59,163 nt of DNA, taken from NCBI GenBank assembly GCA_036517395.1, contig DATDWN010000001.1:1-59163 (forward strand), read 5' to 3'. The stretch is from Minisyncoccota bacterium (lineage in GTDB: Bacteria > Patescibacteriota > Minisyncoccia > Phycocordibacterales > DATDWN01). The notes beneath the pieces are model-generated. The model was not told the origin of the DNA. It ran no database searches and saw nothing but the letters and a program-made list of their open reading frames with translations. Numbering within the stretch: position 1 is the stretch's first letter; every line of letters starts with the position of its first letter. Made by a program: the position numbers and the translations under genes. This document shows, in pieces, positions 1 through 59,163 of the stretch.

Positions 1-135
1 ATGGTTCGAGCCGATGTTTTTAACGGGTTCTTTTGCGGTTTTGATTCGTGCGGCTCCGCCGCCTTTCCGGATTTTCGCGGGGGGACTTCCTCGCCGCCGC
101 AGGCGGCGAAAGCGGTTCGGACTAATTCAAGTATT
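1..135 (-). ncRNA. GC-rich structured RNA fragment cut by the window edge; possibly the 5' part of RNase P RNA
   Basis: Minus strand reads hairpin CGCCGCC-TGC-GGCGGCG (108..92) directly followed by GAGGAAGTCC (92..83). This is one A short of the universal RNase P CR-I motif GAGGAAAGUCC that follows P3. No credible ORF. The rest of the molecule would lie outside the window. Confidence 0.3.
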
Positions 136-158
136 CTGCACTAGTGATCATAGGACAG

Positions 159-186
159 AAAAAAGACCTAATATTAGGTCTTTTTT
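159..186. terminator. Bidirectional intrinsic terminator hairpin
   Basis: AAAAAA-GACCTA-ATAT-TAGGTC-TTTTTT: a perfect short stem flanked by an A-run and a T-run, just downstream of the minus-strand tRNA. Confidence 0.6.
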
Positions 187-192
187 CTATTG

Positions 193-267
193 TGGTGCGC
201 CCGGCAGGAATCGAACCCACATCCACGATTCCGAAGATCGGTACTCTATCCATTGAGCTACGGGCGC
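193..267 (-). tRNA. tRNA-Arg (anticodon UCG)
   Basis: Reverse complement folds as a cloverleaf. Acceptor GCGCCCG/CGGGCGC, D arm GCTC-AATGGATA-GAGT, anticodon loop CT-TCG-GA, T arm GTGGG-TTCGATT-CCTGC, discriminator A, encoded CCA. One C-U mismatch at the top of the anticodon stem. Confidence 0.85.
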
Positions 268-276
268 CACTTAATC

Positions 277-963
277 CTATAATACATTATTTTTTCTAAA
301 TTCTCCAACTAAAAGCTGTTGCCAAAATTGCATTTTTCTAAGTAAATGCATGCCTTTTGAAATTTCAATTCTCATACATCCCTTGTACATTGGTCGCTTT
401 TTATATCCCAAACCACTTGGTTTATAGACGGTTTTTTTAAATTTAGACAATGAAATACCAGTTGTTTTTGACCAATATTCCTCAAGATTCTCACTCTCAA
501 ACAACCTATGGGTATACAATCTCAAACTTATATTATTAACTTCTTTCAACAAAAACTTCCTGCACCACGATATCATAAATACTACCATTTCAGGATCCGA
601 ATTCATAAAATGGAAGGTTGAACTTCGTTTGGACCCTTCTGCCCAGTAAAGCCCAACGCCGACAAAAAACATTGGGTCATTCTTAAATACTTCAAATTCT
701 GATTTTGCTTGTATAAAGAGCTTTTTTTCTCTATCTAGCCTATTCCTTCTTATGGCAGTAGCTGATTTTATTCGTCCTCTTGATATATTTGTATCTATCC
801 TTTCTTTTAGGAGTTTTTTCTCTTCTGAAGTAATTGATAAGTCCTTTAACCAACTTGAAATAGTGCTTTTAGATACAAAAACTTGTGATAGAATATCTTT
901 GTAACTATTGCCCATTTTTCGCAACTCAATAGCCTTTTCTTTTTCCAGAACCTTCGTTTTCAT
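277..963 (-). CDS. HTH-domain protein of unknown function (CPR-typical)
   Basis: 228-aa ORF. N-terminal HTH-like segment (SYKDILSQVFVSKSTISSWL). Motif FFVGVGLYWAEGSK is reminiscent of LAGLIDADG-type folds. Function not established. Confidence 0.6.
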   Translation of the reverse strand: MKTKVLEKEKAIELRKMGNSYKDILSQVFVSKSTISSWLKDLSITSEEKKLLKERIDTNISRGRIKSATAIRRNRLDREKKLFIQAKSEFEVFKNDPMFFVGVGLYWAEGSKRSSTFHFMNSDPEMVVFMISWCRKFLLKEVNNISLRLYTHRLFESENLEEYWSKTTGISLSKFKKTVYKPSGLGYKKRPMYKGCMRIEISKGMHLLRKMQFWQQLLVGEFRKNNVL

Positions 964-1028
964 AGTATATAACTTGATTAGTATAGTTCATATGATAACA
1001 TTATTATAATTACAAGCAAAATAATCAA

Positions 1029-2552
1029 ATGAAATATTTCCCCATCCCAAAAGAAGTTTCACGAGTAACAGAAAAGCTAGAAGAAGCTGGTTTTGAGGTT
1101 TTTCTCGTGGGTGGGTGTGTTAGAGATTTGATTTTGGGCAGGGAACCCAAAGATTGGGATGTCACAACCAATGCCAAGCCCGAGGAGATAATAGCACTAT
1201 TTGACAAGACATTTTATGAAAACGACTATGGAACGGTGGGTGTAGTCATAGCCCGCGAAGGCGAAGATGCTGAGTCAGCAGGCGAGGCATTGATTGTTGA
1301 GGTCACTCCCTACAGAATCGAATCGAAATATTCCAACAATAGACATCCGGATAGCGTCGTTTTCAGCCAGAAACTGGAAGATGATTTGAAAAGAAGGGAT
1401 TTTACAATAAACGCTTTGGCCTATTCTGTTCCTGCCTCGCCGGTAGGCAGGTCACATGGCCTGTCTGCGCAGGCAGGAACAATCACCGACCTATATAGAG
1501 GAGAGAAGGATATGAAAGACAAAATAATTCGCACGGTGGGGGATCCGGTAGATCGTTTTACAGAAGATGGCCTACGTATACTCCGAGCGGTCAGGCTTTC
1601 GTGTGAGTTGGAGTTTGAAATAAGTCCTGAAACGGAGAAAGCAATATTTGAAAATGCTCATCTTCTGAAAAACATATCAATGGAGCGTATTCGAGATGAA
1701 TTTACAAAGATAATTATGTCGAATAGGCCCATCGACGGCCTGTTGACCATGAAAAAACTTGGTATTTTGAAATATGTTGTGCCAGAACTAGAAAAAACTG
1801 TCGGGGTTGAGCAGAATCAAGCCCACGCCTATGATGTGTGGGAGCACTTGATACGTTCGGTGCAGTGTGCCGCTGATAAAAATTACCCCTTAGAAATCCG
1901 TTTGGCGGCTCTATTTCACGATATTTCCAAGCCAGAGTCGCGAAGACGAAACAATGAACAGAACACTTGGACTTTTTATGGGCATGAGGTCCTTGGCGCA
2001 CGTGTGACAAGAAAAATCCTAGAAAATTTGCGTTATCCTAGCAAAATAATTGAAAAAGTGGTCACACTGGCTCGTTGGCATATGTTTTTTTCTGACACTG
2101 AGCAAATAACGCTCTCAGCGGTCCGTAGAATGATTGTAAATGTTGGACGGGATAATATTTGGGATTTGATGAATGTACGCATATGCGACCGTATAGGCAC
2201 TGGCAGGCCTAAGGAAGACCCGTATAGGCTTCGTAAATACCACGCCATGATAGAGGAAGCGCTCCGCGACCCAGTTTCTGTCGGAATGTTGAAAATTAAT
2301 GGCAAGAGATTGATGGATGTTACTCATGAAACAGCTGGACCAAAGATTGGATATGTTTTGCACGCTTTGCTCGAGGAGGTTTTGGAGGAGCCAAAGAAAA
2401 ATACTGAGGAATACCTAGAAAATCGGGCCAAAGAGCTTGTTTTGCTTCCTGAAAATGAACTGAAAGCCCTAGGTGAGCAGGGGAAGTTGAGTAAAGAAGA
2501 GGCAGACGAGGAGGAAATCAAAAAAATACGTGGAAGGCATTATGTAAAATAA
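1029..2552 (+). CDS. cca: CCA-adding enzyme / poly(A) polymerase family tRNA nucleotidyltransferase with HD domain
   Basis: 507-aa ORF. Nucleotidyltransferase head LVGGCVRDLILGREPKDWDVTT and RRDFTINALAY. HD region LFHDISKP. Confidence 0.85.
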   Translation: MKYFPIPKEVSRVTEKLEEAGFEVFLVGGCVRDLILGREPKDWDVTTNAKPEEIIALFDKTFYENDYGTVGVVIAREGEDAESAGEALIVEVTPYRIESKYSNNRHPDSVVFSQKLEDDLKRRDFTINALAYSVPASPVGRSHGLSAQAGTITDLYRGEKDMKDKIIRTVGDPVDRFTEDGLRILRAVRLSCELEFEISPETEKAIFENAHLLKNISMERIRDEFTKIIMSNRPIDGLLTMKKLGILKYVVPELEKTVGVEQNQAHAYDVWEHLIRSVQCAADKNYPLEIRLAALFHDISKPESRRRNNEQNTWTFYGHEVLGARVTRKILENLRYPSKIIEKVVTLARWHMFFSDTEQITLSAVRRMIVNVGRDNIWDLMNVRICDRIGTGRPKEDPYRLRKYHAMIEEALRDPVSVGMLKINGKRLMDVTHETAGPKIGYVLHALLEEVLEEPKKNTEEYLENRAKELVLLPENELKALGEQGKLSKEEADEEEIKKIRGRHYVK

Positions 2553-2800
2553 GGAGCGTAGCGACTATATTTTACATAACCCCGTCTAAATTTTGCCTTA
2601 TTTTAAGCCACAAAATATTCAAACAACACCAGATTTATTCTTGAAAATAAAATCTGCGTGACCGAATAGGTCATCCCTTTTGTCCAAGCAGATTTTTTCT
2701 AAATTATCTCGCAAAATTTGGAGCGGGGCTGGGTAAAATAAGTTTCCCTCGAAAAATTTTGCCGATGGCAAGATTTTGTCTCAGGATGATTTTTGTGTGC

Positions 2801-3216
2801 AAAAATCAAAAAACCGCCCAATGAGCGAGAATCGTTACATGTGTAACAACTACCATTCATTGGGCGGTTGGGCTAAAACCGCAAATCGGTTCGCCCGATC
2901 CTAGAACTGACAAAGTCAGTTCGGATTTAGGGGAGAAGAGTCATCCAGAGTTCCTTTGTGAGGACTAGATGTTGTAACTTAATCCAAAATAAATAAGTAG
3001 ATAGTGAGAATTAGTTTGTACACCTACTTCCTGAGGATTACCAGATGGTCTTCGAGGAGGCCTGCCAGAGGCAGGCGGGGGAGTCGTACGGCTCCCTACC
3101 CAAATGCTACGCACGGCGTGGCAATGGGTTAAAAAAGAGTACTCTGACAAAGAACCAATTCCAGAATTTCCGTCCTTTTTGTTGAAAACTTTTCAAGGAC
3201 ATTCAATCTAGGTTCT
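2801..3216 (-). ncRNA. Unclassified ~400-nt structured RNA with its own promoter and terminator
   Basis: Preceded by a consensus-like promoter (see 3223..3251). GC-rich body with several local hairpins (GGGAG-CCGTACGA-CTCCC, GCCTGCC-TCT-GGCAGGC, GAACTGAC-TTT-GTCAGTTC). Ends in a 13-bp stem (AACCGCCCAATGA...TCATTGGGCGGTT) followed by a T-run. Only a TTG-start ORF without SD overlaps. No tmRNA, SRP or RNase P signature recognised. Confidence 0.5.
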
Positions 3217-3222
3217 GATGTA

Positions 3223-3251
3223 ATTGTATTTTTTCTTAAAAGACATGTCAA
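3223..3251 (-). promoter_or_regulatory. Sigma70-like promoter for the 2801..3216 RNA
   Basis: Minus strand TTGACA (3251..3246), 17-nt spacer, TACAAT (3228..3223). Confidence 0.6.
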
Positions 3252-3390
3252 GGACACATGGGGATAACTCTTTAATTTTAGAAAAATTAAAGATCCTGAG
3301 AGTATTATCGAAGGATAGGATTGAAAATAAATTTTGTTTTTAGATAAAAGTATAGTGGATTTAGAAGTTTTTTCATAGTAAAGTTTAACA

Positions 3391-3925
3391 ATGCTTACAG
3401 AAGGTCAGTCTAAATATATTGCGACTCTATCAGATGATCAAAAAATGATTGTTAAACCTTTTAATCCGAAGGGTCTAGAAGTTGCTGACCAGATAATAGC
3501 GGAGATTCATGGAGTGGAACCTGATTTGGAAATTATGCTTTTGGGTTCATTGCCTTTACGTATTTCTGGTCAAGAGGATATAGATCTGAGTGTCTGGTGT
3601 ATAAAATCGGAACAACCAAAGTATCTTGGAAGTTTTGTAAAGCTATTTGGGGAACTCACCAAAAAGGGTGAAAATACGATTCGTTGGGACTTTCATAGAG
3701 ATGGTTTTAGTGTTGGTCTGTGGCTTACTGATCCAACCATCCTAACTTCACAAACACCAAGTTAAAACTTTTAATCTATTGAAAAATAATCCTGATTTAT
3801 TGAAAGAATACGAAACAATCAAAGAAAAGGCCAAAGATTTAAATTATAAAGAATACCAAAGAGCAAAATATGAGTTTTATAATAGGATTTTAGGGATTGA
3901 GGCCGAGAAGGAGAGCGTAAAATAA
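3391..3925 (+). pseudogene. GrpB-like protein gene interrupted by a +1 frame change
   Basis: Frame 1 ORF (3391..3765) stops at TAA 3763. Frame 2 is open 3746..3925 and encodes HKHQVKTFNLLKNNPDLLKEYETIKEKAKDL...YEFYNRIL, which resembles the usual C-terminal part of GrpB/UPF0157 proteins. Confidence 0.45.
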
Positions 3926-3935
3926 AATTTATCTC

Positions 3936-3987
3936 TTGACCTTATCGTATCATTTTGATACGATAAGGCACATCAAATGATACGATA
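3936..3987 (+). promoter_or_regulatory. Promoter overlapped by a palindromic operator upstream of the Fic gene
   Basis: TTGACC (3936..3941), 17 nt, TACGAT. Perfect inverted repeat CCTTATCGTATCA-TTT-TGATACGATAAGG (3940..3968) plus a third half-site TGATACGATAA (3977..3987), ending 4 nt before the ATG. Confidence 0.55.
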
Positions 3988-3991
3988 AACT

Positions 3992-5050
3992 ATGGAGAAT
4001 TTAAGCCCCAGAGAACAGAAAATACTGGATATCTTGTCAAAGCAGGATAAAGCTCAGTCTTCAGATATTCATGCATTATTAAAACTTTTGGATGAAGATT
4101 TGTCTCTTGTGACCGTCAAAAGAGTCTTATCACGACTTCAATCATTGGGGGTTATTATTGTAAACGGTTCTGGCCGATCAACCTCATATACCATAACCAC
4201 ATACGGCAGACTAGTTTCAAATATTGATGCTCACTTATACTGTCTCAACGAGCCAGACAGGCGTCACGGTAGAAGTGGATATAATTTTTCACTTTTTGAA
4301 ACACTAAGTTTTAATCCACTTACAATAGACGAAGAAAAGGTCTTGGATATGGCCACAAAAAAATATCATGTCCGCACAAAAGATCTCTCGACTACAATAC
4401 AAGAAAAAGAGTTGGAGCGTTTTATCATTGAACTTTCGTGGAAGTCTTCAAAAATCGAAGGTAATACATATACATTACTCGACACTGAAAAACTAATTCG
4501 AGAGGGGATTGAGGCCATGGGACACAGTAAAGATGAAGCTAAAATGATTCTAAACCATAAAGAAGCTTTCAAATTTATAAGAGAAAATTCATCTGAATTC
4601 AAAACATTAACCAAGAAAAACATAGAAGAAGTCCATAAAATTCTGGTCAAAGACCTAAATGTAGACTTTGGTTTGCGTAAAAAACCTGTCGGGGTAACAG
4701 GTTCGCTATACCGTCCACTTGATAACATTTACCAGATTTCCGAAGCAATGGAACAACTATCCAAAAGTATTTCTCGTATAAAAAATCCGTACACCCAAGC
4801 GCTTGTGGCACTCGTCGGTATTAGTTACATCCAACCATTTGAAGATGGGAACAAAAGAACAGCGCGACTTATGGCAAACGCTCTACTTTTAGCTCATAAA
4901 TGCGCCCCTCTTTCTTATAGGAGTGTAGACGAAAATGCCTATCGTGAATCAATGCTCGTGTTTTATGAATTAAACTCTCTTGTGCCATTTAAAAAAATAT
5001 TTATTGAACAATATGTTTTTTCTGCTGAAAATTACTTGGTAAAATCATAA
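3992..5050 (+). CDS. Fic/DOC family protein with N-terminal winged-HTH and degenerate Fic motif
   Basis: 352-aa ORF. Core reads QPFEDGNKRTAR where the canonical motif is HxFx(D/E)GNGRxxR. N-terminal HTH-like region (LSLVTVKRVLSRLQSLGVI). Confidence 0.8.
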   Translation: MENLSPREQKILDILSKQDKAQSSDIHALLKLLDEDLSLVTVKRVLSRLQSLGVIIVNGSGRSTSYTITTYGRLVSNIDAHLYCLNEPDRRHGRSGYNFSLFETLSFNPLTIDEEKVLDMATKKYHVRTKDLSTTIQEKELERFIIELSWKSSKIEGNTYTLLDTEKLIREGIEAMGHSKDEAKMILNHKEAFKFIRENSSEFKTLTKKNIEEVHKILVKDLNVDFGLRKKPVGVTGSLYRPLDNIYQISEAMEQLSKSISRIKNPYTQALVALVGISYIQPFEDGNKRTARLMANALLLAHKCAPLSYRSVDENAYRESMLVFYELNSLVPFKKIFIEQYVFSAENYLVKS

Positions 5051-5126
5051 TCAATAATTCTGTCATTGATAATTGTGAGCCATTGAGCTATGCAGTTGCA
5101 TTTAAAAAATACAGTATAATTTATTT

Positions 5127-5585
5127 ATGATTAAGAAAATTGTTTTGAAGTTAAAGAGTATAAGTTATTCTGGAAATTCAATAGGTGATGATATTAGGCT
5201 GGAAATTAATATTTTAGGAAAACCTTTTAGTCTGAAGAAAAAAATAAAAGTAGGTACAAAACAAGAGTTCGATAAAATAATTGGTGAATTTGATACTGAT
5301 AGAAAAACATTTTTTGAGGCAGAAAAATGGAAAGTGGGTATTTACGATATTGAAATTCCTGATGCGCCACATGAGGGCGGTATAAACTATACAAAAATAG
5401 CTAAGTTTGCCAAAGTTTGGTTTAGGGTGGGCCACAAAGACGCAAAATATCTCCACACAGGTATGCATTCGCTAGGTTGTATCACAGTTTTAGAACAAGA
5501 TAAATGGGACGAAATCTTTCATCAACTTATTAAGGCTCGCAAGGGTGATGGTTTAAGTGTGGGTGTCCTAGAAGTAGTTGATTAA
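5127..5585 (+). CDS. L,D-transpeptidase-fold protein (YkuD / Tlde1-DUF2778-like)
   Basis: 152-aa ORF. C-terminal LHTGMHSLGCITV matches the His...Ser-x-Gly-Cys catalytic signature of L,D-transpeptidase-like domains. No signal peptide. Confidence 0.6.
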   Translation: MIKKIVLKLKSISYSGNSIGDDIRLEINILGKPFSLKKKIKVGTKQEFDKIIGEFDTDRKTFFEAEKWKVGIYDIEIPDAPHEGGINYTKIAKFAKVWFRVGHKDAKYLHTGMHSLGCITVLEQDKWDEIFHQLIKARKGDGLSVGVLEVVD

Positions 5586-5587
5586 AT

Positions 5588-6106
5588 ATGACCAAAAAAC
5601 AAGCCGTAAAAATAATAATTATTCTTTGTTGCATAGTTTTTTTGCTTTTGGTGTGTTTTTATTTTTTTTCTAATCCGCGTTCTGTTAAATCATTTGGCCC
5701 ATTCAAGTTGGGCGATCAAGCGCCCATTGTATCGGAGAATGTACCAGAATATGAATTTATTTATAGTTTGAAATATAAATTTTATATATATGCCATGGAA
5801 AAGAATATGAGTTATTGTGCGTTAGAAGATTGTGGGATGAGCGGAACTTTCGTTAGTTGTATGGGGGGATGGCTTTCCGCCGATGGCTTAAGTGGTGACG
5901 GTGGTGCAAACGACTATGGTTTAGTGGAAGAAGAGGTCGTGGAAGGAAAATCATCCATTATTTTAGTCGCAGATAAAGACAAGAAGATTATAGGTATATA
6001 TCCAAATTATAGAGTGCAAAATATTCCTTATATTTTAAAGAACTATCGCGATGTATTTGAAAGATTTGATTCGTGTTATGAAATGGAAATGCCAACTAAG
6101 TGGTAA
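5588..6106 (+). CDS. Membrane-anchored protein of unknown function (possible partner of 5127..5585)
   Basis: 172-aa ORF starting 3 nt after the previous stop. N-terminal TM helix IIIILCCIVFLLLVCFYFF. Confidence 0.65.
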   Translation: MTKKQAVKIIIILCCIVFLLLVCFYFFSNPRSVKSFGPFKLGDQAPIVSENVPEYEFIYSLKYKFYIYAMEKNMSYCALEDCGMSGTFVSCMGGWLSADGLSGDGGANDYGLVEEEVVEGKSSIILVADKDKKIIGIYPNYRVQNIPYILKNYRDVFERFDSCYEMEMPTKW

Positions 6107-6284
6107 GTACCAAGTTTATTAAACTGTCATTTTTTAAACAAAAGAAAACCCCTAGCGAACTTGTCGCTGGGGGTTTTGGCGCGTGGGAAACGAAGGGGAG
6201 GACAAAAGTGGCGACCGTGACAGCTCCGACGAAGCAACCGAACGCAAACGACACCATCGCCACGATGATGAACCATGGAAACAT
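6096..6284 (-). CDS. Small hydrophobic peptide downstream of the hammerhead (tentative)
   Basis: SD AAAGGAG 7 nt upstream of ATG 6284. N-terminus MFPWFIIVAMVSFAFGCFVGAVTVATFVL is a TM helix. The reading frame runs through the terminator hairpin, so the true C-terminus is uncertain. Confidence 0.35.
   Translation of the reverse strand: MFPWFIIVAMVSFAFGCFVGAVTVATFVLPFVSHAPKPPATSSLGVFFCLKNDSLINLVLTT
6141..6177. terminator. Bidirectional intrinsic terminator
   Basis: 10-bp stem CCCCTAGCGA-ACTTG-TCGCTGGGGG (6149..6173) flanked by an A-rich run (6141..6148) and TTTT (6174..6177). Confidence 0.65.
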
Positions 6285-6344
6285 TTGACACTCCTTTGTT
6301 TAGGAACTTTATCCCGTAGTGAACTTCGCTCTACTACTGGGAAT

Positions 6345-6393
6345 CTGTTTCGTTCTTTCGAACTCATCAGGCAAAGTACACACTTTGCTACAG
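6345..6393 (-). ncRNA. Hammerhead ribozyme motif, type III topology
   Basis: Minus strand: CTGT-A | GCAAAGT-GTGT-ACTTTGC | CTGATGA | GTTC-GAAA-GAAC | GAAA-CAG. Complete catalytic core, GUA cleavage triplet (bond between 6389 and 6388). Stem III is only 4 bp. Confidence 0.7.
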
Positions 6394-6629
6394 TAAGAGT
6401 TTTTGTACGGACTCTTAAACCGTAGATACATAATTCCCAGTGTTGCATCATTTCTGGGTAGGAAATGCAAAAATTTTATCTTGCATATTCCTTCAGTTTT
6501 TGCGGTCTCGCCCTGCCTTATTGTTGAACTGGTGGCTAGCCAATTCTGATTTCGTGCAGGATCCCCGCTCACACTTTGTTTAGTGGGTTTTATTGTCTAG
6601 GAGTTGTCCTTCTCCACCAAGAGTCAAGC

Positions 6630-6944
6630 TTAGTCTCGTCCGGTTGTTATCGGGCCCGAAGGTCCCCTACTTACTGCCTGTGGAAGTTTGCAAACTACTC
6701 GGCCATTATCAACCACCTTACCAATAAGACTTCGGAGATTTTCAACCGCATCTTGTGGCAGTTCACGTTCTGCGATAATCTCTGCATCTCTACAGCTACC
6801 GTCACATGTTGTGATTACGCGACGGTCTACTATTGGTGGTGCATAGATCATGTTGACATGTATTCCATCAACACAGTAGTCCATTATTGCTCCTGATGGG
6901 ACAGGAACGTCTCTCGCTACCCTGAAGAGTCTCATTGTAGGCAT
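6630..6944 (-). CDS. Small Cys-containing protein of unknown function, first gene of the hammerhead transcription unit
   Basis: Strong SD AAGGAGG 7 nt upstream of ATG 6944 (the track's GTG at 6953 lies inside the SD region). 104 aa, MPTMRLFRVARDV... No family recognised. Confidence 0.6.
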   Translation of the reverse strand: MPTMRLFRVARDVPVPSGAIMDYCVDGIHVNMIYAPPIVDRRVITTCDGSCRDAEIIAERELPQDAVENLRSLIGKVVDNGRVVCKLPQAVSRGPSGPITTGRD

Positions 6945-7023
6945 CCTTTTCACCTCCTTTTTACCCTAAGAGCCATCAAAGGGCTTTGTGTACATGTGAG
7001 AGATTATCCCTCTTTCTGACATA

Positions 7024-7052
7024 AGATTAGCATGAATTATGACTAGTGTCAA
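7024..7052 (-). promoter_or_regulatory. Sigma70-like promoter of the 6.1-7.0 kb minus-strand unit
   Basis: Minus strand TTGACA (7052..7047), 17-nt spacer, TAATCT (7029..7024). Divergent from the TrmB-like gene. Confidence 0.5.
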
Positions 7053-7173
7053 AATAAATGACATAAAATTATTAACAATATCAAAAGACTATCATACTAT
7101 ATATGGCTAGTAACAAGGATAAAACAGACTACTTGCATAGTTTTTACTATTTGCTATAATACTGTCATCTAAA

Positions 7174-7959
7174 ATGACAACAGTAAAAACATCAAAAGAT
7201 CCACAGATTTCTGACTACCTAGTGAGGGTCATGACTAATGTTGGATTATCTAAAAATCAGGCTTGTGTATACTTGGCTTGTTTGAAACTAGGGAACGCAT
7301 CTATTTGGGATATTTCTGAAACTTCTGGGGTTAAAAGAACCACCTGTTATGTGGTTATAAATGATCTGGTATCCAAAGGCATAGCTAGTGTAGGTGGAGA
7401 TAGTAAGAAAGCTATGTATTCTGTCATCAGTCCAAATGAATTTATATTTAGTTTCAAAAACAAACAAAATCAACTAGTGGAGTCAGTCAGTGAACTAAAT
7501 GCTCTAATAAGTAAAACTTATTCCAGACCTCATCTCAGAATGTTTGAAGGGATTGATGGAGTAGAACAAGCTTATAAGCTGACTCTCAATATTTCCGAGG
7601 GAAATGAAATACTAATTTATGGAAATCCTGATGTTGTTATCAATTATCAAGGCATGATTGATAATTATTTGAGACAAAGGGTGAAAGATGGAATAAAAGT
7701 CAGAGCGATTCTGCCTGATACACTACTAGCTCGAGAAGTTATAGGGAAAGACAAGGAACAATTGAGAGAAACTCGACTCCTATCGAAAAATACTTTTGAC
7801 CAACAGACAGAAATAAATATTTTACCGGATTCAATCATTTACATCGCCCATTCGGAAAATAAACCATTTGCCACGGTTATAGAAAACTCCACTTTAGCCA
7901 GAGAAGAAAAGGGAAGGTTTGAGATTTTGTGGAGTATGGCAAAACTAGAAGATGTTTGA
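7174..7959 (+). CDS. TrmB-like transcriptional regulator
   Basis: 261-aa ORF. N-terminal winged HTH (LSKNQACVYLACLKLGNASIWDISETSGVKRTTCYVVINDLVSKGI). Paralogous to 17577..18338. Confidence 0.75.
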   Translation: MTTVKTSKDPQISDYLVRVMTNVGLSKNQACVYLACLKLGNASIWDISETSGVKRTTCYVVINDLVSKGIASVGGDSKKAMYSVISPNEFIFSFKNKQNQLVESVSELNALISKTYSRPHLRMFEGIDGVEQAYKLTLNISEGNEILIYGNPDVVINYQGMIDNYLRQRVKDGIKVRAILPDTLLAREVIGKDKEQLRETRLLSKNTFDQQTEINILPDSIIYIAHSENKPFATVIENSTLAREEKGRFEILWSMAKLEDV

Positions 7960-7990
7960 CAAACATATACCCAAGTATATACTTTGGTAT

Positions 7991-8275
7991 ATGACTTCAG
8001 CAACAAACACAAAGACATTGTTAACAGTGAAAATCGATAAGAAGCTAAAATTGGCCGCGCAAAAAACCGCAAAGTACATAGGTATCCCTTTGGGTACTTT
8101 TATCAATTCCAGTTTAAAAGATTTTGTTCGTACAAAGGAAGTTAGACTTGGTGGCGAGACCCCAAATAAAAAGACCATACAAGCTATTCTACAAGCTGAA
8201 AAAGAATTTGCTCGCGGTGAATATGAAGGACCATTTACAGTTGAAGAATTGAAAAAAGAATGGAAACTAGTCTAG
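7991..8275 (+). CDS. Type II antitoxin (RelB/DinJ-like RHH)
   Basis: TVKIDKKLKLAAQKTAKYIGIPLGTFINSSLKDFV ribbon-helix-helix-like N-terminus. Directly upstream of a RelE-family toxin. Start at the internal ATG is preferred over 7952, which overlaps the TrmB gene. Confidence 0.65.
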   Translation: MTSATNTKTLLTVKIDKKLKLAAQKTAKYIGIPLGTFINSSLKDFVRTKEVRLGGETPNKKTIQAILQAEKEFARGEYEGPFTVEELKKEWKLV

Positions 8276-8287
8276 TCGTTTATTTCC

Positions 8288-8545
8288 ATGACATTTATCT
8301 ATACAAAGCAGTTTGTTAAAGATCGTAAAAAACTATCTAAACCAATACAAAATAAAATAATAGAACGCCTTGAATTATTTTTGAAAAATCCGACTCATCC
8401 TCTTCTTAATAATCATTGGCTTAATCCTCCATGGCAAGGTCACAAAAGTATAAACGTAACGGGTGATATTCGTTTGATATATAAAGATGAAGGTTTCGCC
8501 TGTCGGTTGGTGAGGGTTGGAACACATCCGCAACTTTACTCATAA
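8288..8545 (+). CDS. Type II toxin, RelE/YafQ family
   Basis: 85-aa ORF. FVKDRKKLSKPIQNKIIERLELFLKNPTHPLLNNH...GDIRLIYK...VGTH pattern is typical of RelE/YafQ mRNA interferases. Confidence 0.75.
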   Translation: MTFIYTKQFVKDRKKLSKPIQNKIIERLELFLKNPTHPLLNNHWLNPPWQGHKSINVTGDIRLIYKDEGFACRLVRVGTHPQLYS

Positions 8546-9343
8546 ATTGGAGATACCAATGTCTAACTCGATAGGACAGTGATCGGAGCCGAGGACGGAG
8601 GGGAGGATGCTGGCTGATTTGACTTTGTTTTGGAGGGTTTTACTTACGAAAATATAGTCAATTCTCCAACCAATGTTTCTCTCTCGGGCATTGGCAAAAT
8701 GACTCCACCATGTATAGTGACCGGCGCCTTTTGTGAACATGCGAAAGGTATCGAGAAAACCCGCGTCAATCATTTTCTCTATTCCTTCGCGCTCTTCCGC
8801 GGTAAACCCCTTTTTACCAATATTTTCTTTTGGCCGAGCCAGGTCGTCCTCTGTGTAAGCCACATTTAAATCGCCACAAAATATTACCGGCTTTTTATTA
8901 TCAAGCTCTTTGACATATTCTAAAAATGCAGGGTCCCAGTGTTTGTGTCGGAGGGGGATTCGAGACAGGTCCTCTTTTGCATTAGGCGTATAGACAGTGA
9001 CTAAATAAAAATCTTTGAATTCTGCTGTTATGACACGCCCCTCGCTATTTGGGTCGCCATATTTATCCTCCATTCTGTATTTTTTTGTAATATTTTCCGG
9101 CAGACCCAAAATAGCTGACAAGGGTTTGTGCTTTGTGAAAATTGCCGTGCCACTATATCCAGCTCTTGAAGCAGAGTTCCAGTACTCCTCATACTCTGGC
9201 AAATCCACCTCACTCTGCTCTTGTTGAGCCTTGGTTTCCTGTAAACAAATAATATCCGGCTTATACTTCTCCACAAAAGGCACAAAAAGCCCTTTCTTGT
9301 AAACTGCCCGTATGCCATTTACATTCCAAGAGATAATTCGCAT
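8540..9343 (-). CDS. xth: Exodeoxyribonuclease III
   Basis: 267-aa ORF. MRIISWNVNGIRA...ICLQETK...GDLNVA...SDHCPI signature of the EEP/ExoIII family. Confidence 0.9.
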   Translation of the reverse strand: MRIISWNVNGIRAVYKKGLFVPFVEKYKPDIICLQETKAQQEQSEVDLPEYEEYWNSASRAGYSGTAIFTKHKPLSAILGLPENITKKYRMEDKYGDPNSEGRVITAEFKDFYLVTVYTPNAKEDLSRIPLRHKHWDPAFLEYVKELDNKKPVIFCGDLNVAYTEDDLARPKENIGKKGFTAEEREGIEKMIDAGFLDTFRMFTKGAGHYTWWSHFANARERNIGWRIDYIFVSKTLQNKVKSASILPSVLGSDHCPIELDIGISNL

Positions 9344-9458
9344 ATGAAATAGTCTACCATAATCAAAACAACACTAGATCTCATAGAATCACTTCTCGCC
9401 CCGTACCGAGATCAGCTCTGGTACTGGGGTTCCAAGAAATGATTTTCATTACAGATTT

Positions 9459-9791
9459 TTAGTAATAAAAGACCTCGTTTAATGAATAGAAAATATCTTT
9501 CAACTGTTCGCCGGTGATTTCACCTATTTTTTTAATCATTCTTTCTTTTGATATGGTCCGGATTTGAAAAGTTATAATTTCAGAATTTTCGCTTAGTTTA
9601 TTGACTTTGTCTTTTGTTAGACTAACACAACCTGCATAATTTTTTATTTTACTTGAAATGGGACAAACAATGTAGACACCCAAGTTTTTATTCATGGCAT
9701 TTCCAGAAATAATAACCACAGGTCTTTTGCCCTTCTGCTCCTTGCCCTTTGTTGGGTTAAGATCTGCTAAATAAATATCTTTTTGAAGCAT
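9459..9791 (-). CDS. Type II toxin, MazF/PemK family
   Basis: 110-aa ORF. DIYLADLNPTKGKEQKGKRPVVIIS...CPISSK is typical of PemK/MazF. Confidence 0.8.
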   Translation of the reverse strand: MLQKDIYLADLNPTKGKEQKGKRPVVIISGNAMNKNLGVYIVCPISSKIKNYAGCVSLTKDKVNKLSENSEIITFQIRTISKERMIKKIGEITGEQLKDIFYSLNEVFYY

Positions 9792-9793
9792 AT

Positions 9794-10042
9794 TTATTTT
9801 TCGAGATAAGTAAGCTGTTTAAAATAATCTCCTAGGCCGTCTTCGGCCATTTCTTTTATATCTTTATCCATGGAAGCTCTTTTGAAAGAAGAAGTGTACT
9901 CTTTCCTACGAGCTGACTTGCGAAACTCTGTCAGAGCTGTCTCTAAAACAACCCTCATCGTCACTTTTTTTGAAGCCGAGTATTTTTCCATCCATGCCAT
10001 AAGATCAGGCGACAAATTGTTTGTGAAAGTTATAGATTTCAT
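9794..10042 (-). CDS. Cognate antitoxin (RHH/CopG-like)
   Basis: 82-aa ORF ending 2 nt before the MazF-like start. Confidence 0.6.
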   Translation of the reverse strand: MKSITFTNNLSPDLMAWMEKYSASKKVTMRVVLETALTEFRKSARRKEYTSSFKRASMDKDIKEMAEDGLGDYFKQLTYLEK

Positions 10043-10207
10043 ATGATATTTATGATTTATACTTATAGAACATATTTATTATACGCAAATATAATAAATA
10101 TGCAAACTTTATAAAGTTGCTTTTTTTGTTTTACTTTAATAAAAGAAAATCCGCCTCCGATGAGAGAGGTGAACCTCTCCCGCTCGAAAGCGGACGAATG
10201 GGGCGGG

Positions 10208-10342
10208 TCAGAAAAAGCCGAAGACCCTACCATCACGAGCCAAGAGCTTGTTCGGTCGCCAGCACGTCACATACCACTCGAGGTAACGGACTGAACACAT
10301 AAAGCTGTGAAGTCGATCTCGGGGTGTGAGAATGCTACTCAT
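10208..10342 (-). CDS. 44-aa Cys/Trp/Arg-rich small ORF in a GC-rich island (tentative)
   Basis: Not in the ORF track (<60 aa). SD GGGAGG 5 nt upstream of ATG 10342. MSSILTPRDRLHSFMCSVRYLEWYVTCWRPNKLLARDGRVFGFF. Followed by a branched GC-rich hairpin and T-run (10141..10207). Confidence 0.35.
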   Translation of the reverse strand: MSSILTPRDRLHSFMCSVRYLEWYVTCWRPNKLLARDGRVFGFF

Positions 10343-10507
10343 ACAAACCTCCCGATATATAGTAACACAAGAAAACCAGAACTAACCTTTGTTCAGAAAT
10401 CAGGAAAACTGCTTTAGATGCTAGGCGGGTGAAATTTTATTTGCGAGCCGTACTTGTCGTACGGTGAGAAAATAAAATTGAAACACAACAACGCAAATGA
10501 AGTAGTT

Positions 10508-11446
10508 TTACTGATTTCTGTTGTGAAATTTCTTGTGTATATCGCGAAGGTGCTTATCCGTCACATGAGTATAAATCTGCGTCGTTATAATACTTGAATG
10601 ACCCAAAAGGGCCTGGACAGAGCGGATGTCTGCGCCGTTTGAAAGCAAGTCTGTGGCAAAAAGATGCCTTAGGGTGTGAGGAGTTACCCTTCTCGAAATG
10701 CCAGATTTGATAGCGTGCTCTTTTACGATTCTCTCGATTGATCTTTTGTTTATTGGCCCTACTGCTGTCATAGCTTGCACCTTGTGCCCTCGGTTTTCTA
10801 TCGGGAGTCTCACAAAAAGCGCATCACTCATATCTTTACGCACAGCCAAATAATCCCTGACGGCTTTCTTGGCTTCATCGGACAGAAAAACCACCCGCAC
10901 TTTGCCACCTTTGCCACGAATAGATAGCTCATCTGATTTTAGATTTATATCTGAAGTCAAAGAACATAGCTCGGAGAGGCGTAGACCGGTGGAAAATAAA
11001 AGTTCGAGGACGGCTTTATCGCGCAGATTTTTTATATCATTGCCTTTTGGAGAGTCAAGTAGACGCTGAAGTTCTGCGGGTGTTATTAAATCAAGAGATC
11101 TTTCTCCAACTTTTGCCAGTTCTATTCGTTCTGGTTGAAGAGATTTGATTTCCTGTCTGGCTAAATATTTTAGAAAGGCTCGAAGAGCGATGAGATAATA
11201 GTTTTGAGTTTTTTTGGAAAGAGTCTCCGATTTTAATTTGTTGTGTCCCGTCGGCTGTCGGTTAAGCCAGAGTCGAAACTCACGGACGGAGTCTGGGGTG
11301 ATTTTGGAAGGGTCGTCATTTTTTAAAAAGTCCAGAAATCGGCCGAGCTGGTGATTGTAATTTTCAATCGTTTTGAAAGAGCGGCCTTTTTCTATCTCGA
11401 TGTATTCTAGAAATTGACGCTTGAGTTTTGACAGAGATTGGGACAT
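10508..11446 (-). CDS. Tyrosine recombinase XerC/XerD family
   Basis: C-terminal catalytic residues in context (RLSEL...HTLRHLFAT...LLGHSSIITTQIYTHV). Start at MSQSLSKLK (11446) avoids overlap with the upstream gene. Confidence 0.85.
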   Translation of the reverse strand: MSQSLSKLKRQFLEYIEIEKGRSFKTIENYNHQLGRFLDFLKNDDPSKITPDSVREFRLWLNRQPTGHNKLKSETLSKKTQNYYLIALRAFLKYLARQEIKSLQPERIELAKVGERSLDLITPAELQRLLDSPKGNDIKNLRDKAVLELLFSTGLRLSELCSLTSDINLKSDELSIRGKGGKVRVVFLSDEAKKAVRDYLAVRKDMSDALFVRLPIENRGHKVQAMTAVGPINKRSIERIVKEHAIKSGISRRVTPHTLRHLFATDLLSNGADIRSVQALLGHSSIITTQIYTHVTDKHLRDIHKKFHNRNQ

Positions 11447-11447
11447 G

Positions 11448-12011
11448 CTATTTTTGTGGAGCAAAACCAATTTTATTTTTTGGTTTTTCTTTTTCTGTGA
11501 TTAACTGACGAATAGCGTCAAAAACAGCGCTGAACTGATGGTCATATTTCTTCTCTAAATCGTCCAACCTACGGGCAATATCTTTGTGCGATAGCATTAA
11601 TTGACGAATCCGAACAAAAACACGCATGATAGCAATGTTCACTTCGATTGCCTTGTTGCTGTTCAAAACACTGGAAAGCATGGCCACACCTTGTTCTGTA
11701 AAAACATATGGCAAGTAGCGTCTTCCACCGTAATCCAAACTTGAGGTCGCAATTTGCGACCTCAAGTTCAAGGTCACAAATCGTGATCTTGAAGAAATAA
11801 GATCCTCAGTTTCTTTTATACTAAGTTGAAACATAAAATCTTTTGGAAATCTTTTTTTATTTCTTTTGACCGCCTCGTTTAATCTTTTGGTTGATACTCC
11901 ATACAGTTTGGCCAAATCACTATCCAACATGACTTTATGCCCACGAATAAAATATATTTTTCTTTCGATAAATTCAGTCGGAACTAGGGATTTAGAATTG
12001 TTTTTTAGCAT
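11448..12011 (-). CDS. ORF6N (KilA-N-like) domain protein
   Basis: IERKIYFIRGHKVMLDSDLAKLYGVSTKRLNEAVKRNKKRFPKDFMFQL...GGRRYLPYVFTEQGVAMLSSVL. Paralog of 33836..34408. Confidence 0.8.
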   Translation of the reverse strand: MLKNNSKSLVPTEFIERKIYFIRGHKVMLDSDLAKLYGVSTKRLNEAVKRNKKRFPKDFMFQLSIKETEDLISSRSRFVTLNLRSQIATSSLDYGGRRYLPYVFTEQGVAMLSSVLNSNKAIEVNIAIMRVFVRIRQLMLSHKDIARRLDDLEKKYDHQFSAVFDAIRQLITEKEKPKNKIGFAPQK

Positions 12012-12105
12012 ATTATCTATTATAGCAAATATTGTGCGACGTTAGTATGTTGCACAATATTTGCGACGTTGGTATTTCAGACAAACGAAAAGGCCGTCTC
12101 CTTCC

Positions 12106-12381
12106 TCATGAGAGACGACCTGTGAAATAGAGCACCGCCAGCGCGCCGGCGATAGCCCCGAGAACGAACTCGTGGTGCTCGCGCCACGCCCAGCGCATGA
12201 AGCGGGTGATCTGCCGTCGGGCGAAACCGAAACCCCGACGCAGTTCCCTCCGATACGCGCCGTGAGCCCTCGGACCCATGGCCCTCATCAAGAAGTCGAG
12301 GCCGACTAACATGATGAGGATGGTGAGTGAGAAAACCACGAGCTGGTTGGCGATCGGACTGGTTACCATGATGACCTCCAT
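12106..12381 (-). CDS. Small GC-rich two-TM membrane protein, unknown function
   Basis: Promoter TTGACT (12415..12410), 17 nt, TATCAT (12392..12387). Start is ATG 12381 (near the predicted TSS, possibly leaderless) or ATG 12369 preceded by GGAGG. Two hydrophobic helices flank an Arg-rich loop. The stop overlaps a terminator hairpin (GGTCGTCTC...GAGACGGCC TTTT). Confidence 0.6.
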   Translation of the reverse strand: MEVIMVTSPIANQLVVFSLTILIMLVGLDFLMRAMGPRAHGAYRRELRRGFGFARRQITRFMRWAWREHHEFVLGAIAGALAVLYFTGRLS

Positions 12382-12489
12382 TTATTATGATATCATATAT
12401 AAAGTATAAAGTCAAGTGCAGGATTTAGATAAAAATGGGATTAAAAAATCGTCTTGCAAAGGGAAAATTTTTGTGATATCCTTAGTCCA

Positions 12490-12756
12490 ATGTTAACCAA
12501 GACAAAAAAATCAAAAATCGTCAGGGATGTTCAGATTCACGACACAGACACGGGTTCTCCTGAGGTGCAGATTGCTATTTTGACCAAGCGAATTGACGAG
12601 CTTGCTCTTCATTTGAAAAAAAATGCCAAGGATAATCACTCACGAAGAGGACTTTTGCAAATGGTTGCCGACAGAAAAGCTCACATGAAATATCTTGAGA
12701 AGAAAAATCCTAGACGATATAATGCACTAACAAAGAAAATCGGTTTAAAGAAATAG
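12490..12756 (+). CDS. rpsO: 30S ribosomal protein S15
   Basis: MLTKTKKSKIV...DTGSPEVQIAILTKRIDELALHLKKNAKDNHSRRGLLQMV. Start at the internal ATG of ORF 12454..12756. Confidence 0.9.
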   Translation: MLTKTKKSKIVRDVQIHDTDTGSPEVQIAILTKRIDELALHLKKNAKDNHSRRGLLQMVADRKAHMKYLEKKNPRRYNALTKKIGLKK

Positions 12757-12930
12757 TTTCTCAAATTATTCTAATTGTTTTAATTGACCTAATTAACCTA
12801 AATAAACCGCAATCACCAAGCCCGAATGTTCAATTGGGTTTTTAAGTAGTATGATTAATGTATTATTGGAGTTTGTTTATTTTTAGAGTAATTAGAATAA
12901 TTAGGTTAATTAGAAATTTACATATTTTAT

Positions 12931-13473
12931 ATGTCAGTTATAAAACACAAAAATCAGAGGGTTGGTATTTTTATTGATACGCAGAATTTGTATCATTGTG
13001 CCAAAAATATTTATGGAGCAAAAGTGAACTTCGACCAAGTGGTCAAAGACGGACTGGCGGGTAGATCTCTCACTCGAGCAGTCGCCTATGTCACAACGAC
13101 AGAAAGTGGTGAGGAAAAAAACTTTTTTGATGCGCTTAGTAAAATGGGCATCGAAACAAAAACAAAAAATCTTCAGATATTTGCCGGTGGATCGAAAAAG
13201 GCAAACTGGGATATTGACCTTGCACTCGATGCGATTAAACTGGCACCAAAACTCGACTCGGTCATTCTGGTAACGGGTGATGGGGATTTTGTCCCGCTAG
13301 TTGAATATTTACAAAATGTTGGATGCCAAGTGGAGGTGATGTCATTTGGAAAAGCAACGTCAGCAAAACTTATAGAAGCTTGCGGCGACTTCATAGATCT
13401 CGACGAAAATCCACGGAAATATCTCATAGGATTTGGTGGGCCTAGGCGAAATCGCAAGCCACTGTTGCAATAA
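12931..13473 (+). CDS. NYN/LabA-like domain protein
   Basis: RVGIFIDTQNLYH...VILVTGDGDFVPLVEYLQNVGCQVEVMSF is typical of LabA/DUF88 NYN nucleases. Confidence 0.75.
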   Translation: MSVIKHKNQRVGIFIDTQNLYHCAKNIYGAKVNFDQVVKDGLAGRSLTRAVAYVTTTESGEEKNFFDALSKMGIETKTKNLQIFAGGSKKANWDIDLALDAIKLAPKLDSVILVTGDGDFVPLVEYLQNVGCQVEVMSFGKATSAKLIEACGDFIDLDENPRKYLIGFGGPRRNRKPLLQ

Positions 13474-13500
13474 GAGACCCAAGCCAACAGCACCGAGGTC

Positions 13501-13529
13501 TTGCCTTTTATAAAACATTCATATAGAAT
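13501..13529 (+). promoter_or_regulatory. Sigma70-like promoter of the 13.5 kb small RNA
   Basis: TTGCCT (13501..13506), 17-nt spacer, TAGAAT (13524..13529). Confidence 0.45.
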
Positions 13530-13536
13530 TAATTAT

Positions 13537-13751
13537 TCTTCAGGGCGACCCCAGAGAGGAAGGTGTGGTCTCATGGTGACCTCCTCACACCTTCCTCCGA
13601 GGGGTTTCCTCAGAGGCGTTCCTTGCAGTTTCGTCTACATTCGTCGTCGCTCTCCAGCGCGGGTTGTCCTATCGAGGGCGGCCCCTGTACTAGAACAAAG
13701 TTCAGTACAGGACCAGCCCTGTATCGAGCTCGCTCTGATACAGGGTTTTTT
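13537..13751 (+). ncRNA. Unclassified ~215-nt GC-rich RNA (stand-alone sRNA or 5' leader)
   Basis: 12-bp hairpin GAGGAAGGTGTG...CACACCTTCCTC, hairpin CTGTAC...GTACAG, then terminator CCCTGTATC-GAGCTCGCTCT-GATACAGGG-TTTTTT (13717..13751). The overlapping ORFs lack support. Confidence 0.45.
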
Positions 13752-13782
13752 CGTTGTGAAAATTCTGTTATAATAATTACAA

Positions 13783-14652
13783 ATGCCTGAAGATAAAATT
13801 CCAGAAACCTCGCCCAAACCTCAGTTTAAATCCCTCCGAACATATAAAGGAGATGTGGAGGAAGCTATAACAAAAAACAACTATTCTACTAGCTCTATTT
13901 TTCTGGCGGAACAGAAGAAAAAAGATTCCACCCTTATTGTTCCCCAGAAGCCGGAGAGTGGAGCCAGAAATAAGTTTTTTATTCTTGTCGGAGGAATACT
14001 TTTGTTGCTTGGAATAGTGACCCTAGCCAGTATATTTTTCTTAAAATCAAACCAGAAAGAAGTAGTCATCAAAAGTGAGGCAAAAACTATTACCACTTTC
14101 TCAAAGGAGAAAATCCTGCCTATAGTAAACGTGTCTCGTGACAATCTGATAGGCAGTATTCTCTCGGAAAAACAATCTTTTAACTTGCCAGTGAATTCAC
14201 TATTATATATCAACACCATAAATGCCTCTAGTACGCCAGCCGATGTTTCTTTTTTACTTTCCATTCTGGCGCCAAGCATGCCACCGTCCCTTGTCAGGTC
14301 TTTTGACGCGGATTACATGCTCGGAATATATTCTTTTGACACAAACGAAGTGTTTCTAATCCTGCGAACCAGTGATTACGCCTCGAGTTTTGCCGGAATG
14401 CTCAAGTGGGAGGAGAACATACCAAGCGATTTTGTTAGATTGTTCTCGATTCCTGAAAATTACTCCACCACAACTAGAGTATTCAAGGACGAATCATTAA
14501 AAAACAAGGACCTCCGAGTGCTAAAAGATGAGAGTGGCAAAAGCGTAATCTTGTACTCGTTTATAGATAGAAATACTTTATTAATCACAAAAAACGAGAG
14601 TATATTCGGGGCGATTCTGAGTAAATATTTCATTAGCAAACAGACGAGATAA
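13783..14652 (+). CDS. Single-pass membrane protein, unknown function
   Basis: 289-aa ORF with a TM helix FFILVGGILLLLGIVTLASIFFL. Confidence 0.7.
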   Translation: MPEDKIPETSPKPQFKSLRTYKGDVEEAITKNNYSTSSIFLAEQKKKDSTLIVPQKPESGARNKFFILVGGILLLLGIVTLASIFFLKSNQKEVVIKSEAKTITTFSKEKILPIVNVSRDNLIGSILSEKQSFNLPVNSLLYINTINASSTPADVSFLLSILAPSMPPSLVRSFDADYMLGIYSFDTNEVFLILRTSDYASSFAGMLKWEENIPSDFVRLFSIPENYSTTTRVFKDESLKNKDLRVLKDESGKSVILYSFIDRNTLLITKNESIFGAILSKYFISKQTR

Positions 14653-14668
14653 TTGCTATAATTGGTTC

Positions 14669-15025
14669 ATGGAAAATATACAACATTTCAAAGATTTATT
14701 GGAGGAGGAAAAACTGAAAATCGAAGGGGAGCTGCGAAGCATTGGCCGACCGAGCGATACAAATCCAGCCGACTGGGAGATTAAAGAGTCTGGTGAGGGA
14801 GAGGAAGCAGAAGAGGGAGATATTGCTGAAAACATCGAAAAACAAGAAGACGATAATGCTGTTATAAATCAACTAGAAAAACAACTAGTGGATGTGAGAA
14901 GTGCGCTCTCAAAAATAGAAAATGGAACGTATGGTGTTTGTGAAGTTGGAGGTGAAGCTATTGAATTAGACCGACTGGAAGCAAACCCCTCGGCAAAGAC
15001 TTGCAAGACGCATATGAATTCTTGA
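14669..15025 (+). CDS. DksA/TraR-type zinc-finger protein
   Basis: Acidic coiled N-terminus and C-terminal GTYGVCEVGGEAIELDRLEANPSAKTCKTH zinc-finger-like segment. Confidence 0.7.
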   Translation: MENIQHFKDLLEEEKLKIEGELRSIGRPSDTNPADWEIKESGEGEEAEEGDIAENIEKQEDDNAVINQLEKQLVDVRSALSKIENGTYGVCEVGGEAIELDRLEANPSAKTCKTHMNS

Positions 15026-15030
15026 TGGCA

Positions 15031-15152
15031 CAAAATCTCTTTCTCACCATAACCTTTTTAGAGCACGCATAATTTCTGGGCTAGAAATTTGCTCACTCTC
15101 CCGCCGCCGCGGTCCGAGAGTCTCTAAAAAGGTTATGAATGAGACGAGATTT
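15031..15152. repeat. Long imperfect intergenic hairpin element with a GC-rich core
   Basis: Arms CAAAATCTCTTTCTCACCATAACCTTTTTAGAG / CTCTAAAAAGGTTATGAATGAGACGAGATTTTA. The first 18 nt recur exactly, inverted, at 38026..38043. Confidence 0.7.
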
Positions 15153-15314
15153 TATTTGGTGGTACAATTACACATGAACTAGAACTGATATTTTTGAAGA
15201 TTTTTGTTCTAGTTCGAAGCTCGCAAGTTTTGTTTGTGACCAAGCTGTATAGAAATACTGCGCATGGAGCAAACAAAACTGAGAGCGAAGAAATCGGACA
15301 AAAAGATCAAAAAT

Positions 15315-16901
15315 ATGGCTGTATCTAAAATATACTCTGCACAAGCTACCCTACTCAACGCTCAAATCATAGATATACAAGTTGACTTGTCGAAGGGACT
15401 GCAGGCTTTTTCTGTTGTCGGACTTGCTGATAAATCTGTCGACGAAAGCAAAGACCGAGTTTCGGCGGCTATAAAAAACTCTGGCTGGAAATCGCCAAAG
15501 AATAAAAATCAAAAAGTAGTGGTCTCTCTTGCTCCGGCCGATGTTAAGAAGGAAGGACCTCTGTTTGACCTGCCCATCGCTATCGGATATTTACTTGCCC
15601 AAGAAGAAATAAAAGCCGACGTAGAAAAAAGATTATTCATCGGCGAACTTTCTCTCGATGGAAAAATCCGACCTATAAAAGGAGCACTTCCTATAACCCA
15701 GAGAGCTAAGAAAGAGGGTTTCAAAGAAATATTTCTGCCAATCGAAAATGCTGAGGAGGCGGGAAATATTGCTGGGATAAAAATTTATGGTGCAGAGTCT
15801 CTTTTGGATGTGGTTAGACATATAAATACTAAAAAAATGGACTTGGAAAAATGTATGGATGAAGGAAAAGCTTTTGTTCCTCACATAGAGATTCCTGCAT
15901 ATAAATCCAAAAAGAAAAAGGTCAAAGAGTCAGAAATAGAAGTTGATTTTGCCGACATAAAAGGCCAGGAATCGGCCAAAAGAGGCCTAGAAATAGCCGC
16001 ATCTGGTGGACACAATATACTGATGTATGGCCCTCCCGGAACGGGAAAAACCATGTTGGCTCGGGCTTTTTCACACCTTTTGCCACAGCTTTCCTTTGAC
16101 GATAAACTGGAGGTGACTTCTATTTATTCCATAGGTGGGGTCCTCTCGGGTGGACTTGTGGAAGAAGCGCCTTTTCGATCGCCACATCACACCGCTTCAT
16201 ATGTGTCCCTCGTCGGTGGTGGAGCAAATCTAAAACCTGGGGAGGTGACACTGGCTCACAAAGGCGTACTTTTTATGGACGAGTTTCCGGAGTTTGATAA
16301 AAAAGTTTTGGAAAGTCTGAGACAGCCTCTGGAAGACCGCTATGTTACTGTCTCACGAGCAAAGGGCTCTGTTCGATATCCTGCGGATTTCATTCTTGTT
16401 GCCACTATGAACCCATGTCCGTGCGGAAACTACGGAGTGAAGGGTAAAGACTGCACATGTTCTGCACAAAATATAGAAAAATATAAAAGAAAACTGTCAG
16501 GGCCGATTGTCGACCGCATTGATCTTTGGGTGGAAGTGTCGAAAGTGGAACACCAGAAACTGACGGACGCGCGAGAACTGCACGAGGGAACGAAAGCTAT
16601 GAAACCGAGAGTAGAGAAGGCGCGAAAAATACAGGAAGAAAGATACAAGAAAGCCAAACTGAAAATAAAAACCAATGGCGAGTTGACTTCGAGAGATTTA
16701 GTTAAACATATTTTGCTTTCGGATAAAGTTAAAGAGACTTTGAACAACTCCGCAAAAGCATTTGACCTCTCGGCCCGCTCGTATCATCGAATAATAAAAC
16801 TAGCGCGGACTATTGCGGATATGGAGGGAAGCAAAGACGTTGCAGAAAACCATATTTTAGAAGCGCTTCAATATAGACCAAAGAAGTACCAAAATTTTTA
16901 A
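15315..16901 (+). CDS. comM: YifB/ComM family Mg-chelatase-like ATPase
   Basis: Lon-protease-like N-domain, Walker A GPPGTGKTM, CPCG zinc motif, C-terminal SARSYHRIIKLARTIADMEG. Start could also be 15264. Confidence 0.85.
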   Translation: MAVSKIYSAQATLLNAQIIDIQVDLSKGLQAFSVVGLADKSVDESKDRVSAAIKNSGWKSPKNKNQKVVVSLAPADVKKEGPLFDLPIAIGYLLAQEEIKADVEKRLFIGELSLDGKIRPIKGALPITQRAKKEGFKEIFLPIENAEEAGNIAGIKIYGAESLLDVVRHINTKKMDLEKCMDEGKAFVPHIEIPAYKSKKKKVKESEIEVDFADIKGQESAKRGLEIAASGGHNILMYGPPGTGKTMLARAFSHLLPQLSFDDKLEVTSIYSIGGVLSGGLVEEAPFRSPHHTASYVSLVGGGANLKPGEVTLAHKGVLFMDEFPEFDKKVLESLRQPLEDRYVTVSRAKGSVRYPADFILVATMNPCPCGNYGVKGKDCTCSAQNIEKYKRKLSGPIVDRIDLWVEVSKVEHQKLTDARELHEGTKAMKPRVEKARKIQEERYKKAKLKIKTNGELTSRDLVKHILLSDKVKETLNNSAKAFDLSARSYHRIIKLARTIADMEGSKDVAENHILEALQYRPKKYQNF

Positions 16902-16927
16902 CCTGTGGATACCCTCATTGACTCTAT

Positions 16928-17209
16928 TTGTACAAAGTGTACAATATGGTTATGAATATAAAAACAATGTCGTCGACCAAAGCTAGGGCAAATATAAGCG
17001 AGATTATTGAACGGGTTAAGACCCGTGGGGAAGTTTTTGTTTTCGGCAGAAGAAACAACCCTGAGGCAGTACTAGTCAAGTTCCCAGATGTTTATAATTC
17101 AAGATTTTCAGATATTACAAATGTAAATGCTTATTCTGGTAGTTTTGATTTTCTAAAAAAAGAACCAGACCTATATAGTATAAAAGATTTAAAGAAAAAA
17201 TATGCATAG
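16928..17209 (+). CDS. Type II antitoxin, Phd/YefM family
   Basis: SSTKARANISEIIERVKTRGEVFVFGRRNNPEAVLV. Overlaps the toxin start by 8 nt. Confidence 0.75.
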   Translation: MYKVYNMVMNIKTMSSTKARANISEIIERVKTRGEVFVFGRRNNPEAVLVKFPDVYNSRFSDITNVNAYSGSFDFLKKEPDLYSIKDLKKKYA

Positions 17210-17537
17210 CGGTGTATTTAGTTTGGGGAAAATAATTCTGATACCTTTTCCGTTTACAGACTTGTCCGGAGTAAAAGTTCGTCCTGCCGTAATAATCTCA
17301 AATAAATCAATAGGAGATGATATCTTAGTAGCTTTTATTTCAACTAACACCAAGAAAAAAAGCCATTTTGAAATTGTAGTGAAAATGAACAATCAAAATG
17401 GGTTAAAATCCGACTCTACTGTTGTGGTTTCAAAGATTGCTACGCTAGAAAAGAAAACTGTTTTAGGTGAGATTGGAAAATTATCAAAAAGTGAAATCTT
17501 ACAAGTAAAGAAAAAACTCAAAGATTTGTTTTTCTGA
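17202..17537 (+). CDS. Type II toxin, MazF/PemK-like
   Basis: GKIILIPFPFTDLSGVKVRPAVIIS pattern. Confidence 0.75.
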   Translation: MHSGVFSLGKIILIPFPFTDLSGVKVRPAVIISNKSIGDDILVAFISTNTKKKSHFEIVVKMNNQNGLKSDSTVVVSKIATLEKKTVLGEIGKLSKSEILQVKKKLKDLFF

Positions 17538-17576
17538 AATAATTTTAGACCTTTAGTGTTATGATATAATACAGCC

Positions 17577-18338
17577 ATGATTGATAAATATCTAGAAGAT
17601 GCGGGGCTTTCGGATAAAGAAGTGGCCGTATATTTGCACCTAGTCCAGGTGGAACAGGCCTCTGTAGTCGAACTGGCTCAAAAAACCAAAATAAAAAGGC
17701 CGACTGTTTACACCATACTCGACTCACTTTCAAAAAAGGGTTTAGTTAGCGAAATAGAGTATGACAAAAAAACTAAATATCTAGCTGAACCACCAGAAAG
17801 GTTAAAAACATTTATTGAGAGAAAAGAAATGTCTCTAAACGAACTAAAGGATCGTTTCGTTAAAGATGTGATACCACAAATAAAAAGCCTACAGAGAGAG
17901 AGCGGAGAGAAACCAATAGTAAGATATTTCTCTGGCAAAGAGGGAATAGTTAGTTTGCAAAACAATATATACTCCGGATCCCCAGATGGTTCTCCAATTT
18001 ATATACTTTATCCAAAGGATCTTTTAGATGAATCATTCAAGGATGAAGAAACAGATAAGTACAAAAAAACAAGAACAGGTATAGGAATAAAAGCGAAAGT
18101 CCTCTATAACTGGACAAAGGGGGAGAAGCCATCAGACGAATTGGCTGAAAGAAAGAAGGTTGACGAAAAAAAATATCCATTCTTCGCCGATATAACAGTA
18201 TATAAAGACAAAGTCAGAATTAGTATTTTAGGTAAAAAATTATCTGGAATATATATTGAGAGTAAGGACTTTGCTGAAACGTTGAAAAGTCTTTTCAATC
18301 TAGCCTTTGATAATCTAAAAAATAATTCGGATAAATAA
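17577..18338 (+). CDS. TrmB-like transcriptional regulator
   Basis: LSDKEVAVYLHLVQVEQASVVELAQKTKIKRPTVYTILDSLSKKGLV winged HTH. Paralog of 7174..7959. Confidence 0.75.
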   Translation: MIDKYLEDAGLSDKEVAVYLHLVQVEQASVVELAQKTKIKRPTVYTILDSLSKKGLVSEIEYDKKTKYLAEPPERLKTFIERKEMSLNELKDRFVKDVIPQIKSLQRESGEKPIVRYFSGKEGIVSLQNNIYSGSPDGSPIYILYPKDLLDESFKDEETDKYKKTRTGIGIKAKVLYNWTKGEKPSDELAERKKVDEKKYPFFADITVYKDKVRISILGKKLSGIYIESKDFAETLKSLFNLAFDNLKNNSDK

Positions 18339-18344
18339 GTCGAG

Positions 18345-18626
18345 GCCCGACCGAGTGAGGAGAAGCGATTCCCCATCCCTCGGCCGAGCCCCTGTGTTGC
18401 GATTCACTTCCCACCCCTTCGGAAGGGAGTGAACCTACTAGTCGAGCATCTTGCTCTCTTTCTTCTGGCCCCCTCCTACGTGGGGCCAATGAGACGAAAC
18501 TACGACTCTATAGTGAACACATGACTTGTTTTGGTGGAACTTCTGTCCCGCCCCGATCTGCGCTCTCAAAGGCAGCAGTATTATCGGGGCGGTCAGGCCA
18601 CCTTAGTCATGCATGGACACCTCCTG
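18345..18626 (-). ncRNA. Unclassified GC-rich RNA convergent with the TrmB-like gene (tentative)
   Basis: Minus-strand promoter TTGACA (18660..18655), 16 nt, TATACT (18638..18633). Hairpins CCGCCCCGAT...ATCGGGGCGG and GGCCCC...GGGGCC. Only 3-5 codon ORFs follow the AGGAGG. No clear terminator. Confidence 0.35.
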
Positions 18627-18806
18627 CCGACCAGTATATACCCCTCGTTTTATTTGTCAAGTTTAAATATTAAATGTTTATAAAACTGTTTAAAGAAGTG
18701 TCAAATTTAGTATAAATCAGTCAGTCTCGATTATCAATCATAATGTATAAAATGGCTTTATTTAGAGCTATTTTTAGTGTAGTAAGAAAGAAAATGTCAG
18801 AAGTAC

Positions 18807-18835
18807 TTGACAGAAAATACGAATAGGTATATACT
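18807..18835 (+). promoter_or_regulatory. Sigma70-like promoter of the 18.8-21.0 kb hammerhead unit
   Basis: TTGACA (18807..18812), 17-nt spacer, TATACT (18830..18835). Confidence 0.6.
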
Positions 18836-19273
18836 ATCTCCAGAATCAAAACATTGAAAGTCAGGACGGTTTGACAGATGTCTCAGCTTTTGCTTCCACT
18901 TAGGCGCCTGGATCGCACAAATTAGTTGCGAGAGGCCCTAGGCGGGAGCAAAAGCTTCCAACAAGACTATGTCACAGGTACAAATCCTGATTGGCGCTGG
19001 GATTGCTGTCCACTCGTTTGTGGATGGCGCCCGAGTGTCGCGGCCGAAGCTTCGGGAAACCGAAGTGGACGCCCTCGCCCATGCCCTGTGGCTTGAAAAC
19101 CACGGTCAGCAGAAGCGAGCTCTGAAGTATCTGGAAGAATATCTCCAGAGAAACAGAGGCAATACTTGCCACTTAGGTGGCGGCCGGGGTGTTATCGCAG
19201 TCCTGGGAACAGAAAATGCGTACGCGGTTGGTTAACCGAGAAACAAAAATAACCCAGTTGGCTTGCCAACTGT

Positions 19274-19326
19274 ATCTGTCGTCCGATGTGTGTCGGGCTT
19301 GATGAGTTCAAAAGAACGAAACAGAT
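19274..19326 (+). ncRNA. Hammerhead ribozyme motif, type III, variant core
   Basis: ATCTGT-C | GTCCGA-TGTGTG-TCGGGC | TTGATGA | GTTC-AAAA-GAAC | GAAA-CAGAT. Same architecture as the other two copies, but position C3 reads U (or CUUGAUGA with an extra U). Confidence 0.55.
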
Positions 19327-20072
19327 GTTCCTTAAAATTTTGAAAAATAACTTCGTGGCCATGTTACTGAATCTCAACTTTTTAGATTCAGTAACATGGC
19401 CATGGAGAGCCAGATAGTCCAGCGATGGACGATTCGTCTCGGACAGCACGACCGAGGCGGGGTTGTATCGAAAGATATAATCCAAATCTCCACATATGTG
19501 GTTAAGAGGAGGGTCTACCAAACCCGAGGCCTCTCAGCCACATATGTTCGTAGCGTTTGGCGATGCTACGAAAGTTAGAAGACGAAACAGGCCCGAGGAA
19601 GTGACTGTCCGAAGGGTTTCTGATGAAAGTCAGAAGTGTGCCAACACCTGTTAGTTGGAAAGTCAGTGGCTAGGCTTAGGGACCGCAAGTCTCTTTGCTA
19701 AAGCCTCCCCCATTACTGACACAGTGCGGTCGCAAATTTGCAAAAATTTGCGAAGGCAAAGTTGGGGGGAAACCAAGAGCGTAGAGCCAGACCTCATCGT
19801 ACAGAGGGAGAGTGGATTAAGCCCCACTCATGCGTGAAACCCCGGCCAGGGTGAATCGCAATAAGCTCTTGGTGGATATGGTGGGCAACCGGCCGTCCCA
19901 AAAGGACACAGGTTGTGGTTAAAAGAGTAGAACCGATCGCAAATCGGTGGTTGGAGCTCGGGGTCACCTGGGCGCAATCTACTCTGGAGGCAAAATTGAC
20001 CTTGTTTGCTTCCACCTTGTTCTTTCTTCAGGCAATAAATAAATTTGTCTGAACGTCGCCAGAACGCATCTG

Positions 20073-20127
20073 GTACTGTCGTCTGATGTGTATCAGACCT
20101 GATGAGTTCGAAAGAACGAAACAGTAC
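20073..20127 (+). ncRNA. Hammerhead ribozyme motif, type III, canonical core
   Basis: GTACTGT-C | GTCTGAT-GTGT-ATCAGAC | CTGATGA | GTTC-GAAA-GAAC | GAAA-CAGTAC. 7-bp stem III, GUC triplet (cleavage after C20080), GNRA-capped stem II. Confidence 0.8.
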
Positions 20128-20220
20128 AAGGTTTGTGTTTATTAGGGATTTCCTTAAAAGTAAATTATTTTGATAGTTTTCTTTTAAGGGAAATTCTTCC
20201 CTAGTTCTTTGAGGACACAC

Positions 20221-20619
20221 ATGACCAAAGTGACGATGGTTCTTCTCTTGGCGGCGTCGGCTCTCTTCGGCGGCTGCGACAAGCTCCTCGTGGTGCCCGT
20301 CCGCGCCTACTGCGACCGAGAGGTTTCGTACACTCTCTGGAAGCAGGAGGGAAGGGCCTACCGGCTCCACCTCAACGTCGGCGCGGTGGACGAACGGGTG
20401 TGCATCGGAAATCTCGATGTCTCCCGCGAGATCAACTTGTCGCAAGATGTTTCCTCACCCGAGGAAGCGGACAAGCTCGTCGAGAAGTATCGGCGTCTTT
20501 ACGCCGAGAAACTCGCCGCTCGGCGTCCCACCATGAAGCTGGAGCTTCCCAAGCTCCCAGCCAAGAGGCCTGCGACACCCCAGTCGCAGAACCAGTGTCC
20601 AAAACCCGATCCGAAATGA
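20221..20619 (+). CDS. GC-rich putative lipoprotein
   Basis: SD GAGGA 6 nt upstream of ATG 20221. Signal peptide with lipobox MTKVTMVLLLAASALFGG-C. Lys/Pro-rich C-terminus. 93 nt downstream of the hammerhead. Confidence 0.65.
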   Translation: MTKVTMVLLLAASALFGGCDKLLVVPVRAYCDREVSYTLWKQEGRAYRLHLNVGAVDERVCIGNLDVSREINLSQDVSSPEEADKLVEKYRRLYAEKLAARRPTMKLELPKLPAKRPATPQSQNQCPKPDPK

Positions 20620-21015
20620 TCGGGTTCCCACCAGAGATTTTTTGAAAAAGAAATTTGTGGTGGGAAGGTGCGAACCTAGGAAAACCCAAGTAAGCGTCAT
20701 CGTAGAGCAACGACCTGTGCCCATGTGGCCGGATAGCCTACACACGCCGAAAGGTTAGTACTTTGTTGGAGCTCAAAGAGCAGATGCTCGCCTTCCCTTC
20801 AAATTCGTTGTCCAGGCCGGTGCAGCGGTCCGAGGACTCGAGAGGTGAAATTTGCCACCTTAGTAAGTGATGCCTCCCACTACTCCAAAAAAGTAGAAGG
20901 TGGATGGTCAGTAGAGATACTGACAATCGGGTTTAATGCGAGTGGCTTAAATCGTTTTCCAAGGAGGTGGCCACGCTCGCTAAAATAAAACCTGAACTGC
21001 ACATGTTCCTTCCCG

Positions 21016-21040
21016 AGCGCATCGACCCGATGCGCTTTTC
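21016..21040 (+). terminator. Intrinsic terminator closing the hammerhead unit
   Basis: AGCGCATC-GACCC-GATGCGCT followed by TTTT. Confidence 0.6.
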
Positions 21041-21052
21041 GTTACATAAAAA

Positions 21053-22111
21053 CTAAAATGGGTTTTTGGCGCTACGAATTTCGAAGTGTAAATGAACGCC
21101 TGTCGCTCCTTTTACAGAACCGCTGTTTCCCATTTTGCCTATGACTTGTCCCTGTCTGACGCTGTCACCTGCGGAGACCATTGTTGCACTCAAATGTCCA
21201 TATAAGGTTTGAGTACCATTGCTGTGTTTTATAACAATATAAGAACCATAACCTCCATTCCAGCCAGAGTTACGAGATATGATGACTTCACCAGAAGCTG
21301 AAGCTAAAATATTTGCCCCGTAATATGAAGCCAAGTCGACGCCATTGTGACCGTGGATGCCCTGAGTCTTTATTCCGCCGATAATTGGTCGCATGTAGTA
21401 ACCACTATAAATAGGGTACGAGGAGGATTTACTTCCTCCGCCAGAAACTACTCCAGAAACTACTCCGACTTCACCATCTGGGATAACCACAACATCCCCG
21501 ACAGCCAGTTTCGCACCAAGAGTTAAGTTGTTATATTGCAAGATTTCGTCCAAGTCGCCTTTGTAGATCTTGGCTATGCTTTGTAGTGTGTCGCCTGACT
21601 TGACCGTATGTTGGACACCGGAAATAGGCAGGATGACCAGAGTTTGGCCCACGGTTATGGTACTTCCTTTTATATCATTGCCCCAGCGTATAGTATTGAC
21701 CGAAACGCCAAACATTTTGGCGATGGCAGGTAGGGTGTCGCCTGAGTGAACAACATAGAGACTAATCTGATCTTGGTCTATGGTTTTGACATCACCTTGG
21801 ACTTGGGCGTCCGGCAAAAGAGAAGTTCCTCCAACTATAGTAGCGCTGTCTTTTGTACTCGAAGCACTCTGATCTGGAGAGATAGTCGCTTGAAGCAAAG
21901 CCATGTTTTGAGAGTTTGGTTGTATCTCTTCGGTCTCGGCGCTAACTGACGAAAAAAGGCTAGATATAAAAGAAAAAACGCTCGCATTAGCGTGAAGTGG
22001 CAATAAAAGCGTCGAGAGGAGAGTGAAAGCTAAAACCAAAGACGCCCATATGTTCACCGTATTTTCGCCTGATCCCGCGCTTCGAAAATATCCTAAACAT
22101 TTTCTCAGCAC
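21053..22111 (-). CDS. LysM-domain M23 family peptidoglycan endopeptidase
   Basis: Two LysM repeats (YVVHSGDTLPAIAKMFGVSVNTIRWGN; HTVKSGDTLQSIAKIY). M23 motifs HNGVDLA and GVHLHFEIR. Confidence 0.85.
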   Translation of the reverse strand: MLRKCLGYFRSAGSGENTVNIWASLVLAFTLLSTLLLPLHANASVFSFISSLFSSVSAETEEIQPNSQNMALLQATISPDQSASSTKDSATIVGGTSLLPDAQVQGDVKTIDQDQISLYVVHSGDTLPAIAKMFGVSVNTIRWGNDIKGSTITVGQTLVILPISGVQHTVKSGDTLQSIAKIYKGDLDEILQYNNLTLGAKLAVGDVVVIPDGEVGVVSGVVSGGGSKSSSYPIYSGYYMRPIIGGIKTQGIHGHNGVDLASYYGANILASASGEVIISRNSGWNGGYGSYIVIKHSNGTQTLYGHLSATMVSAGDSVRQGQVIGKMGNSGSVKGATGVHLHFEIRSAKNPF

Positions 22112-22296
22112 GCTTTTAAGACCTAGGTTTAAATGCGGATCTTGTTTTGACCTATCTATAAACTAAAAGTTAAGATGTATTCCGTCTCTCTGTAATATAA
22201 TACGGCTCTGCAAAGCCATATTGTTATGTGATCAGCTCAGTATCCTACCATTATATAGAGTTGGGGGCGGGGGTCAATGGGAGTTGTTCACAGGAT

Positions 22297-22424
22297 AATT
22301 TTCAATTTTCAGTTCTCAATTTTCCTGCCTACCGCAGGCAGACATTGAATTTACAGTGAACCAGTTTTCAAACATTAAAACATTGAGAATTGATTGAAAA
22401 TTGCAAAATTGATAATTGAAAATT
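22297..22424. repeat. Family A palindromic intergenic element (copy 1)
   Basis: AATTTTCAATTTTCAGTTCTCAATTTTC...GAGAATTGATTGAAAATTGCAAAATTGATAATTGAAAATT. Carries the GC hairpin CTGCCT-ACCGC-AGGCAG. Reverse complement of copy 2. Confidence 0.8.
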
Positions 22425-22447
22425 CATTAATGTGTTAATATCACATA

Positions 22448-24427
22448 ATGGATTATTTAAACTCCTTAAATGAAGAGCAGAAAAAAGCTGTTTTGGCCAC
22501 GGACGGACCGGTTTTGATAGTGGCTGGAGCGGGTGCGGGAAAAACAAAAACTCTGACTCATAGGATTTTGCATCTTATTGTAAATGGGATTCCCGCCGAG
22601 AGGATTTTGGCTATCACTTTCACAAACAAAGCGGCAAAAGAAATGAGGGATAGGGTAATGGATCTCCTGAGGTCTGACCTTGGGGACCAAGATTCCAAAG
22701 GTCAGACCTTGGACTCGGGGAGAGTTCCATTCATCAGCACATTTCATGCCCTCGGAGTGCAGATTATTAAAGAAAACGCTACGCTACTGGGACTTCCAAG
22801 ACATTTTAATATATTTGACACAACAGATTCAAAAAAGGCCATGAAAGACGCTTTTGTTTCTCTTGGACTGGATCCAAAAGAAAATCTAGATAAAGTTAGA
22901 CACATAATATCCAAAGAAAAAGGAAGGGGGGTGAGCCTTTCGGATTATTTAGAGATAGGAGCATACGATTACACAAGCGAGTTGACCAAAAAAATCTGGA
23001 CAAAATACGAGGAGACTCTTCATCGAGAACACGCTCTGGACTTTGATGATTTGCTTTTGAGAACTTTGAAACTCCTGGAAAAATATCCTGAGGTTTTGGA
23101 AAAATATCAAAACCGCTTTCTATACATACATGTAGATGAATACCAAGACACAAACAAAGTTCAGAACACCATAGTGGAGATGCTGGCAAGAAAACACCGG
23201 AATCTCTGCGTAGTGGGCGATACGGATCAGAATATTTACGGCTGGAGAGGGGCGGAAATAAAAAATATGCTTCATTTTGAAAAAGTTTATCCTGAGGTAC
23301 AAACTTTTTTTCTGGAACAGAACTATCGCTCGACCAAAAACATACTGGCTGTAGCCAATGAAATAATAGAGAAAAACAATTTTCGCATTCCCAAAAAACT
23401 TTTCACCGAAAATGTTATGGGGGAGAAAATCGGAGTTTTCGAAGCGCGTAGCGAAGTGGATGAGGCCCATTTTATCGCCTTGAGATCAAAGGATTTAATA
23501 ATAAGCGGCATTTCGCCCGATGACATTGCAGTCCTATACAGAGCCAACTTCCAGTCACGAGTACTGGAAGATGCTTTTTTGGCATATGGTGTGCCATATC
23601 AAATGCTTGGCACAAAATTTTTCGAAAGGAAGGAAGTTAAAGATGTTATGGCCTATGTCAAAGCCTCCCTGAACACTGAAAACATTGGTGATTTTATGAG
23701 AGCTATAAGTGTTCCTCCCCGAGGAGTCGGTAAAACAACAATACAAAAAATAATTTCGGGTAAAGAAAGTGAATTGCCGGAAAGTATGCAGGCCAAAATA
23801 AACAATTTCAGAAAAATGCTTTCTGATTTCAGATCCGTACTAGCCGCACAGAAACCGAGCGAGGCTTTGAAGTACATTATAAAGGTAAGTGGTATGGAGA
23901 ATTTGTACAACACAGGACTGGAAGAGGACACGGAAAGACTGGAAAACATAATGGAGCTGGTCAGTCTTGCTACATCGTATGATTATGCCGTAGGCGAGGG
24001 CGGTAAGGCCGAAGGCTACGAAGGTATTGAAAAGTTTTTGACCGATACATCTCTTGTTTCGGATCAAGATTCTCTCGATGATAAAAAAAGTGGGGTTAAA
24101 CTGATGACGGTGCACTCGTCAAAAGGACTAGAGTTTGATTTTGTTTTTGTTTCCGGATTGGAAGCCGATCTTTTTCCACATCACAAAATGGGAATGGAGA
24201 AAAAATCGGGAGAAGACAGAGAGGAGGAGAGACGACTGTTTTATGTGGCTGTCACTCGAGCTGGCAAGAAACTTTTTTTGACACACGCCCAAACTAGGAC
24301 TATATTTGGCTCTATGGAGGTAAACTCACCTTCAGAGTTTTTGGACGACATACCGGATAGGTATACTGAGAAAGAATCGTACGCTGGTGGGGGAGATCGA
24401 GTATCATTATTTAAGATAGAATTTTAA
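22448..24427 (+). CDS. pcrA: UvrD/PcrA-type ATP-dependent DNA helicase
   Basis: LNEEQKKAV...VAGAGAGKTKTLTHRI (Walker A), DEYQDTN, VGDTDQNIYGWRGA, TVHSSKGLEFD, RRLFYVAVTRA. Confidence 0.9.
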   Translation: MDYLNSLNEEQKKAVLATDGPVLIVAGAGAGKTKTLTHRILHLIVNGIPAERILAITFTNKAAKEMRDRVMDLLRSDLGDQDSKGQTLDSGRVPFISTFHALGVQIIKENATLLGLPRHFNIFDTTDSKKAMKDAFVSLGLDPKENLDKVRHIISKEKGRGVSLSDYLEIGAYDYTSELTKKIWTKYEETLHREHALDFDDLLLRTLKLLEKYPEVLEKYQNRFLYIHVDEYQDTNKVQNTIVEMLARKHRNLCVVGDTDQNIYGWRGAEIKNMLHFEKVYPEVQTFFLEQNYRSTKNILAVANEIIEKNNFRIPKKLFTENVMGEKIGVFEARSEVDEAHFIALRSKDLIISGISPDDIAVLYRANFQSRVLEDAFLAYGVPYQMLGTKFFERKEVKDVMAYVKASLNTENIGDFMRAISVPPRGVGKTTIQKIISGKESELPESMQAKINNFRKMLSDFRSVLAAQKPSEALKYIIKVSGMENLYNTGLEEDTERLENIMELVSLATSYDYAVGEGGKAEGYEGIEKFLTDTSLVSDQDSLDDKKSGVKLMTVHSSKGLEFDFVFVSGLEADLFPHHKMGMEKKSGEDREEERRLFYVAVTRAGKKLFLTHAQTRTIFGSMEVNSPSEFLDDIPDRYTEKESYAGGGDRVSLFKIEF

Positions 24428-24435
24428 GGTTAAAT

Positions 24436-24562
24436 AATTTTCAATTATCAATTTACAATTTTCAAGCAATGACCAATGTTCCAATTTTGAAAATTAATTC
24501 ATTGAAAATTCAATGCCTGCCTGCGGTAGGCAGGAAAATTGAGAACTGAAAATTGAAAATTT
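24436..24562. repeat. Family A palindromic intergenic element (copy 2)
   Basis: Near-exact reverse complement of 22297..22424, including the CCTGCC-TGCGGT-AGGCAGG hairpin. Confidence 0.8.
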
Positions 24563-24564
24563 TT

Positions 24565-25407
24565 ATGTTAAATAAAAAGTCCCTAGGCCAACATTTTCTT
24601 CGCTCAAAAAATATAATTTCCGATATTGTTAACGCTGGAAAGGTTAAAAGCGGCGATGTGGTGCTGGAAATTGGTCCCGGTGAGGGAACCTTGACCGTGG
24701 CGCTCCTGCAAACCGGAGCGCATGTAATAGCTGTAGAAAAAGATGACAGATTAATTCCTGTTTTACAAGAAAAGTTTTCAAAAGAAATAAAATCTCGTTC
24801 TCTCACACTTATACATGATGACGTATTAAAATTTAACACTAGCACCCACAACCTAGAAACTAGAACCTATAAAATTATTGCAAATATTCCATACTATATA
24901 ACAGGACAAATAATAAGAATGTTTTTGGAATCAGAGAATCAACCAGAATCAATGACTTTGCTTGTGCAAAAAGAAGTGGCGGAAAGAATTGTGGCTAAAC
25001 CGAGTTTTTCAAACTCGGTCGCCCGATCCGCCAAAGGCGGATTTAGGGTCAAAGGTGGTAAGGAGAGTTTGCTTTCTCTTTCTGTAAAAGCATACGGCCA
25101 TCCAAAATATATTCGTACTGTTGGCCGTGGGGCGTTTTCGCCACAACCAAACGTGGACTCGGCTGTGCTCTGTATAGAAAACATTTCTAGATCAAATTTC
25201 AAAAAAATCAGTGAGGAAAAGTTTTTTGAAATCTTGCACGCTGGGTTTGCCCATAAACGCAAACAGCTTCTGCCAAACTTGTCAACCTCGCAGGTCGACA
25301 AGTCTTTACTTGTAGAGGCTTTTCGTAAATGCGAAATAGATTTGAAAGCTAGAGCCGAAGATGTCCCACTTAAAACATGGCTAAAACTCTGTAGTATAAT
25401 GTCTTGA
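24565..25407 (+). CDS. rsmA: 16S rRNA dimethyladenosine transferase
   Basis: SLGQHFL, LEIGPGEGTLT SAM motif, ANIPYYIT. Start at the ATG after the repeat. Contains an extra segment relative to the usual KsgA core (see findings). Confidence 0.85.
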   Translation: MLNKKSLGQHFLRSKNIISDIVNAGKVKSGDVVLEIGPGEGTLTVALLQTGAHVIAVEKDDRLIPVLQEKFSKEIKSRSLTLIHDDVLKFNTSTHNLETRTYKIIANIPYYITGQIIRMFLESENQPESMTLLVQKEVAERIVAKPSFSNSVARSAKGGFRVKGGKESLLSLSVKAYGHPKYIRTVGRGAFSPQPNVDSAVLCIENISRSNFKKISEEKFFEILHAGFAHKRKQLLPNLSTSQVDKSLLVEAFRKCEIDLKARAEDVPLKTWLKLCSIMS

Positions 25408-27053
25408 TGATCAAAAAGATCTTAGAGGAAATAGAGAATCAGAAAATGACTATAAGTCAGTGGGTGCTTGGTTTCAGTGGTATACTTTTTGTTCGTTTTC
25501 TGTTTGAATCTCTTTCAAGTCCCACGAGTACGGGCATTATTCCTTCGGATCCTTATACATTAGTTCATTACGGACTTTTTTTCCTTTCTATTATTTTGGT
25601 TACGGCGTGTATTATTGGATTTATAACCAAAAATTACGAGGCGGGTGTGAAAGTAATTCTTTTTGGTTTGCCCGTTATTTGGCTTGCTCCTATCATTGAT
25701 ATTTTATTGAGCAGAGGTCTGGGGTACAAAATGACTTATATTTTCGATACGCATGGCAAACTGCTTTTTGATTTTCTGACATTTTTTGGCTCCAACCTAA
25801 CACACGGAGCGACATACGGTATTCGAGTAGAAATAATTCTCATTCTTGCGGGTGTTGGTTGGTATTTATGGTTGAAAACAAAAAATATATCCAAGACTTT
25901 GCTTGGGGTAATAGCCACTTATGTTTTAGGATTTGTAATGGCAAGTTTACCTGGAATTTTGTATACATTTTCTCATTTTCATGCGGGGACTACGATAGAT
26001 GTTCTAAAGTTTTTTGAGAATACAGTCAACGGGTCAAACATATTTCACAATACGCTTCATGATGGAAACCTTTCGGTATCAGCATCCAGATTTTTTGAGT
26101 TGGGATTTGATAAATTGATGTCTCAAATACTTTTTATTATTTCTTTTTTCTTTGGAGCATTACTTCTTTGGAAAATCGATAGCAAAAAATTTAGAGCTGT
26201 AATCGGGAATATTCGTTTGGAGCGCATATCTTCGTATATTGTTCTACTTCTCTGTGGGGCAGGATTCGCTTATATAAACAGACTAAGTGGTGAGTTAATT
26301 TGGGCAGATTTACTGGGACTTTTGTGCCTCATAATTTCTTGGGTTTCCCTGTGGATGCAGGCCGTGCACACAAATGACGTAAGCGATGTAAAAATAGACG
26401 AAATATCAAACACAGATAGACCCCTAATAAAAAAAGAATTAAATGAAAATGATATGCGACAGACAGGTTTTCTCTGGCTTGCTATCGCTCTTCTGGGCTC
26501 GTGGTCCGCTGGATTTTATCCATTTTTTATGGCTCTAGTTTTCGTTGCAACTTCATATATATATTCATCTTACCCACTACGCCTCCGAAGATTTCCTATA
26601 ATTCCATCATTTCTAATAGGCGTAGCCTCTCTCGCCACCATATTAGCTGGATTCTTTTTTATTTCGGCTCACAAAGAAATCGGAAATTTTCCAATGCTCC
26701 TCGCTGTGGGAATAGTGATCATGGTCACTCTTGCTATAAACGTCAAAGATATGAGAGATATAGAGGGGGATAGAGCTGATGGAATACTGACTCTGCCTGT
26801 GCTTTTTGGCCAAAACGGGGCGAAAATAGTGGGGCTATGTTTGGCTCTAAGTTTTCTTCTTGTGCCGATTTTTCTATCTTTCTATGCTTTATATATCTTT
26901 TCCATACCAGCGGCGATTATCGGCTATAAGCTAGTTACAAAAAAACCATATACAGAAAAACCTCTTTTTATTTTACGTTTTGTTTTTTTGGCTTGTGTTG
27001 CATTTTCTTACCTCGGTGTGTATTGGTTAGCACATTTGTACGGTGTGATATAA
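25404..27053 (+). CDS. Polytopic membrane protein with C-terminal UbiA-family prenyltransferase domain
   Basis: NDVSDVKIDEISNTDRP (NDxxDxxxD) and DMRDIEGDRADGILTLP motifs. Many TM helices. Confidence 0.75.
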   Translation: MMIKKILEEIENQKMTISQWVLGFSGILFVRFLFESLSSPTSTGIIPSDPYTLVHYGLFFLSIILVTACIIGFITKNYEAGVKVILFGLPVIWLAPIIDILLSRGLGYKMTYIFDTHGKLLFDFLTFFGSNLTHGATYGIRVEIILILAGVGWYLWLKTKNISKTLLGVIATYVLGFVMASLPGILYTFSHFHAGTTIDVLKFFENTVNGSNIFHNTLHDGNLSVSASRFFELGFDKLMSQILFIISFFFGALLLWKIDSKKFRAVIGNIRLERISSYIVLLLCGAGFAYINRLSGELIWADLLGLLCLIISWVSLWMQAVHTNDVSDVKIDEISNTDRPLIKKELNENDMRQTGFLWLAIALLGSWSAGFYPFFMALVFVATSYIYSSYPLRLRRFPIIPSFLIGVASLATILAGFFFISAHKEIGNFPMLLAVGIVIMVTLAINVKDMRDIEGDRADGILTLPVLFGQNGAKIVGLCLALSFLLVPIFLSFYALYIFSIPAAIIGYKLVTKKPYTEKPLFILRFVFLACVAFSYLGVYWLAHLYGVI

Positions 27054-27056
27054 TTA

Positions 27057-27192
27057 ATCCGCACACCAACTCTGGCATAGTTGCATAGTGTTTTTATTAA
27101 ATACACTACTTGATACAAAATTATCGAGATCAATGTTTTATAGAAATTCTTAACATGCAACAAAAACACAATGCCAGAGTTGGTGTACGGAT
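27057..27192 (+). repeat. Family B hairpin element ending just before a start codon (copy 1)
   Basis: Terminal inverted repeats ATCCGCACACCAACTCTGGCAT... / ...ATGCCAGAGTTGGTGTACGGAT. ATG of 27195 is 2 nt downstream. Confidence 0.75.
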
Positions 27193-27194
27193 AA

Positions 27195-28028
27195 ATGCCA
27201 AGTAATAAAATTCTAACAATACTGATCATTTGTTTTGGAATCGTAGTGGCAATTTACCTATTTGAGAAAACCCCGAAACAAATTTCTCAAAACAATACAT
27301 CTCCCTCGCAAAATATAGATGTGGGAAGTGTAAATTCTATTGAAAACACCAGCAATGATGATTGGAAAAAAATACTGGTCTCGATTGGTCAGAGCAGTAC
27401 AACTGTTTTGACAAACCAAAACCCAGAAGTTTTCGACGGCACCACCATAACATCCCAAGTGGCAAAAGATTTTTTCTCTCAATATTTGCTCGCAAAGGGA
27501 GGTGGTGGAACCGTGACGGTAGATATGGCAAATAAAATCAGTGATAGCGTCCTATCAAATACGAACTACACCCAAATAAATGGACCGATTTACATAGCGG
27601 AAAACCTCCATATAAAACAAGAGGAAAATCTAGACATAATAAAAAGTTACAAAACAACTCTCAATCTAATCTTGAAAACTAGGTCAACCCAAGTTACAGA
27701 CAGCCCTGTAACGGCTATAAACAAAGCAACCAAGGCGGGCGGACAAGATGCTCTTCTGCGACTAGACTCTACTATTTCCATAGCCAAGGGCCTAGTTTCC
27801 GATCTTTTGCAGATGAACGTTCCAAAAAGCGCCGTTTCCGCACACCTCGCCCTTCTCAACGCCACAAGTGATGTTGTCTCTGACTTGGAAGCCATGCGAG
27901 TGGCATTTACGGACCCCATCAGGGGTCTTGCTGGTATAGGTCAATACAACAGCGACATGATCAAATTTCAAAACGCACTGATTGAAGTGAATAAATACTT
28001 GGCCCAGAAAACAGGCTCAAACATATAA
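27195..28028 (+). CDS. Membrane-anchored protein, first gene of the T4SS-like cluster
   Basis: 277-aa ORF, N-terminal TM ILTILIICFGIVVAIYLF. Confidence 0.7.
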   Translation: MPSNKILTILIICFGIVVAIYLFEKTPKQISQNNTSPSQNIDVGSVNSIENTSNDDWKKILVSIGQSSTTVLTNQNPEVFDGTTITSQVAKDFFSQYLLAKGGGGTVTVDMANKISDSVLSNTNYTQINGPIYIAENLHIKQEENLDIIKSYKTTLNLILKTRSTQVTDSPVTAINKATKAGGQDALLRLDSTISIAKGLVSDLLQMNVPKSAVSAHLALLNATSDVVSDLEAMRVAFTDPIRGLAGIGQYNSDMIKFQNALIEVNKYLAQKTGSNI

Positions 28029-28101
28029 AATATTTAGCCAATAGTTTTCAACAGAAACATTAGTATAACTAGGACTTGTTGATATATAATATTAGTATAT
28101 T

Positions 28102-30483
28102 ATGTCTTTTTTACACGGCTTCAAAAAATCAGCTGGAGTTGGGATGATTGCTCTCTCACTTCTCCTACTTTTCCCACAAAAAACTTATGCCCAATATGTT
28201 GACGTCTCAAACGCAGTAAAGGAATACGTGGCAGACACTATCGTCTTCACTATAATAAACACAGTACTAAGCAAACTGACCGCTTCCACGGTGAACTGGA
28301 TTAACTCTGGATTTGAAGGAAACCCTGGGTATGTGACAGACCCAAAGCAGTTCTTTCTAGATGTTGGTGATAGAGTAGCTTCGGATGTTCTTTCCAGTAC
28401 CGCGCTAAATAACCTCTGTAGTCCCTTCAAAGCTCAAGTCCGTCTGGCTCTGGTCAAAAATTATATAAACGATAATCAAAACTATGCCTGTACCCTGAGC
28501 AAGGTTAAAGACAATTATGATCAATTTACACAGGACTTTAGCAAGGGTGGATGGGAAGGTTGGTTTGAAGTCACTCAAAATAACCAGAACAACCCCTATG
28601 GTGCATACCTCGATGCTAAAAATCAGCTGTCAATACAAGTCGGAACGGAAAAAGAAACCAAACAAAAAGAGCTGGAGCAAGGGCAGGGATTTCTGTCTGT
28701 CGAGAAATGCAAAAGCAACGCCAAAAAATGGACTCAAGCCGAAATCGATGACGCCAGAAAAAGGGAAGCGGCGGGCAGTGTTAGATTTGGCGTGGGAGTC
28801 ATACCTGATTCCCCTGGGTGTTCAAGCTCTGAAAAAGAAACTGTTACTCCTGGATCTCTTGTCCAGAGCCAACTGACAAAAGTCTTTGGTGAGGGTGTTA
28901 GTAGACTGGGAGCGGCTGATGAGGTTGATGAAATTATTGGCGCACTGTTGAATCAGCTGATAAGCAAAACTTTGAGTAGCCTAAAAGGCGCAAGTGAAAA
29001 AACCGCAGGGAGTGGCAAATCATTTGCCGACCAGCTACGAGACGAAGCGGCAAGACCGATTTCAAACCCTAACCCAGTATCGACAAACCCAACAGTTAAC
29101 TGCACCACGGACGAAAACGGAGAGATGTCTTGTAGCACAAGAGAGACGCGACCTATACGGACATGCACCAGGAATATAGACGGGGAAACAACTTGCGTTG
29201 ATACACCAACAAATGGTGGCGGGGGCGGTGATCCCGGCGGCGGTCCGAGCGACGGCTATGTGACACCTCCGGAAATCGATTTTGGTGGCGGTAATCCAAC
29301 TTACGATCCGGGAGACTATGATTTTCCTTATGTTTATACTGGTTATGGTAATGACCAGCGTGATAGTGCTGACGTTTCAAATTCTTCTATATCCTTTACT
29401 CAAGAAAGCGGCAATCATGCTCAATTTGTCTCACAGCAGGTGCCGCAGTCTGTACCCTTGAGAAAACTCTTTAACGCCAAGATCACTTTTCTGAACACAG
29501 GCACAACTACTTGGAAGGCCGGTGATAAGTACGAACTCGGTTCTCAAAACCCACTAGGCACTCAATTTTGGCGCATCGGCCTAGTACGACTCAAAACCGA
29601 TGTCCTTCCGGGCCAGCAAGTCACTTTTGGTTTCCTAAATTATCCGCCAATGGATCCGGGCACCCATAACTTTCAATGGCAAATGGTGCAGGGTGACGTG
29701 GAGTGGTTCGGAGATAATACTCCCAATATCGCTATCCGCGCGGGTGATGCCGGAGCTACTGCGATCGTTTCGGTCCGTCCGCTCCTGGTCCATGCCGGTG
29801 AAACCCAAATCACTATCGTGGGCAGAAATTTGACTAACTCTGTTCAATTAACGGACGCAAGTGGCCAGGTTCATTCCGCTACTGGGTCAGTAAATTCAGA
29901 CAAAACAGAAACTACAGCATTGGTGCCAAGCAATATGCCAAAAGGCGTAACCACAGTCAAAGTCTCCGGGAATGGCGTATCCAACGGCAGACTGATTCAA
30001 ATCACAGACAAACCCCTACCCAACCGCGGACCTTCGGATTACGGCCAAACGCTTCGAAATGGAGATACTATCGGGGCAATGGCTGGATCCTGTCGAGACA
30101 TCACCTGGCTGGACAGAAACAGCACCGTGGCTTTGGTCAATGCCAAGCCGGGATGGACCTACCATGACTTGGCGGATGTAGTCTGGCAGGGCGTGCGAGA
30201 CGAAGAAGCGTTAACAACACAATATTATTGTATATTGGCAGGCTTAAACACAACTGTTTTCACCCCAGAGACTGCTGCGAAAGTTGCCCACAATTTAGCT
30301 TTTTATCCAACGTTAAAGGAATCTTTTATCAAAGCGATTGAGAACTACGAAGCCCTGGAAATAGACAGAAAGGGAATAAGTTGCATCCCTGACCTACGGC
30401 CTGCCGTATGCGCGCCTTATAGACAATTTGTCGGCCGCTATGCGAGTAGCACCCCAAGCGGAGGGACGGTAGGCGGAAATTAA
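28102..30483 (+). CDS. Large secreted protein with Ig-like/NBR1-like and IPT-like segments
   Basis: 793-aa ORF, signal peptide ending KTYA-QY. Region ...ITFLNTGTTTWKAGDKYELGSQNP...FQWQMV resembles NBR1-type Ig-like folds. Function unknown. Confidence 0.7.
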   Translation: MSFLHGFKKSAGVGMIALSLLLLFPQKTYAQYVDVSNAVKEYVADTIVFTIINTVLSKLTASTVNWINSGFEGNPGYVTDPKQFFLDVGDRVASDVLSSTALNNLCSPFKAQVRLALVKNYINDNQNYACTLSKVKDNYDQFTQDFSKGGWEGWFEVTQNNQNNPYGAYLDAKNQLSIQVGTEKETKQKELEQGQGFLSVEKCKSNAKKWTQAEIDDARKREAAGSVRFGVGVIPDSPGCSSSEKETVTPGSLVQSQLTKVFGEGVSRLGAADEVDEIIGALLNQLISKTLSSLKGASEKTAGSGKSFADQLRDEAARPISNPNPVSTNPTVNCTTDENGEMSCSTRETRPIRTCTRNIDGETTCVDTPTNGGGGGDPGGGPSDGYVTPPEIDFGGGNPTYDPGDYDFPYVYTGYGNDQRDSADVSNSSISFTQESGNHAQFVSQQVPQSVPLRKLFNAKITFLNTGTTTWKAGDKYELGSQNPLGTQFWRIGLVRLKTDVLPGQQVTFGFLNYPPMDPGTHNFQWQMVQGDVEWFGDNTPNIAIRAGDAGATAIVSVRPLLVHAGETQITIVGRNLTNSVQLTDASGQVHSATGSVNSDKTETTALVPSNMPKGVTTVKVSGNGVSNGRLIQITDKPLPNRGPSDYGQTLRNGDTIGAMAGSCRDITWLDRNSTVALVNAKPGWTYHDLADVVWQGVRDEEALTTQYYCILAGLNTTVFTPETAAKVAHNLAFYPTLKESFIKAIENYEALEIDRKGISCIPDLRPAVCAPYRQFVGRYASSTPSGGTVGGN

Positions 30484-30569
30484 AGTAAAATGAAAAAGTT
30501 TTTATTTGACATTTTATCCCGTTATAAGCCGCGACCGCTTGATGACTAAAGTCAAATAAGCAAAATGAG

Positions 30570-33083
30570 ATGAACTTAATTAACAAAATAAACATAAGAA
30601 AAACTTTTACGGGCCGCGGTCTGCTTCTAACGGGATTAATACTGGTTGTGGTGGGGGTATTTAGTTATGCGGGTAAAGTGGATGCGGAGGCTCCGACAAC
30701 GCCTTTACCTTCGACCCCAACCACTGGCACAATGACTAATTTTCCAACGGCAACTCCGACAGGAACAACGGCCGCACCAGATCCTTGTGCTTCCGAAGGG
30801 GTAGGACTTGCTTATGATGCCTGTAGAAATGCAAAATCAGCAGAAGAAAAAGGCCAACAATCCACTGGTTTCTTTCATTGGTTAAATCCATTCGAATGGG
30901 GACCGGCTTTATTAGGCTGGTTAGCTTACATAATACTCCAAATAATGGGTTTAATTCTCGGATTGGCTGGATTAATTCTGAACTTTGTCATAAAAACAAC
31001 AATTGTGGATATGTCGGCAAACATAAACAAGATGGAGGGCATAAATATAGCCTGGAAAGTTCTCCGAGACATAATGAACATCGGCTTTATATTTCTCCTG
31101 GTCTATGAGGCCATACTCCTTATCATCGACCAAGGAAGCATCGCCAACATAAAAAAGTTTATTACGGGCATAGTCCTAGCTTCGCTTCTCATAAACTTTA
31201 GTTTGTTTTTTACAAAAGTAATTATAGACGCATCAAATGTGGCAACAGTAGGTTTGTATAACAGCATACTTTCTGACACTGGAGCAGTGGATGCCACGAG
31301 CGGACTTTCAAACGCTTACCAGCAAGCTCTGGGCCTTCAGGGATTTTTTGCTCTAGGTGGGATTAAGGCCTTTTCTTCTCTGAGTGGTGGAGGCGATAAT
31401 TATAAAATGCTTACTGTTGGGCTCATGGCTTCTGTGCTATTTCTTATTACCTCTTTCGTATTTTTTTCTGTCAGTGTAATGTTTGTAGTCCGATATATCG
31501 TGCTCATAGTCCTCATGGTTTTGTCACCAATAGCCTATATGGGCATGGCTTATCCCAGTATGGGAGGAATAAAAAAATACGCCGGTCAATGGTGGGAAAG
31601 TTTATGGGGACAAGTCCTTTTTGCTCCAGTTTTTATGCTTATGACATGGGTCGTATTAATCCTTATAACAAGCCCTGGGTTTACGGGTATTGCCCTGGAT
31701 CCCGCGAAGTGGACAGCTTTTGCTGGTGGAACAGACCCATCGAATACGGGTTCCATTAATCTATTTTTTAACTTTGCCCTTGTTATAGGGCTAGCCATCG
31801 CATCCCTAGTCATATCCAAACAGTTTGCCACCCAAGGTTCAAGTCAAATCGGCAAACTTTCGGGAGAAGCTATGTCATTTGCTGGTGGGGCGGTAATGGG
31901 AGGAACTGCAAGACTACAGAGAAACACTCTCGGCAGGTGGGGAGCTAGCCAAGCAAATAACGAGGAGTTAAAGAAGAAAGCGGCGGAAGGCAATGTTCGT
32001 GCTCGTATGACACTTGCCGCGGCAAACAAGGCGGCAACAAGCAGTTTTGATGTTCGTGCGACAAATAAATTTAGTTCATTGGCAAAAACGTCGGGGGTAG
32101 ATTTTGGCAAAGTTGATAGTAAGAAAGAAAACTACAAAGCCATACGAGAGGAGGAAGTTAAAAAAGCCGAAGCAAAAGCAAAACAATACAAACCATCTGA
32201 CGCCGCATACGCAGAGGCAAAGGAAAAAGACAGGGTGGCCAAAGAGGCAGGAGAAGCGGCGGATGTAATGGCAAAGAATCTTAATACCGACGAATGGAAG
32301 GCGAGTGCTGAAGGTAAGGCTGAGAAAGCAAAGGCCGACCTTGATAAAGCAAACGAAAAAGTTACTGAGGCTGAGGCACAGCTAGTGGAAAAAGAGAAGG
32401 AAATGGCAGAAGCTATTACCGATGAACAGAAAGCTATTGTGGAAAGAGAGATAGAAGCACTGCAAGTGAGCCTCGACAGGAAAAAGGCTGATTCTAGAAC
32501 ATTGACTGATTTGGTAGACAGAAGCCAACCAGCACTTCTCGCTGCCCAAGCAAAGAGAAAAGAACTAAAAGAGATGAGGGATGCGTCAAAGGGAGACAAT
32601 GAATCTGCTCTAAATAGTGAGTACCAGAGACGAGTTGGACTTGTAGCCGCCAGAGTTGGACACGAAGATACAGATGCAGCCAAGAAAGCAAGAGCAAGGC
32701 TGGATAGCGGAGAGGTCCTGACGGAGGAGAAGAGAGCAGAACTCACGGAAACAGTGAAAAGAGAAAGTTTTGACACAGGAGGAAATAAAGCTATGAGGGG
32801 TCTGAATCATATCGTTCGTGGAACAACGAGTACTATCTTCGGTGGTTCAATGCCAATGAGTAAAAAAGAAAGAGAAGCAGTGGCAAGAAAGATTAGAGGA
32901 GTTGCAAAAGAGAAGACAAAGAAAGAAAAGGCGCAAGATGCTGCTCTAGCGGCGTACTTGGAAGAAGAGGAGGAAAAGAAAACAGCGAGCGGGGTCTCAC
33001 CATCAGCAGCGGCAGAACCAGCTCCAACTGCACCAGCCCCACCACCTCCACCGACTCCAACTCCACCACCAGCAGGACCTTAA
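30570..33083 (+). CDS. VirB6/TrbL-like polytopic membrane protein with long charged coiled-coil tail
   Basis: 837-aa ORF. Signal/TM, then about 7 TM helices. C-terminal Lys/Glu/Ala-rich region and a Pro-rich end (PAPPPPPTPTPPPAGP). Confidence 0.6.
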   Translation: MNLINKINIRKTFTGRGLLLTGLILVVVGVFSYAGKVDAEAPTTPLPSTPTTGTMTNFPTATPTGTTAAPDPCASEGVGLAYDACRNAKSAEEKGQQSTGFFHWLNPFEWGPALLGWLAYIILQIMGLILGLAGLILNFVIKTTIVDMSANINKMEGINIAWKVLRDIMNIGFIFLLVYEAILLIIDQGSIANIKKFITGIVLASLLINFSLFFTKVIIDASNVATVGLYNSILSDTGAVDATSGLSNAYQQALGLQGFFALGGIKAFSSLSGGGDNYKMLTVGLMASVLFLITSFVFFSVSVMFVVRYIVLIVLMVLSPIAYMGMAYPSMGGIKKYAGQWWESLWGQVLFAPVFMLMTWVVLILITSPGFTGIALDPAKWTAFAGGTDPSNTGSINLFFNFALVIGLAIASLVISKQFATQGSSQIGKLSGEAMSFAGGAVMGGTARLQRNTLGRWGASQANNEELKKKAAEGNVRARMTLAAANKAATSSFDVRATNKFSSLAKTSGVDFGKVDSKKENYKAIREEEVKKAEAKAKQYKPSDAAYAEAKEKDRVAKEAGEAADVMAKNLNTDEWKASAEGKAEKAKADLDKANEKVTEAEAQLVEKEKEMAEAITDEQKAIVEREIEALQVSLDRKKADSRTLTDLVDRSQPALLAAQAKRKELKEMRDASKGDNESALNSEYQRRVGLVAARVGHEDTDAAKKARARLDSGEVLTEEKRAELTETVKRESFDTGGNKAMRGLNHIVRGTTSTIFGGSMPMSKKEREAVARKIRGVAKEKTKKEKAQDAALAAYLEEEEEKKTASGVSPSAAAEPAPTAPAPPPPPTPTPPPAGP

Positions 33084-33087
33084 AAAC

Positions 33088-33834
33088 ATGGATACAGAAA
33101 CACTAAACAAAATGCCTGATTATGTGAAGAACTTGCCGAAAGCCGTGCAGGATTTGATTTTTGATGGTGTTTGGGAGGAAAGAACAGCAGAAATTGCCAA
33201 GAAATATTCTCTTAGTGACACCCAAGCAGATTCACTAATAAATACAGTGCTTTTGGTTATGATTGGACTAGAGGATCCTGATACATTCCTAGAAACTATC
33301 ATCGCCGACCTCGGAATTTCTCGACTTCTTGCTGAACAGATAAATGAGGATTTAGAAACTAGGGTTTTTGAGTATGCGCTACGAACAGTAGAGAAGAAAG
33401 AGGAAATAATGTCAAAATCCAAACCTCAAATTTCTAATGAAGTTCATGGTTTACCTATGTCGGACATAGGGAGAAAAAAACCAGAACCCTTCCAAATTAT
33501 GGCAAGGACTCCCCTTGGCACAGAACCCAAGGTGCCTGAAATCAAACCCGAAATTTTGCCTATGATAGAGGAGGACCCGCCTTCGCAGGGCTTCAGCCCG
33601 CTACGCCAAAGCGAGAGCGAGACGAGCGAGGCAAGGGGAGAAAAAGTTCACATAAATAGACCTGAAGCAGTCCAGAGACCGGTTGAAGTTCCAAGATTTA
33701 CAGGGGCGCCAATAGAAGAAGAGAAATCAACTATTCCAGTCAATCTACCGACAGCTCCAGAGCCACTAAAACCGGAACCAGTTAAAATAGATCACAAATA
33801 TGTGGTGGATCCGTACAGGGAAAACATTGAGTAA
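33088..33834 (+). CDS. Hypothetical protein carrying an in-frame REP palindrome
   Basis: 248-aa ORF. Codons for GLPMSDIGR are the 17-bp palindrome at 33454..33470. Confidence 0.65.
   Translation: MDTETLNKMPDYVKNLPKAVQDLIFDGVWEERTAEIAKKYSLSDTQADSLINTVLLVMIGLEDPDTFLETIIADLGISRLLAEQINEDLETRVFEYALRTVEKKEEIMSKSKPQISNEVHGLPMSDIGRKKPEPFQIMARTPLGTEPKVPEIKPEILPMIEEDPPSQGFSPLRQSESETSEARGEKVHINRPEAVQRPVEVPRFTGAPIEEEKSTIPVNLPTAPEPLKPEPVKIDHKYVVDPYRENIE
33454..33470. repeat. REP-like palindrome CCTATGTC-G-GACATAGG (copy a, intragenic)
   Basis: Perfect 8+1+8 palindrome, the same as the copies flanking the RAYT-like gene. Confidence 0.85.
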
Positions 33835-33835
33835 T

Positions 33836-34408
33836 ATGAAACAGAAAAAAATGCCCACAAAAGTAGTTTCCATCCCGGTCGAAATTATAGAGCGACGAAT
33901 TTATCTAGTTCGTGGACAAAAAGTTATGCTTGATAGTGACTTGGCAGACTTGTACCAAGTTCTTACAAAAAACCTAAACAAGACAGTTCGAAGGAATCTT
34001 GATCGTTTTCCAAAAGATTTTATGTTTCAATTAAACAAGGAAGAAGTCACGAACTTGAGGTTCCAATTTGGAACCTCAAGTTCAAGGTCGCAATTTGAGA
34101 CCTTGAACAATACCTATGGTGGTCGTCGTTACTTACCCCATGTCTTCACAGAACATGGTGTCGCCATGTTATCTTCTGTGCTAAATAGCAAGCGAGCCGT
34201 GCAAATGAATATTTTAATAATTCGCGCTTTTGTAAAATTAAGAGAAATGCTAGCAAACAATAAAGAGCTGGCTGGTCGTATAGAGAAAATAGAAAATACC
34301 CAGAAAAAACATGGGTCAGTTATAAACTTACTTGCTTCAGAAATTGATAAACTAAAAATTCCACCACCATTAAAAAAGAAGGAACAAATCGGTTTTAAAC
34401 CAAAATAA
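33836..34408 (+). CDS. ORF6N (KilA-N-like) domain protein
   Basis: IERRIYLVRGQKVMLDSDLADLYQVLTKNLNKTVRRNLDRFPKDFMFQL...GGRRYLPHVFTEHGVAMLSSVL. Start at MKQKK directly after the previous stop. Confidence 0.8.
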   Translation: MKQKKMPTKVVSIPVEIIERRIYLVRGQKVMLDSDLADLYQVLTKNLNKTVRRNLDRFPKDFMFQLNKEEVTNLRFQFGTSSSRSQFETLNNTYGGRRYLPHVFTEHGVAMLSSVLNSKRAVQMNILIIRAFVKLREMLANNKELAGRIEKIENTQKKHGSVINLLASEIDKLKIPPPLKKKEQIGFKPK

Positions 34409-34420
34409 TAATAAAAGGCC

Positions 34421-34855
34421 ATGCGCTACCAAGTACCACAATTTATAGAAATAGAGGACAAGGTCATAGGGCCTTTAACCATAAAGCAGTTTATATACCT
34501 CGTTGGTGGAGCGGGAATGTCTTTCATCATGTACTCCTATCTGCCTATTTATATATCCCTAATACTGATAGTTGTTATTATTCCACTATCACTTGCTTTG
34601 GCTTTTTATAAAATAAACAATAAACCATTTATTGACTTTCTCGAATCGGCTTTTCTTTTCTATACCAAAAAAAATCTCTACATTTGGAAAAAAGAACCCA
34701 AAGAAATAGTAAAGAAAGATGTGGCGACACCGGCAAATACAGAGGTCTATGTGCCAAGACTTTCTGACAGCAAACTAAAGGAGCTGTCATGGACGCTGGA
34801 TATAAATGAGAATTTAAATCCACTGACGGGGAACGATGGAAAGAATACGAAGTAA
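34421..34855 (+). CDS. PrgI-family (VirB3-like) T4SS membrane protein
   Basis: MRYQVPQFIEIEDKVIGPLTIKQFIYLVGGAGMSFIMY followed by a second TM helix. Typical of the PrgI family in Gram-positive-type T4SS. Confidence 0.7.
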   Translation: MRYQVPQFIEIEDKVIGPLTIKQFIYLVGGAGMSFIMYSYLPIYISLILIVVIIPLSLALAFYKINNKPFIDFLESAFLFYTKKNLYIWKKEPKEIVKKDVATPANTEVYVPRLSDSKLKELSWTLDINENLNPLTGNDGKNTK

Positions 34856-34961
34856 TTTTCAGTTTTCAATTTTACAATTTTCAATCAATGTTTCAATTTA
34901 CAATTTTGAAAATTAATTCATTGTAAATTCAATGAAAATTGAGAATTGTAAATTGAAAATT
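34854..34961. repeat. Family A palindromic intergenic element (copy 3)
   Basis: AATTTTCAGTTTTCAATTTTACAATTTTCAATC...GAAAATTGAGAATTGTAAATTGAAAATT. Confidence 0.75.
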
Positions 34962-34977
34962 ATGTTATAATTATTCC

Positions 34978-35616
34978 ATGCCCGTCTCATCCAAAGCCAC
35001 ACAAGAGTTCGTTCCGATAAAAGAAGTGCGTGACGGCATTGTTGTTTTGAAAGATGGCTCTATGCGAGGTGTTGTTTTGGCATCGTCTCTTAACTTTTCT
35101 CTTAAATCCGAGGATGAACGCAACGCCATCATCCTGCAGTTTCAGGATTTTCTAAACTCTTTGGATTTTTCTATACAAATATGCATCCAGTCTAGAAGGC
35201 TAGATATACGGCCGTATATAGCCCTGCTAGAGGATAGGTATAAAGAGCAGATAAATGATCTTATGAAAATACAAACTCAGGAATACATAGAGTTCATACG
35301 CAAATTTACCGAGACAACAAACATAATGACAAAAAGTTTTTTCATTATCGTTTCCTACGATCCGGCAATGATAAACATAAAAAGCGGAGGCGTGGCTGGG
35401 TTTTTCAAAAAGAAATCAGCGGGAGAGGAGCTACAGGCAAAACAAGCGGGGTTTGAAGAAAACAGAACCCAGTTGGAACAAAGGGTTTCTGTGGTCGAGC
35501 AGGGATTGTCCAGATGCGGAATACGGGTCATACGTCTGGGAACAGAGGAGGTCATAGAGCTGTTCTACAAAATATTTAATCCTGGGGATGCTGAGAAGCC
35601 GATAAAGCTAAGTTGA
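34978..35616 (+). CDS. T4SS-associated protein resembling a stand-alone VirB4 N-terminal domain
   Basis: 212-aa ORF. VPIKEVRDGIVVLKDGSMRGVVLASSLNFSLKSEDERNAIILQFQDFLNSL parallels the N-terminal region of conjugative VirB4/TraE-type ATPases and of the next large ORF. No Walker motifs. Confidence 0.5.
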   Translation: MPVSSKATQEFVPIKEVRDGIVVLKDGSMRGVVLASSLNFSLKSEDERNAIILQFQDFLNSLDFSIQICIQSRRLDIRPYIALLEDRYKEQINDLMKIQTQEYIEFIRKFTETTNIMTKSFFIIVSYDPAMINIKSGGVAGFFKKKSAGEELQAKQAGFEENRTQLEQRVSVVEQGLSRCGIRVIRLGTEEVIELFYKIFNPGDAEKPIKLS

Positions 35617-35648
35617 AAGTGTGAAAGTAGAAAGTGTGAAAGTGAGGA
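35612..35648. repeat. Family C (GTGTGAAAGT) repeat, left arm around the four-helix-bundle gene
   Basis: GTTGAAAGTGTGAAAGTAGAAAGTGTGAAAGTGAGG. Complementary to 36027..36063. Confidence 0.75.
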
Positions 35649-35677
35649 GATAAAAATAGAAAGTTGAAAGTAATGCA

Positions 35678-36028
35678 ATGAAAATAGAAAAATTTGAAGA
35701 TATGCAAACATGGCAAAAAAGTAAGGGTTTAGCGATAGAGATATACCAGTGTTTTAAATCTTGTAGAGATTTTAGCTTCAGAGATCAAATTCAAAGAGCA
35801 ACAATAAGCATCTCCAACAACATCGCAGAAGGCTTTGAAAGATTAGGAAATAAAGAATTTAGAAAGTTTTTATACATTTCAAAAGGCTCATGTGGTGAGG
35901 TTAGATCAATGTTATACTTAAGTTTAGACTTTAAATATATCTCTCAGAAAGATTTTGACAGACTTAACTTTTCAACGACAGAAATCTCAAAGATGTTAGC
36001 TGGTTTTATTAAAAAGATGGTTATTTAA
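35678..36028 (+). CDS. Four-helix-bundle protein (23S rRNA intervening-sequence protein family)
   Basis: 116-aa ORF. W..S..L...IY......F....F..QI.RA..SI..NIAEG pattern (QIQRATISISNNIAEGFERLGNKEFRKFLYISKGSCGEV). Confidence 0.8.
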   Translation: MKIEKFEDMQTWQKSKGLAIEIYQCFKSCRDFSFRDQIQRATISISNNIAEGFERLGNKEFRKFLYISKGSCGEVRSMLYLSLDFKYISQKDFDRLNFSTTEISKMLAGFIKKMVI

Positions 36029-36063
36029 CTTTCACACTTTTAACTTTTTTCTTTCACACTACA
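36027..36063. repeat. Family C repeat, right arm
   Basis: AACTTTCACACTTTTAACTTTTTTCTTTCACACTACA, ending 1 nt before the VirB4 ATG. Confidence 0.75.
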
Positions 36064-37881
36064 ATGTCAATCTTTGATTTTTTAAAACCGAAAAAAGAGG
36101 AGGCTCAAATATCTACGATATTGCCGCAGGAGATATATGACTCTGGCACTTTGGAATTGAAAGATATTATTGCTCCAAGCGCTCTCGAGGTGACGCCGAA
36201 AGAAATAAACCTCGGCGAAAAGGTTCTCCGAAGTTTTTTCGTTATTTCCTATCCGAGATATTTGTCTGAAAACTGGTTCGGACCGATAATAAACCTCGAT
36301 AAAATATTTGATATAGCTATTTTCATACAACCGATAGAAACGGCCCAGGTTTTAAGAACATTTCAGAAAAAAGTGGCCGAGGTGCAGAGCCAAATAAATA
36401 CTCGCGAGGCAAAGGGCCTAGTCAGAAACCCAATGCTCGACACAGCATATCAAGATTTGGAAAATTTGCGTGATGAGCTACAGCAAGCACAGGAAAGACT
36501 TTTTGATGTTGGACTTTACATTACTATATATGGAGACTCAAGTTCGGAACTGGATAAAATAGAATCCGAAGTCAAATCAATTCTCGAGGCCAAACTGGTT
36601 TACGTTAAACCAGCGCTTTTCCAACAAGAACAGGCTTTCAAAACCACTATTCCTCTCGGAACTGACGGTCTGCAGGTCTATAGCAAACTAAATTCATCAC
36701 CACTGTCGTCCCTTTTTCCTTTTGTATCATTTGACCTGACTTCGGATAAAGGTATTTTGTATGGGATAAACAGGCACAACTCGTCTTTGATTCTTTTTGA
36801 CAGATTTTCTTTGGAGAATTATAACTCGATTTGCTTCGCTAAGAGCGGATCTGGTAAAAGTTTTATGACTAAACTGGAGATATTGCGAACTCTGATGTTT
36901 GACGCCGATGTCATCGTCATAGATCCAGAAAAAGAGTACGAGTACCTAGCCGAGGCGGTGGGTGGTAGATACTTCAACATTTCTCTTAACTCCGAGCACC
37001 ACATAAATCCGTTTGAACTCTCTGCGCCGAGCGAAGGGGAGTCGTTTTCAAATGTTTTGCGTTCAAACATTATAAACCTTGTTGGGCTTTTCCGAATCAT
37101 GATGGGAGGACTTTCGGCAGAGGAAGACGCTATAATCGACCGAGCTATTACGGAAACTTACGCGCTGAAAGACATCACAGCAGACTCCAACTTTGAAAAC
37201 GTTGAGCCGCCACTGATGTCTGATTTTGAGCTGGTTCTCTCTGGTATGGAAGGAGGGGACTCTCTTGCCCAGAGACTGTCGAAATACACCCGTGGCACAT
37301 GGGCTGGGTTCATAAATAGACCAAGTAATGTTGATATAAATAAGAAGTTTATCGTCTTTTCTCTGCGCGATATGGAGGATGAATTGAAACCAATCGCCAT
37401 GTATATAGTCATGCACTATATATGGAACATGATCAGGAAGAAACTGAAAAAGCGACTACTTGTCATAGACGAGGCGTGGTGGATGATGAAGTCAGAAGAC
37501 ACGGCCTCTTTCCTTCTCTCTCTGGCCAAACGCGGAAGAAAATATTTCCTTGGCCTAGCTACAATAACCCAGGACGTGGACGACTTCATGAAATCTCCAT
37601 ACGGTGTGCCTATTATTACAAACTCTTCTATTCAGATCCTTTTGAAACAATCACCAACTGCCATAGATAAACTACAAGCCACGTTTAACCTGACAGATGA
37701 GGAGAAATACCTGCTACTAGAGTCCGATGTTGGTGAAGGTATTTTCTTTGCCGGTCTCAAGCACGTGGCAATAAAAGTCATCGCTTCCTACACAGAAGAG
37801 CAAATAATTACATCTGACCCTTCACAAATTCTCTCGATAAAGAAAGCCAAGGCGGAGCTGGAGGGTAGTGCGGAAAAATAA
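36064..37881 (+). CDS. virB4: VirB4-like T4SS ATPase
   Basis: 605-aa ORF. Walker A AKSGSGKSF, Walker B LLVIDEAW, TQDVDDF. The N-terminal domain is typical of Gram-positive conjugative ATPases. Confidence 0.85.
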   Translation: MSIFDFLKPKKEEAQISTILPQEIYDSGTLELKDIIAPSALEVTPKEINLGEKVLRSFFVISYPRYLSENWFGPIINLDKIFDIAIFIQPIETAQVLRTFQKKVAEVQSQINTREAKGLVRNPMLDTAYQDLENLRDELQQAQERLFDVGLYITIYGDSSSELDKIESEVKSILEAKLVYVKPALFQQEQAFKTTIPLGTDGLQVYSKLNSSPLSSLFPFVSFDLTSDKGILYGINRHNSSLILFDRFSLENYNSICFAKSGSGKSFMTKLEILRTLMFDADVIVIDPEKEYEYLAEAVGGRYFNISLNSEHHINPFELSAPSEGESFSNVLRSNIINLVGLFRIMMGGLSAEEDAIIDRAITETYALKDITADSNFENVEPPLMSDFELVLSGMEGGDSLAQRLSKYTRGTWAGFINRPSNVDINKKFIVFSLRDMEDELKPIAMYIVMHYIWNMIRKKLKKRLLVIDEAWWMMKSEDTASFLLSLAKRGRKYFLGLATITQDVDDFMKSPYGVPIITNSSIQILLKQSPTAIDKLQATFNLTDEEKYLLLESDVGEGIFFAGLKHVAIKVIASYTEEQIITSDPSQILSIKKAKAELEGSAEK

Positions 37882-37884
37882 CAA

Positions 37885-38045
37885 AACCTCGTCGAGGCAA
37901 AATCTTTTCAGAGACTCCACAGGCCTGAAGCTTGGCTCTGTCAAGGTACCCTACCTTGACAGATTCAGGCCGAGGACTAAGTGAGCTCGACGCAGGAGAG
38001 AGCGAACGGTCTCTGAAAAGTTTTTGGTGAGAAAGAGATTTTGTT
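37885..38045. repeat. Long branched intergenic hairpin element
   Basis: CAAAATCTTTTCAGAGAC / GTCTCTGAAAAGTTTTT arms. Inner hairpins GCCTGAA...TTCAGGC and TGTCAAGGTA-CCC-TACCTTGACA. Ends with GGTGAGAAAGAGATTTTG, the exact reverse complement of 15031..15048. Confidence 0.7.
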
Positions 38046-38066
38046 ATTTTTTGTTATACTAAAGTT

Positions 38067-39254
38067 ATGGAAAATGATGCCGAAAATCCTCAGGAGAAGA
38101 CTATTCCTCCTCAACTCCAAAACAAATTGGGGCAAATCGGAAGACAAATGGCCGAGTCAGCGGCCAGATTTGAAAAAAGAAACCGATGTACAAATACAAC
38201 TGTCTTTTTAATGCTTTCTGTTGCTCTTTTTTATGACTTACTACAATTTGGCTTAGATTGGATACCTTTTATTGGCTGGATAGGCTCTATGCTTGTTGGG
38301 GTTTATGCTTGGTTAACATTTTACACATGGACTTCTATACTGGGCTGGAACAAGGCTGATACAGCCGTAAAATATCTTGTAACCTCGGAAAGAGGAGTGA
38401 AATTTTTTGCTAGATATGTTTTTCCCTTCATCGGCATAGTACCTGTAGTAAATGCCATACCAGAAATAACTGCGGGGGTTTTGATTAGTATATTGCTGAT
38501 CAAGGCACAGGATACTCTTTACAATAGATCACAAGGTAAGATAGACGAGAATGTAATAATGGAAGGTATCGCTTTCTTTGACATGTTTAGAAATGTTTAT
38601 AGTGACAAATGGACGGATAAGCCGAGATATCAGTCAAAAAATAAAGAGAAAACTCGTCCAACAAAACGACTAGACAAAAATAAGCCTTATGGCGGTCTTC
38701 ATATGGGTAATGAAGCTACTGATGCACTACGCAAACAGGCGGTCATAGGCGGTGGACCTACTGATTCTATTATTGATGTTAGTAGGGGTACACAAGAAAG
38801 GCGAAACCTAGAAGCAACAAAAAGAAAGAACAGAAATGATATGCTCCCACCTGGTCAAGAAGGAAGGGGGATTCCATCAGGAAATCAGTCAAATATCCCA
38901 TCAGATAGTAGTAAAAATAATGGTAAAACTGACTCCATGTCAATCCATGACGAACTATGGGAACTTAATGCTAAACCAGACCTCAGCAAAGAAGATAAGG
39001 AAAGATTGTTAAAAGCTCACTGGATTATGGAACATAATCATATTGAAGACAAAGAAAAAGATGACCCCGTTTTGCTACGAGCTTTCGAAAGAGCTAATCG
39101 TGGGGAGGTTATTTTTGATGGCTCTCCAGAAAAAAGACATGGTTTCAAATTTAGTAATGTTCAAATCGTCAACGCCACCAATACAATAGCGGGTCGTGAT
39201 TTTGACTCATTAAATCCTCAATATGGTAACAACGGAAAGAGTAGTTCAAAGTGA
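38067..39254 (+). CDS. Membrane protein with Lys/Asn-rich C-terminal domain, unknown function
   Basis: 395-aa ORF with 3-4 TM helices in the first 170 aa. Confidence 0.65.
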   Translation: MENDAENPQEKTIPPQLQNKLGQIGRQMAESAARFEKRNRCTNTTVFLMLSVALFYDLLQFGLDWIPFIGWIGSMLVGVYAWLTFYTWTSILGWNKADTAVKYLVTSERGVKFFARYVFPFIGIVPVVNAIPEITAGVLISILLIKAQDTLYNRSQGKIDENVIMEGIAFFDMFRNVYSDKWTDKPRYQSKNKEKTRPTKRLDKNKPYGGLHMGNEATDALRKQAVIGGGPTDSIIDVSRGTQERRNLEATKRKNRNDMLPPGQEGRGIPSGNQSNIPSDSSKNNGKTDSMSIHDELWELNAKPDLSKEDKERLLKAHWIMEHNHIEDKEKDDPVLLRAFERANRGEVIFDGSPEKRHGFKFSNVQIVNATNTIAGRDFDSLNPQYGNNGKSSSK

Positions 39255-39319
39255 CGAATGGTTAACCCAAAATACCAAGACATACCTTATGAAAAAAGAG
39301 ATTTAAGTACTATCCTATA

Positions 39320-40042
39320 CTATCCTATGTCCGACATAGGGAGATTATAACTTAACCAATCAAAAATTTCTTGATCAAAAACTTTCACATCTGAAAAATA
39401 CTCCGGAAAATCGTTTGGGTTAATTATTTTATTTTCAGGCCTTTTAACCTCTCTAAAATCTGAATAACTGCTCCATCTGTACCCATCGAGAAAATCAAGG
39501 ACTTTCTTCTGATCCCGAATCCCATTTTCTTTCCAATTCGGATCTATTATTTTTACAGGATTAAGGTGATTGTATGAAAATAAATATTTGGCTTGATTAT
39601 CATCAGTTATGTGCACCGACTTGAATTTACCCTCAAATAATCCACCAGTCCTTTCATATTTTTTGTTAAAATACTTTACATACGATGTTAGTAATTTTCT
39701 CATAAACATGGATATACCATTATCACCTATGTCATCACCTATGTCCGACATAGGGGACTCAGAATTATCTAGACATTTTACATACAAATGAAAATGATTT
39801 GACATCATAACCCATGCTCCGATTGATAAAATTCTCCCGCCGCGATCAAAATCCCATGCATCAATATTTTCATTTACTATATCATCTCTAAAATTTATAT
39901 TCTTAGTTGAATTGCAAAGATATAGTAATTTCGTAAAACGCTCCCTATCATGATTATCGAGAAAAATATCCTGCTTACTATTTCCTCTAGAATATAAATG
40001 GTAATATTCTCCAGTTTCAAAAATGTTTTGTCTATTTTTCAC
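39320..40042 (-). CDS. REP-associated tyrosine transposase-like (IS200/Y1 HUH family) protein
   Basis: YHLYSRGN, HUH motif MSNHFHLYV, catalytic-Tyr region YLFSYNHLNPVK...YRWSSY. The gene is bracketed by, and contains, the CCTATGTC(G/C)GACATAGG palindrome. Confidence 0.75.
   Translation of the reverse strand: MKNRQNIFETGEYYHLYSRGNSKQDIFLDNHDRERFTKLLYLCNSTKNINFRDDIVNENIDAWDFDRGGRILSIGAWVMMSNHFHLYVKCLDNSESPMSDIGDDIGDNGISMFMRKLLTSYVKYFNKKYERTGGLFEGKFKSVHITDDNQAKYLFSYNHLNPVKIIDPNWKENGIRDQKKVLDFLDGYRWSSYSDFREVKRPENKIINPNDFPEYFSDVKVFDQEIFDWLSYNLPMSDIG
39324..39340. repeat. REP-like palindrome (copy b, forms the 3' end of the RAYT-like CDS)
   Basis: CCTATGTC-C-GACATAGG. Encodes the C-terminal LPMSDIG. 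Confidence 0.85.
39738..39754. repeat. REP-like palindrome (copy c, inside the RAYT-like CDS)
   Basis: CCTATGTC-C-GACATAGG preceded by a partial duplicate CACCTATGTC. Encodes SPMSDIGDDIG. Confidence 0.85.
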
Positions 40043-40058
40043 AATATTATTATATCAC

Positions 40059-40077
40059 CCCTATGTCGGACTTAGGG
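40059..40077. repeat. REP-like palindrome (copy d, upstream of the RAYT-like gene)
   Basis: CCCTATGTC-G-GACTTAGGG, with one arm mismatch. Confidence 0.75.
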
Positions 40078-40137
40078 AATAAAAGGATAAGAGTGTGTAT
40101 AAATGTATGCCTATAGATAGGTGGTGTGGTACAATTA

Positions 40138-40275
40138 ATCCGAACACTAAATTTGGCATCGTTGCATCGTGTTTTCACAAAAATCCCTGATTACTAAAAT
40201 TTGATCAGAAAATCATATCTTGTGACTAATATATAACAAGCAACAAAAACACAATGCCAAAATTAGTGTGCGGAT
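40138..40275 (+). repeat. Family B hairpin element (copy 2)
   Basis: ATCCGAACACTAAATTTGGCAT... / ...ATGCCAAAATTAGTGTGCGGAT. ATG of 40278 is 2 nt downstream. Confidence 0.75.
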
Positions 40276-40277
40276 AA

Positions 40278-41273
40278 ATGCGTTACTCTATTTTTCTACT
40301 ACTCATCGTCTTCAGTTTTGGGCTTTTTAATATGGCAGTGGCTCAAGTCGGGACAGACCTAAATAAGACAGTTGTGGACGTCACTTTGACTCCAGAAAAC
40401 CCTAAACCGCTTGGTCAGGCCTACCTATCTCTCACCAGTTACGGGACGGACTTAAATTCAGCAAATATTACGTGGAATATAAATGGTAAAACTCTAAAAA
40501 CAGGAGTAGGAGAGAAGAATTTCAGCTTTACGGTCGGTGATATAAATACCACAACCGTAGTAGATATAATTATAAAAACAAAAGAGGGAGAGATTGTGAA
40601 TAAAACTCTCAATATAAAACCAAGTGCGGTTGATTTGATCTGGCAAGCGGAGGCTTTTGTACCTCCTTTTTATAAAGGCAAGACGCTTTTCAGCCATCAG
40701 GACTATATAACCTTCATCGCTATACCCCATATTATTTCACCCTCTGGTTCTGAATTTCCAACCAACAGTCTTATATATAAATGGAAAAAGAATGGCACTG
40801 TAATCGATTATACCTCCGGTTTTGGCAAAAATACATATTCATTTACCGGACCTCTTATATCAAGACCGTTCACTATAGAGGTGGAGGTTACCACACAAAA
40901 CACGGATGATGTTGGTTATGCTAGTACTTCAGTCCAGCCTGTTGATCCGTCAATCCTATTTTACGCCAAAAACCCTATATATGGCATACAATTCCAAAAA
41001 GCTCTGCAAGGAAGTGTAAATCTCAATCCAGCCAAAGAGATAAACGTGGTAGCTATGCCTTATTTCTTTGGGTCACTCGATCCGACCTCTTCAGCCTTGA
41101 CTTATAAATGGGCCATAAACGGCGCGCCAATAAACAACGGAAATCTGATGGAGCAAGTTTTCCGGCATGTAGAGGGGACTTCTGGCACATCAAATATCTC
41201 ACTTTCGATAGAAAACAGTAGTAAAATACTTCAGTATGCGTCCCAAAGTTTTGCTTTGAGTTTTGGAAAATAA
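40278..41273 (+). CDS. Secreted protein, unknown function
   Basis: 331-aa ORF, signal peptide MRYSIFLLLIVFSFGLFNMAVA-Q. Confidence 0.7.
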   Translation: MRYSIFLLLIVFSFGLFNMAVAQVGTDLNKTVVDVTLTPENPKPLGQAYLSLTSYGTDLNSANITWNINGKTLKTGVGEKNFSFTVGDINTTTVVDIIIKTKEGEIVNKTLNIKPSAVDLIWQAEAFVPPFYKGKTLFSHQDYITFIAIPHIISPSGSEFPTNSLIYKWKKNGTVIDYTSGFGKNTYSFTGPLISRPFTIEVEVTTQNTDDVGYASTSVQPVDPSILFYAKNPIYGIQFQKALQGSVNLNPAKEINVVAMPYFFGSLDPTSSALTYKWAINGAPINNGNLMEQVFRHVEGTSGTSNISLSIENSSKILQYASQSFALSFGK

Positions 41274-41274
41274 A

Positions 41275-42144
41275 ATGAAAACAAAGACCCAAAAAATAAT
41301 TTTCTTCTCGATATTGGTGATGATGTTGTCTTTGTCCACCGTGACTTATGCGCTTAATGACTATACAGTCTTAGCTCCACTGCCCGGCATTGGAGATGCC
41401 ACAGGAAAAACCGACTTAACAACATATATCCCCGCCGCTTTCAAATTTGGCATAGGTTTAGCGGCTGTCATGGCCTTTGTCATGATTACATTTGGAGGAA
41501 TCATGTATGCAACATCGGATGCTATCACTGGTAAGTCACAGGGACGAGAATACATTGAACACGCCTTGTGGGGACTAATTTTAGTTATTGGAGCCTATGT
41601 TCTTTTATACACCATAAATCCGAAAATTTTGTCGTTTGATCTCACGCTTCAAAAGCCGAATATAGCGAAAGGAGTACCCACAGCGACCACTACCTCTCCT
41701 GGAGGAGTAGGAACTCCACCAACAGCAGAGCAAATTGCAGCTGATGCGGCTGTAAGAGCAAGACTTGCGGGAATAAATGTAAACCATCCTAACCCATGTG
41801 GTAGTGGACAAACTAGGGGATGCACGAGCTTAGACGGATTGCACGAATCGGCGATTCAAGGATTGCTGACTCTAAAATCAAGCTCGGGCTGTGGTTGCGC
41901 GATAACTATAACAGGTGGAACTGAGGATGGACATTTGTCTCATGGTGTTGGCATAGCAACAGTTGACCTGTCGAAGGGTTCTGGTTTAGATGCCTTTGTA
42001 GCAAAAAATAAAACAGGAACTGAGCTAACAAGATTTGGTCCTGTTTATACGGTTCACTTAAGTAGTGGCCGAATCGTTAAATTTTTAGATGAAAGTGGTA
42101 GTGAACCCGGATCAACTGGTAACCACTGGCATGTGGTATTTTAA
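41275..42144 (+). CDS. T4SS pilin-like protein fused to a putative LAS-type (M15-like) zinc peptidase domain
   Basis: Signal peptide. Two-TM pilin-like core (FKFGIGLAAVMAFVMITFGGIMY...ALWGLILVIGAYVLLYTINP). C-terminal SHGVGIATVD and GNHWHVVF motifs resemble the H/D and HxH zinc ligands of LAS peptidases. Confidence 0.6.
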   Translation: MKTKTQKIIFFSILVMMLSLSTVTYALNDYTVLAPLPGIGDATGKTDLTTYIPAAFKFGIGLAAVMAFVMITFGGIMYATSDAITGKSQGREYIEHALWGLILVIGAYVLLYTINPKILSFDLTLQKPNIAKGVPTATTTSPGGVGTPPTAEQIAADAAVRARLAGINVNHPNPCGSGQTRGCTSLDGLHESAIQGLLTLKSSSGCGCAITITGGTEDGHLSHGVGIATVDLSKGSGLDAFVAKNKTGTELTRFGPVYTVHLSSGRIVKFLDESGSEPGSTGNHWHVVF

Positions 42145-42153
42145 TAAAAAGTT

Positions 42154-43392
42154 ATGTCAAAAAAACTATTTATATTTATTCTTTCTCTGGCTCTGGTACT
42201 GATTTTCGTAGGTTTGATTGGTTATTACTTTTTAATTCAAAACAACAACGGCACAACAAACGGAACAACCATTGGATTCAGAAGTTTTTTTCCTTTTGGT
42301 GGAACAGACAACCCAGTGAGAACGGCAACCACAACGCAAAACGAACCAACAGTACCGCCTCCCACAGACTATACAAAAAAGCTGAGACTGCTTTCCATTG
42401 AACCCGTGGCTGGAGCGGGAGTTTTGGATATTAAGAGCGCCACAAGTACTGGAGTGGGCACTCTGGTACGCTATATAGAAAAAGCCACCGGACACATATT
42501 TGAAGTGGAACTATTCTCGCCGGACCAGAACCGCATATCAAACACCACTATCCCTCTTGTCTACAATGCATTATGGGGTAGTAAAAATGCTTATCTTGTC
42601 GCCCAATACTTGAAGGACGATGACCAAACAATCGATACTTATTCACTGGCTATTAAAAGTGGAGCAGCGACGACCTCAGAACAAAACGTCTCGGCTACTC
42701 TCTTTTCTCAAAAAATAAACGAGGTCTCTGTTTTGGGGGATAGCGTCTTTTATCTTGAGCAAAACGACGCGGGCTCTCAAGGCTACGTTTCAAACTTTGC
42801 TGGTACAAAAAGAGCACAGATATGGAATTCTCCGATAAAGGAACTTCTTTCACAGTTTGTAAACAATAAAACAGTAGCCCTAACTACAAAACCAGCCCAG
42901 GGTATAAGTGGTTTTCTTTATTTTGTTGATACCGGATCGGGCCAAGTCAAAAAGATTCTTGGAGACATCTCTGGACTTTCTACTCTAACAAATTCTGCCG
43001 CCACACAAATTTTGTATCTTGAAGGGGTTGGGCAAAGCAATCTTTTTTTATTTGATACAAAGTCCAAGTCGACATCGCAGATCACCCCAACAACTTTCCC
43101 TGAAAAATGTGCGTGGAGCAAGTTGGATAAAAACATTATCTACTGTGCCGTACCAAGAGAGAGCCTAGATGGTAGCGGTCTAACAAACTGGTATAAAGGC
43201 CTCATCTCCTTGACTGATGATATTTGGAAATATGATCTAAAAAACAATACTTCCTCACTTATTGAAAACTTGAGCGACGAGTCAGGCAGAAATATAGATG
43301 TCATAAAACCGATACTATCTGAAAACGAGCAGTATTTAGTTTTTATAAACAAGATTGATGACAGCTTGTGGAGTCTAGATTTAACTAAATAA
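42154..43392 (+). CDS. Membrane-anchored protein, unknown function
   Basis: 412-aa ORF, N-terminal TM LFIFILSLALVLIFVGLIGYYFL. Confidence 0.7.
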   Translation: MSKKLFIFILSLALVLIFVGLIGYYFLIQNNNGTTNGTTIGFRSFFPFGGTDNPVRTATTTQNEPTVPPPTDYTKKLRLLSIEPVAGAGVLDIKSATSTGVGTLVRYIEKATGHIFEVELFSPDQNRISNTTIPLVYNALWGSKNAYLVAQYLKDDDQTIDTYSLAIKSGAATTSEQNVSATLFSQKINEVSVLGDSVFYLEQNDAGSQGYVSNFAGTKRAQIWNSPIKELLSQFVNNKTVALTTKPAQGISGFLYFVDTGSGQVKKILGDISGLSTLTNSAATQILYLEGVGQSNLFLFDTKSKSTSQITPTTFPEKCAWSKLDKNIIYCAVPRESLDGSGLTNWYKGLISLTDDIWKYDLKNNTSSLIENLSDESGRNIDVIKPILSENEQYLVFINKIDDSLWSLDLTK

Positions 43393-43505
43393 TTTTCAAT
43401 TTTCAGTTCTCAATTTTCATTGAATTTACAATGAATTAATTTTCAAATTGAATCAATTGAACATTGAGAATTGATTGGAAATTGCAAAATTGAAAATTGA
43501 AAATT
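43391..43505. repeat. Family A palindromic intergenic element (copy 4)
   Basis: Nearly identical to copy 5 (44594..44708). Confidence 0.8.
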
Positions 43506-44230
43506 TAGACAACTATTGTTGTCTTATGGTATTTTTTCTTTATATAAAGCTCCTGACCAATAGCAAATAAGTTACTGGTGATAAGGTACAGAGCCACGGC
43601 TCCAGAAATAATATAAGAAATATAAGCCATAAAGACGGGCAATATATATTTCATTTGCACAGCCATAGCCTTGGCCAAATCACCTTGTTTGGAAGTATTG
43701 CCTTTTGTCTGGAGTGGTGAGGCAAAACTAGCCTGAAAATAGGTCGTGATGCCGGCCAATAGGGCCAAGACTAGGCTTTTGTGAGATATGTCTATGAGGT
43801 TAAGAAAAAGCATGTTTACCACGAGAGGAGCCGACACGAACGAATACAAAAGTGCAGTGTTTATAGCGGGCAGACCTGATTTGATAAAAACTTGATAAAC
43901 CCCGATAAGAATAGGCAGTTGGATGAGCAGTATGAAAATGCTGGAAAAAGGATTGATGCCGTGCTCTTTGTAATATTCTAGTTGTTTCCTGCCATACTCC
44001 TCTTTATTGTCTTTGTGCTTTTCCTTTATATCATTGAGATTTTTCTCATGGCTCTTCATTTCCATCTGAGCAATAGAGGCCTTGATCGACAGTGGTAGCA
44101 GTACTAGTTTAGTTATAATTGTGAAAATTATAATGATTACTCCAGCATCGAGAAAAGGCAGTGAACCAATAAGAAAAATGAAGGCGTTGTAAAAAGGCTG
44201 ATATATTGTTGCGTTGAAAAAAGCGGACAT
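43505..44230 (-). CDS. yidC: YidC/Oxa1 family membrane insertase
   Basis: 241-aa ORF. Short YidC typical of Gram-positive/CPR. Conserved position downstream of rnpA. Confidence 0.85.
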   Translation of the reverse strand: MSAFFNATIYQPFYNAFIFLIGSLPFLDAGVIIIIFTIITKLVLLPLSIKASIAQMEMKSHEKNLNDIKEKHKDNKEEYGRKQLEYYKEHGINPFSSIFILLIQLPILIGVYQVFIKSGLPAINTALLYSFVSAPLVVNMLFLNLIDISHKSLVLALLAGITTYFQASFASPLQTKGNTSKQGDLAKAMAVQMKYILPVFMAYISYIISGAVALYLITSNLFAIGQELYIKKKYHKTTIVV

Positions 44231-44237
44231 CTGGGGA

Positions 44238-44585
44238 TTATAACACAGAAGAAGTCTCGAGTAACTCTTTTATCTCTCCGTGTAAAACATCAAAAGTTGG
44301 TTTTGTTTTAGATTTCTTGAAAGAGAAAAAGCAAAAAAATCCGCCTTTGGTTTGTTTTAGGTATTTGGAAACAACAGAATAGCCTCGTCTGCGATATTTG
44401 TTTCTGTCAGAGGCCAGAGGAGAAACTTTTTTGGAGAGTGAAAAGGAGAACCTGCTTTGTTTACTCTTTATAATAGAATCAATCGGACAAATATAAAGGA
44501 TCAAGTGCTCCGAATTATATCTTTTGGCGTTTTTTAGAATATAGGGAAAGTACTGTTTTGGAATTCTTTTGTTTTTGGGAAGCAT
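44238..44585 (-). CDS. rnpA: Ribonuclease P protein component
   Basis: 115-aa basic ORF between rpmH and yidC. N-terminal LPKNKRI motif. Confidence 0.8.
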   Translation of the reverse strand: MLPKNKRIPKQYFPYILKNAKRYNSEHLILYICPIDSIIKSKQSRFSFSLSKKVSPLASDRNKYRRRGYSVVSKYLKQTKGGFFCFFSFKKSKTKPTFDVLHGEIKELLETSSVL

Positions 44586-44593
44586 AATATAAA

Positions 44594-44708
44594 AATTTTC
44601 AATTTTCAGTTCTCAATTTTCATTGAATTTACAATGAATTAATTTTCAAATTGAATCAATTGAACATTAAGAATTGGTTGGAAATTGTAAATTGCAAAAT
44701 TGAAAATT
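44594..44708. repeat. Family A palindromic intergenic element (copy 5)
   Basis: AATTTTCAATTTTCAGTTCTCAATTTTCATTGAATTTACAATGAATTAATTTTCAAATTGAATCAATTGAACATTAAGAATTGG... Confidence 0.8.
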
Positions 44709-44844
44709 AGACTGTAGACAGTCGTTCTCGGCCTTTTCTCCTGCGTCGCAAGATGGTATTCCTGCCTGTTTTTGATTTGCTTCGAACTAGAAAGCCGTGG
44801 GCTTTTGCTCTTTTTCTCTTTTTTGGTTGATATGTTTGAGACAT
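44707..44844 (-). CDS. rpmH: 50S ribosomal protein L34
   Basis: [45 protein letters not shown]. Internal start of ORF 44707..44901. Confidence 0.9.
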
Positions 44845-44853
44845 GATGTTTAA

Positions 44854-44946
44854 GTTAAAAGTAACAAGTTTAAAGTGTGAAAGTATGAAAGGAGAAAACA
44901 TGAAAAAGGGTTGACACTTTTAACTTTCTACTTTCACACTTTTTAC
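44854..44946. repeat. Family C (GTGTGAAAGT) hairpin without cargo
   Basis: GTTAAAAGTAACAAGTTTAAAGTGTGAAAGTATGAAAGG ... CACTTTTAACTTTCTACTTTCACACTTTTTAC. Same arm motifs as the arms enclosing the four-helix-bundle gene. Confidence 0.7.
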
Positions 44947-45034
44947 TATCCACTTCTTATCCCCATATTACTAACATATCCGTGGTCTTTTAACAAGTAT
45001 GATATTTTTTTATTCACTATATAATGTAGCCACT

Positions 45035-46372
45035 ATGGATAGTAAAAAACTTTGGGATAGCGTTTTGGTAGAGATGGAACTTTCTCTCTCTAAACCAAAT
45101 TTCAACACATGGTTTAAAGACACGTCTATAATAAAGCAGGAAGAGAGTGCTGTAACACTGGCTGTTCCAAACACCTTTGTCCAGGACTGGCTAGGAAGCA
45201 AGTTTCACAACCTTATTCTAAAGGCCCTGCGCAACAACTCTCCAAGCATCCAATCCCTACACTATACCATCTCAAAAGAGCCTATGGTCGACAAGCAGGT
45301 GGTGGAAAAGGTACTACAAACCAACAAAGAGCTTCCCATCGCTGACATATACATAAACAAAGACGACAACCTAAATCCACGCTATACATTTGAGACTTTT
45401 GTTGTTGGACCATTCAACGAGTTCGCTCACGCGGCCAGCCAAGCTATTATCAAAAAACCTGGAATTGTTTACAACCCGCTTTTTATTTATGGAGGAACGG
45501 GACATGGAAAAACTCACCTAATCCAAGCCGTTGGCAACCACATAAAAAACACCAGTAATAGAAAAGTCTTCTACACCACCTCGGAAAAATTTTCTCAAGA
45601 GTTTGTTAACGCTCTAACCACAAACAAACCGAACTTCTTTAAGGAAAAATACAGAAAATACGATGTTTTGATCATGGATGATATTCAGTTTTTCTCCGGC
45701 AAAATGAAAATCCAAGAAGAGCTGTTTCATCTCTTTAACCATCTCTATGACAACAACAGGCAAATTATTTTTTCCTCAGACAAACACCCTGGATTAATTC
45801 AAGACCTGGAAGACAGGCTAAAATCAAGGTTTAGCGCGGGAATGATCGTTGATATACCCACTCCAGACAACGAGTCACGAGCGGCTATTATTAGATCAAA
45901 ATCGAGTGGTAGTCATTACTCCTTGTCCAAGGAAGTGGTGGACTATTTGGCTTTTTCTGTTGTTGGAAACATAAGAGAGCTTGAGGGTATAATCAACTCA
46001 ATAACCTGCCAAGCCCAGCTCAAAAATCGAGAAGTGACCCTGTCTGAAGTAAAAAATCTTGTAAAAAACAATACTAAACCCAAAAAGCTCGTCTCAACAA
46101 AAGAGGTTATTAAAACCGTGGCTGAGTTTTATAATATAGAGGAACAATTAATCTATGACAAAACTCGCAAAAAGGAGATTATTAAACCTAGACAAATAAT
46201 TATGTATATTCTGCGTGAAGACTTTAATATCTCTTATCCGGCTATAGGAGAAAAACTGGGTGGTCGAGATCACACCACCGTAATGCATTCCTGTGAGAAG
46301 ATAAAAAACGATATGGCTAGAGATGATGTTCTGGTGCAAGAAATAAATCAGTTGAGGTCTATATTTGTTTAG
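45035..46372 (+). CDS. dnaA: Chromosomal replication initiator DnaA
   Basis: Walker A GGTGHGKTHL, box VII/sensor motifs, C-terminal DNA-binding GGRDHTTVMHSCEKI. Start at MDSKKLW. Confidence 0.9.
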   Translation: MDSKKLWDSVLVEMELSLSKPNFNTWFKDTSIIKQEESAVTLAVPNTFVQDWLGSKFHNLILKALRNNSPSIQSLHYTISKEPMVDKQVVEKVLQTNKELPIADIYINKDDNLNPRYTFETFVVGPFNEFAHAASQAIIKKPGIVYNPLFIYGGTGHGKTHLIQAVGNHIKNTSNRKVFYTTSEKFSQEFVNALTTNKPNFFKEKYRKYDVLIMDDIQFFSGKMKIQEELFHLFNHLYDNNRQIIFSSDKHPGLIQDLEDRLKSRFSAGMIVDIPTPDNESRAAIIRSKSSGSHYSLSKEVVDYLAFSVVGNIRELEGIINSITCQAQLKNREVTLSEVKNLVKNNTKPKKLVSTKEVIKTVAEFYNIEEQLIYDKTRKKEIIKPRQIIMYILREDFNISYPAIGEKLGGRDHTTVMHSCEKIKNDMARDDVLVQEINQLRSIFV

Positions 46373-46585
46373 ACTTCTCATAATCATAATACTGTGTATA
46401 GTATGTTAATAACCAATACAAAACTCACACAAAAGTTGTTGAAAACACAAAACTATACACACCCAAATCAGGGTTATCCACACACTTAATCATAAAATAT
46501 GGCTTATAATATAAAGAAAATGAGGTATTCCACACAAAAAGCTCTGTATAGTAATAAAATTTTAAAAATGAAATAAAATACTACT
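46373..46585. other. Putative oriC segment between dnaA and dnaN
   Basis: Perfect DnaA box TTATCCACA (46474..46482), TATTCCACA (46526..46534), CTATACACA-type variants, AT-rich context. Confidence 0.6.
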
Positions 46586-47686
46586 ATGAACATCGAATGT
46601 ATAAAAGAAAAGTTAGTCTATGCCATTGGCAAAGCCGAAAGGATCACGGGAAAAAATATAACACTTCCTGTTTTGAGTTGTGTTTTGTTGGAGGCTCATA
46701 ACTCCACCCTAACCATAAAAGCCACAAACCTTGATATTGGTATTGAAATCAGTATCCCCGTGAAGGTTAATCAAGAGGGCAAGATTGCGGTTTCTGGATC
46801 GGTTTTGTACAACTTTATATCAAACATAACAAACGACAAAAATATAGTTTTAGAGGAGGTTTCCGGAAATCTAAAAATATCAACCAAACACTCGGAGTCT
46901 CTCATTAAAACTTTTCCAATCGATGATTTCCCAAACATCCCAAAAGTTTCAAAAGACAAACCGTTTACATTTAATGTTCCACTTCTAATAAAAGGCTTCA
47001 AATCGGTAATGTACAGCTCTTCAGTTTCTACCATAAGACCAGTTTTATCCAGCGTTCTTCTGGCATCCGATGACGATAGTGTGGTTTTTGCCGCAACGGA
47101 TTCATTCAGGCTTTCGGAAAAAATAGTCGGAGTAAAAAAACACAAAGACTTTAGTCAAATTCTAATTCCATTCAAAAATGTCGGGGAAATAATAAGAACA
47201 CTAGAGGATATAAAAGATGATGTAAATGTCTATCTAAATGAAAACCAGATTGCTTTCTCATACAATGATATATATATAACTTCACGGGTCATAGATGGCA
47301 CCTTTCCTGATTATAAACAGATCATTCCAAAGGAAATAAAAACTGAAGTTATTGTTTTGAAGCAGGATTTCATAAGCGCCCTACGCATTTCCAATATTTT
47401 TTCCGATAAATTTAGTCAGGTCACTTTCCACATAGAACCGAAAAACAAGGTATTCAAGATAACCACAAAAAACATAGATGTTGGCGAAAATGTGAACAAC
47501 ATAGACGCGGTTATAAAAGGTGATGATTTGACCATAAGTTTCAATTACAAATACATCATCGACTGCTTCCAGTCGGTCGATTCGGATAGCATATCACTGT
47601 CTTTTTCTGATACAAACAAGCCCATGATAATTCGGGGCGTTGGAGACAAATCATTTTTATATTTGGTTATGCCTATGAATAAATAA
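46586..47686 (+). CDS. dnaN: DNA polymerase III beta sliding clamp
   Basis: 366-aa ORF directly after dnaA. Three-domain length and ATDSFRLSE / MPM C-terminus are typical of DnaN. Confidence 0.9.
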   Translation: MNIECIKEKLVYAIGKAERITGKNITLPVLSCVLLEAHNSTLTIKATNLDIGIEISIPVKVNQEGKIAVSGSVLYNFISNITNDKNIVLEEVSGNLKISTKHSESLIKTFPIDDFPNIPKVSKDKPFTFNVPLLIKGFKSVMYSSSVSTIRPVLSSVLLASDDDSVVFAATDSFRLSEKIVGVKKHKDFSQILIPFKNVGEIIRTLEDIKDDVNVYLNENQIAFSYNDIYITSRVIDGTFPDYKQIIPKEIKTEVIVLKQDFISALRISNIFSDKFSQVTFHIEPKNKVFKITTKNIDVGENVNNIDAVIKGDDLTISFNYKYIIDCFQSVDSDSISLSFSDTNKPMIIRGVGDKSFLYLVMPMNK

Positions 47687-47829
47687 ATGAAAATTAATGA
47701 ACGAAGTGTCTATAATTTTCTTTACCCTGTGAAATAACTTTTACAAAGTAAAAGTTAAAATCTGAAAGATTTTATTTCACAAGGTGGTGATTTTCAAGGA
47801 CTCACTATCGTTCGTTAAGAAAATCAACC

Positions 47830-48084
47830 ATGTTCAACATCTCTTCATTCCTAGACAAGTTTTCAAAAAACGTAGCTGATACAGAATTTCATAAAAAACA
47901 AGTAATAGAAATCATAGAAAAGAATACACAACTAAACATTTCTCCCAAAGATATAGAAATAAAAGATTGTGTTGTTTACATAAAATCCTCTCCTGCAGTA
48001 AAAAACAAAATTTTTATTTTCAAAAATAAAATTTTAGAAAACATTATCAACTCGACTTCCATAAAAATAGTAGATATAAAATAG
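47830..48084 (+). CDS. Small hypothetical protein downstream of dnaN
   Basis: 84-aa ORF. No motif recognised with confidence. Confidence 0.5.
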   Translation: MFNISSFLDKFSKNVADTEFHKKQVIEIIEKNTQLNISPKDIEIKDCVVYIKSSPAVKNKIFIFKNKILENIINSTSIKIVDIK

Positions 48085-48099
48085 CATAAAATACTAACA

Positions 48100-48948
48100 A
48101 TGAAAGCAAGTAAAGTAATTGGTTTTATTGGTCAAGGGTATATTGGTAAAAATTATGCCAATGATTTTGAAGCCCGTGGATATAAAGTTATTCGATATGC
48201 CAAGGAAAAACCATACGACCAAAACAAAGAGGCAATTAAAAAGTGTGATGTTGTTTTTATTGCAGTACCAACACCCACGAGTCCAGATGGATATGATGCA
48301 AGTATTATATACTCCGTACTACCTTTGACAGGAAGGAATAAAATTGTAGTTTTAAAGTCAACTGTATTTCCTGGGCTAACCAGAGAAATACAAAAGGAAT
48401 TTCCAGATAGAATAATCATGCATTCACCAGAATTTTTAAGTGAAGCAACCGCAAGTTATGATGCCTCTCACCCATTTGTAAATATTGTTGGGATAACCAA
48501 GGAAACACCAAAACATAAAAAAGCGGCAAAACTGGTTCATTCTATGTTGGCCAAAGCACCGAAAAGTCTTACCGTAAGAAGCATCGAAGCAGAAATAATA
48601 AAATACTCGCATAACTGCGCTGGCTATACTCAGATAATATTTTTCAATCTCGTATATGATCTTGCACAGAAGATGGGGGCCAATTGGAAAAATATAGAAC
48701 CAGCACTGGTTGCAGACCCGTTTATTCCAAACAGGTATGCCTCACCTATCCATAAAAGTGGCAGAGGTGCTGGAGGACATTGTTTTATAAAAGATTTTGC
48801 CGCTTTTAGAGAAATATATGAAGATATGGTGGGGGACAAGGCGGGTATGAATGTAATAAAAAGTTTGGAAGAGAAAAATAAAACTTTGCTTATTAAAACA
48901 CATAAAGACCTTGAATTGCTAAAAGGAGTCCATGGAAGTTTGATGTAA
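48100..48948 (+). CDS. Nucleotide-sugar dehydrogenase family protein (short form)
   Basis: Rossmann start VIGFIGQGYIGKNYA and catalytic-Cys context GGHCFIKD (compare GGxCxxKD of UDP-glucose dehydrogenases). Lacks the usual C-terminal domain. Confidence 0.65.
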   Translation: MKASKVIGFIGQGYIGKNYANDFEARGYKVIRYAKEKPYDQNKEAIKKCDVVFIAVPTPTSPDGYDASIIYSVLPLTGRNKIVVLKSTVFPGLTREIQKEFPDRIIMHSPEFLSEATASYDASHPFVNIVGITKETPKHKKAAKLVHSMLAKAPKSLTVRSIEAEIIKYSHNCAGYTQIIFFNLVYDLAQKMGANWKNIEPALVADPFIPNRYASPIHKSGRGAGGHCFIKDFAAFREIYEDMVGDKAGMNVIKSLEEKNKTLLIKTHKDLELLKGVHGSLM

Positions 48949-48966
48949 TCTCGTTTGAGTAGGATT

Positions 48967-51120
48967 TTACTGATATCCATTTTGAGCTGCCCATACACGA
49001 ATAGGGTATTCCCAGTTAGTGAATTGAGAATCGCTAGTTACAGGCATTGTGATTGGCCCTCGAGGGTCGTTTTTATTTAACCAGTATAGTATAGTGTGAA
49101 CACCGCCAGAAAGCATCTCTGTTCCCGTGTTGGATGGGGCTAGGGGATCTATTACTCCCGGGATAACTGTCGATGTACCACCTTCCCATTTACCACGAAG
49201 GACAGGTTTAAGATCATAAGAGTCCTCTACCAGAGGTTTGTTGAAGCTTTCTATTGGTACTGTTTTCAGCGCCTCATCCATGAAGGCTCGCCACATAGGA
49301 GCCACAATAAGACCAGAGACTTTTTTGGCCATTGGTGTGTTGTTATTATTTCCAGCCCATGTTCCGACAACAACACTCGGCGTGTATCCTATTGTCCACG
49401 CATCTTTGTAGTCATTTGTGGTACCTGTTTTGACAGCCACATCACGGTCGCCAAAATAAATGACAGAATTTGCTCCGTATAGAGGAGTGCGAGCAATGTT
49501 ATCGTTTAAAATATCAGAAATTTTTCTGGCTATTTCCGGCTCCATGACATGACTTGACTTGGGTGTCAGCTCCTCCAATATTTTTCCGTCCTTGTCCTCA
49601 ACTTTTAATATTCCTGTATACGGATTGCGAACTCCTTCTGTTGCGAAAACACCATAAGCCGACGTCATATCCAAAAGAGAAACCTCACCACCTCCAAGAA
49701 CCAAGGTCAGACCGTATTGATTCGGGTTGCCCAAGCTTTTTATACCCATATTTTCTGCCAGATCGATAGAATCTTGTATGCCGGCTAAATAGAGAACTTT
49801 TACAGACGGTACGTTTATTGATTGAGCCAGAGCGTTGCGGAGAGTCATGGACCCCCTGAATTTGTCGTCATAGTTTTGTGGGGAGTAGCATCCGTTATCG
49901 TTTGTCAGATTATCGGGCTGGCATTTGGCGGAAAATTGTGTTGGTAGGTCAAACAAAACAGTTTCTGGTGTGTAGCCTTTTATAAAAGCCTCGGCATAGA
50001 CGAAGGGTTTGAAAGTTGATCCAGGTTGTCTGTGGGCTGTAGTCACATTAAACTGGCCGTCTATTTTTGTATCAAAGTAGTCGCGGGAGCCGACCATTGT
50101 CAGTATGCCACCAGTTTTCGGATCTATAGCCACGAAGGCGTCGTTTGAGCCGTTGAAGTTCACCTCGTTTGTTTTGGCGTATTTTTCGGCTATGGCTTCT
50201 CCCTTGGCTTGAAGTTCGTAGTTTAGCGTGGTTGTTATCTTGAGGCCTCCTTGCTCCAAGACATCGGTACCGTATTTGTTTTCCAAATAATCTTTTATAA
50301 ACATGACAAAGTGCGGAGCTTTTATGTTACCGCTGGATTTTGGAAGGAACACAACTTTTTCTTTGAGGGCGTCATCATATTCGCTCTGGTTTATTTTTCC
50401 ATCACTAAGCATTTCTCGGAGGACTAGGTTTTTTCTTTGGTCCAGAGCGTCTCTGTGCAGTCCGTAAGGAGAATAGTATGTCGGAGCCTGAGGAAGGGCT
50501 GCCAAATACGCAGCTTGGGCAATGTTCACAGCGCTAGAGGTTGTGGCAAAAAAAGTCTGGGAGGCTTCTTCTACTCCATAAACACTACCACCATAAGGAA
50601 TCTCGTTTAGGTACATGCTAAATATCTGGTCCTTGGTTAAAACTTTTTCGAGCTTCAAGGCCAAAACAATTTCCTTCAATTTTCTTGTTGGTGTTTTGTC
50701 TCCGGTTAAAATAGAGTTTTTAACCACTTGCTGGGTTATGGTTGATGCCCCTTGGGTAAACTTTAATGAGATGATATCTATGGCTATGGCTCGAAGCATA
50801 GATGTTGGTTTTATACCATGATGTGTGTAAAAGCCTTTGTCTTCAATGGACATGGTAGCGTCTTTTATGTTTTTGGATATATCTTCAAATGGTACGATCT
50901 GGCGTTTTGTGTTTTTATAAACATCATAGAGCAGGATTTTGCCAGTACTGTCGTAGATTTTGGTAGATTGGCTTACTTTTCTTTGCTCTATGGTGTCGAG
51001 TGATGGAATTTGAAAAGTTGAGACCCAGATTAGCATAATACCCACAAGCAATACCCCGCAAGAGAATAGAAATATGACGATATTTCGAATACCATGTTTC
51101 TTGAAAAAGCCTTTAATCAT
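48967..51120 (-). CDS. Class A penicillin-binding protein (glycosyltransferase + transpeptidase)
   Basis: GT51 motifs EDKGFYTHHG, GASTITQQ, RKLKE. Transpeptidase SxxK (GSTFKP), SxN, KTGT. Confidence 0.9.
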   Translation of the reverse strand: MIKGFFKKHGIRNIVIFLFSCGVLLVGIMLIWVSTFQIPSLDTIEQRKVSQSTKIYDSTGKILLYDVYKNTKRQIVPFEDISKNIKDATMSIEDKGFYTHHGIKPTSMLRAIAIDIISLKFTQGASTITQQVVKNSILTGDKTPTRKLKEIVLALKLEKVLTKDQIFSMYLNEIPYGGSVYGVEEASQTFFATTSSAVNIAQAAYLAALPQAPTYYSPYGLHRDALDQRKNLVLREMLSDGKINQSEYDDALKEKVVFLPKSSGNIKAPHFVMFIKDYLENKYGTDVLEQGGLKITTTLNYELQAKGEAIAEKYAKTNEVNFNGSNDAFVAIDPKTGGILTMVGSRDYFDTKIDGQFNVTTAHRQPGSTFKPFVYAEAFIKGYTPETVLFDLPTQFSAKCQPDNLTNDNGCYSPQNYDDKFRGSMTLRNALAQSINVPSVKVLYLAGIQDSIDLAENMGIKSLGNPNQYGLTLVLGGGEVSLLDMTSAYGVFATEGVRNPYTGILKVEDKDGKILEELTPKSSHVMEPEIARKISDILNDNIARTPLYGANSVIYFGDRDVAVKTGTTNDYKDAWTIGYTPSVVVGTWAGNNNNTPMAKKVSGLIVAPMWRAFMDEALKTVPIESFNKPLVEDSYDLKPVLRGKWEGGTSTVIPGVIDPLAPSNTGTEMLSGGVHTILYWLNKNDPRGPITMPVTSDSQFTNWEYPIRVWAAQNGYQ

Positions 51121-51160
51121 AAGCTTTCTAATTTTAGCACATTTATGATAAAGTAATTAT

Positions 51161-52375
51161 ATGTTTAATTTTTCCAAACAAAAAGTTATAACCGACGAAA
51201 ACAAGATTGAGCACCTTCTTCTTCGCGGAGTGGATAAAATTTACCCTTCAAAGGAGACCTTGAAAAAAGTTTTGCTTTCGGGAAAGAGACTTCGGCTATA
51301 TCAAGGCTTTGATCCTACAGGAGACAAACTTCATTTAGGTCATATGGTTGGTTTTCGTAAGCATCGAGAATGGCAGGATCTTGGACATGAAGTCATTTTT
51401 CTTATTGGTGATGGAACAGGACAAGCTGGTGATCCATCTGGAAAGAAAAAAACAAGAGAAAAGTTTTTTACCAATGATGAACTGCGAGCAAATGCTAAAG
51501 GTTACCTTGCTCAAGCATCAAAAATTGTTCGTTTCAATGGTCCAAATCCTATAAAAATTCTTTACAATGGTGATTGGCTGAATAAGTTGACCTTGATAGA
51601 TATTCTCGACATTGCTCAAAATTTTTCCGTCCAACAGCTGATAGAAAGAGATATGTTCCAAGACCGTATAAAGGCAGGAGAGTCCATAAACCTCCGTGAA
51701 TTTTTATACCCCCTCCTTCAGGGTTATGACTCAGTTGCTATGGATGTGGATTTGGAATTGGGTGGTTCTGATCAGACATTTAATATGTTAGCGGGACGCA
51801 CACTAATGAAAACCATGAAAGGTAAGGAAAAGTTTGTAATGACCACCCCCCTACTTTCAGACTCAAAGGGAGTAAAAATCGGCAAAAGTGAAGGTAACGT
51901 TATCGGCCTGACTGACGAGCCTGCAGATTTATTTGGCAAGATTATGTCTTTGGGGGACGACGCCATTGTCCCTATGTTTAAGCTTCTGACTGACTTACCT
52001 CTGGAAGAGATTGATTTGTTTGACGTGGGAAAAGATCCTCTAGTTCTGAAGAAAAGAATTGCTCATATTTTAGTGGCACAACTTAATTCGGAAGAGGAGG
52101 CCAAAGCCGCCCAAGAGAATTTCGAAAACACTTTCGGTAAGGGTGGTGTGCCGGATGATATAGCTGAGGTTAGTGTAGAAAAAGACACCTCACTCATAGA
52201 TGTTCTGGTGGAACAAAAAATAGTGTCTTCCAAAACAGAGTTCCGTAGGCTTATTTCCGAGGGAGCTATAAGCAATATGAACATGGGAGAAAAAATCGCA
52301 GACCCAGAAATCAAAGTAGTTTCTGGCACTTACAAAATAGGCAAGAGAAGATTTATAAAAATCAACACATTATAA
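51161..52375 (+). CDS. tyrS: Tyrosyl-tRNA synthetase
   Basis: GFDPTGDKLHLGHMV (HIGH), KIGKSEG (KMSKS-like), C-terminal S4-like domain. Confidence 0.85.
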   Translation: MFNFSKQKVITDENKIEHLLLRGVDKIYPSKETLKKVLLSGKRLRLYQGFDPTGDKLHLGHMVGFRKHREWQDLGHEVIFLIGDGTGQAGDPSGKKKTREKFFTNDELRANAKGYLAQASKIVRFNGPNPIKILYNGDWLNKLTLIDILDIAQNFSVQQLIERDMFQDRIKAGESINLREFLYPLLQGYDSVAMDVDLELGGSDQTFNMLAGRTLMKTMKGKEKFVMTTPLLSDSKGVKIGKSEGNVIGLTDEPADLFGKIMSLGDDAIVPMFKLLTDLPLEEIDLFDVGKDPLVLKKRIAHILVAQLNSEEEAKAAQENFENTFGKGGVPDDIAEVSVEKDTSLIDVLVEQKIVSSKTEFRRLISEGAISNMNMGEKIADPEIKVVSGTYKIGKRRFIKINTL

Positions 52376-52404
52376 TTTTTCAAATCTGAGACAAGGTCGC
52401 ATTA

Positions 52405-52526
52405 TAAACTTCCAAATTTGGGTGAAATCCGACGTGAGAAATTAAAAAGGCGAGGAGCCTTACTCGTTGTAAGGTGACGAGAATTTTTAATTTGGGAACG
52501 AGGAGTTCGCCAAATTTGGAAGTTTA
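52405..52526. repeat. Long hairpin between convergent genes (likely bidirectional terminator)
   Basis: Perfect 17-bp arms TAAACTTCCAAATTTGG / CCAAATTTGGAAGTTTA enclosing a GC-rich branched core. Confidence 0.7.
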
Positions 52527-52527
52527 C

Positions 52528-52722
52528 TTACCAAAGATCTTTGTCGTCAAACTCATCTTCGGGTAGTATCGCATCCTCTTCCTCAGCCAACTCATCGAGA
52601 GAGTCGTCTCCATCCAAACCTTTTGATTTTTTCTTGCCAGGAGTCAGTGAATCATCATCATCCACACTCAAGTCGACATCATCCTCAACTTCTGCATCAT
52701 CTTTTATCTCATCGTCATTCAT
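52528..52722 (-). CDS. Small highly acidic protein
   Basis: 64 aa, MNDDEIKDDAEVEDDVDLSVDDDD... Start at the ATG 11 nt downstream of the Family B element end. Confidence 0.55.
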   Translation of the reverse strand: MNDDEIKDDAEVEDDVDLSVDDDDSLTPGKKKSKGLDGDDSLDELAEEEDAILPEDEFDDKDLW

Positions 52723-52732
52723 TTTATTTTTT

Positions 52733-52866
52733 ATCCGCACACCAACTTCTGTCTCGTTGCCCTGTCTCAGAGTTTAGTTGTACATCTCTATTTTAGAGAT
52801 AAAAACTAACTTCGCAAAGCTTTCAATGTCGCAACACAGAGACAAGACAGAAGTTAGTGTGCGGAT
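52733..52866 (-). repeat. Family B hairpin element (copy 3)
   Basis: ATCCGCACACCAACTTCTGTCT... / ...AGACAGAAGTTAGTGTGCGGAT. On the minus strand it ends GTGTGCGGATAAAAAATAAA-ATG. Confidence 0.75.
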
Positions 52867-53090
52867 GAATATTTTATTAATCATTACTCGGCATATTTGT
52901 ATCAAATTGTATATTTTTTGCAAACATCTTATCCAACTCAATTTGTGGATAACTTTTTATCTGCGACGAGAGAGGAGCGCGTGAATGTGTAATCACATTC
53001 ACAGCGTCCGAACGAGGAGTAGCAATGGTAAAAACCCCGCCCCTCTGGGGCGGAACAGGGGTCCAGGACTTGCCCTGGGGTTTCATACCA

Positions 53091-53125
53091 TTGATTGAAA
53101 ATTGCAAAATTGATAATTGAAAATT
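53091..53125. repeat. Family A element, right half only
   Basis: TTGATTGAAAATTGCAAAATTGATAATTGAAAATT, identical to the right end of copy 1. Confidence 0.65.
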
Positions 53126-53143
53126 ATGTGATAACATGAGCTC

Positions 53144-54109
53144 ATGTTTATTGATGAACTCACGGTTAATATTTGGTCAGGATGTGGTGGAGACGGTATT
53201 GTTTCTTGGATGCACGAAAAAGGTAGAGATCATGCCGGGCCGGGCGGTGGTGACGGAGGCAAGGGTGGTAGCGTCTATCTCAAAGGCGTTCAAGATATAG
53301 GCCGTCTTTCTGAATATCGTTTCATAAAAGACTTCAAAGCCGAAGATGGCGGTAGGGGCCAGAACAACCGTATGCATGGAAGGGCCGGTAAGGATATCAC
53401 TATTGAGTTACCCATAGGTAGTGTGGTTACAAACACAGAAACAGGAGAGTTTTTGGAGATTTTAAACACGGAATTAGTATTTTTTCTGAAAGGTGGCTGG
53501 GGTGGTTTTGGAAACGATCACTTTAAGGGCCCTAAAAATATAAGACCAAAAGAAAAAACCTTGGGAAAAGATGCGGTGGGTGGGGAGTTTTTTATTGAAT
53601 TAAAATTGGTTGTAGATCTCGGGTTGGTTGGACTTCCAAATGCTGGCAAATCAAGTCTTCTAAATGCCGTAACAGCCGCAAAAGCAAAAGTAGGAAGTTA
53701 TCAGTTTACAACTCTTGCACCAAATCTCGGTGAGTTGTATGGGTTTGTCATCGCAGATATTCCCGGACTTATAGAGGGCGCTGGAGAAGGCAAAGGTCTT
53801 GGGCACAAGTTTCTGCGCCACATATCTCGCACAAAAGTTTTACTTCATTGTATTTCTTGTGAGCACGAAAATCCGAAAAAGGCGTACAATATTATTCGAG
53901 ATGAGTTAAAAAAATATGACCCAGATCTTTTGGATAAAACCGAAATAATTTTATTTACAAAAACAGATTTGATAGATGAAAAAAAGCTGAAATCATGGAC
54001 CAAACTATTTAGTAAGTCTCATAAACACATCCTGAATGTTTCCATTGTTGATGATGTTTCTATAAAGGTGTTGGGAGATGAATTGGTAAAGATTATGCGA
54101 GGGTTGTAA
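53144..54109 (+). CDS. obg: GTPase Obg/CgtA
   Basis: Gly-rich Obg fold (GGDGGKGGSVYL, GGWGGFGN) and G1 motif GLPNAGKSSLL. Confidence 0.9.
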   Translation: MFIDELTVNIWSGCGGDGIVSWMHEKGRDHAGPGGGDGGKGGSVYLKGVQDIGRLSEYRFIKDFKAEDGGRGQNNRMHGRAGKDITIELPIGSVVTNTETGEFLEILNTELVFFLKGGWGGFGNDHFKGPKNIRPKEKTLGKDAVGGEFFIELKLVVDLGLVGLPNAGKSSLLNAVTAAKAKVGSYQFTTLAPNLGELYGFVIADIPGLIEGAGEGKGLGHKFLRHISRTKVLLHCISCEHENPKKAYNIIRDELKKYDPDLLDKTEIILFTKTDLIDEKKLKSWTKLFSKSHKHILNVSIVDDVSIKVLGDELVKIMRGL

Positions 54110-54119
54110 TATATAAGAC

Positions 54120-55604
54120 ATGAAGGATAACTACAAGATGACGGTTGGGCTTGAGATACACGCCGAGCTAAAGACTCAAAGTAAGATGTTTTGTGGTTGT
54201 CTAAACCAATCTGGAGGATTGGTCGACCGAACAGCTGAAGCTGTTTTAGGTGCAAATTCGGAAGAAAGTAACAAATCACCAAATATTCATATTTGCCCTG
54301 TTTGTATGGGATATCCCGGGACATTGCCCACAATAAACAAAGAAGCGATAAAAAAAGTGCTCTTGGTTGGTTTGGCTCTTGGTGGAAAGATTGCTGATTT
54401 TACCGAATTTGACCGCAAGAGCTACTTTTACCCAGATATTCCCAAGGGCTATCAGATAAGTCAGTATAAACACCCTCTAGTACAAGGTGGAACCTTGAAC
54501 GGTATTGAACTAACCCGCATCCATCTGGAAGAAGACACAGCTCGTTCGACCCACGACATCGCAGACGCCAGTTTAGTTGACTATAACAGAGCCGGGGTGC
54601 CTCTGATGGAGCTTGTAACAGAACCTGTAATACATAGCAGCGAAGAGGCGACAAAGTTTGCCAAAGAACTCCAACTAGTTTTGCAGTATTTAGGTGTGTC
54701 AGATGCAAACATGGAGAAGGGTGAGATGAGGGTGGAGGTTAATATGTCAGTGTCAAAAACAGAAACGCTTGGCACGAAAGTTGAAGTAAAAAATATAAAC
54801 TCGTTTCGGGCCGTGGGAAAAGCTATTGACTTTGAATTTGAGAGACAGACCGCTTTACTGGAGAAAGGAGAGAGTGTGGTTCAAGAGACGAGAGGTTGGG
54901 ATGAAAACAAAGAAAAAACATTTTCACAAAGATCGAAGGAGTCGGCCCATGATTACAGATATTTCGGAGAGCCAGATCTTCCAAAACTAAAACTTTCCGA
55001 AGTGGAAGAATTTTCCAAAGAAGAATTAAAAAAATCTCTCTTGGAATTACCCTCGGAAAAAAGATTACGTTTCAAAAAAGATTTCGATTTAAAATCAGAA
55101 GATATCGAAACATATATAAACAACAAAGAGGCTGATAAATTTTTTACAGAAGTCGTGGAGAGGTTTGTGGCAGGAAAAGAAGTGAGTCTTAAAACTGCAT
55201 CAAACTACATCACATCTGACGTGATGGGACTTTCCAAATCTGTTGGCAGTTTTTTTTCATTGGGACAAATTACTCCAGATAATTTTGCAAAACTTATAAC
55301 CATGATTAGCGGGGGAGAGCTGTCTTCTCGTGGAGCTAAGGATATATTGAAGATAATGTTTGAAGAAGGTGGAGATCCAACGGTCATTGCAAACGAAAAA
55401 GGACTGATTCAAAAAAACAACAGAGCGGAAATTCAAAAAATAATGGAGGAAATTATTTCAAGCAATCAAGAAAGTGTTGTCTTGTATAAAAATGGCAAAG
55501 AATCAATACTACAGTTTTTTGTGGGCCTTGGTATGAAGGCCATGAAGGGAAGCGGTAACCCAGAAATGATAAAAACTGTCGTTCTTGAACTGTTGACAAA
55601 ATGA
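54120..55604 (+). CDS. gatB: Asp/Glu-tRNA amidotransferase subunit B
   Basis: VGLEIHAELKTQSKMFCGC...CPVCMGYPGTLP, RIHLEEDTA, C-terminal YqeY-like tail. Confidence 0.9.
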   Translation: MKDNYKMTVGLEIHAELKTQSKMFCGCLNQSGGLVDRTAEAVLGANSEESNKSPNIHICPVCMGYPGTLPTINKEAIKKVLLVGLALGGKIADFTEFDRKSYFYPDIPKGYQISQYKHPLVQGGTLNGIELTRIHLEEDTARSTHDIADASLVDYNRAGVPLMELVTEPVIHSSEEATKFAKELQLVLQYLGVSDANMEKGEMRVEVNMSVSKTETLGTKVEVKNINSFRAVGKAIDFEFERQTALLEKGESVVQETRGWDENKEKTFSQRSKESAHDYRYFGEPDLPKLKLSEVEEFSKEELKKSLLELPSEKRLRFKKDFDLKSEDIETYINNKEADKFFTEVVERFVAGKEVSLKTASNYITSDVMGLSKSVGSFFSLGQITPDNFAKLITMISGGELSSRGAKDILKIMFEEGGDPTVIANEKGLIQKNNRAEIQKIMEEIISSNQESVVLYKNGKESILQFFVGLGMKAMKGSGNPEMIKTVVLELLTK

Positions 55605-55621
55605 TTTTTTGTTTTCCGTTA

Positions 55622-55864
55622 CTATTCTTCTAAGTGCTTCACAATAAGCTTTCTAACCTCCTTTTTGCTACTTTTTCTCTGTCCCGTTCCGGTTTCTATC
55701 TCTGAAATAACGCTCTCCAAATCTTCAATTCTGTAGACTCTATAGTTGTTCATGGGATGACGGTGTGCTCTCAGTTTGCCGTCATTATCCCAGTTACGAA
55801 GAGTCATAGCTGAGACCCCCAATATTTTAGACGCCTGCTTAATTGTTATGTATTGATTAGCCAT
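55622..55864 (-). CDS. MerR/excisionase-type HTH DNA-binding protein
   Basis: ITIKQASKILGVSAMTLRNWDNDGKLRAHRHPMNNYRVY. Confidence 0.7.
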   Translation of the reverse strand: MANQYITIKQASKILGVSAMTLRNWDNDGKLRAHRHPMNNYRVYRIEDLESVISEIETGTGQRKSSKKEVRKLIVKHLEE

Positions 55865-56233
55865 ACATTTATAAACATTACTAAAGATTAATAATTATTT
55901 TACAAAGTTTATAAAAACTTATCAAGCTCTGGTGTTGATAAGTTTTTAATGTGACCAGTTTGATTTTTGACATAGATTGACATAGATTTGGTTTTTATAT
56001 TCTCCAAATTTATTAAAGTATCATTTATCATTCATTTACTCTATCTCGGATGGAATATTTTCATATAAATTAACCTTCAAATTTTTACTTTCTTATCTCT
56101 TTTTAGAGATTATAAATTTAAAAATTATAGATTATTTTATTATCATCTTGTCTAGCCGAGATTGCCCGAGAAATCTTTTGTTATCCACACATTTTTTCAC
56201 TTCTGTACTCTTTCAAATCGTATAATTTTGTTA

Positions 56234-59163
56234 ATGAATTCTGGTCTAGTTTTTGATAACAAGAAGTATATCTCGGCGAAGGAAGCAGCCTCTCTTACAG
56301 GCTATACTCAAGATTACATAGGACAACTGTCTCGTGGTGGTAAAGTTGACTGTAAAAGAATTGGTCGTGTTTGGTATGTTACGGAAGAATCGGTCTTGAG
56401 TCATAAAAATCTTTCTCTAATACCGGAAGATTCAAATCAGCAACAATATAAGAATCAGAGGGAGGTAGGAAGTTCTCTAGGGACAGAACAAGTAAAAACG
56501 CCAGTCATTCAAAAAAGATCCAAGTTGACATATGGTAAGGATCTTCTGAGATCATTCAGTTCTTCTGGGTCTGAACACATCTCATCTTCATTTCGAAAGG
56601 TTGAGCCCATCATAAAGTTTTTGGACAAAGTCATTTTCAGCTCGTGTTGGTCTTTCTCCAAAACACTATTACCACTTGCCTTAGGTTTAGCACTTACAGT
56701 CGGTGCCATTTCTCTAAAGGACATCAACCTATCACAAGTTTCAAGGACCATTTCTTCAGCACCAATGGATTTATACAATTCACTAGACACTGTAAGTGCT
56801 TTGTATAGCACACAACTAAAGGACGAATATAAAAATTTAGGGACAGCAGTTTTAAACAGTCGAACCTCTATTGTCCAAGAAGGAATTCTTCTTTCAAAAA
56901 ACCCAGCACTTTATATCGTAGACAACTTGAAGAGATTTTCAAAAATAGAAGTGAATCTAGTAGACAGTGGAGCTAGAGAAACAGTGATCGCAATTTCCAA
57001 CACTCATCAAAAAGTTTTTTCTTTTATTTCTGAATCGGTTGATGGTTTTTATCAAACTTCAGAAAGTATAGGAAATACTTTTGACAAAACAAAAACATTT
57101 ACCGCCCTTGCGATAAATACTGTTTCTGAAAGCGCTCTCAACCCTTTTGATAAAAGTAGTGTCGTTGTCTATGACACAGTTAACAGTTTCTTTTATCGTT
57201 TTGTTTTTTCTCCAACATCAAAACTCTTTAAATCTAATCCAACAATAGTTAACACTGTTTATGTAGTAAAAAATAACCCCCTTCCCAAGAGTACTGGTGG
57301 AACACAGACGGGTATAGCTGCTCCATCGCAAATCGTGCAGAGGGTAATAGAAAGGGTTGTAGTAGAGCCACAGGCAAATGCTGTTACGGCGGATTATTTA
57401 GAAAAGAGATTGCAGGAAACAAACAACAGCATAACGGCCAAGTTTTATGCTCTATCATCTGGATCTGGTGGTTCTGTCACAAACATATATCAACAAATAG
57501 CCCAAAGCCAGAGAATAGATAACCTCTACAACACATCTATTTCAAACCCGACTATCACAGGGGGTTCTATTTCTAACACATCTATCTCTGCAACGACATT
57601 TTCAGCAAATTCTATCTCTTCACCATCTATTACTCTTTCTGGCCTAGCAATCAATTCTCTTCTTGCCACTGATGCATCAGGAGTTGTCTCGGCAACATCA
57701 ACTCCAACATTTCTATCTTTCAACGCAACATCAACAACGGCTACTTCTACCATCGCCGGCAGTCTCTCCGTCACGGGCAATGTTGGTGTTGGCACAACGA
57801 CTCCATCGGCTCGACTTGCGGTTAATCCTGTCGCAGGAAACTCGGTTGGTTTCGTTGTTGGCTCATCAACCTCGACACAACTTTCGGTTTCATCCCTGGG
57901 TTTTGGAACAACCACACTTTCTGGATTAAATATTTCAGGCTCGGCCACATCCACATCAAACGTTGGTCTTAACATCACCACTGGGTGTTACTCAATCAGC
58001 GGAGTTTGCGTTGGAGGAGATTCTACAATCAATGCTTTCATCCACGGCTCATCAACAATAGCAAAAACATACACAGCCAATACTTTCACAAACACAAACA
58101 GTTTCTCCGGGGCTCTAACATACACAGCTACGGCACCAAACTCGATTCTCTCAACAAATTCTTCAGGAATTCTAACGGCAACATCAGCTCCGACATTTGG
58201 AAACTTCAACGCTACATCAACAAACGCAACCTCAACTATCTCTGGGGGATTTGCGATTAAGACATCTGGTTTTGTTTACGATTTCTCAACAAATAACATC
58301 GGCATTGGGACGACTAGTCCAACTACTAATCTGGAGATTTATCAAAACAGCAACTCGACCGTGCCTCAACTCAAGATTCAGCAAGATGGAACAGGAGACG
58401 CGGCACTCAGCTTTGATACTCAATTTGATGCTGGTGGGCGTATCTGGTCAATCGGTGGACAGCGATCATCCTTTGATTTCATAATTGCTCGCTCAGCAGC
58501 GCTCGAGACTACACCTTACTTTGTCATTGACGATAACAATGGCAACGTCGGCATTGGGACGACCACACCAACATCAAAATTTGAAGTCATGGGTAACGGT
58601 TACTTCTCCAGCTCTCTCTTCGTAGGTGGAGCAATCACTGGAACATCAACCCTTGCAATAAATGGCAACTCTACTTTTGGTGATGCCACAACGACCGACA
58701 TAATAAATATAAATTCAAGAATCAGCTCATCTCTCATTCCAACGACAGACAACCTTCTTGACTTTGGTGATCCAACAAACTGGTTACGATGGAGAACAGG
58801 TTACTTTGGAACAAGTATCGGTATTGGTGGAACAGCAACCTCAACAGGAACAGATTTTCTAACATCAGGTGCTTACACCTTTGATACCAAAGGTACACTC
58901 TCCATCAACACCACAAACAATCAAGCAATTAATTTTGGAACAGGTAAATTATCTTTCACATACGCCTCCACCACAGCTATCTCTTCTTCATATGCATCAT
59001 CGACCAATGCTTTCTTTGGAACACTAACTCTTGGTGCTCCACTTGCAGTAACTTCAGGTGGCACAGGAGCCACATCTCTAAACAACCTCATTACACTAGG
59101 TGATCACACAACAGGAAACTACCTAGCCACTCTAGCTAATGCAGTAAGTGGAGGATTAACGGT
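56234..59163 (+). CDS. Large surface/fibre-like protein, 3'-truncated by the window edge (absent from the ORF track)
   Basis: Reading frame 2 is open from ATG 56234 to the last base (976 codons by my manual translation). N-terminal excisionase-like HTH (ISAKEAASLTGYTQDYIGQLSRGGKVDCKRIGRVWYV), one TM helix (LLPLALGLALTVGAISL). Then a Ser/Thr/Gly/Asn-rich region with recurring N(V/I)GIGTT(S/T)P motifs. The listed ORFs here are shadow frames. Confidence 0.7.
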   Translation, partial: MNSGLVFDNKKYISAKEAASLTGYTQDYIGQLSRGGKVDCKRIGRVWYVTEESVLSHKNLSLIPEDSNQQQYKNQREVGSSLGTEQVKTPVIQKRSKLTYGKDLLRSFSSSGSEHISSSFRKVEPIIKFLDKVIFSSCWSFSKTLLPLALGLALTVGAISLKDINLSQVSRTISSAPMDLYNSLDTVSALYSTQLKDEYKNLGTAVLNSRTSIVQEGILLSKNPALYIVDNLKRFSKIEVNLVDSGARETVIAISNTHQKVFSFISESVDGFYQTSESIGNTFDKTKTFTALAINTVSESALNPFDKSSVVVYDTVNSFFYRFVFSPTSKLFKSNPTIVNTVYVVKNNPLPKSTGGTQTGIAAPSQIVQRVIERVVVEPQANAVTADYLEKRLQETNNSITAKFYALSSGSGGSVTNIYQQIAQSQRIDNLYNTSISNPTITGGSISNTSISATTFSANSISSPSITLSGLAINSLLATDASGVVSATSTPTFLSFNATSTTATSTIAGSLSVTGNVGVGTTTPSARLAVNPVAGNSVGFVVGSSTSTQLSVSSLGFGTTTLSGLNISGSATSTSNVGLNITTGCYSISGVCVGGDSTINAFIHGSSTIAKTYTANTFTNTNSFSGALTYTATAPNSILSTNSSGILTATSAPTFGNFNATSTNATSTISGGFAIKTSGFVYDFSTNNIGIGTTSPTTNLEIYQNSNSTVPQLKIQQDGTGDAALSFDTQFDAGGRIWSIGGQRSSFDFIIARSAALETTPYFVIDDNNGNVGIGTTTPTSKFEVMGNGYFSSSLFVGGAITGTSTLAINGNSTFGDATTTDIININSRISSSLIPTTDNLLDFGDPTNWLRWRTGYFGTSIGIGGTATSTGTDFLTSGAYTFDTKGTLSINTTNNQAINFGTGKLSFTYASTTAISSSYASSTNAFFGTLTLGAPLAVTSGGTGATSLNNLITLGDHTTGNYLATLANAVSGGLT

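What the first reader, a model, noticed from the sequence alone, without database searches (positions are those of the whole stretch)
19274..19326. Second hammerhead copy with a non-canonical core (UUGAUGA or CUUGAUGA)
- It has the same architecture and the same stem II as HH2: ATCTGT-C | GTCCGA-TGTGTG-TCGGGC | TTGATGA | GTTC-AAAA-GAAC | GAAA-CAGAT.
- Conserved C3 is either replaced by U, or C3 is followed by an extra U if the last stem I pair is opened.
- It may therefore be slower, conditionally active, or dead.
- That matters for whether the downstream 800-nt segment is really excised or merely 3'-processed.
Basis: partly seen in the sequence, partly recalled or inferred. Interest (0 to 1): 0.6.

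Follow-up and report, generated by a model that had tools for sequence, protein, structure and literature searches.

The report
Hammerhead ribozyme copy with mutated core
This is a real copy of a common self-cutting RNA motif that sits in front of a large unnamed structured RNA in a tiny-genome bacterium, but one essential core letter has mutated, so it probably cuts poorly or not at all.

Summary
The motif is at 19274-19326 (+) as described. It is a type III hammerhead: stem III open, cleavage expected after C19280, core UUGAUGA at 19299-19305. Position 3 is U where the consensus has C, and G8 is unchanged.

The change is a substitution, not an inserted U. Four unrelated metagenome hammerheads carry the same stem I hairpin followed by CUGAUGA at equal length.

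U3 is private to this strain:
- All 4 orthologous 5' hammerheads in the genus have C3.
- 17 of 18 hammerheads in the genus have C3.
- 67 of 69 distinct family copies have C3; the others are one U4C copy and this one.

Published mutagenesis of a type III hammerhead reports low activity for single mutants of the CUGA turn.

The two hammerheads are not a dedicated excision pair. The ~590-nt structured RNA between them occurs in relatives with both hammerheads, only the 5' one, only the 3' one, or none. RNA contigs of relatives span only 19403-19989. No RtcB ligase gene was found.

The family is the known kind of intercistronic hammerhead, present in 35 of 151 sampled genomes of the order. The unclassified RNA is the more interesting object.

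The parts
18807..18835 (+). Promoter-like site (TTGACA-17-TATACT, 11 of 12). It is the only one on the + strand in 18300-20800 and would drive ORF88, HH1, the RNA, HH2 and the next ORF as one transcript.
   Evidence: This is a consensus match only.
18969..19235 (+). ORF of 88 aa with no Pfam family, lying upstream of HH1. Homologues lie next to the same RNA in 3 other genomes.
19255..19272 (+). 7-bp hairpin directly 5' of HH1. After cleavage it would cap the 3' end of the upstream mRNA (inference).
19274..19326 (+). HH1, a type III hammerhead. The predicted cleavage site is between C19280 and G19281.
19299..19299 (+). Core position 3 is U instead of C. It faces an unchanged G8 at 19304, giving a U-G wobble in place of the C3-G8 pair.
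19297..19297 (+). Stem I position 2.2 is G, giving a U-G wobble. The four metagenome hammerheads with the same hairpin have A here. This is the second private change.
19351..19407 (+). 24-bp hairpin at the head of the RNA unit. Its sequence varies but its structure is kept in the relatives seen. It is also present in L039, which has no hammerhead in the 8 kb held.
19402..19992 (+). Conserved structured non-coding RNA of about 590 nt with no Rfam family.
20073..20127 (+). HH2, a canonical type III hammerhead with core CUGAUGA. Cleavage is predicted after C20080.
20221..20619 (+). ORF of 132 aa read from the ATG at 20221, with a signal-peptide-plus-Cys look (read by eye). It is preceded by a hairpin and a GAGGA ribosome site. 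This is the unit that HH2 heads.
6341..6400 (-). Third hammerhead of the same family in the window. It has a canonical core and lies upstream of an ORF.

Best explanation
HH1 descends from a family of type III hammerheads that lie between cistrons in these small Patescibacteria/Saccharibacteria-like genomes.

**How the family is inferred to work.** The ribozyme folds as the polycistronic RNA is made and cuts itself after H17. The upstream mRNA is released with a 3' hairpin. The downstream unit starts with a 5'-OH at stem I.

**Role at this locus.** The 5' hammerhead separates the ORF88 message from a ~590-nt structured RNA. HH2 heads the next gene.

**What differs in this strain.** The copy has picked up two transitions side by side: A to G at stem I position 2.2, and C to U at core position 3. 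The C3-G8 Watson-Crick pair of the active site becomes a U-G wobble. The copy is therefore predicted to cleave much more slowly than its relatives, or not at all.

**Consequence.** The RNA is probably still made. Its conserved body starts about 120 nt downstream of the hammerhead site, behind a 24-bp hairpin that another nuclease could cut. RNase III is encoded in the genome.

**Shown versus inferred.** Shown: the architecture, the homology, the uniqueness of U3, and the modular presence or absence of the hammerheads. Inferred: the loss of activity, co-transcription from the 18807 promoter, and the alternative maturation route.
For: **Architecture and homology**
- The architecture and fold are those of a type III hammerhead.
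- The family structure is strongly supported by covariation. Across 69 distinct copies, 98.8% of cells are paired, 275 cells changed on both sides, and the covariation score is 0.776 against 0.219 in shuffles, reached by 0 of 500 shuffles. That alignment was fitted to the model, so the counts lean towards the structure.

**U3 is private to this strain**
- C3 is present in 4 of 4 orthologous 5' hammerheads.
- C3 is present in 17 of 18 hammerheads found in 8 of 41 genomes of the genus.
- C3 is present in 67 of 69 distinct copies from 44 sources.
- In viral contigs, the family pattern with C3 matched 11 times, with U3-G8 0 times, and with U3-A8 0 times.

**Substitution, not insertion**
- Four unrelated metagenome contigs carry the same stem I hairpin followed by CUGAUGA at equal length.

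**Literature**
- C3 pairs with G8, and nature shows U3-A8 covariation (PMC3088659, section 8 read).
- All single mutants of the CUGA turn of a type III hammerhead had low co-transcriptional activity (PMC9901934, passages).
- A natural halophile variant written with U3 and G8 (PMC7151607, passage) belongs to the saltern variants described in PMC3088659. HHmeta, the one measured there, needs about 300 mM Mg for 0.13 per min (passages). I could not tell from what I read which of the variants is HHmeta.

**Context**
- One promoter-like site lies upstream of ORF88, and none lies between ORF88 and the RNA.
- G089 has no 5' hammerhead but has a 12 of 12 promoter-like site about 220 nt before its RNA.
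- An RNase III gene is present.
- Clustered hammerheads that flank single genes are a published arrangement (PMC3088659, passages).
Against: - No cleavage data exist for this sequence. Natural core variants can keep useful activity when tertiary contacts are strong (PMC3088659 discussion), and HH1 keeps the family's loop 1 and loop 2.
- All three stems are intact, so any decay is very recent. Alternatively, the copy may still be under selection.
- The only other record with the T, L045, is 100% identical to the window over 1084 nt. It may come from the same population or sample, so the T has no independent confirmation.
- The 5' end at 19403 rests on contig ends in two RNA studies. This is a weak hint that strain branching in the assembly graph could also produce.
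- Co-transcription of ORF88 and the RNA is inferred from a consensus scan only.
Confidence: 0.6

Rival explanations
1. HH1 is still a working ribozyme. It would be slower or dependent on conditions such as high Mg or Mn, with the U3-G8 wobble tolerated thanks to the loop-loop contact. It would still set the 5' end of the RNA precursor over the long lifetime of a stable RNA in a slow-growing cell.
For: - Stems I, II and III and both family-typical loops are intact.
- Natural core variants with low but real activity are documented: A6C favouring Mn (PMC7151607, abstract and passages), and the saltern variants and a viroid U4C (PMC3088659, passages).
- One other core variant, U4C, is present in the family in G086.
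Against: - U3 occurs once in 69 distinct copies, and no orthologue has it.
- There is no compensating A8.
- Single mutants of the CUGA turn had low activity in a type III hammerhead (PMC9901934).
Confidence: 0.27
2. The two hammerheads are a matched pair that excises an 800-nt unit (19281-20080) with 5'-OH and cyclic-phosphate ends. The unit would then be ligated into a circular RNA, as in retrozymes or viroid-like elements.
For: - Two same-strand type III hammerheads lie 800 nt apart around a non-coding RNA.
- Type III is the type found in virusoids. The same design is present in two viral-collection records of 366 and 377 nt.
Against: - The RNA occurs with only one hammerhead or none in 4 of 7 loci.
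- The only repeat between the two ends is the hammerhead itself.
- No RtcB gene is found in a genome scored 100% complete.
- Conservation and RNA contigs cover 19402-19992, not the whole 800 nt.
- The same hammerheads head ordinary small ORFs elsewhere.
Confidence: 0.05
3. The T at 19299 is an assembly or sequencing error or a minor allele, and the population's hammerhead is canonical.
For: - It is a single-base difference from the consensus.
- The read-laying output did not show the contigs that cover 19214-19384.
Against: - A separately catalogued metagenome contig, L045, has the same T together with the neighbouring A-to-G change, although it may be the same population.
- Two adjacent transitions are less likely to be an error.
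Confidence: 0.06

Closest known systems
Type III hammerhead ribozyme (Rfam RF00008), virusoid and phage design
   Same: - Stem III is open, and stems I and II are capped.
- Stem I has 6 bp with loop UGUGUR; stem II has 4 bp with loop RAAA.
- GAAA, the A15.1-U16.1 pair and C17 are present.
- The same design with a canonical core matches 11 viral-collection contigs.
   Different: - Position 3 is U with G8 kept.
- Stem I has a U-G wobble at 1.2-2.2.
- The score is below Rfam's gathering threshold.
Clustered hammerheads that flank single genes in prophage-type regions (Perreault et al. 2011, PMC3088659)
   Same: - Several same-strand hammerheads lie 250-1100 nt apart and delimit single small genes.
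- The proposed role is cutting long transcripts into gene-length RNAs (passages).
   Different: - Here the host is a small Patescibacteria-type genome and the type is III.
- One delimited unit is a ~590-nt structured RNA rather than a gene.
- Prophage context was not examined.
Natural hammerhead core variants: U3-A8 covariants, saltern variants written with U3 and G8, Bcep176 A6C
   Same: It is a rare natural departure from the core consensus at the C3-G8 pair.
   Different: - The U3-A8 variants keep a Watson-Crick pair (PMC3088659 section 8; PMC4209133 passage). HH1 does not.
- The saltern variant has two inserted nucleotides and comes from a very high-salt setting. HH1 has no insertion, and its DNA turns up in groundwater and soil runs.
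Retrozymes and viroid-like circular RNAs with hammerheads
   Same: Type III hammerheads lie on both sides of a non-coding unit a few hundred nucleotides long.
   Different: - There are no long terminal repeats.
- The hammerheads are dispensable across copies.
- No RtcB gene is present.
- The unit sits in a bacterial chromosome between ordinary genes.

Membership tests
Hammerhead ribozyme type III (RF00008) | Three-helix junction with stem III open and stems I and II closed by loops | tested here: met
   The Rfam alignment and the minimum-free-energy folds show it.
Hammerhead ribozyme type III (RF00008) | Core C3-U4-G5-A6-N7-G8-A9 | tested here: not met
   The sequence reads U-U-G-A-U-G-A. Position 3 (19299) is U.
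Hammerhead ribozyme type III (RF00008) | C3-G8 Watson-Crick pair, or a covarying replacement such as U3-A8 | tested here: not met
   U3 faces G8, a wobble at best. The published covariant is U3-A8.
Hammerhead ribozyme type III (RF00008) | G12-A13-A14, the A15.1-U16.1 pair, and H17 at the cleavage site | tested here: met
   GAA lies at 19318-19320, A19321 pairs with U19279, and C19280 is H17.
Hammerhead ribozyme type III (RF00008) | Score at or above Rfam's gathering threshold (48.5 bits) | tested here: not met
   HH1 scores 24.9 bits and 34.7 bits. Canonical HH2 also falls short at 44.9 bits, so the threshold does not discriminate within this family.
Hammerhead ribozyme type III (RF00008) | Common descent with canonical hammerheads: same position in orthologous loci and same stem and loop design | tested here: met
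   4 of 4 orthologous loci have a canonical hammerhead there. Four metagenome copies have the identical stem I hairpin.
Hammerhead ribozyme type III (RF00008) | Self-cleavage after H17 | not testable with these tools
   Only assembled contigs were available, not raw reads, and no bench assay was possible.
Clustered intercistronic hammerheads (Perreault 2011 kind) | Several same-strand hammerheads flanking single genes or short gene blocks | tested here: met
   The window has HH1 and HH2. Arrays of 2-5 copies are seen in G018, G020, G041, G121, G147, G161, G065 and others. Small ORFs start about 30 nt after many copies.
Clustered intercistronic hammerheads (Perreault 2011 kind) | Prophage or integrase neighbourhood | not tested
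   Only the flanking ORFs of the window were scanned. They include a MazF-like toxin, a TrmB-type regulator and an M23 peptidase, and no integrase was seen among the nine. The region is a mild GC island.
Retrozyme or viroid-like circular RNA | Both hammerheads belong to the unit and are kept wherever the unit occurs | tested here: not met
   Both hammerheads are present in 3 of 7 loci, the 5' one only in 2, the 3' one only in 1, and none within 8 kb in 1.
Retrozyme or viroid-like circular RNA | An RNA ligase for 5'-OH and cyclic-phosphate ends (RtcB) is available | tested here: not met
   PF01139 has no match in the genome, while 10 of 14 control genomes ring.
Retrozyme or viroid-like circular RNA | Circular junction joining 20080 to 19281 in RNA | tested here: inconclusive
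   No such joint is listed. However, only contigs of relatives were laid, and they do not cover the hammerheads.

The most novel reading that the evidence does not exclude
The U3-G8 hammerhead is not decay but a tuned, slow or ion-dependent switch. It would set how fast a new class of large (~590-nt) structured RNA is released from the mRNA of a small protein (the ORF88 family) that travels with that RNA across family boundaries. This would make it a ribozyme-gated RNA-protein module in ultrasmall episymbiotic bacteria.
Probability: 0.1. Interest if true: 0.65.

Novelty: new member of a known kind. Interest (0 to 1): 0.35.

Why it matters
**For the finding itself.** It gives a clean natural example of a single C3-to-U change in an otherwise intact, tertiary-stabilised type III hammerhead, with canonical orthologues on hand as controls. 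That makes a simple, well-controlled test of how much a U-G wobble at the C3-G8 pair costs in a natural scaffold.

**For annotation.** This hammerhead family is common in the order (35 of 151 sampled genomes), yet every copy in this window scores below Rfam's gathering threshold. Standard pipelines therefore miss it.

**The larger point is the neighbour.** An unclassified, covariation-supported RNA of about 590 nt is present in RNA libraries from sediment and ice. It is sporadic in Patescibacteria-type genomes and is linked to a small protein of unknown function.

Tried and rejected
**Scans and searches that found nothing relevant**
- Rfam at gathering threshold over the whole window found only a tRNA.
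- The permissive Rfam scan of 17500-22000 gave no family for the 590-nt RNA. The same scan over four orthologous loci also gave none.
- ROOL (RF03087) gave no match in the genome, but it rang in no control genome either, so that search is uninformative.
- RNase P RNA lies elsewhere in the genome, at C3:7405-7785. The RNA is therefore not RNase P.
- The RNA pattern gave 0 matches in viral contigs.

**Readings considered and dropped**
- I considered reading the RNA as coding (ORF 19396-19578, 60 aa). I rejected this because relatives differ by single-base gaps and by paired compensatory changes.
- I noticed an apparent internal CGAAAC...CUGAUGA near 19580-19625. I dismissed it by eye: there is no credible stem I and no Rfam hit.
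- I thought GTTCTTT might be a genome-wide signal. It is not enriched: 152 observed against 161 expected.
- The joint 19230 to 20085 in DNA runs X1 and X2 looked like a deletion of the whole unit. It is better read as a relative's ORF88 tail followed by its own hammerhead, because other letters lie between the two sides.

**Limits of the read-laying**
- The RNA runs gave no contig over HH1, HH2 or the ORFs. This is absence of cover only and says nothing about cleavage.
- The contigs that cover 19214-19384 in the DNA runs were not among the rows shown. The base at 19299 could therefore not be checked in them.

**Weak leads**
- The protein atlas on ORF88 gave only sub-threshold TPR-like leads, with scores of 0.81 or less.

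**Literature searches**
- 'hammerhead' with 'candidate phyla radiation' returned 3 papers, none about ribozymes in these bacteria (listing only).
- 'hammerhead' with Saccharibacteria, Patescibacteria or TM7 returned 15 top rows that all had 0 hammerhead occurrences.
- Large-RNA terms with these taxa returned nothing relevant.
- I therefore found no print record of this hammerhead family or of the RNA in these searches. Subscription papers are not covered.
- The Nelson and Uhlenbeck 2008 paper was not held. Quantitative C3U rates are therefore not cited.
- Supplements are closed. Figures S6 and S7 of PMC3088659, which list tested and inactive core variants, may bear on U3 and could not be seen.

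**Recalled, not from any call**
- That the 366-nt and 377-nt viral records are plant virusoids.
- That RtcB is the ligase for such ends.

Full report
**What is there**

In standard hammerhead numbering the parts are:
- stem III 5' strand AUCUGU, 19274-19279
- H17 = C19280
- stem I GUCCGA / UCGGGC with loop UGUGUG, 19281-19298
- core U3-U4-G5-A6-U7-G8-A9, 19299-19305
- stem II GUUC / GAAC with loop AAAA, 19306-19317
- G12-A13-A14, 19318-19320
- stem III 3' strand ACAGAU, 19321-19326

Stems I and II are capped and stem III is open, so this is a type III hammerhead.

Rfam's Hammerhead_3 model aligns it end to end at 24.9 bits (E 0.046 for 4.5 kb) and 34.7 bits (E 2.9e-6, whole genome). The canonical neighbour HH2 (20073-20127) scores 44.9 bits. 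All are under the gathering score of 48.5, which explains the empty gathering scan.

The three-way junction is the minimum-free-energy fold of the motif alone and within 175 nt of context. In context it sits between a 7-bp hairpin (19255-19272) and a 24-bp hairpin (19351-19407).

**The organism**

The window belongs to a 680,891-base assembly scored 100% complete. Named records that hold the same RNA are Patescibacteria, Candidatus Saccharibacteria or Paceibacterota metagenome-assembled genomes.

**Is U3 conserved, and does it co-vary with G8?**

No to both. The region between the two hammerheads is found in four other genomes of the genus at 75-84% identity. All four have a hammerhead at the position of HH1, and all four read CUGAUGA.

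I built a covariance model from 12 family copies (HH1 was one of the 12). It found:
- 18 hammerheads in 8 of 41 genomes of the genus. Reading all 18 gives 17 with C3 and HH1 with U3.
- Matches in 35 of 151 genomes in an even sample of the order.

Re-searching 44 held sources gave 70 matches, 69 of them distinct. Their cores were:

| Core | Copies |
|---|---|
| CUGAUGA | 63 |
| CUGACGA | 2 |
| CUGAAGA | 1 |
| CUGAUGA in a 5'-truncated hit | 1 |
| CCGAUGA (U4C, in G086) | 1 |
| UUGAUGA (HH1) | 1 |

Position 8 is G in HH1, so there is no U3-A8 compensation. In the viral collection the family motif matched 11 contigs with C3, none with U3-G8 and none with U3-A8.

The family's helices covary strongly: 98.8% of cells are paired and 275 cells changed on both sides. 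The covariation score of 0.776 was reached by 0 of 500 shuffles (shuffle mean 0.219). That alignment was fitted to the model.

**Substitution or insertion?**

A metagenome scan for HH1's stem I hairpin, leaving positions 2.2 and 3 open, returned five contigs. One, L045, is 100% identical to the window over 1084 nt, so it may be the same population. The other four share nothing with the window but the hammerhead, and they read GUCCGA-UGUGUG-UCGGAC-CUGAUGA.

HH1 differs from that form by two transitions two bases apart, A to G at 19297 and C to U at 19299, with no change in length. The 'UUGAUGA' reading is therefore right, and the 'C plus an extra U' reading is not supported.

**What U3 should do**

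- C3 pairs with G8 in the active fold, and natural copies covary to U3-A8 (PMC3088659, section 8 read; PMC4209133, passage).
- Comprehensive mutagenesis of a type III hammerhead found that only the C-to-G plus G-to-C swap at this pair rescued activity. [quoted passage not shown]
- A natural halophile variant written with U3 and G8 plus two inserted bases is named in PMC7151607 (passage).
- HHmeta, the saltern variant measured in PMC3088659, needs about 300 mM Mg to reach about 0.13 per min (passages). I could not tell from what I read which of the saltern variants HHmeta is.
- That paper also notes that some weak variants still work in vivo.

I could not read a paper that gives a rate for C3U alone. 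My reading is that HH1 is strongly impaired. Residual slow cleavage cannot be excluded.

**What the hammerheads are for**

Across the order the copies are often clustered on one strand, 250-1100 nt apart. The units between them mostly hold one small ORF, which in many cases starts about 30 nt after the hammerhead. This is the published arrangement of clustered hammerheads that flank single genes, thought to cut long transcripts into gene-length RNAs (PMC3088659, passages).

In the window, the only promoter-like site on the + strand between 18300 and 20800 lies at 18807-18835, ahead of ORF88. HH1 would then separate the ORF88 message from what follows, and HH2 heads the next ORF (ATG at 20221).

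**The 800-nt segment**

It holds a conserved RNA of about 590 nt (19402-19992).
- Five sequences give 178 predicted pairs, 47 of them with compensatory double changes.
- No Rfam family matches. RNase P RNA is elsewhere in the genome.
- A domain model finds it in 5 of 41 genomes of the genus, and in 1 of 150 other genomes sampled in the order, G089. A further copy is in a named Saccharibacteria record, L039.

The hammerheads come and go around it:
- both present: G000, G020, G007
- 5' only: G012, G022
- 3' only: G089, which instead has a 12 of 12 promoter-like site about 220 nt upstream
- none within the 8 kb held: L039

The 24-bp hairpin at the head of the RNA is kept, with changed sequence, even where there is no hammerhead.

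In two metatranscriptomes from different studies, contigs of relatives (roughly 85-93% identical) cover only 19403-19989. Four of them begin exactly at 19403, while DNA contigs run across that point. This is a weak hint of a mature 5' end inside the base of the hairpin, and strain branching in the assembly could also cause it.

RNase III is encoded and RtcB is not found. The two hammerheads are therefore not a dedicated excision or circularisation pair. Whether HH1 cuts probably matters little for making the RNA body. It mostly decides whether the RNA stays tethered to the ORF88 message.

**Verdict**

HH1 is a hammerhead by descent and architecture but fails the core consensus at a defining position. 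I therefore file it as a mutated member of a known kind, not as a proven ribozyme. As a finding it is modestly interesting. The neighbouring unclassified RNA and the breadth of this hammerhead family in ultrasmall bacteria deserve their own follow-up.

Noticed in passing
window 19402-19992 (+): A conserved structured RNA of about 590 nt with no Rfam family. It has 178 predicted pairs, 47 of them with compensatory changes. It is found in 5 of 41 genomes of the genus and in 1 of 150 others sampled in the order. Contigs of relatives are present in RNA libraries from freshwater sediment and ice.
   Followed up: partly
window 18969-19235 (+); L009 1162-1425 (-); L008 3169-3363 (+); L041 2231-2374 (+): The 88-aa ORF upstream of HH1 has homologues next to the same RNA in three other genomes. 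It lies upstream in G022 (69% identical) and downstream in G012 (47%) and G089 (38%, a different family). It has no Pfam family and only sub-threshold TPR-like leads. It may be a partner of the RNA.
   Followed up: partly
G041:C2, G121:C54, G147:C12, G161:C15 and C22, G065:C68, G018:C1 (loci L054, L048, L058, L053, L067, L026, L031): Arrays of 2-5 same-strand type III hammerheads lie 250-1100 nt apart. Most of the units between them hold one small ORF, often starting about 30 nt after the hammerhead. The family is present in 35 of 151 sampled genomes of the order.
   Followed up: partly
window 19328-19338, 20204-20213; many loci just 3' of the hammerhead: A GUUCUUU(G/A)AA-like motif recurs a few bases after many hammerheads, and also near the 3' end of the RNA (read by eye). 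The 7-mer is not enriched genome-wide: 152 observed against 161 expected.
   Followed up: partly
L048 308-367, 1058-1117, 1828-1868 (-); L032 1808-1867 (+); L065 1501-1560 (-): Other core-adjacent variants occur in the family. Four copies read CUGAUGA-AGGC/AGCC...GCCA/GGCA-GAAAC, an A-A mismatch at 10.1-11.1. One copy, in G086, reads CCGAUGA (U4C).
   Followed up: no
window 6341-6400 (-): A third hammerhead of the same family, with a canonical core and A at position 17, lies upstream of a hairpin and an ORF.
   Followed up: partly
window 19000-21000: A mild GC island: 50-52% against 40.8% for the genome. It covers ORF88, both hammerheads, the RNA and the next ORF. Together with the sporadic distribution, this suggests an accessory and possibly mobile cassette.
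   Followed up: no
L078 (366 nt) and L079 (377 nt), viral collection: Two very short viral-collection records carry a hammerhead of the same design: loop UGUGUA and stem II GUCC-RAAA-GGAC. By recall only, their lengths fit plant virusoid RNAs. The other nine matches are phage-sized contigs, several with a ribosome site and ATG soon after the hammerhead.
   Followed up: no
L048, L058, L067 inter-hammerhead units: A recurring small protein of about 100 aa appears in three different arrays. It has a C-x-x-C-x-x-C stretch and a similar C-terminal half (read by eye).
   Followed up: no
window 17202-17537 (+) and 16928-17209 (+): A PemK/MazF-like toxin ORF (Pfam E 1.6e-16) has a small ORF just upstream, followed by a TrmB-type regulator at 17577-18338.
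   Followed up: no
window 15069-15155 (+): A weak Hammerhead_3 match (16.7 bits, E 0.34) lies upstream of the ComM/Mg-chelatase-like gene. It was not found by the family model at E up to 0.01.
   Followed up: no

Follow-up and report, generated by a model that had tools for sequence, protein, structure and literature searches.

Type III hammerhead ribozymes, collected in Rfam family RF00008, are known from viroids, satellite RNAs, plant retrozymes and some bacteria and phages. Cleavage both in vitro and in E. coli has been shown for tandem hammerheads that flank prophage genes, and a role in transcript processing has been proposed for them (PMC3088659). Such prophage arrays are same-sense and intergenic, belong to one unit and flank small, non-conserved open reading frames (ORFs) (PMC3088659, PMC6155905). 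The biological role of bacterial and phage hammerheads has been described as still open (PMC6155905). In retrozymes and viroid-like RNAs, a noncoding, structured RNA of 600-1000 nt lies between same-sense hammerheads, which are of type III in plants. Hammerhead cleavage leaves a 5'-OH and a 2',3'-cyclic phosphate, and ends of these types are substrates of RtcB. RiboJ is a synthetic insulator that combines the sTRSV hammerhead with a hairpin upstream of a ribosome-binding site.

Here we describe a Patescibacteria locus in which two type III hammerheads of the same sense, A and B, border a conserved structured RNA, with a third hammerhead, C, elsewhere in the window (the whole stretch of DNA analysed, 59,163 nt). 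Hammerhead B has the same core as the ribozymes listed above, and it resembles RF00008 members in a junction open at stem III and in closed stems I and II with loops that could dock. It differs from them in that B and the phage and Patescibacteria subclass to which it is assigned below score under the family cut-off and carry a stem and loop signature of their own. The copies described here are DNA-encoded in a bacterial chromosome, unlike the hammerheads of RNA replicons.

As in the prophage multi-hammerhead arrays, A and B lie on the same strand, 800 nt apart, with one promoter-like site upstream. Unlike in those arrays, one flanked unit is a conserved structured RNA of ~750 nt and not a gene, and the arrangement sits in a Patescibacteria (CPR) chromosome and is syntenic across lineages. 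The cleavage products would suit ligation, as they do in retrozymes and viroid-like RNAs. In contrast to retrozymes, long terminal repeats are absent, the repeat being the ribozyme alone; the two ribozymes have diverged from each other and covary independently in stem III, and each genome region has a single copy, not a dispersed family. With OLE, GOLLD, ROOL and raiA, large structured RNAs of bacteria, the RNA between A and B shares a size of ~700 nt, many covarying helices, a narrow range and small membrane-protein neighbours, whereas it matches none of them in Rfam 15, and to our knowledge none of the four is bracketed by self-cleaving ribozymes. In 20073-20220 a type III hammerhead, a hairpin and the ribosome-binding site follow one another as in RiboJ and would work as they do there, but RiboJ is engineered, and the orthologous loci have another RNA module between the hammerhead and the ribosome-binding site.

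Table 1. Features of the hammerhead locus and of the separate copy C (window coordinates).
Feature	Coordinates	Strand	Remarks
Promoter-like site	18807..18835	+	TTGACA-17-TATACT; 11/12 consensus matches; putative driver of the whole unit
88-aa ORF	18969..19235	+	from the ORF list; gene called in L093; coding doubtful at 3' end
Conserved noncoding block	19183..19272	+	ends in hairpin CAGUUGGC-UU-GCCAACUG, directly 5' of hammerhead A
Hammerhead A	19274..19326	+	type III; core UUGAUGA (C3 to U); predicted cleavage C19280/G19281
Large structured noncoding RNA	19327..20072	+	predicted excised product 19281-20080, 800 nt
Hammerhead B	20073..20127	+	type III; complete core; predicted cleavage between C20080 and G20081
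Conserved hairpin	20149..20192	+	inverted repeat between hammerhead B and ribosome-binding site
Ribosome-binding site	20211-20214	+	GAGG; 5' of lipoprotein gene
Lipoprotein gene	20221..20619	+	132 aa; signal peptide; lipobox ...ALFGGC; protein begins MTKVTMVLLLAASALFGGC...
Hammerhead C	6343..6395	-	type III; GUA triplet; complete core with A17; predicted cleavage A6389/G6388

Hammerhead B and its chromosomal setting

The flanks of the locus are ordinary chromosomal genes: those for a CCA-adding enzyme, Fic, exonuclease III, an XerC-type recombinase, ComM, MazF and TrmB on the upstream side, and for an M23/LysM peptidase, UvrD, KsgA and UbiA, with type IV secretion-like genes, on the downstream side. 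An identical locus is present on groundwater metagenome scaffolds, and a related one occurs in a "Candidatus Paceibacterota bacterium" MAG. Comparison of 18500-21500 with 50,697 phage records by blastn gave no match. Because the flanks are ordinary and the relatives are Patescibacteria and Paceibacterota, and with the phage comparison empty, we assign the locus to a CPR/Patescibacteria chromosome and not to a phage. It occupies a GC-rich island of 2.7 kb (18340-21050; up to 62% GC in 200-nt windows), the genome elsewhere having mostly 33-44% GC. The preliminary description had put the motif in noncoding, GC-rich sequence. As to base composition, this is right for the island and wrong for the immediate surroundings, as 200-nt windows at the motif have 37-47% GC.

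The hexamers and spacing of the promoter-like site recur, by eye, in L090, L096, L100 and L102, and from this site onward no recognisable terminator was found before about 21040. Since the promoter match is near-consensus and no terminator was recognised, a single primary transcript appears probable. A Pfam search with the 88-aa ORF gave no hit, and over its final ~50 nt the ORF runs into the conserved block, which is noncoding in the other lineages. This block is conserved with L090 8230-8370 and has counterparts, by eye, at L100 3664-3750 and L102 3490-3570, each just 5' of a hammerhead. The hairpin downstream of B is kept in L090, L099 and L100 and forms a covarying helix in an alignment (columns 415-456). 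The lipoprotein gene does begin 93 nt 3' of the motif, as first proposed, and a lipobox is present; the nearest named homologue of its product (46% identity) comes from a "Patescibacteria group bacterium" MAG, and the gene is syntenic in L090. An integron-like cassette array was considered because of recurring hairpins and the nearby XerC-type integrases, and was rejected: the attC core, GTTRRRY, is incompatible with the GTTCTTT that recurs here.

As RNA, hammerhead B reads GUACUGU-C-GUCUGAU-GUGU-AUCAGAC-CUGAUGA-GUUC-GAAA-GAAC-GAA-ACAGUAC. Its stem III comprises 7 bp including A15.1-U16.1, stem I has 7 bp and a 4-nt loop, and stem II has 4 bp and a GAAA loop; the cleavage triplet is GUC (C17 = 20080) and the core strands are CUGAUGA and GAAA. 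Every position of the type III core is as expected (C3 U4 G5 A6 N7 G8 A9, G12 A13 A14, A15.1-U16.1, H17). Folded alone, the 55-mer has the three-way junction as its minimum free energy (MFE) structure (-17.4 kcal/mol, z -2.98), and the junction is retained when 20040-20225 is folded in context. RF00008 aligns B end to end (model positions 1-54), with an E-value of 6.5e-9 over 301 nt. The initial reading of a type III hammerhead with three stems, a GUC triplet and all core nucleotides was thus borne out by the sequence, the fold and the RF00008 alignment. Orthologues of B were located at L090 9520-9571, L096 1210-1262 and L100 4559-4610.

The preliminary description had proposed a search with RF00008 and had named a sub-threshold score, together with failure to cleave, as speaking against the motif. 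The search returned the full-length alignment (E 6.5e-8 over 3 kb) at 44.9 bits, below the gathering score of 48.5 bits, which is why a default Rfam scan of the window gave only a tRNA. We ascribe the shortfall to the Rfam model, for reasons given in the next section. At the level of sequence and fold, we consider 20073-20127 confirmed as a genuine type III hammerhead, for which self-cleavage is predicted. Our main reading, to which we give a probability of roughly 0.78, is that B is a hammerhead of active type and a predicted self-cleaving punctuation mark within a single long transcript.

Copies A and C and a subclass shared with viral contigs

The preliminary description mentions neither A nor C, nor the structured RNA between A and B, all of which bear on what the ribozyme is for. 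Hammerheads A and B form a 58-nt direct repeat, 83% identical, with a start-to-start spacing of 800 nt. Rfam scores A at 24.9 bits (E 0.031), and its core departs from the full type III core at U3. The same base is found in three independent assemblies (L001-L003) and is therefore not a sequencing error, whereas the orthologues of A in the other three lineages carry C3. In the active core C3 and G8 pair, and variants in nature usually change in concert to U3-A8 (PMC3088659). Since U3 opposite G8 replaces the C3-G8 pair by a wobble, A is possibly slow or inactive in this species, in which case the 5' end of the structured RNA might arise in some other way. A structure-aware scan found hammerhead C, which is flanked by two small genes; the ATG (6284) of a small membrane-protein ORF follows 58 nt downstream. 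Rfam gave C 24 bits in a misaligned match. A hairpin precedes each hammerhead.

The pattern TGATGAGTTC-N4-GAACGAAAC matches at least 83 IMG/VR viral contigs, nearly all of the matches being type III hammerheads of one design, in a set that is biased to look-alikes as it was retrieved with a pattern taken from stem II of the window. Many further copies on the same viral contigs have different stem II sequences. The signature of this subclass is a short stem III (cuGUC...GAAACag), often of only 3-5 bp; a 7-bp stem I, free in sequence and always paired, with the loop context U-G(U/A)GU-R (also given as U-GNGU-R); and a stem II of 4 bp capped by an A-rich tetraloop. Conservation is strong in loop 1 (U-GUGU-A/G) and loop 2 (RAAA) and the stems vary, as would be predicted by a tertiary docking of the two loops, the contact that gives fast cleavage at low Mg. 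In a general-architecture scan of the fetched viral loci, 110/128 copies were intergenic; the median distances were 38 nt past the preceding same-strand ORF and 44 nt ahead of the next. Viral contigs carry up to four copies at gene-length spacing.

R1, a covariance model whose 46 training sequences were all viral-contig copies, scored B at 71.8 bits (E 1.5e-19), C at 70.1 bits (E 5e-19) and A at 67.3 bits, with E-values of about 1e-18 to 1e-19 for the three, and its search of the window returned nothing beyond these three. Judged by these scores, A, B and C all belong to the type III subclass of the viral contigs. Among the ~35 hammerheads that scans found in 12 related loci (11 viral contigs and L102), none reaches the RF00008 cut-off, so the threshold is blind to the subclass. 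For the same reason the sub-threshold Rfam score is not evidence against B.

In an alignment of ten distinct copies from Patescibacteria, 9/10 share an invariant core, the exception being A with its U3. Stem I occurs as GUCUGAU/AUCAGAC, GCAAAGU/ACUUUGC and CAGAGAU/AUCUCUG, and stem II as GUUC/GAAC, GUCC/GGAC, GCUC/GAGC and GAUCU/AGAUC. In this alignment, which was fitted to the model and somewhat favours pairing, 100% of cells are paired and 9/15 pairs have changed on both sides, compared with 3.7 +/- 1.3 such pairs in shuffled controls and 1-3 in slid ones.

With an invariant core in nine copies, stems kept by compensatory change and a locus that is syntenic across lineages whose lipoproteins are just 46% identical, B does not resemble an inactive relic of a phage or mobile-element insertion. 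Such an origin would fit the GC-richness of the island relative to the genome, the abundance of the subclass in viral contigs, the core mutation already present in one copy and the sub-threshold Rfam score, and we regard it as very improbable. Synteny that persists at this level of lipoprotein identity argues for long purifying selection. A chance match, which falls under the same low estimate, is excluded by the E-value of 6.5e-8 and by the core pattern TGATGAG-N10-CGAAAC, present three times in the window and absent from 100 shuffles.

The structured RNA between A and B

The region between the two hammerheads contains no plus-strand ORF of more than 60 aa, and the lineages differ in it by indels of 1, 2 and 4 nt; a coding reading was rejected on these grounds. 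The 801-nt stretch 19280-20080 has an MFE of -330.6 kcal/mol, against -240.8 +/- 7.9 kcal/mol for shuffles (z -11.4). Rfam 15 gave no family for 19327-20072 even at E<=10, spurious hairpin hits aside, and ARAGORN found no tmRNA. RNase P, suggested by eye by a GGAAAGUC-like motif, was rejected as an identity without Rfam support, as were group I/II introns, GOLLD, ROOL and OLE.

The same RNA is present in three further lineages, L090/L095 (a Patescibacteria MAG), L096/L098/L101 (a Paceibacterota MAG) and L099/L100, at 79-84% nucleotide identity; the flanking coding DNA is less similar (67-74%). RNAalifold on the four-lineage alignment predicted 212 pairs in 30 helices, with 97.3% of cells paired. 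Changes on both sides were found in 45/212 pairs, compared with 19.3 +/- 3.1 in column-shuffled alignments (0/500 shuffles reach the observed number) and with 2-6 pairs in slid controls, in which partners were moved one to three columns. That selection maintains a large RNA fold is, on this covariation, not in doubt, while its fine structure is provisional, being drawn from four sequences only.

A genome scan with an 18-mer yielded two real loci, and a metagenome scan one new lineage only. L094 (Tritonibacter) and L097, also returned by the 18-mer scan, were rejected as chance matches on reading or aligning. Two conserved 20-23-mers of the large RNA had 0 matches in the viral contigs, and comparison of the island with the 83 viral loci (blastn and tblastx) matched the ribozymes alone. 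An nhmmer profile of the RNA found no match in the small-ORF neighbour contigs L102-L108.

In 4/4 lineages the conserved RNA has a hammerhead immediately at either end. The downstream one keeps a fixed distance to the 3' block of the RNA (CCAGAACG..CUGGUACUGUC), whereas its distance to the next ORF is 93 nt here and about 430-520 nt in L090, L100 and L096, owing to the insertion of a second, covarying RNA module of ~330 nt. The downstream ribozyme therefore goes with the end of the RNA and not with the start of the lipoprotein gene. This argues that hammerhead B would primarily be the 3'-end maker of the large RNA and, in this species, also the 5' leader of the lipoprotein mRNA.

These distances bear directly on whether B could be merely an insulator in the 5'-UTR of the lipoprotein mRNA, a natural RiboJ equivalent with the upstream RNA a separate entity that shares its transcript. 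B and C do lie 58-93 nt ahead of small envelope-protein genes with a hairpin between, and the median of 44 nt to the next ORF in viral contigs has the same flavour. Nevertheless, in 3/4 lineages the orthologue is 430-520 nt from the ORF, behind the inserted module, and keeps its place relative to the 3' end of the large RNA, and the 5' end of the RNA has a conserved ribozyme too. We consider a purely insulating role unlikely, and a ribozyme tied to the RNA end the better account of B.

The association is not obligatory in the other direction. Several same-sense hammerheads share one island in L090 (three copies) and in L102 (two). In the related island L102/L103 the promoter, leader and small ORF are the same and two hammerheads are present, with small-protein cassettes and no large RNA. 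The ribozymes thus do not need the large RNA, and since this island carries other cassettes, the framework appears to be a variable hammerhead-punctuated operon in which the large RNA is one cassette.

Proposed processing and its significance

B and its partner A most likely cut a conserved structured RNA of ~700-800 nt out of a longer transcript. The sequences show the motifs, their conservation and covariation, the conserved placing of hammerheads at both ends of the RNA and the intergenic habit of the subclass. In the proposed scheme, a single primary transcript of ~2.2 kb would start from the promoter-like site near 18835 and carry, in order, the leader, the small ORF, hammerhead A, the ~750-nt structured RNA, hammerhead B, the hairpin and the lipoprotein gene. 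Each hammerhead would fold during synthesis and cut after position 17, at C19280 in A and at C20080 in B. The cut at B would create the 3' end of the structured RNA, with a 2',3'-cyclic phosphate, and the 5'-OH of the lipoprotein mRNA, which would then begin with a compact ribozyme body, the hairpin and the ribosome-binding site. The cut at A, probably slower given U3, would create the 5' end of the structured RNA and free the 800-nt product 19281-20080. Upstream fragments would end in a 3' hairpin and cyclic phosphate, and downstream ones would start with a 5'-OH and a ribozyme body. Hammerhead C would do likewise in a second small operon, on the opposite strand, where it separates two genes. 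We infer that these parts are co-transcribed, that cleavage occurs in the cell, what becomes of the ends and how they stabilise the products, and any function of the released RNA.

The freed product could also be ligated, by an RtcB-type ligase or by the reverse hammerhead reaction, into a covalent circle, the chromosomal counterpart of retrozyme and viroid-like circles. The geometry is that of a retrozyme, two same-sense hammerheads around a noncoding, highly structured 800-nt RNA; the cleavage ends are of the RtcB substrate types, and ACAG of the 5' ribozyme body can form 4 bp with the cleaved 3' end (..CUGUC). Circular or spliced products have been considered possible for the tandem prophage hammerheads, although no circles were detected by Perreault et al. 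(PMC3088659). In our locus the direct repeat consists of the 58-nt ribozyme alone at 83% identity and is not LTR-like, and the Pfam-scanned ORFs of the window include no RtcB and no reverse transcriptase.

The stems III are informative on this point. Their fifth pair is kept within each ribozyme (U-A in A and A-U in B; G-C versus A-U in L100) and would mismatch in the chimeric junction ribozyme of a circle, which suggests that selection acts on the linear precursor. In L090 the stem III at the 5' end of the RNA (CUUUU/AAAGG) is incompatible with the downstream one. Independent covariation of the stems III would thus argue mildly against a junction ribozyme, and we regard circle formation as improbable, somewhat less so than a purely insulating B. 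The linear product released by A and B is the reading that we retain.

As to function, we go no further than a structured RNA that would be released and stable, with a possible link to the envelope proteins whose genes would be co-transcribed with it. More tentatively, and with less confidence than an even chance would imply, the pair of hammerheads may be the maturation machinery of an undescribed class of ornate RNAs of ~700-800 nt, restricted to one clade of Patescibacteria, given their ends by ribozymes and possibly circular, acting as a stable RNA or ribonucleoprotein in ultra-small episymbionts, for example at the envelope. The envelope is suggested as an example because of the lipoprotein and small membrane-protein genes that would be co-transcribed.

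Nothing relevant came from literature searches on hammerheads in Patescibacteria/CPR, on bacterial noncoding RNAs flanked by hammerheads or on noncoding RNAs in Patescibacteria. The ribozyme class and multi-hammerhead operons are already known; new are the host phylum, the blindness of the Rfam threshold to the subclass and, above all, the structured-RNA cargo with its predicted ribozyme-defined ends. With ribozymes fixed at both ends of an RNA, the locus offers a tractable case for the proposal that hammerheads define RNA ends, and it may represent a natural version of the RNA cassettes that synthetic biology flanks with ribozymes. If the two hammerheads are indeed maturation machinery, this would be the first natural bacterial ribozyme-flanked noncoding RNA cassette.

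Hammerheads below the standard cut-off and a third copy in the 59 kb

Hammerheads of this subclass were scored against the Rfam model Hammerhead_3 (RF00008) in the viral contig loci L016, L017, L027, L034, L042, L052, L054, L057, L058, L061 and L069 and in the related Patescibacteria island L102. None of the ~35 hammerheads found in these 12 loci reached the RF00008 gathering score, so that standard annotation would have overlooked them all there. Hammerhead C, on the minus strand, is of type III with a GUA triplet and scored 70.1 bits with the subclass model R1. It lies in an operon between two ORFs, and a second TrmB-family gene (7174-7959) diverges from this operon. An MFPW... ORF of L102 (3376-3532) resembles the small membrane-protein ORF of the window and likewise adjoins a hammerhead. 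Elsewhere in the same 59 kb, the composition of one gene cluster suggests machinery for type IV secretion or a conjugation-like process.

Features in the window and in related loci
Feature	Locus	Position	Strand	Remarks
Hammerhead C	window	6343-6395	-	flanked by ~105-aa ORF and small membrane-protein ORF
Operon containing hammerhead C	window	about 7130-6100	-	
~105-aa ORF, one side of hammerhead C	window	ATG 6944	-	
Small membrane-protein ORF, other side	window	ATG 6284	-	MFPWFIIVAMVSF...
ORF6N-domain gene	window	11448-12011	-	
ORF6N-domain gene	window	33800-34408	+	
Gene cluster	window	30570-37881	+	weak TrbL_3 match (precomputed gene table); TraG/VirB4-like ATPase
Second promoter-like site	window	18660-18633	-	near-consensus TTGACA-16-TATACT
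Hairpin 3' of lipoprotein gene	window	20625-20666	+	UUCCCACCAGAG...UUGUGGUGGGAA
5'-UTR design	window	20149-20220		by eye
5'-UTR design	L092	500-586		by eye
5'-UTR design	L102	1870-1954, 2690-2780		by eye
5'-UTR design	L096	1625-1690, 2220-2287		by eye
Second RNA module	L090	9573-10000		
Second RNA module	L096	1263-1700		
Second RNA module	L100	4611-5078		

Additional units and candidate RNAs in the islands

In L090, which carries the same large RNA, an additional AT-rich unit of ~430 nt (8318-8792) is inserted upstream of that RNA. With its own hammerhead at the boundary (UUU triplet; CUUUU/AAAGG as stem III), the unit brings the number of hammerheads in a row to three, and cassettes appear to be acquired along with one ribozyme copy. 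Three lineages possess a second conserved structured RNA module of ~330 nt that separates the downstream hammerhead from the following ORF; it is absent from the window. Compensatory changes were found in 29 of its 120 predicted pairs, and the L090 copy gave no match in Rfam.

Upstream of the hammerhead operon, the second promoter-like site is directed away from it, into a GC-rich, ORF-poor stretch. Positions 18338-18628 of the minus strand fold strongly (z -5.8) and end in a terminator-like hairpin, and the promoter-proximal portion is conserved in L090, L100 and L102. This stretch may encode a small RNA transcribed divergently from the operon.

Downstream of the lipoprotein gene, the hairpin also present in L100 and L102 was ruled out as a canonical terminator, as it has no U-tract. 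The following 380 nt (20667-21045, plus strand) are GC-rich and have blocks in common with L102 3880-4120 (GCCGGUGCAGCGG..., GGAGGUGGCCA...); their fold is only modestly above shuffles (z -2.7).

Small ORFs and their leaders

Inspection by eye revealed a recurrent 5'-UTR design ahead of most small ORFs in the islands: a long AT-rich hairpin is followed by a short one (GGGAAA-N-UUCCC) and by AGUUCUUUGAGG, with the start codon a few bases later. It looks like a translational control element common to these ORFs. At 18969-19235 (plus strand), the window has an 88-aa ORF in place of the conserved 42-43-aa ORF (MRDLL..HYLLP..) of other lineages; it is doubtful as a gene, since its final codons extend into an RNA block without coding function in those lineages.

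L102 also contains a paralogous pair of ORFs of ~60 aa each (1955-2137 and 3176-3361), starting M..LSDEELSEVVVGGP and M..LSDEELGKVVVGGP. These starts resemble the double-glycine leaders of secreted peptides of the bacteriocin type. If this likeness holds, both secreted peptides and immunity-like partners (membrane proteins or lipoproteins) may be encoded in the islands.
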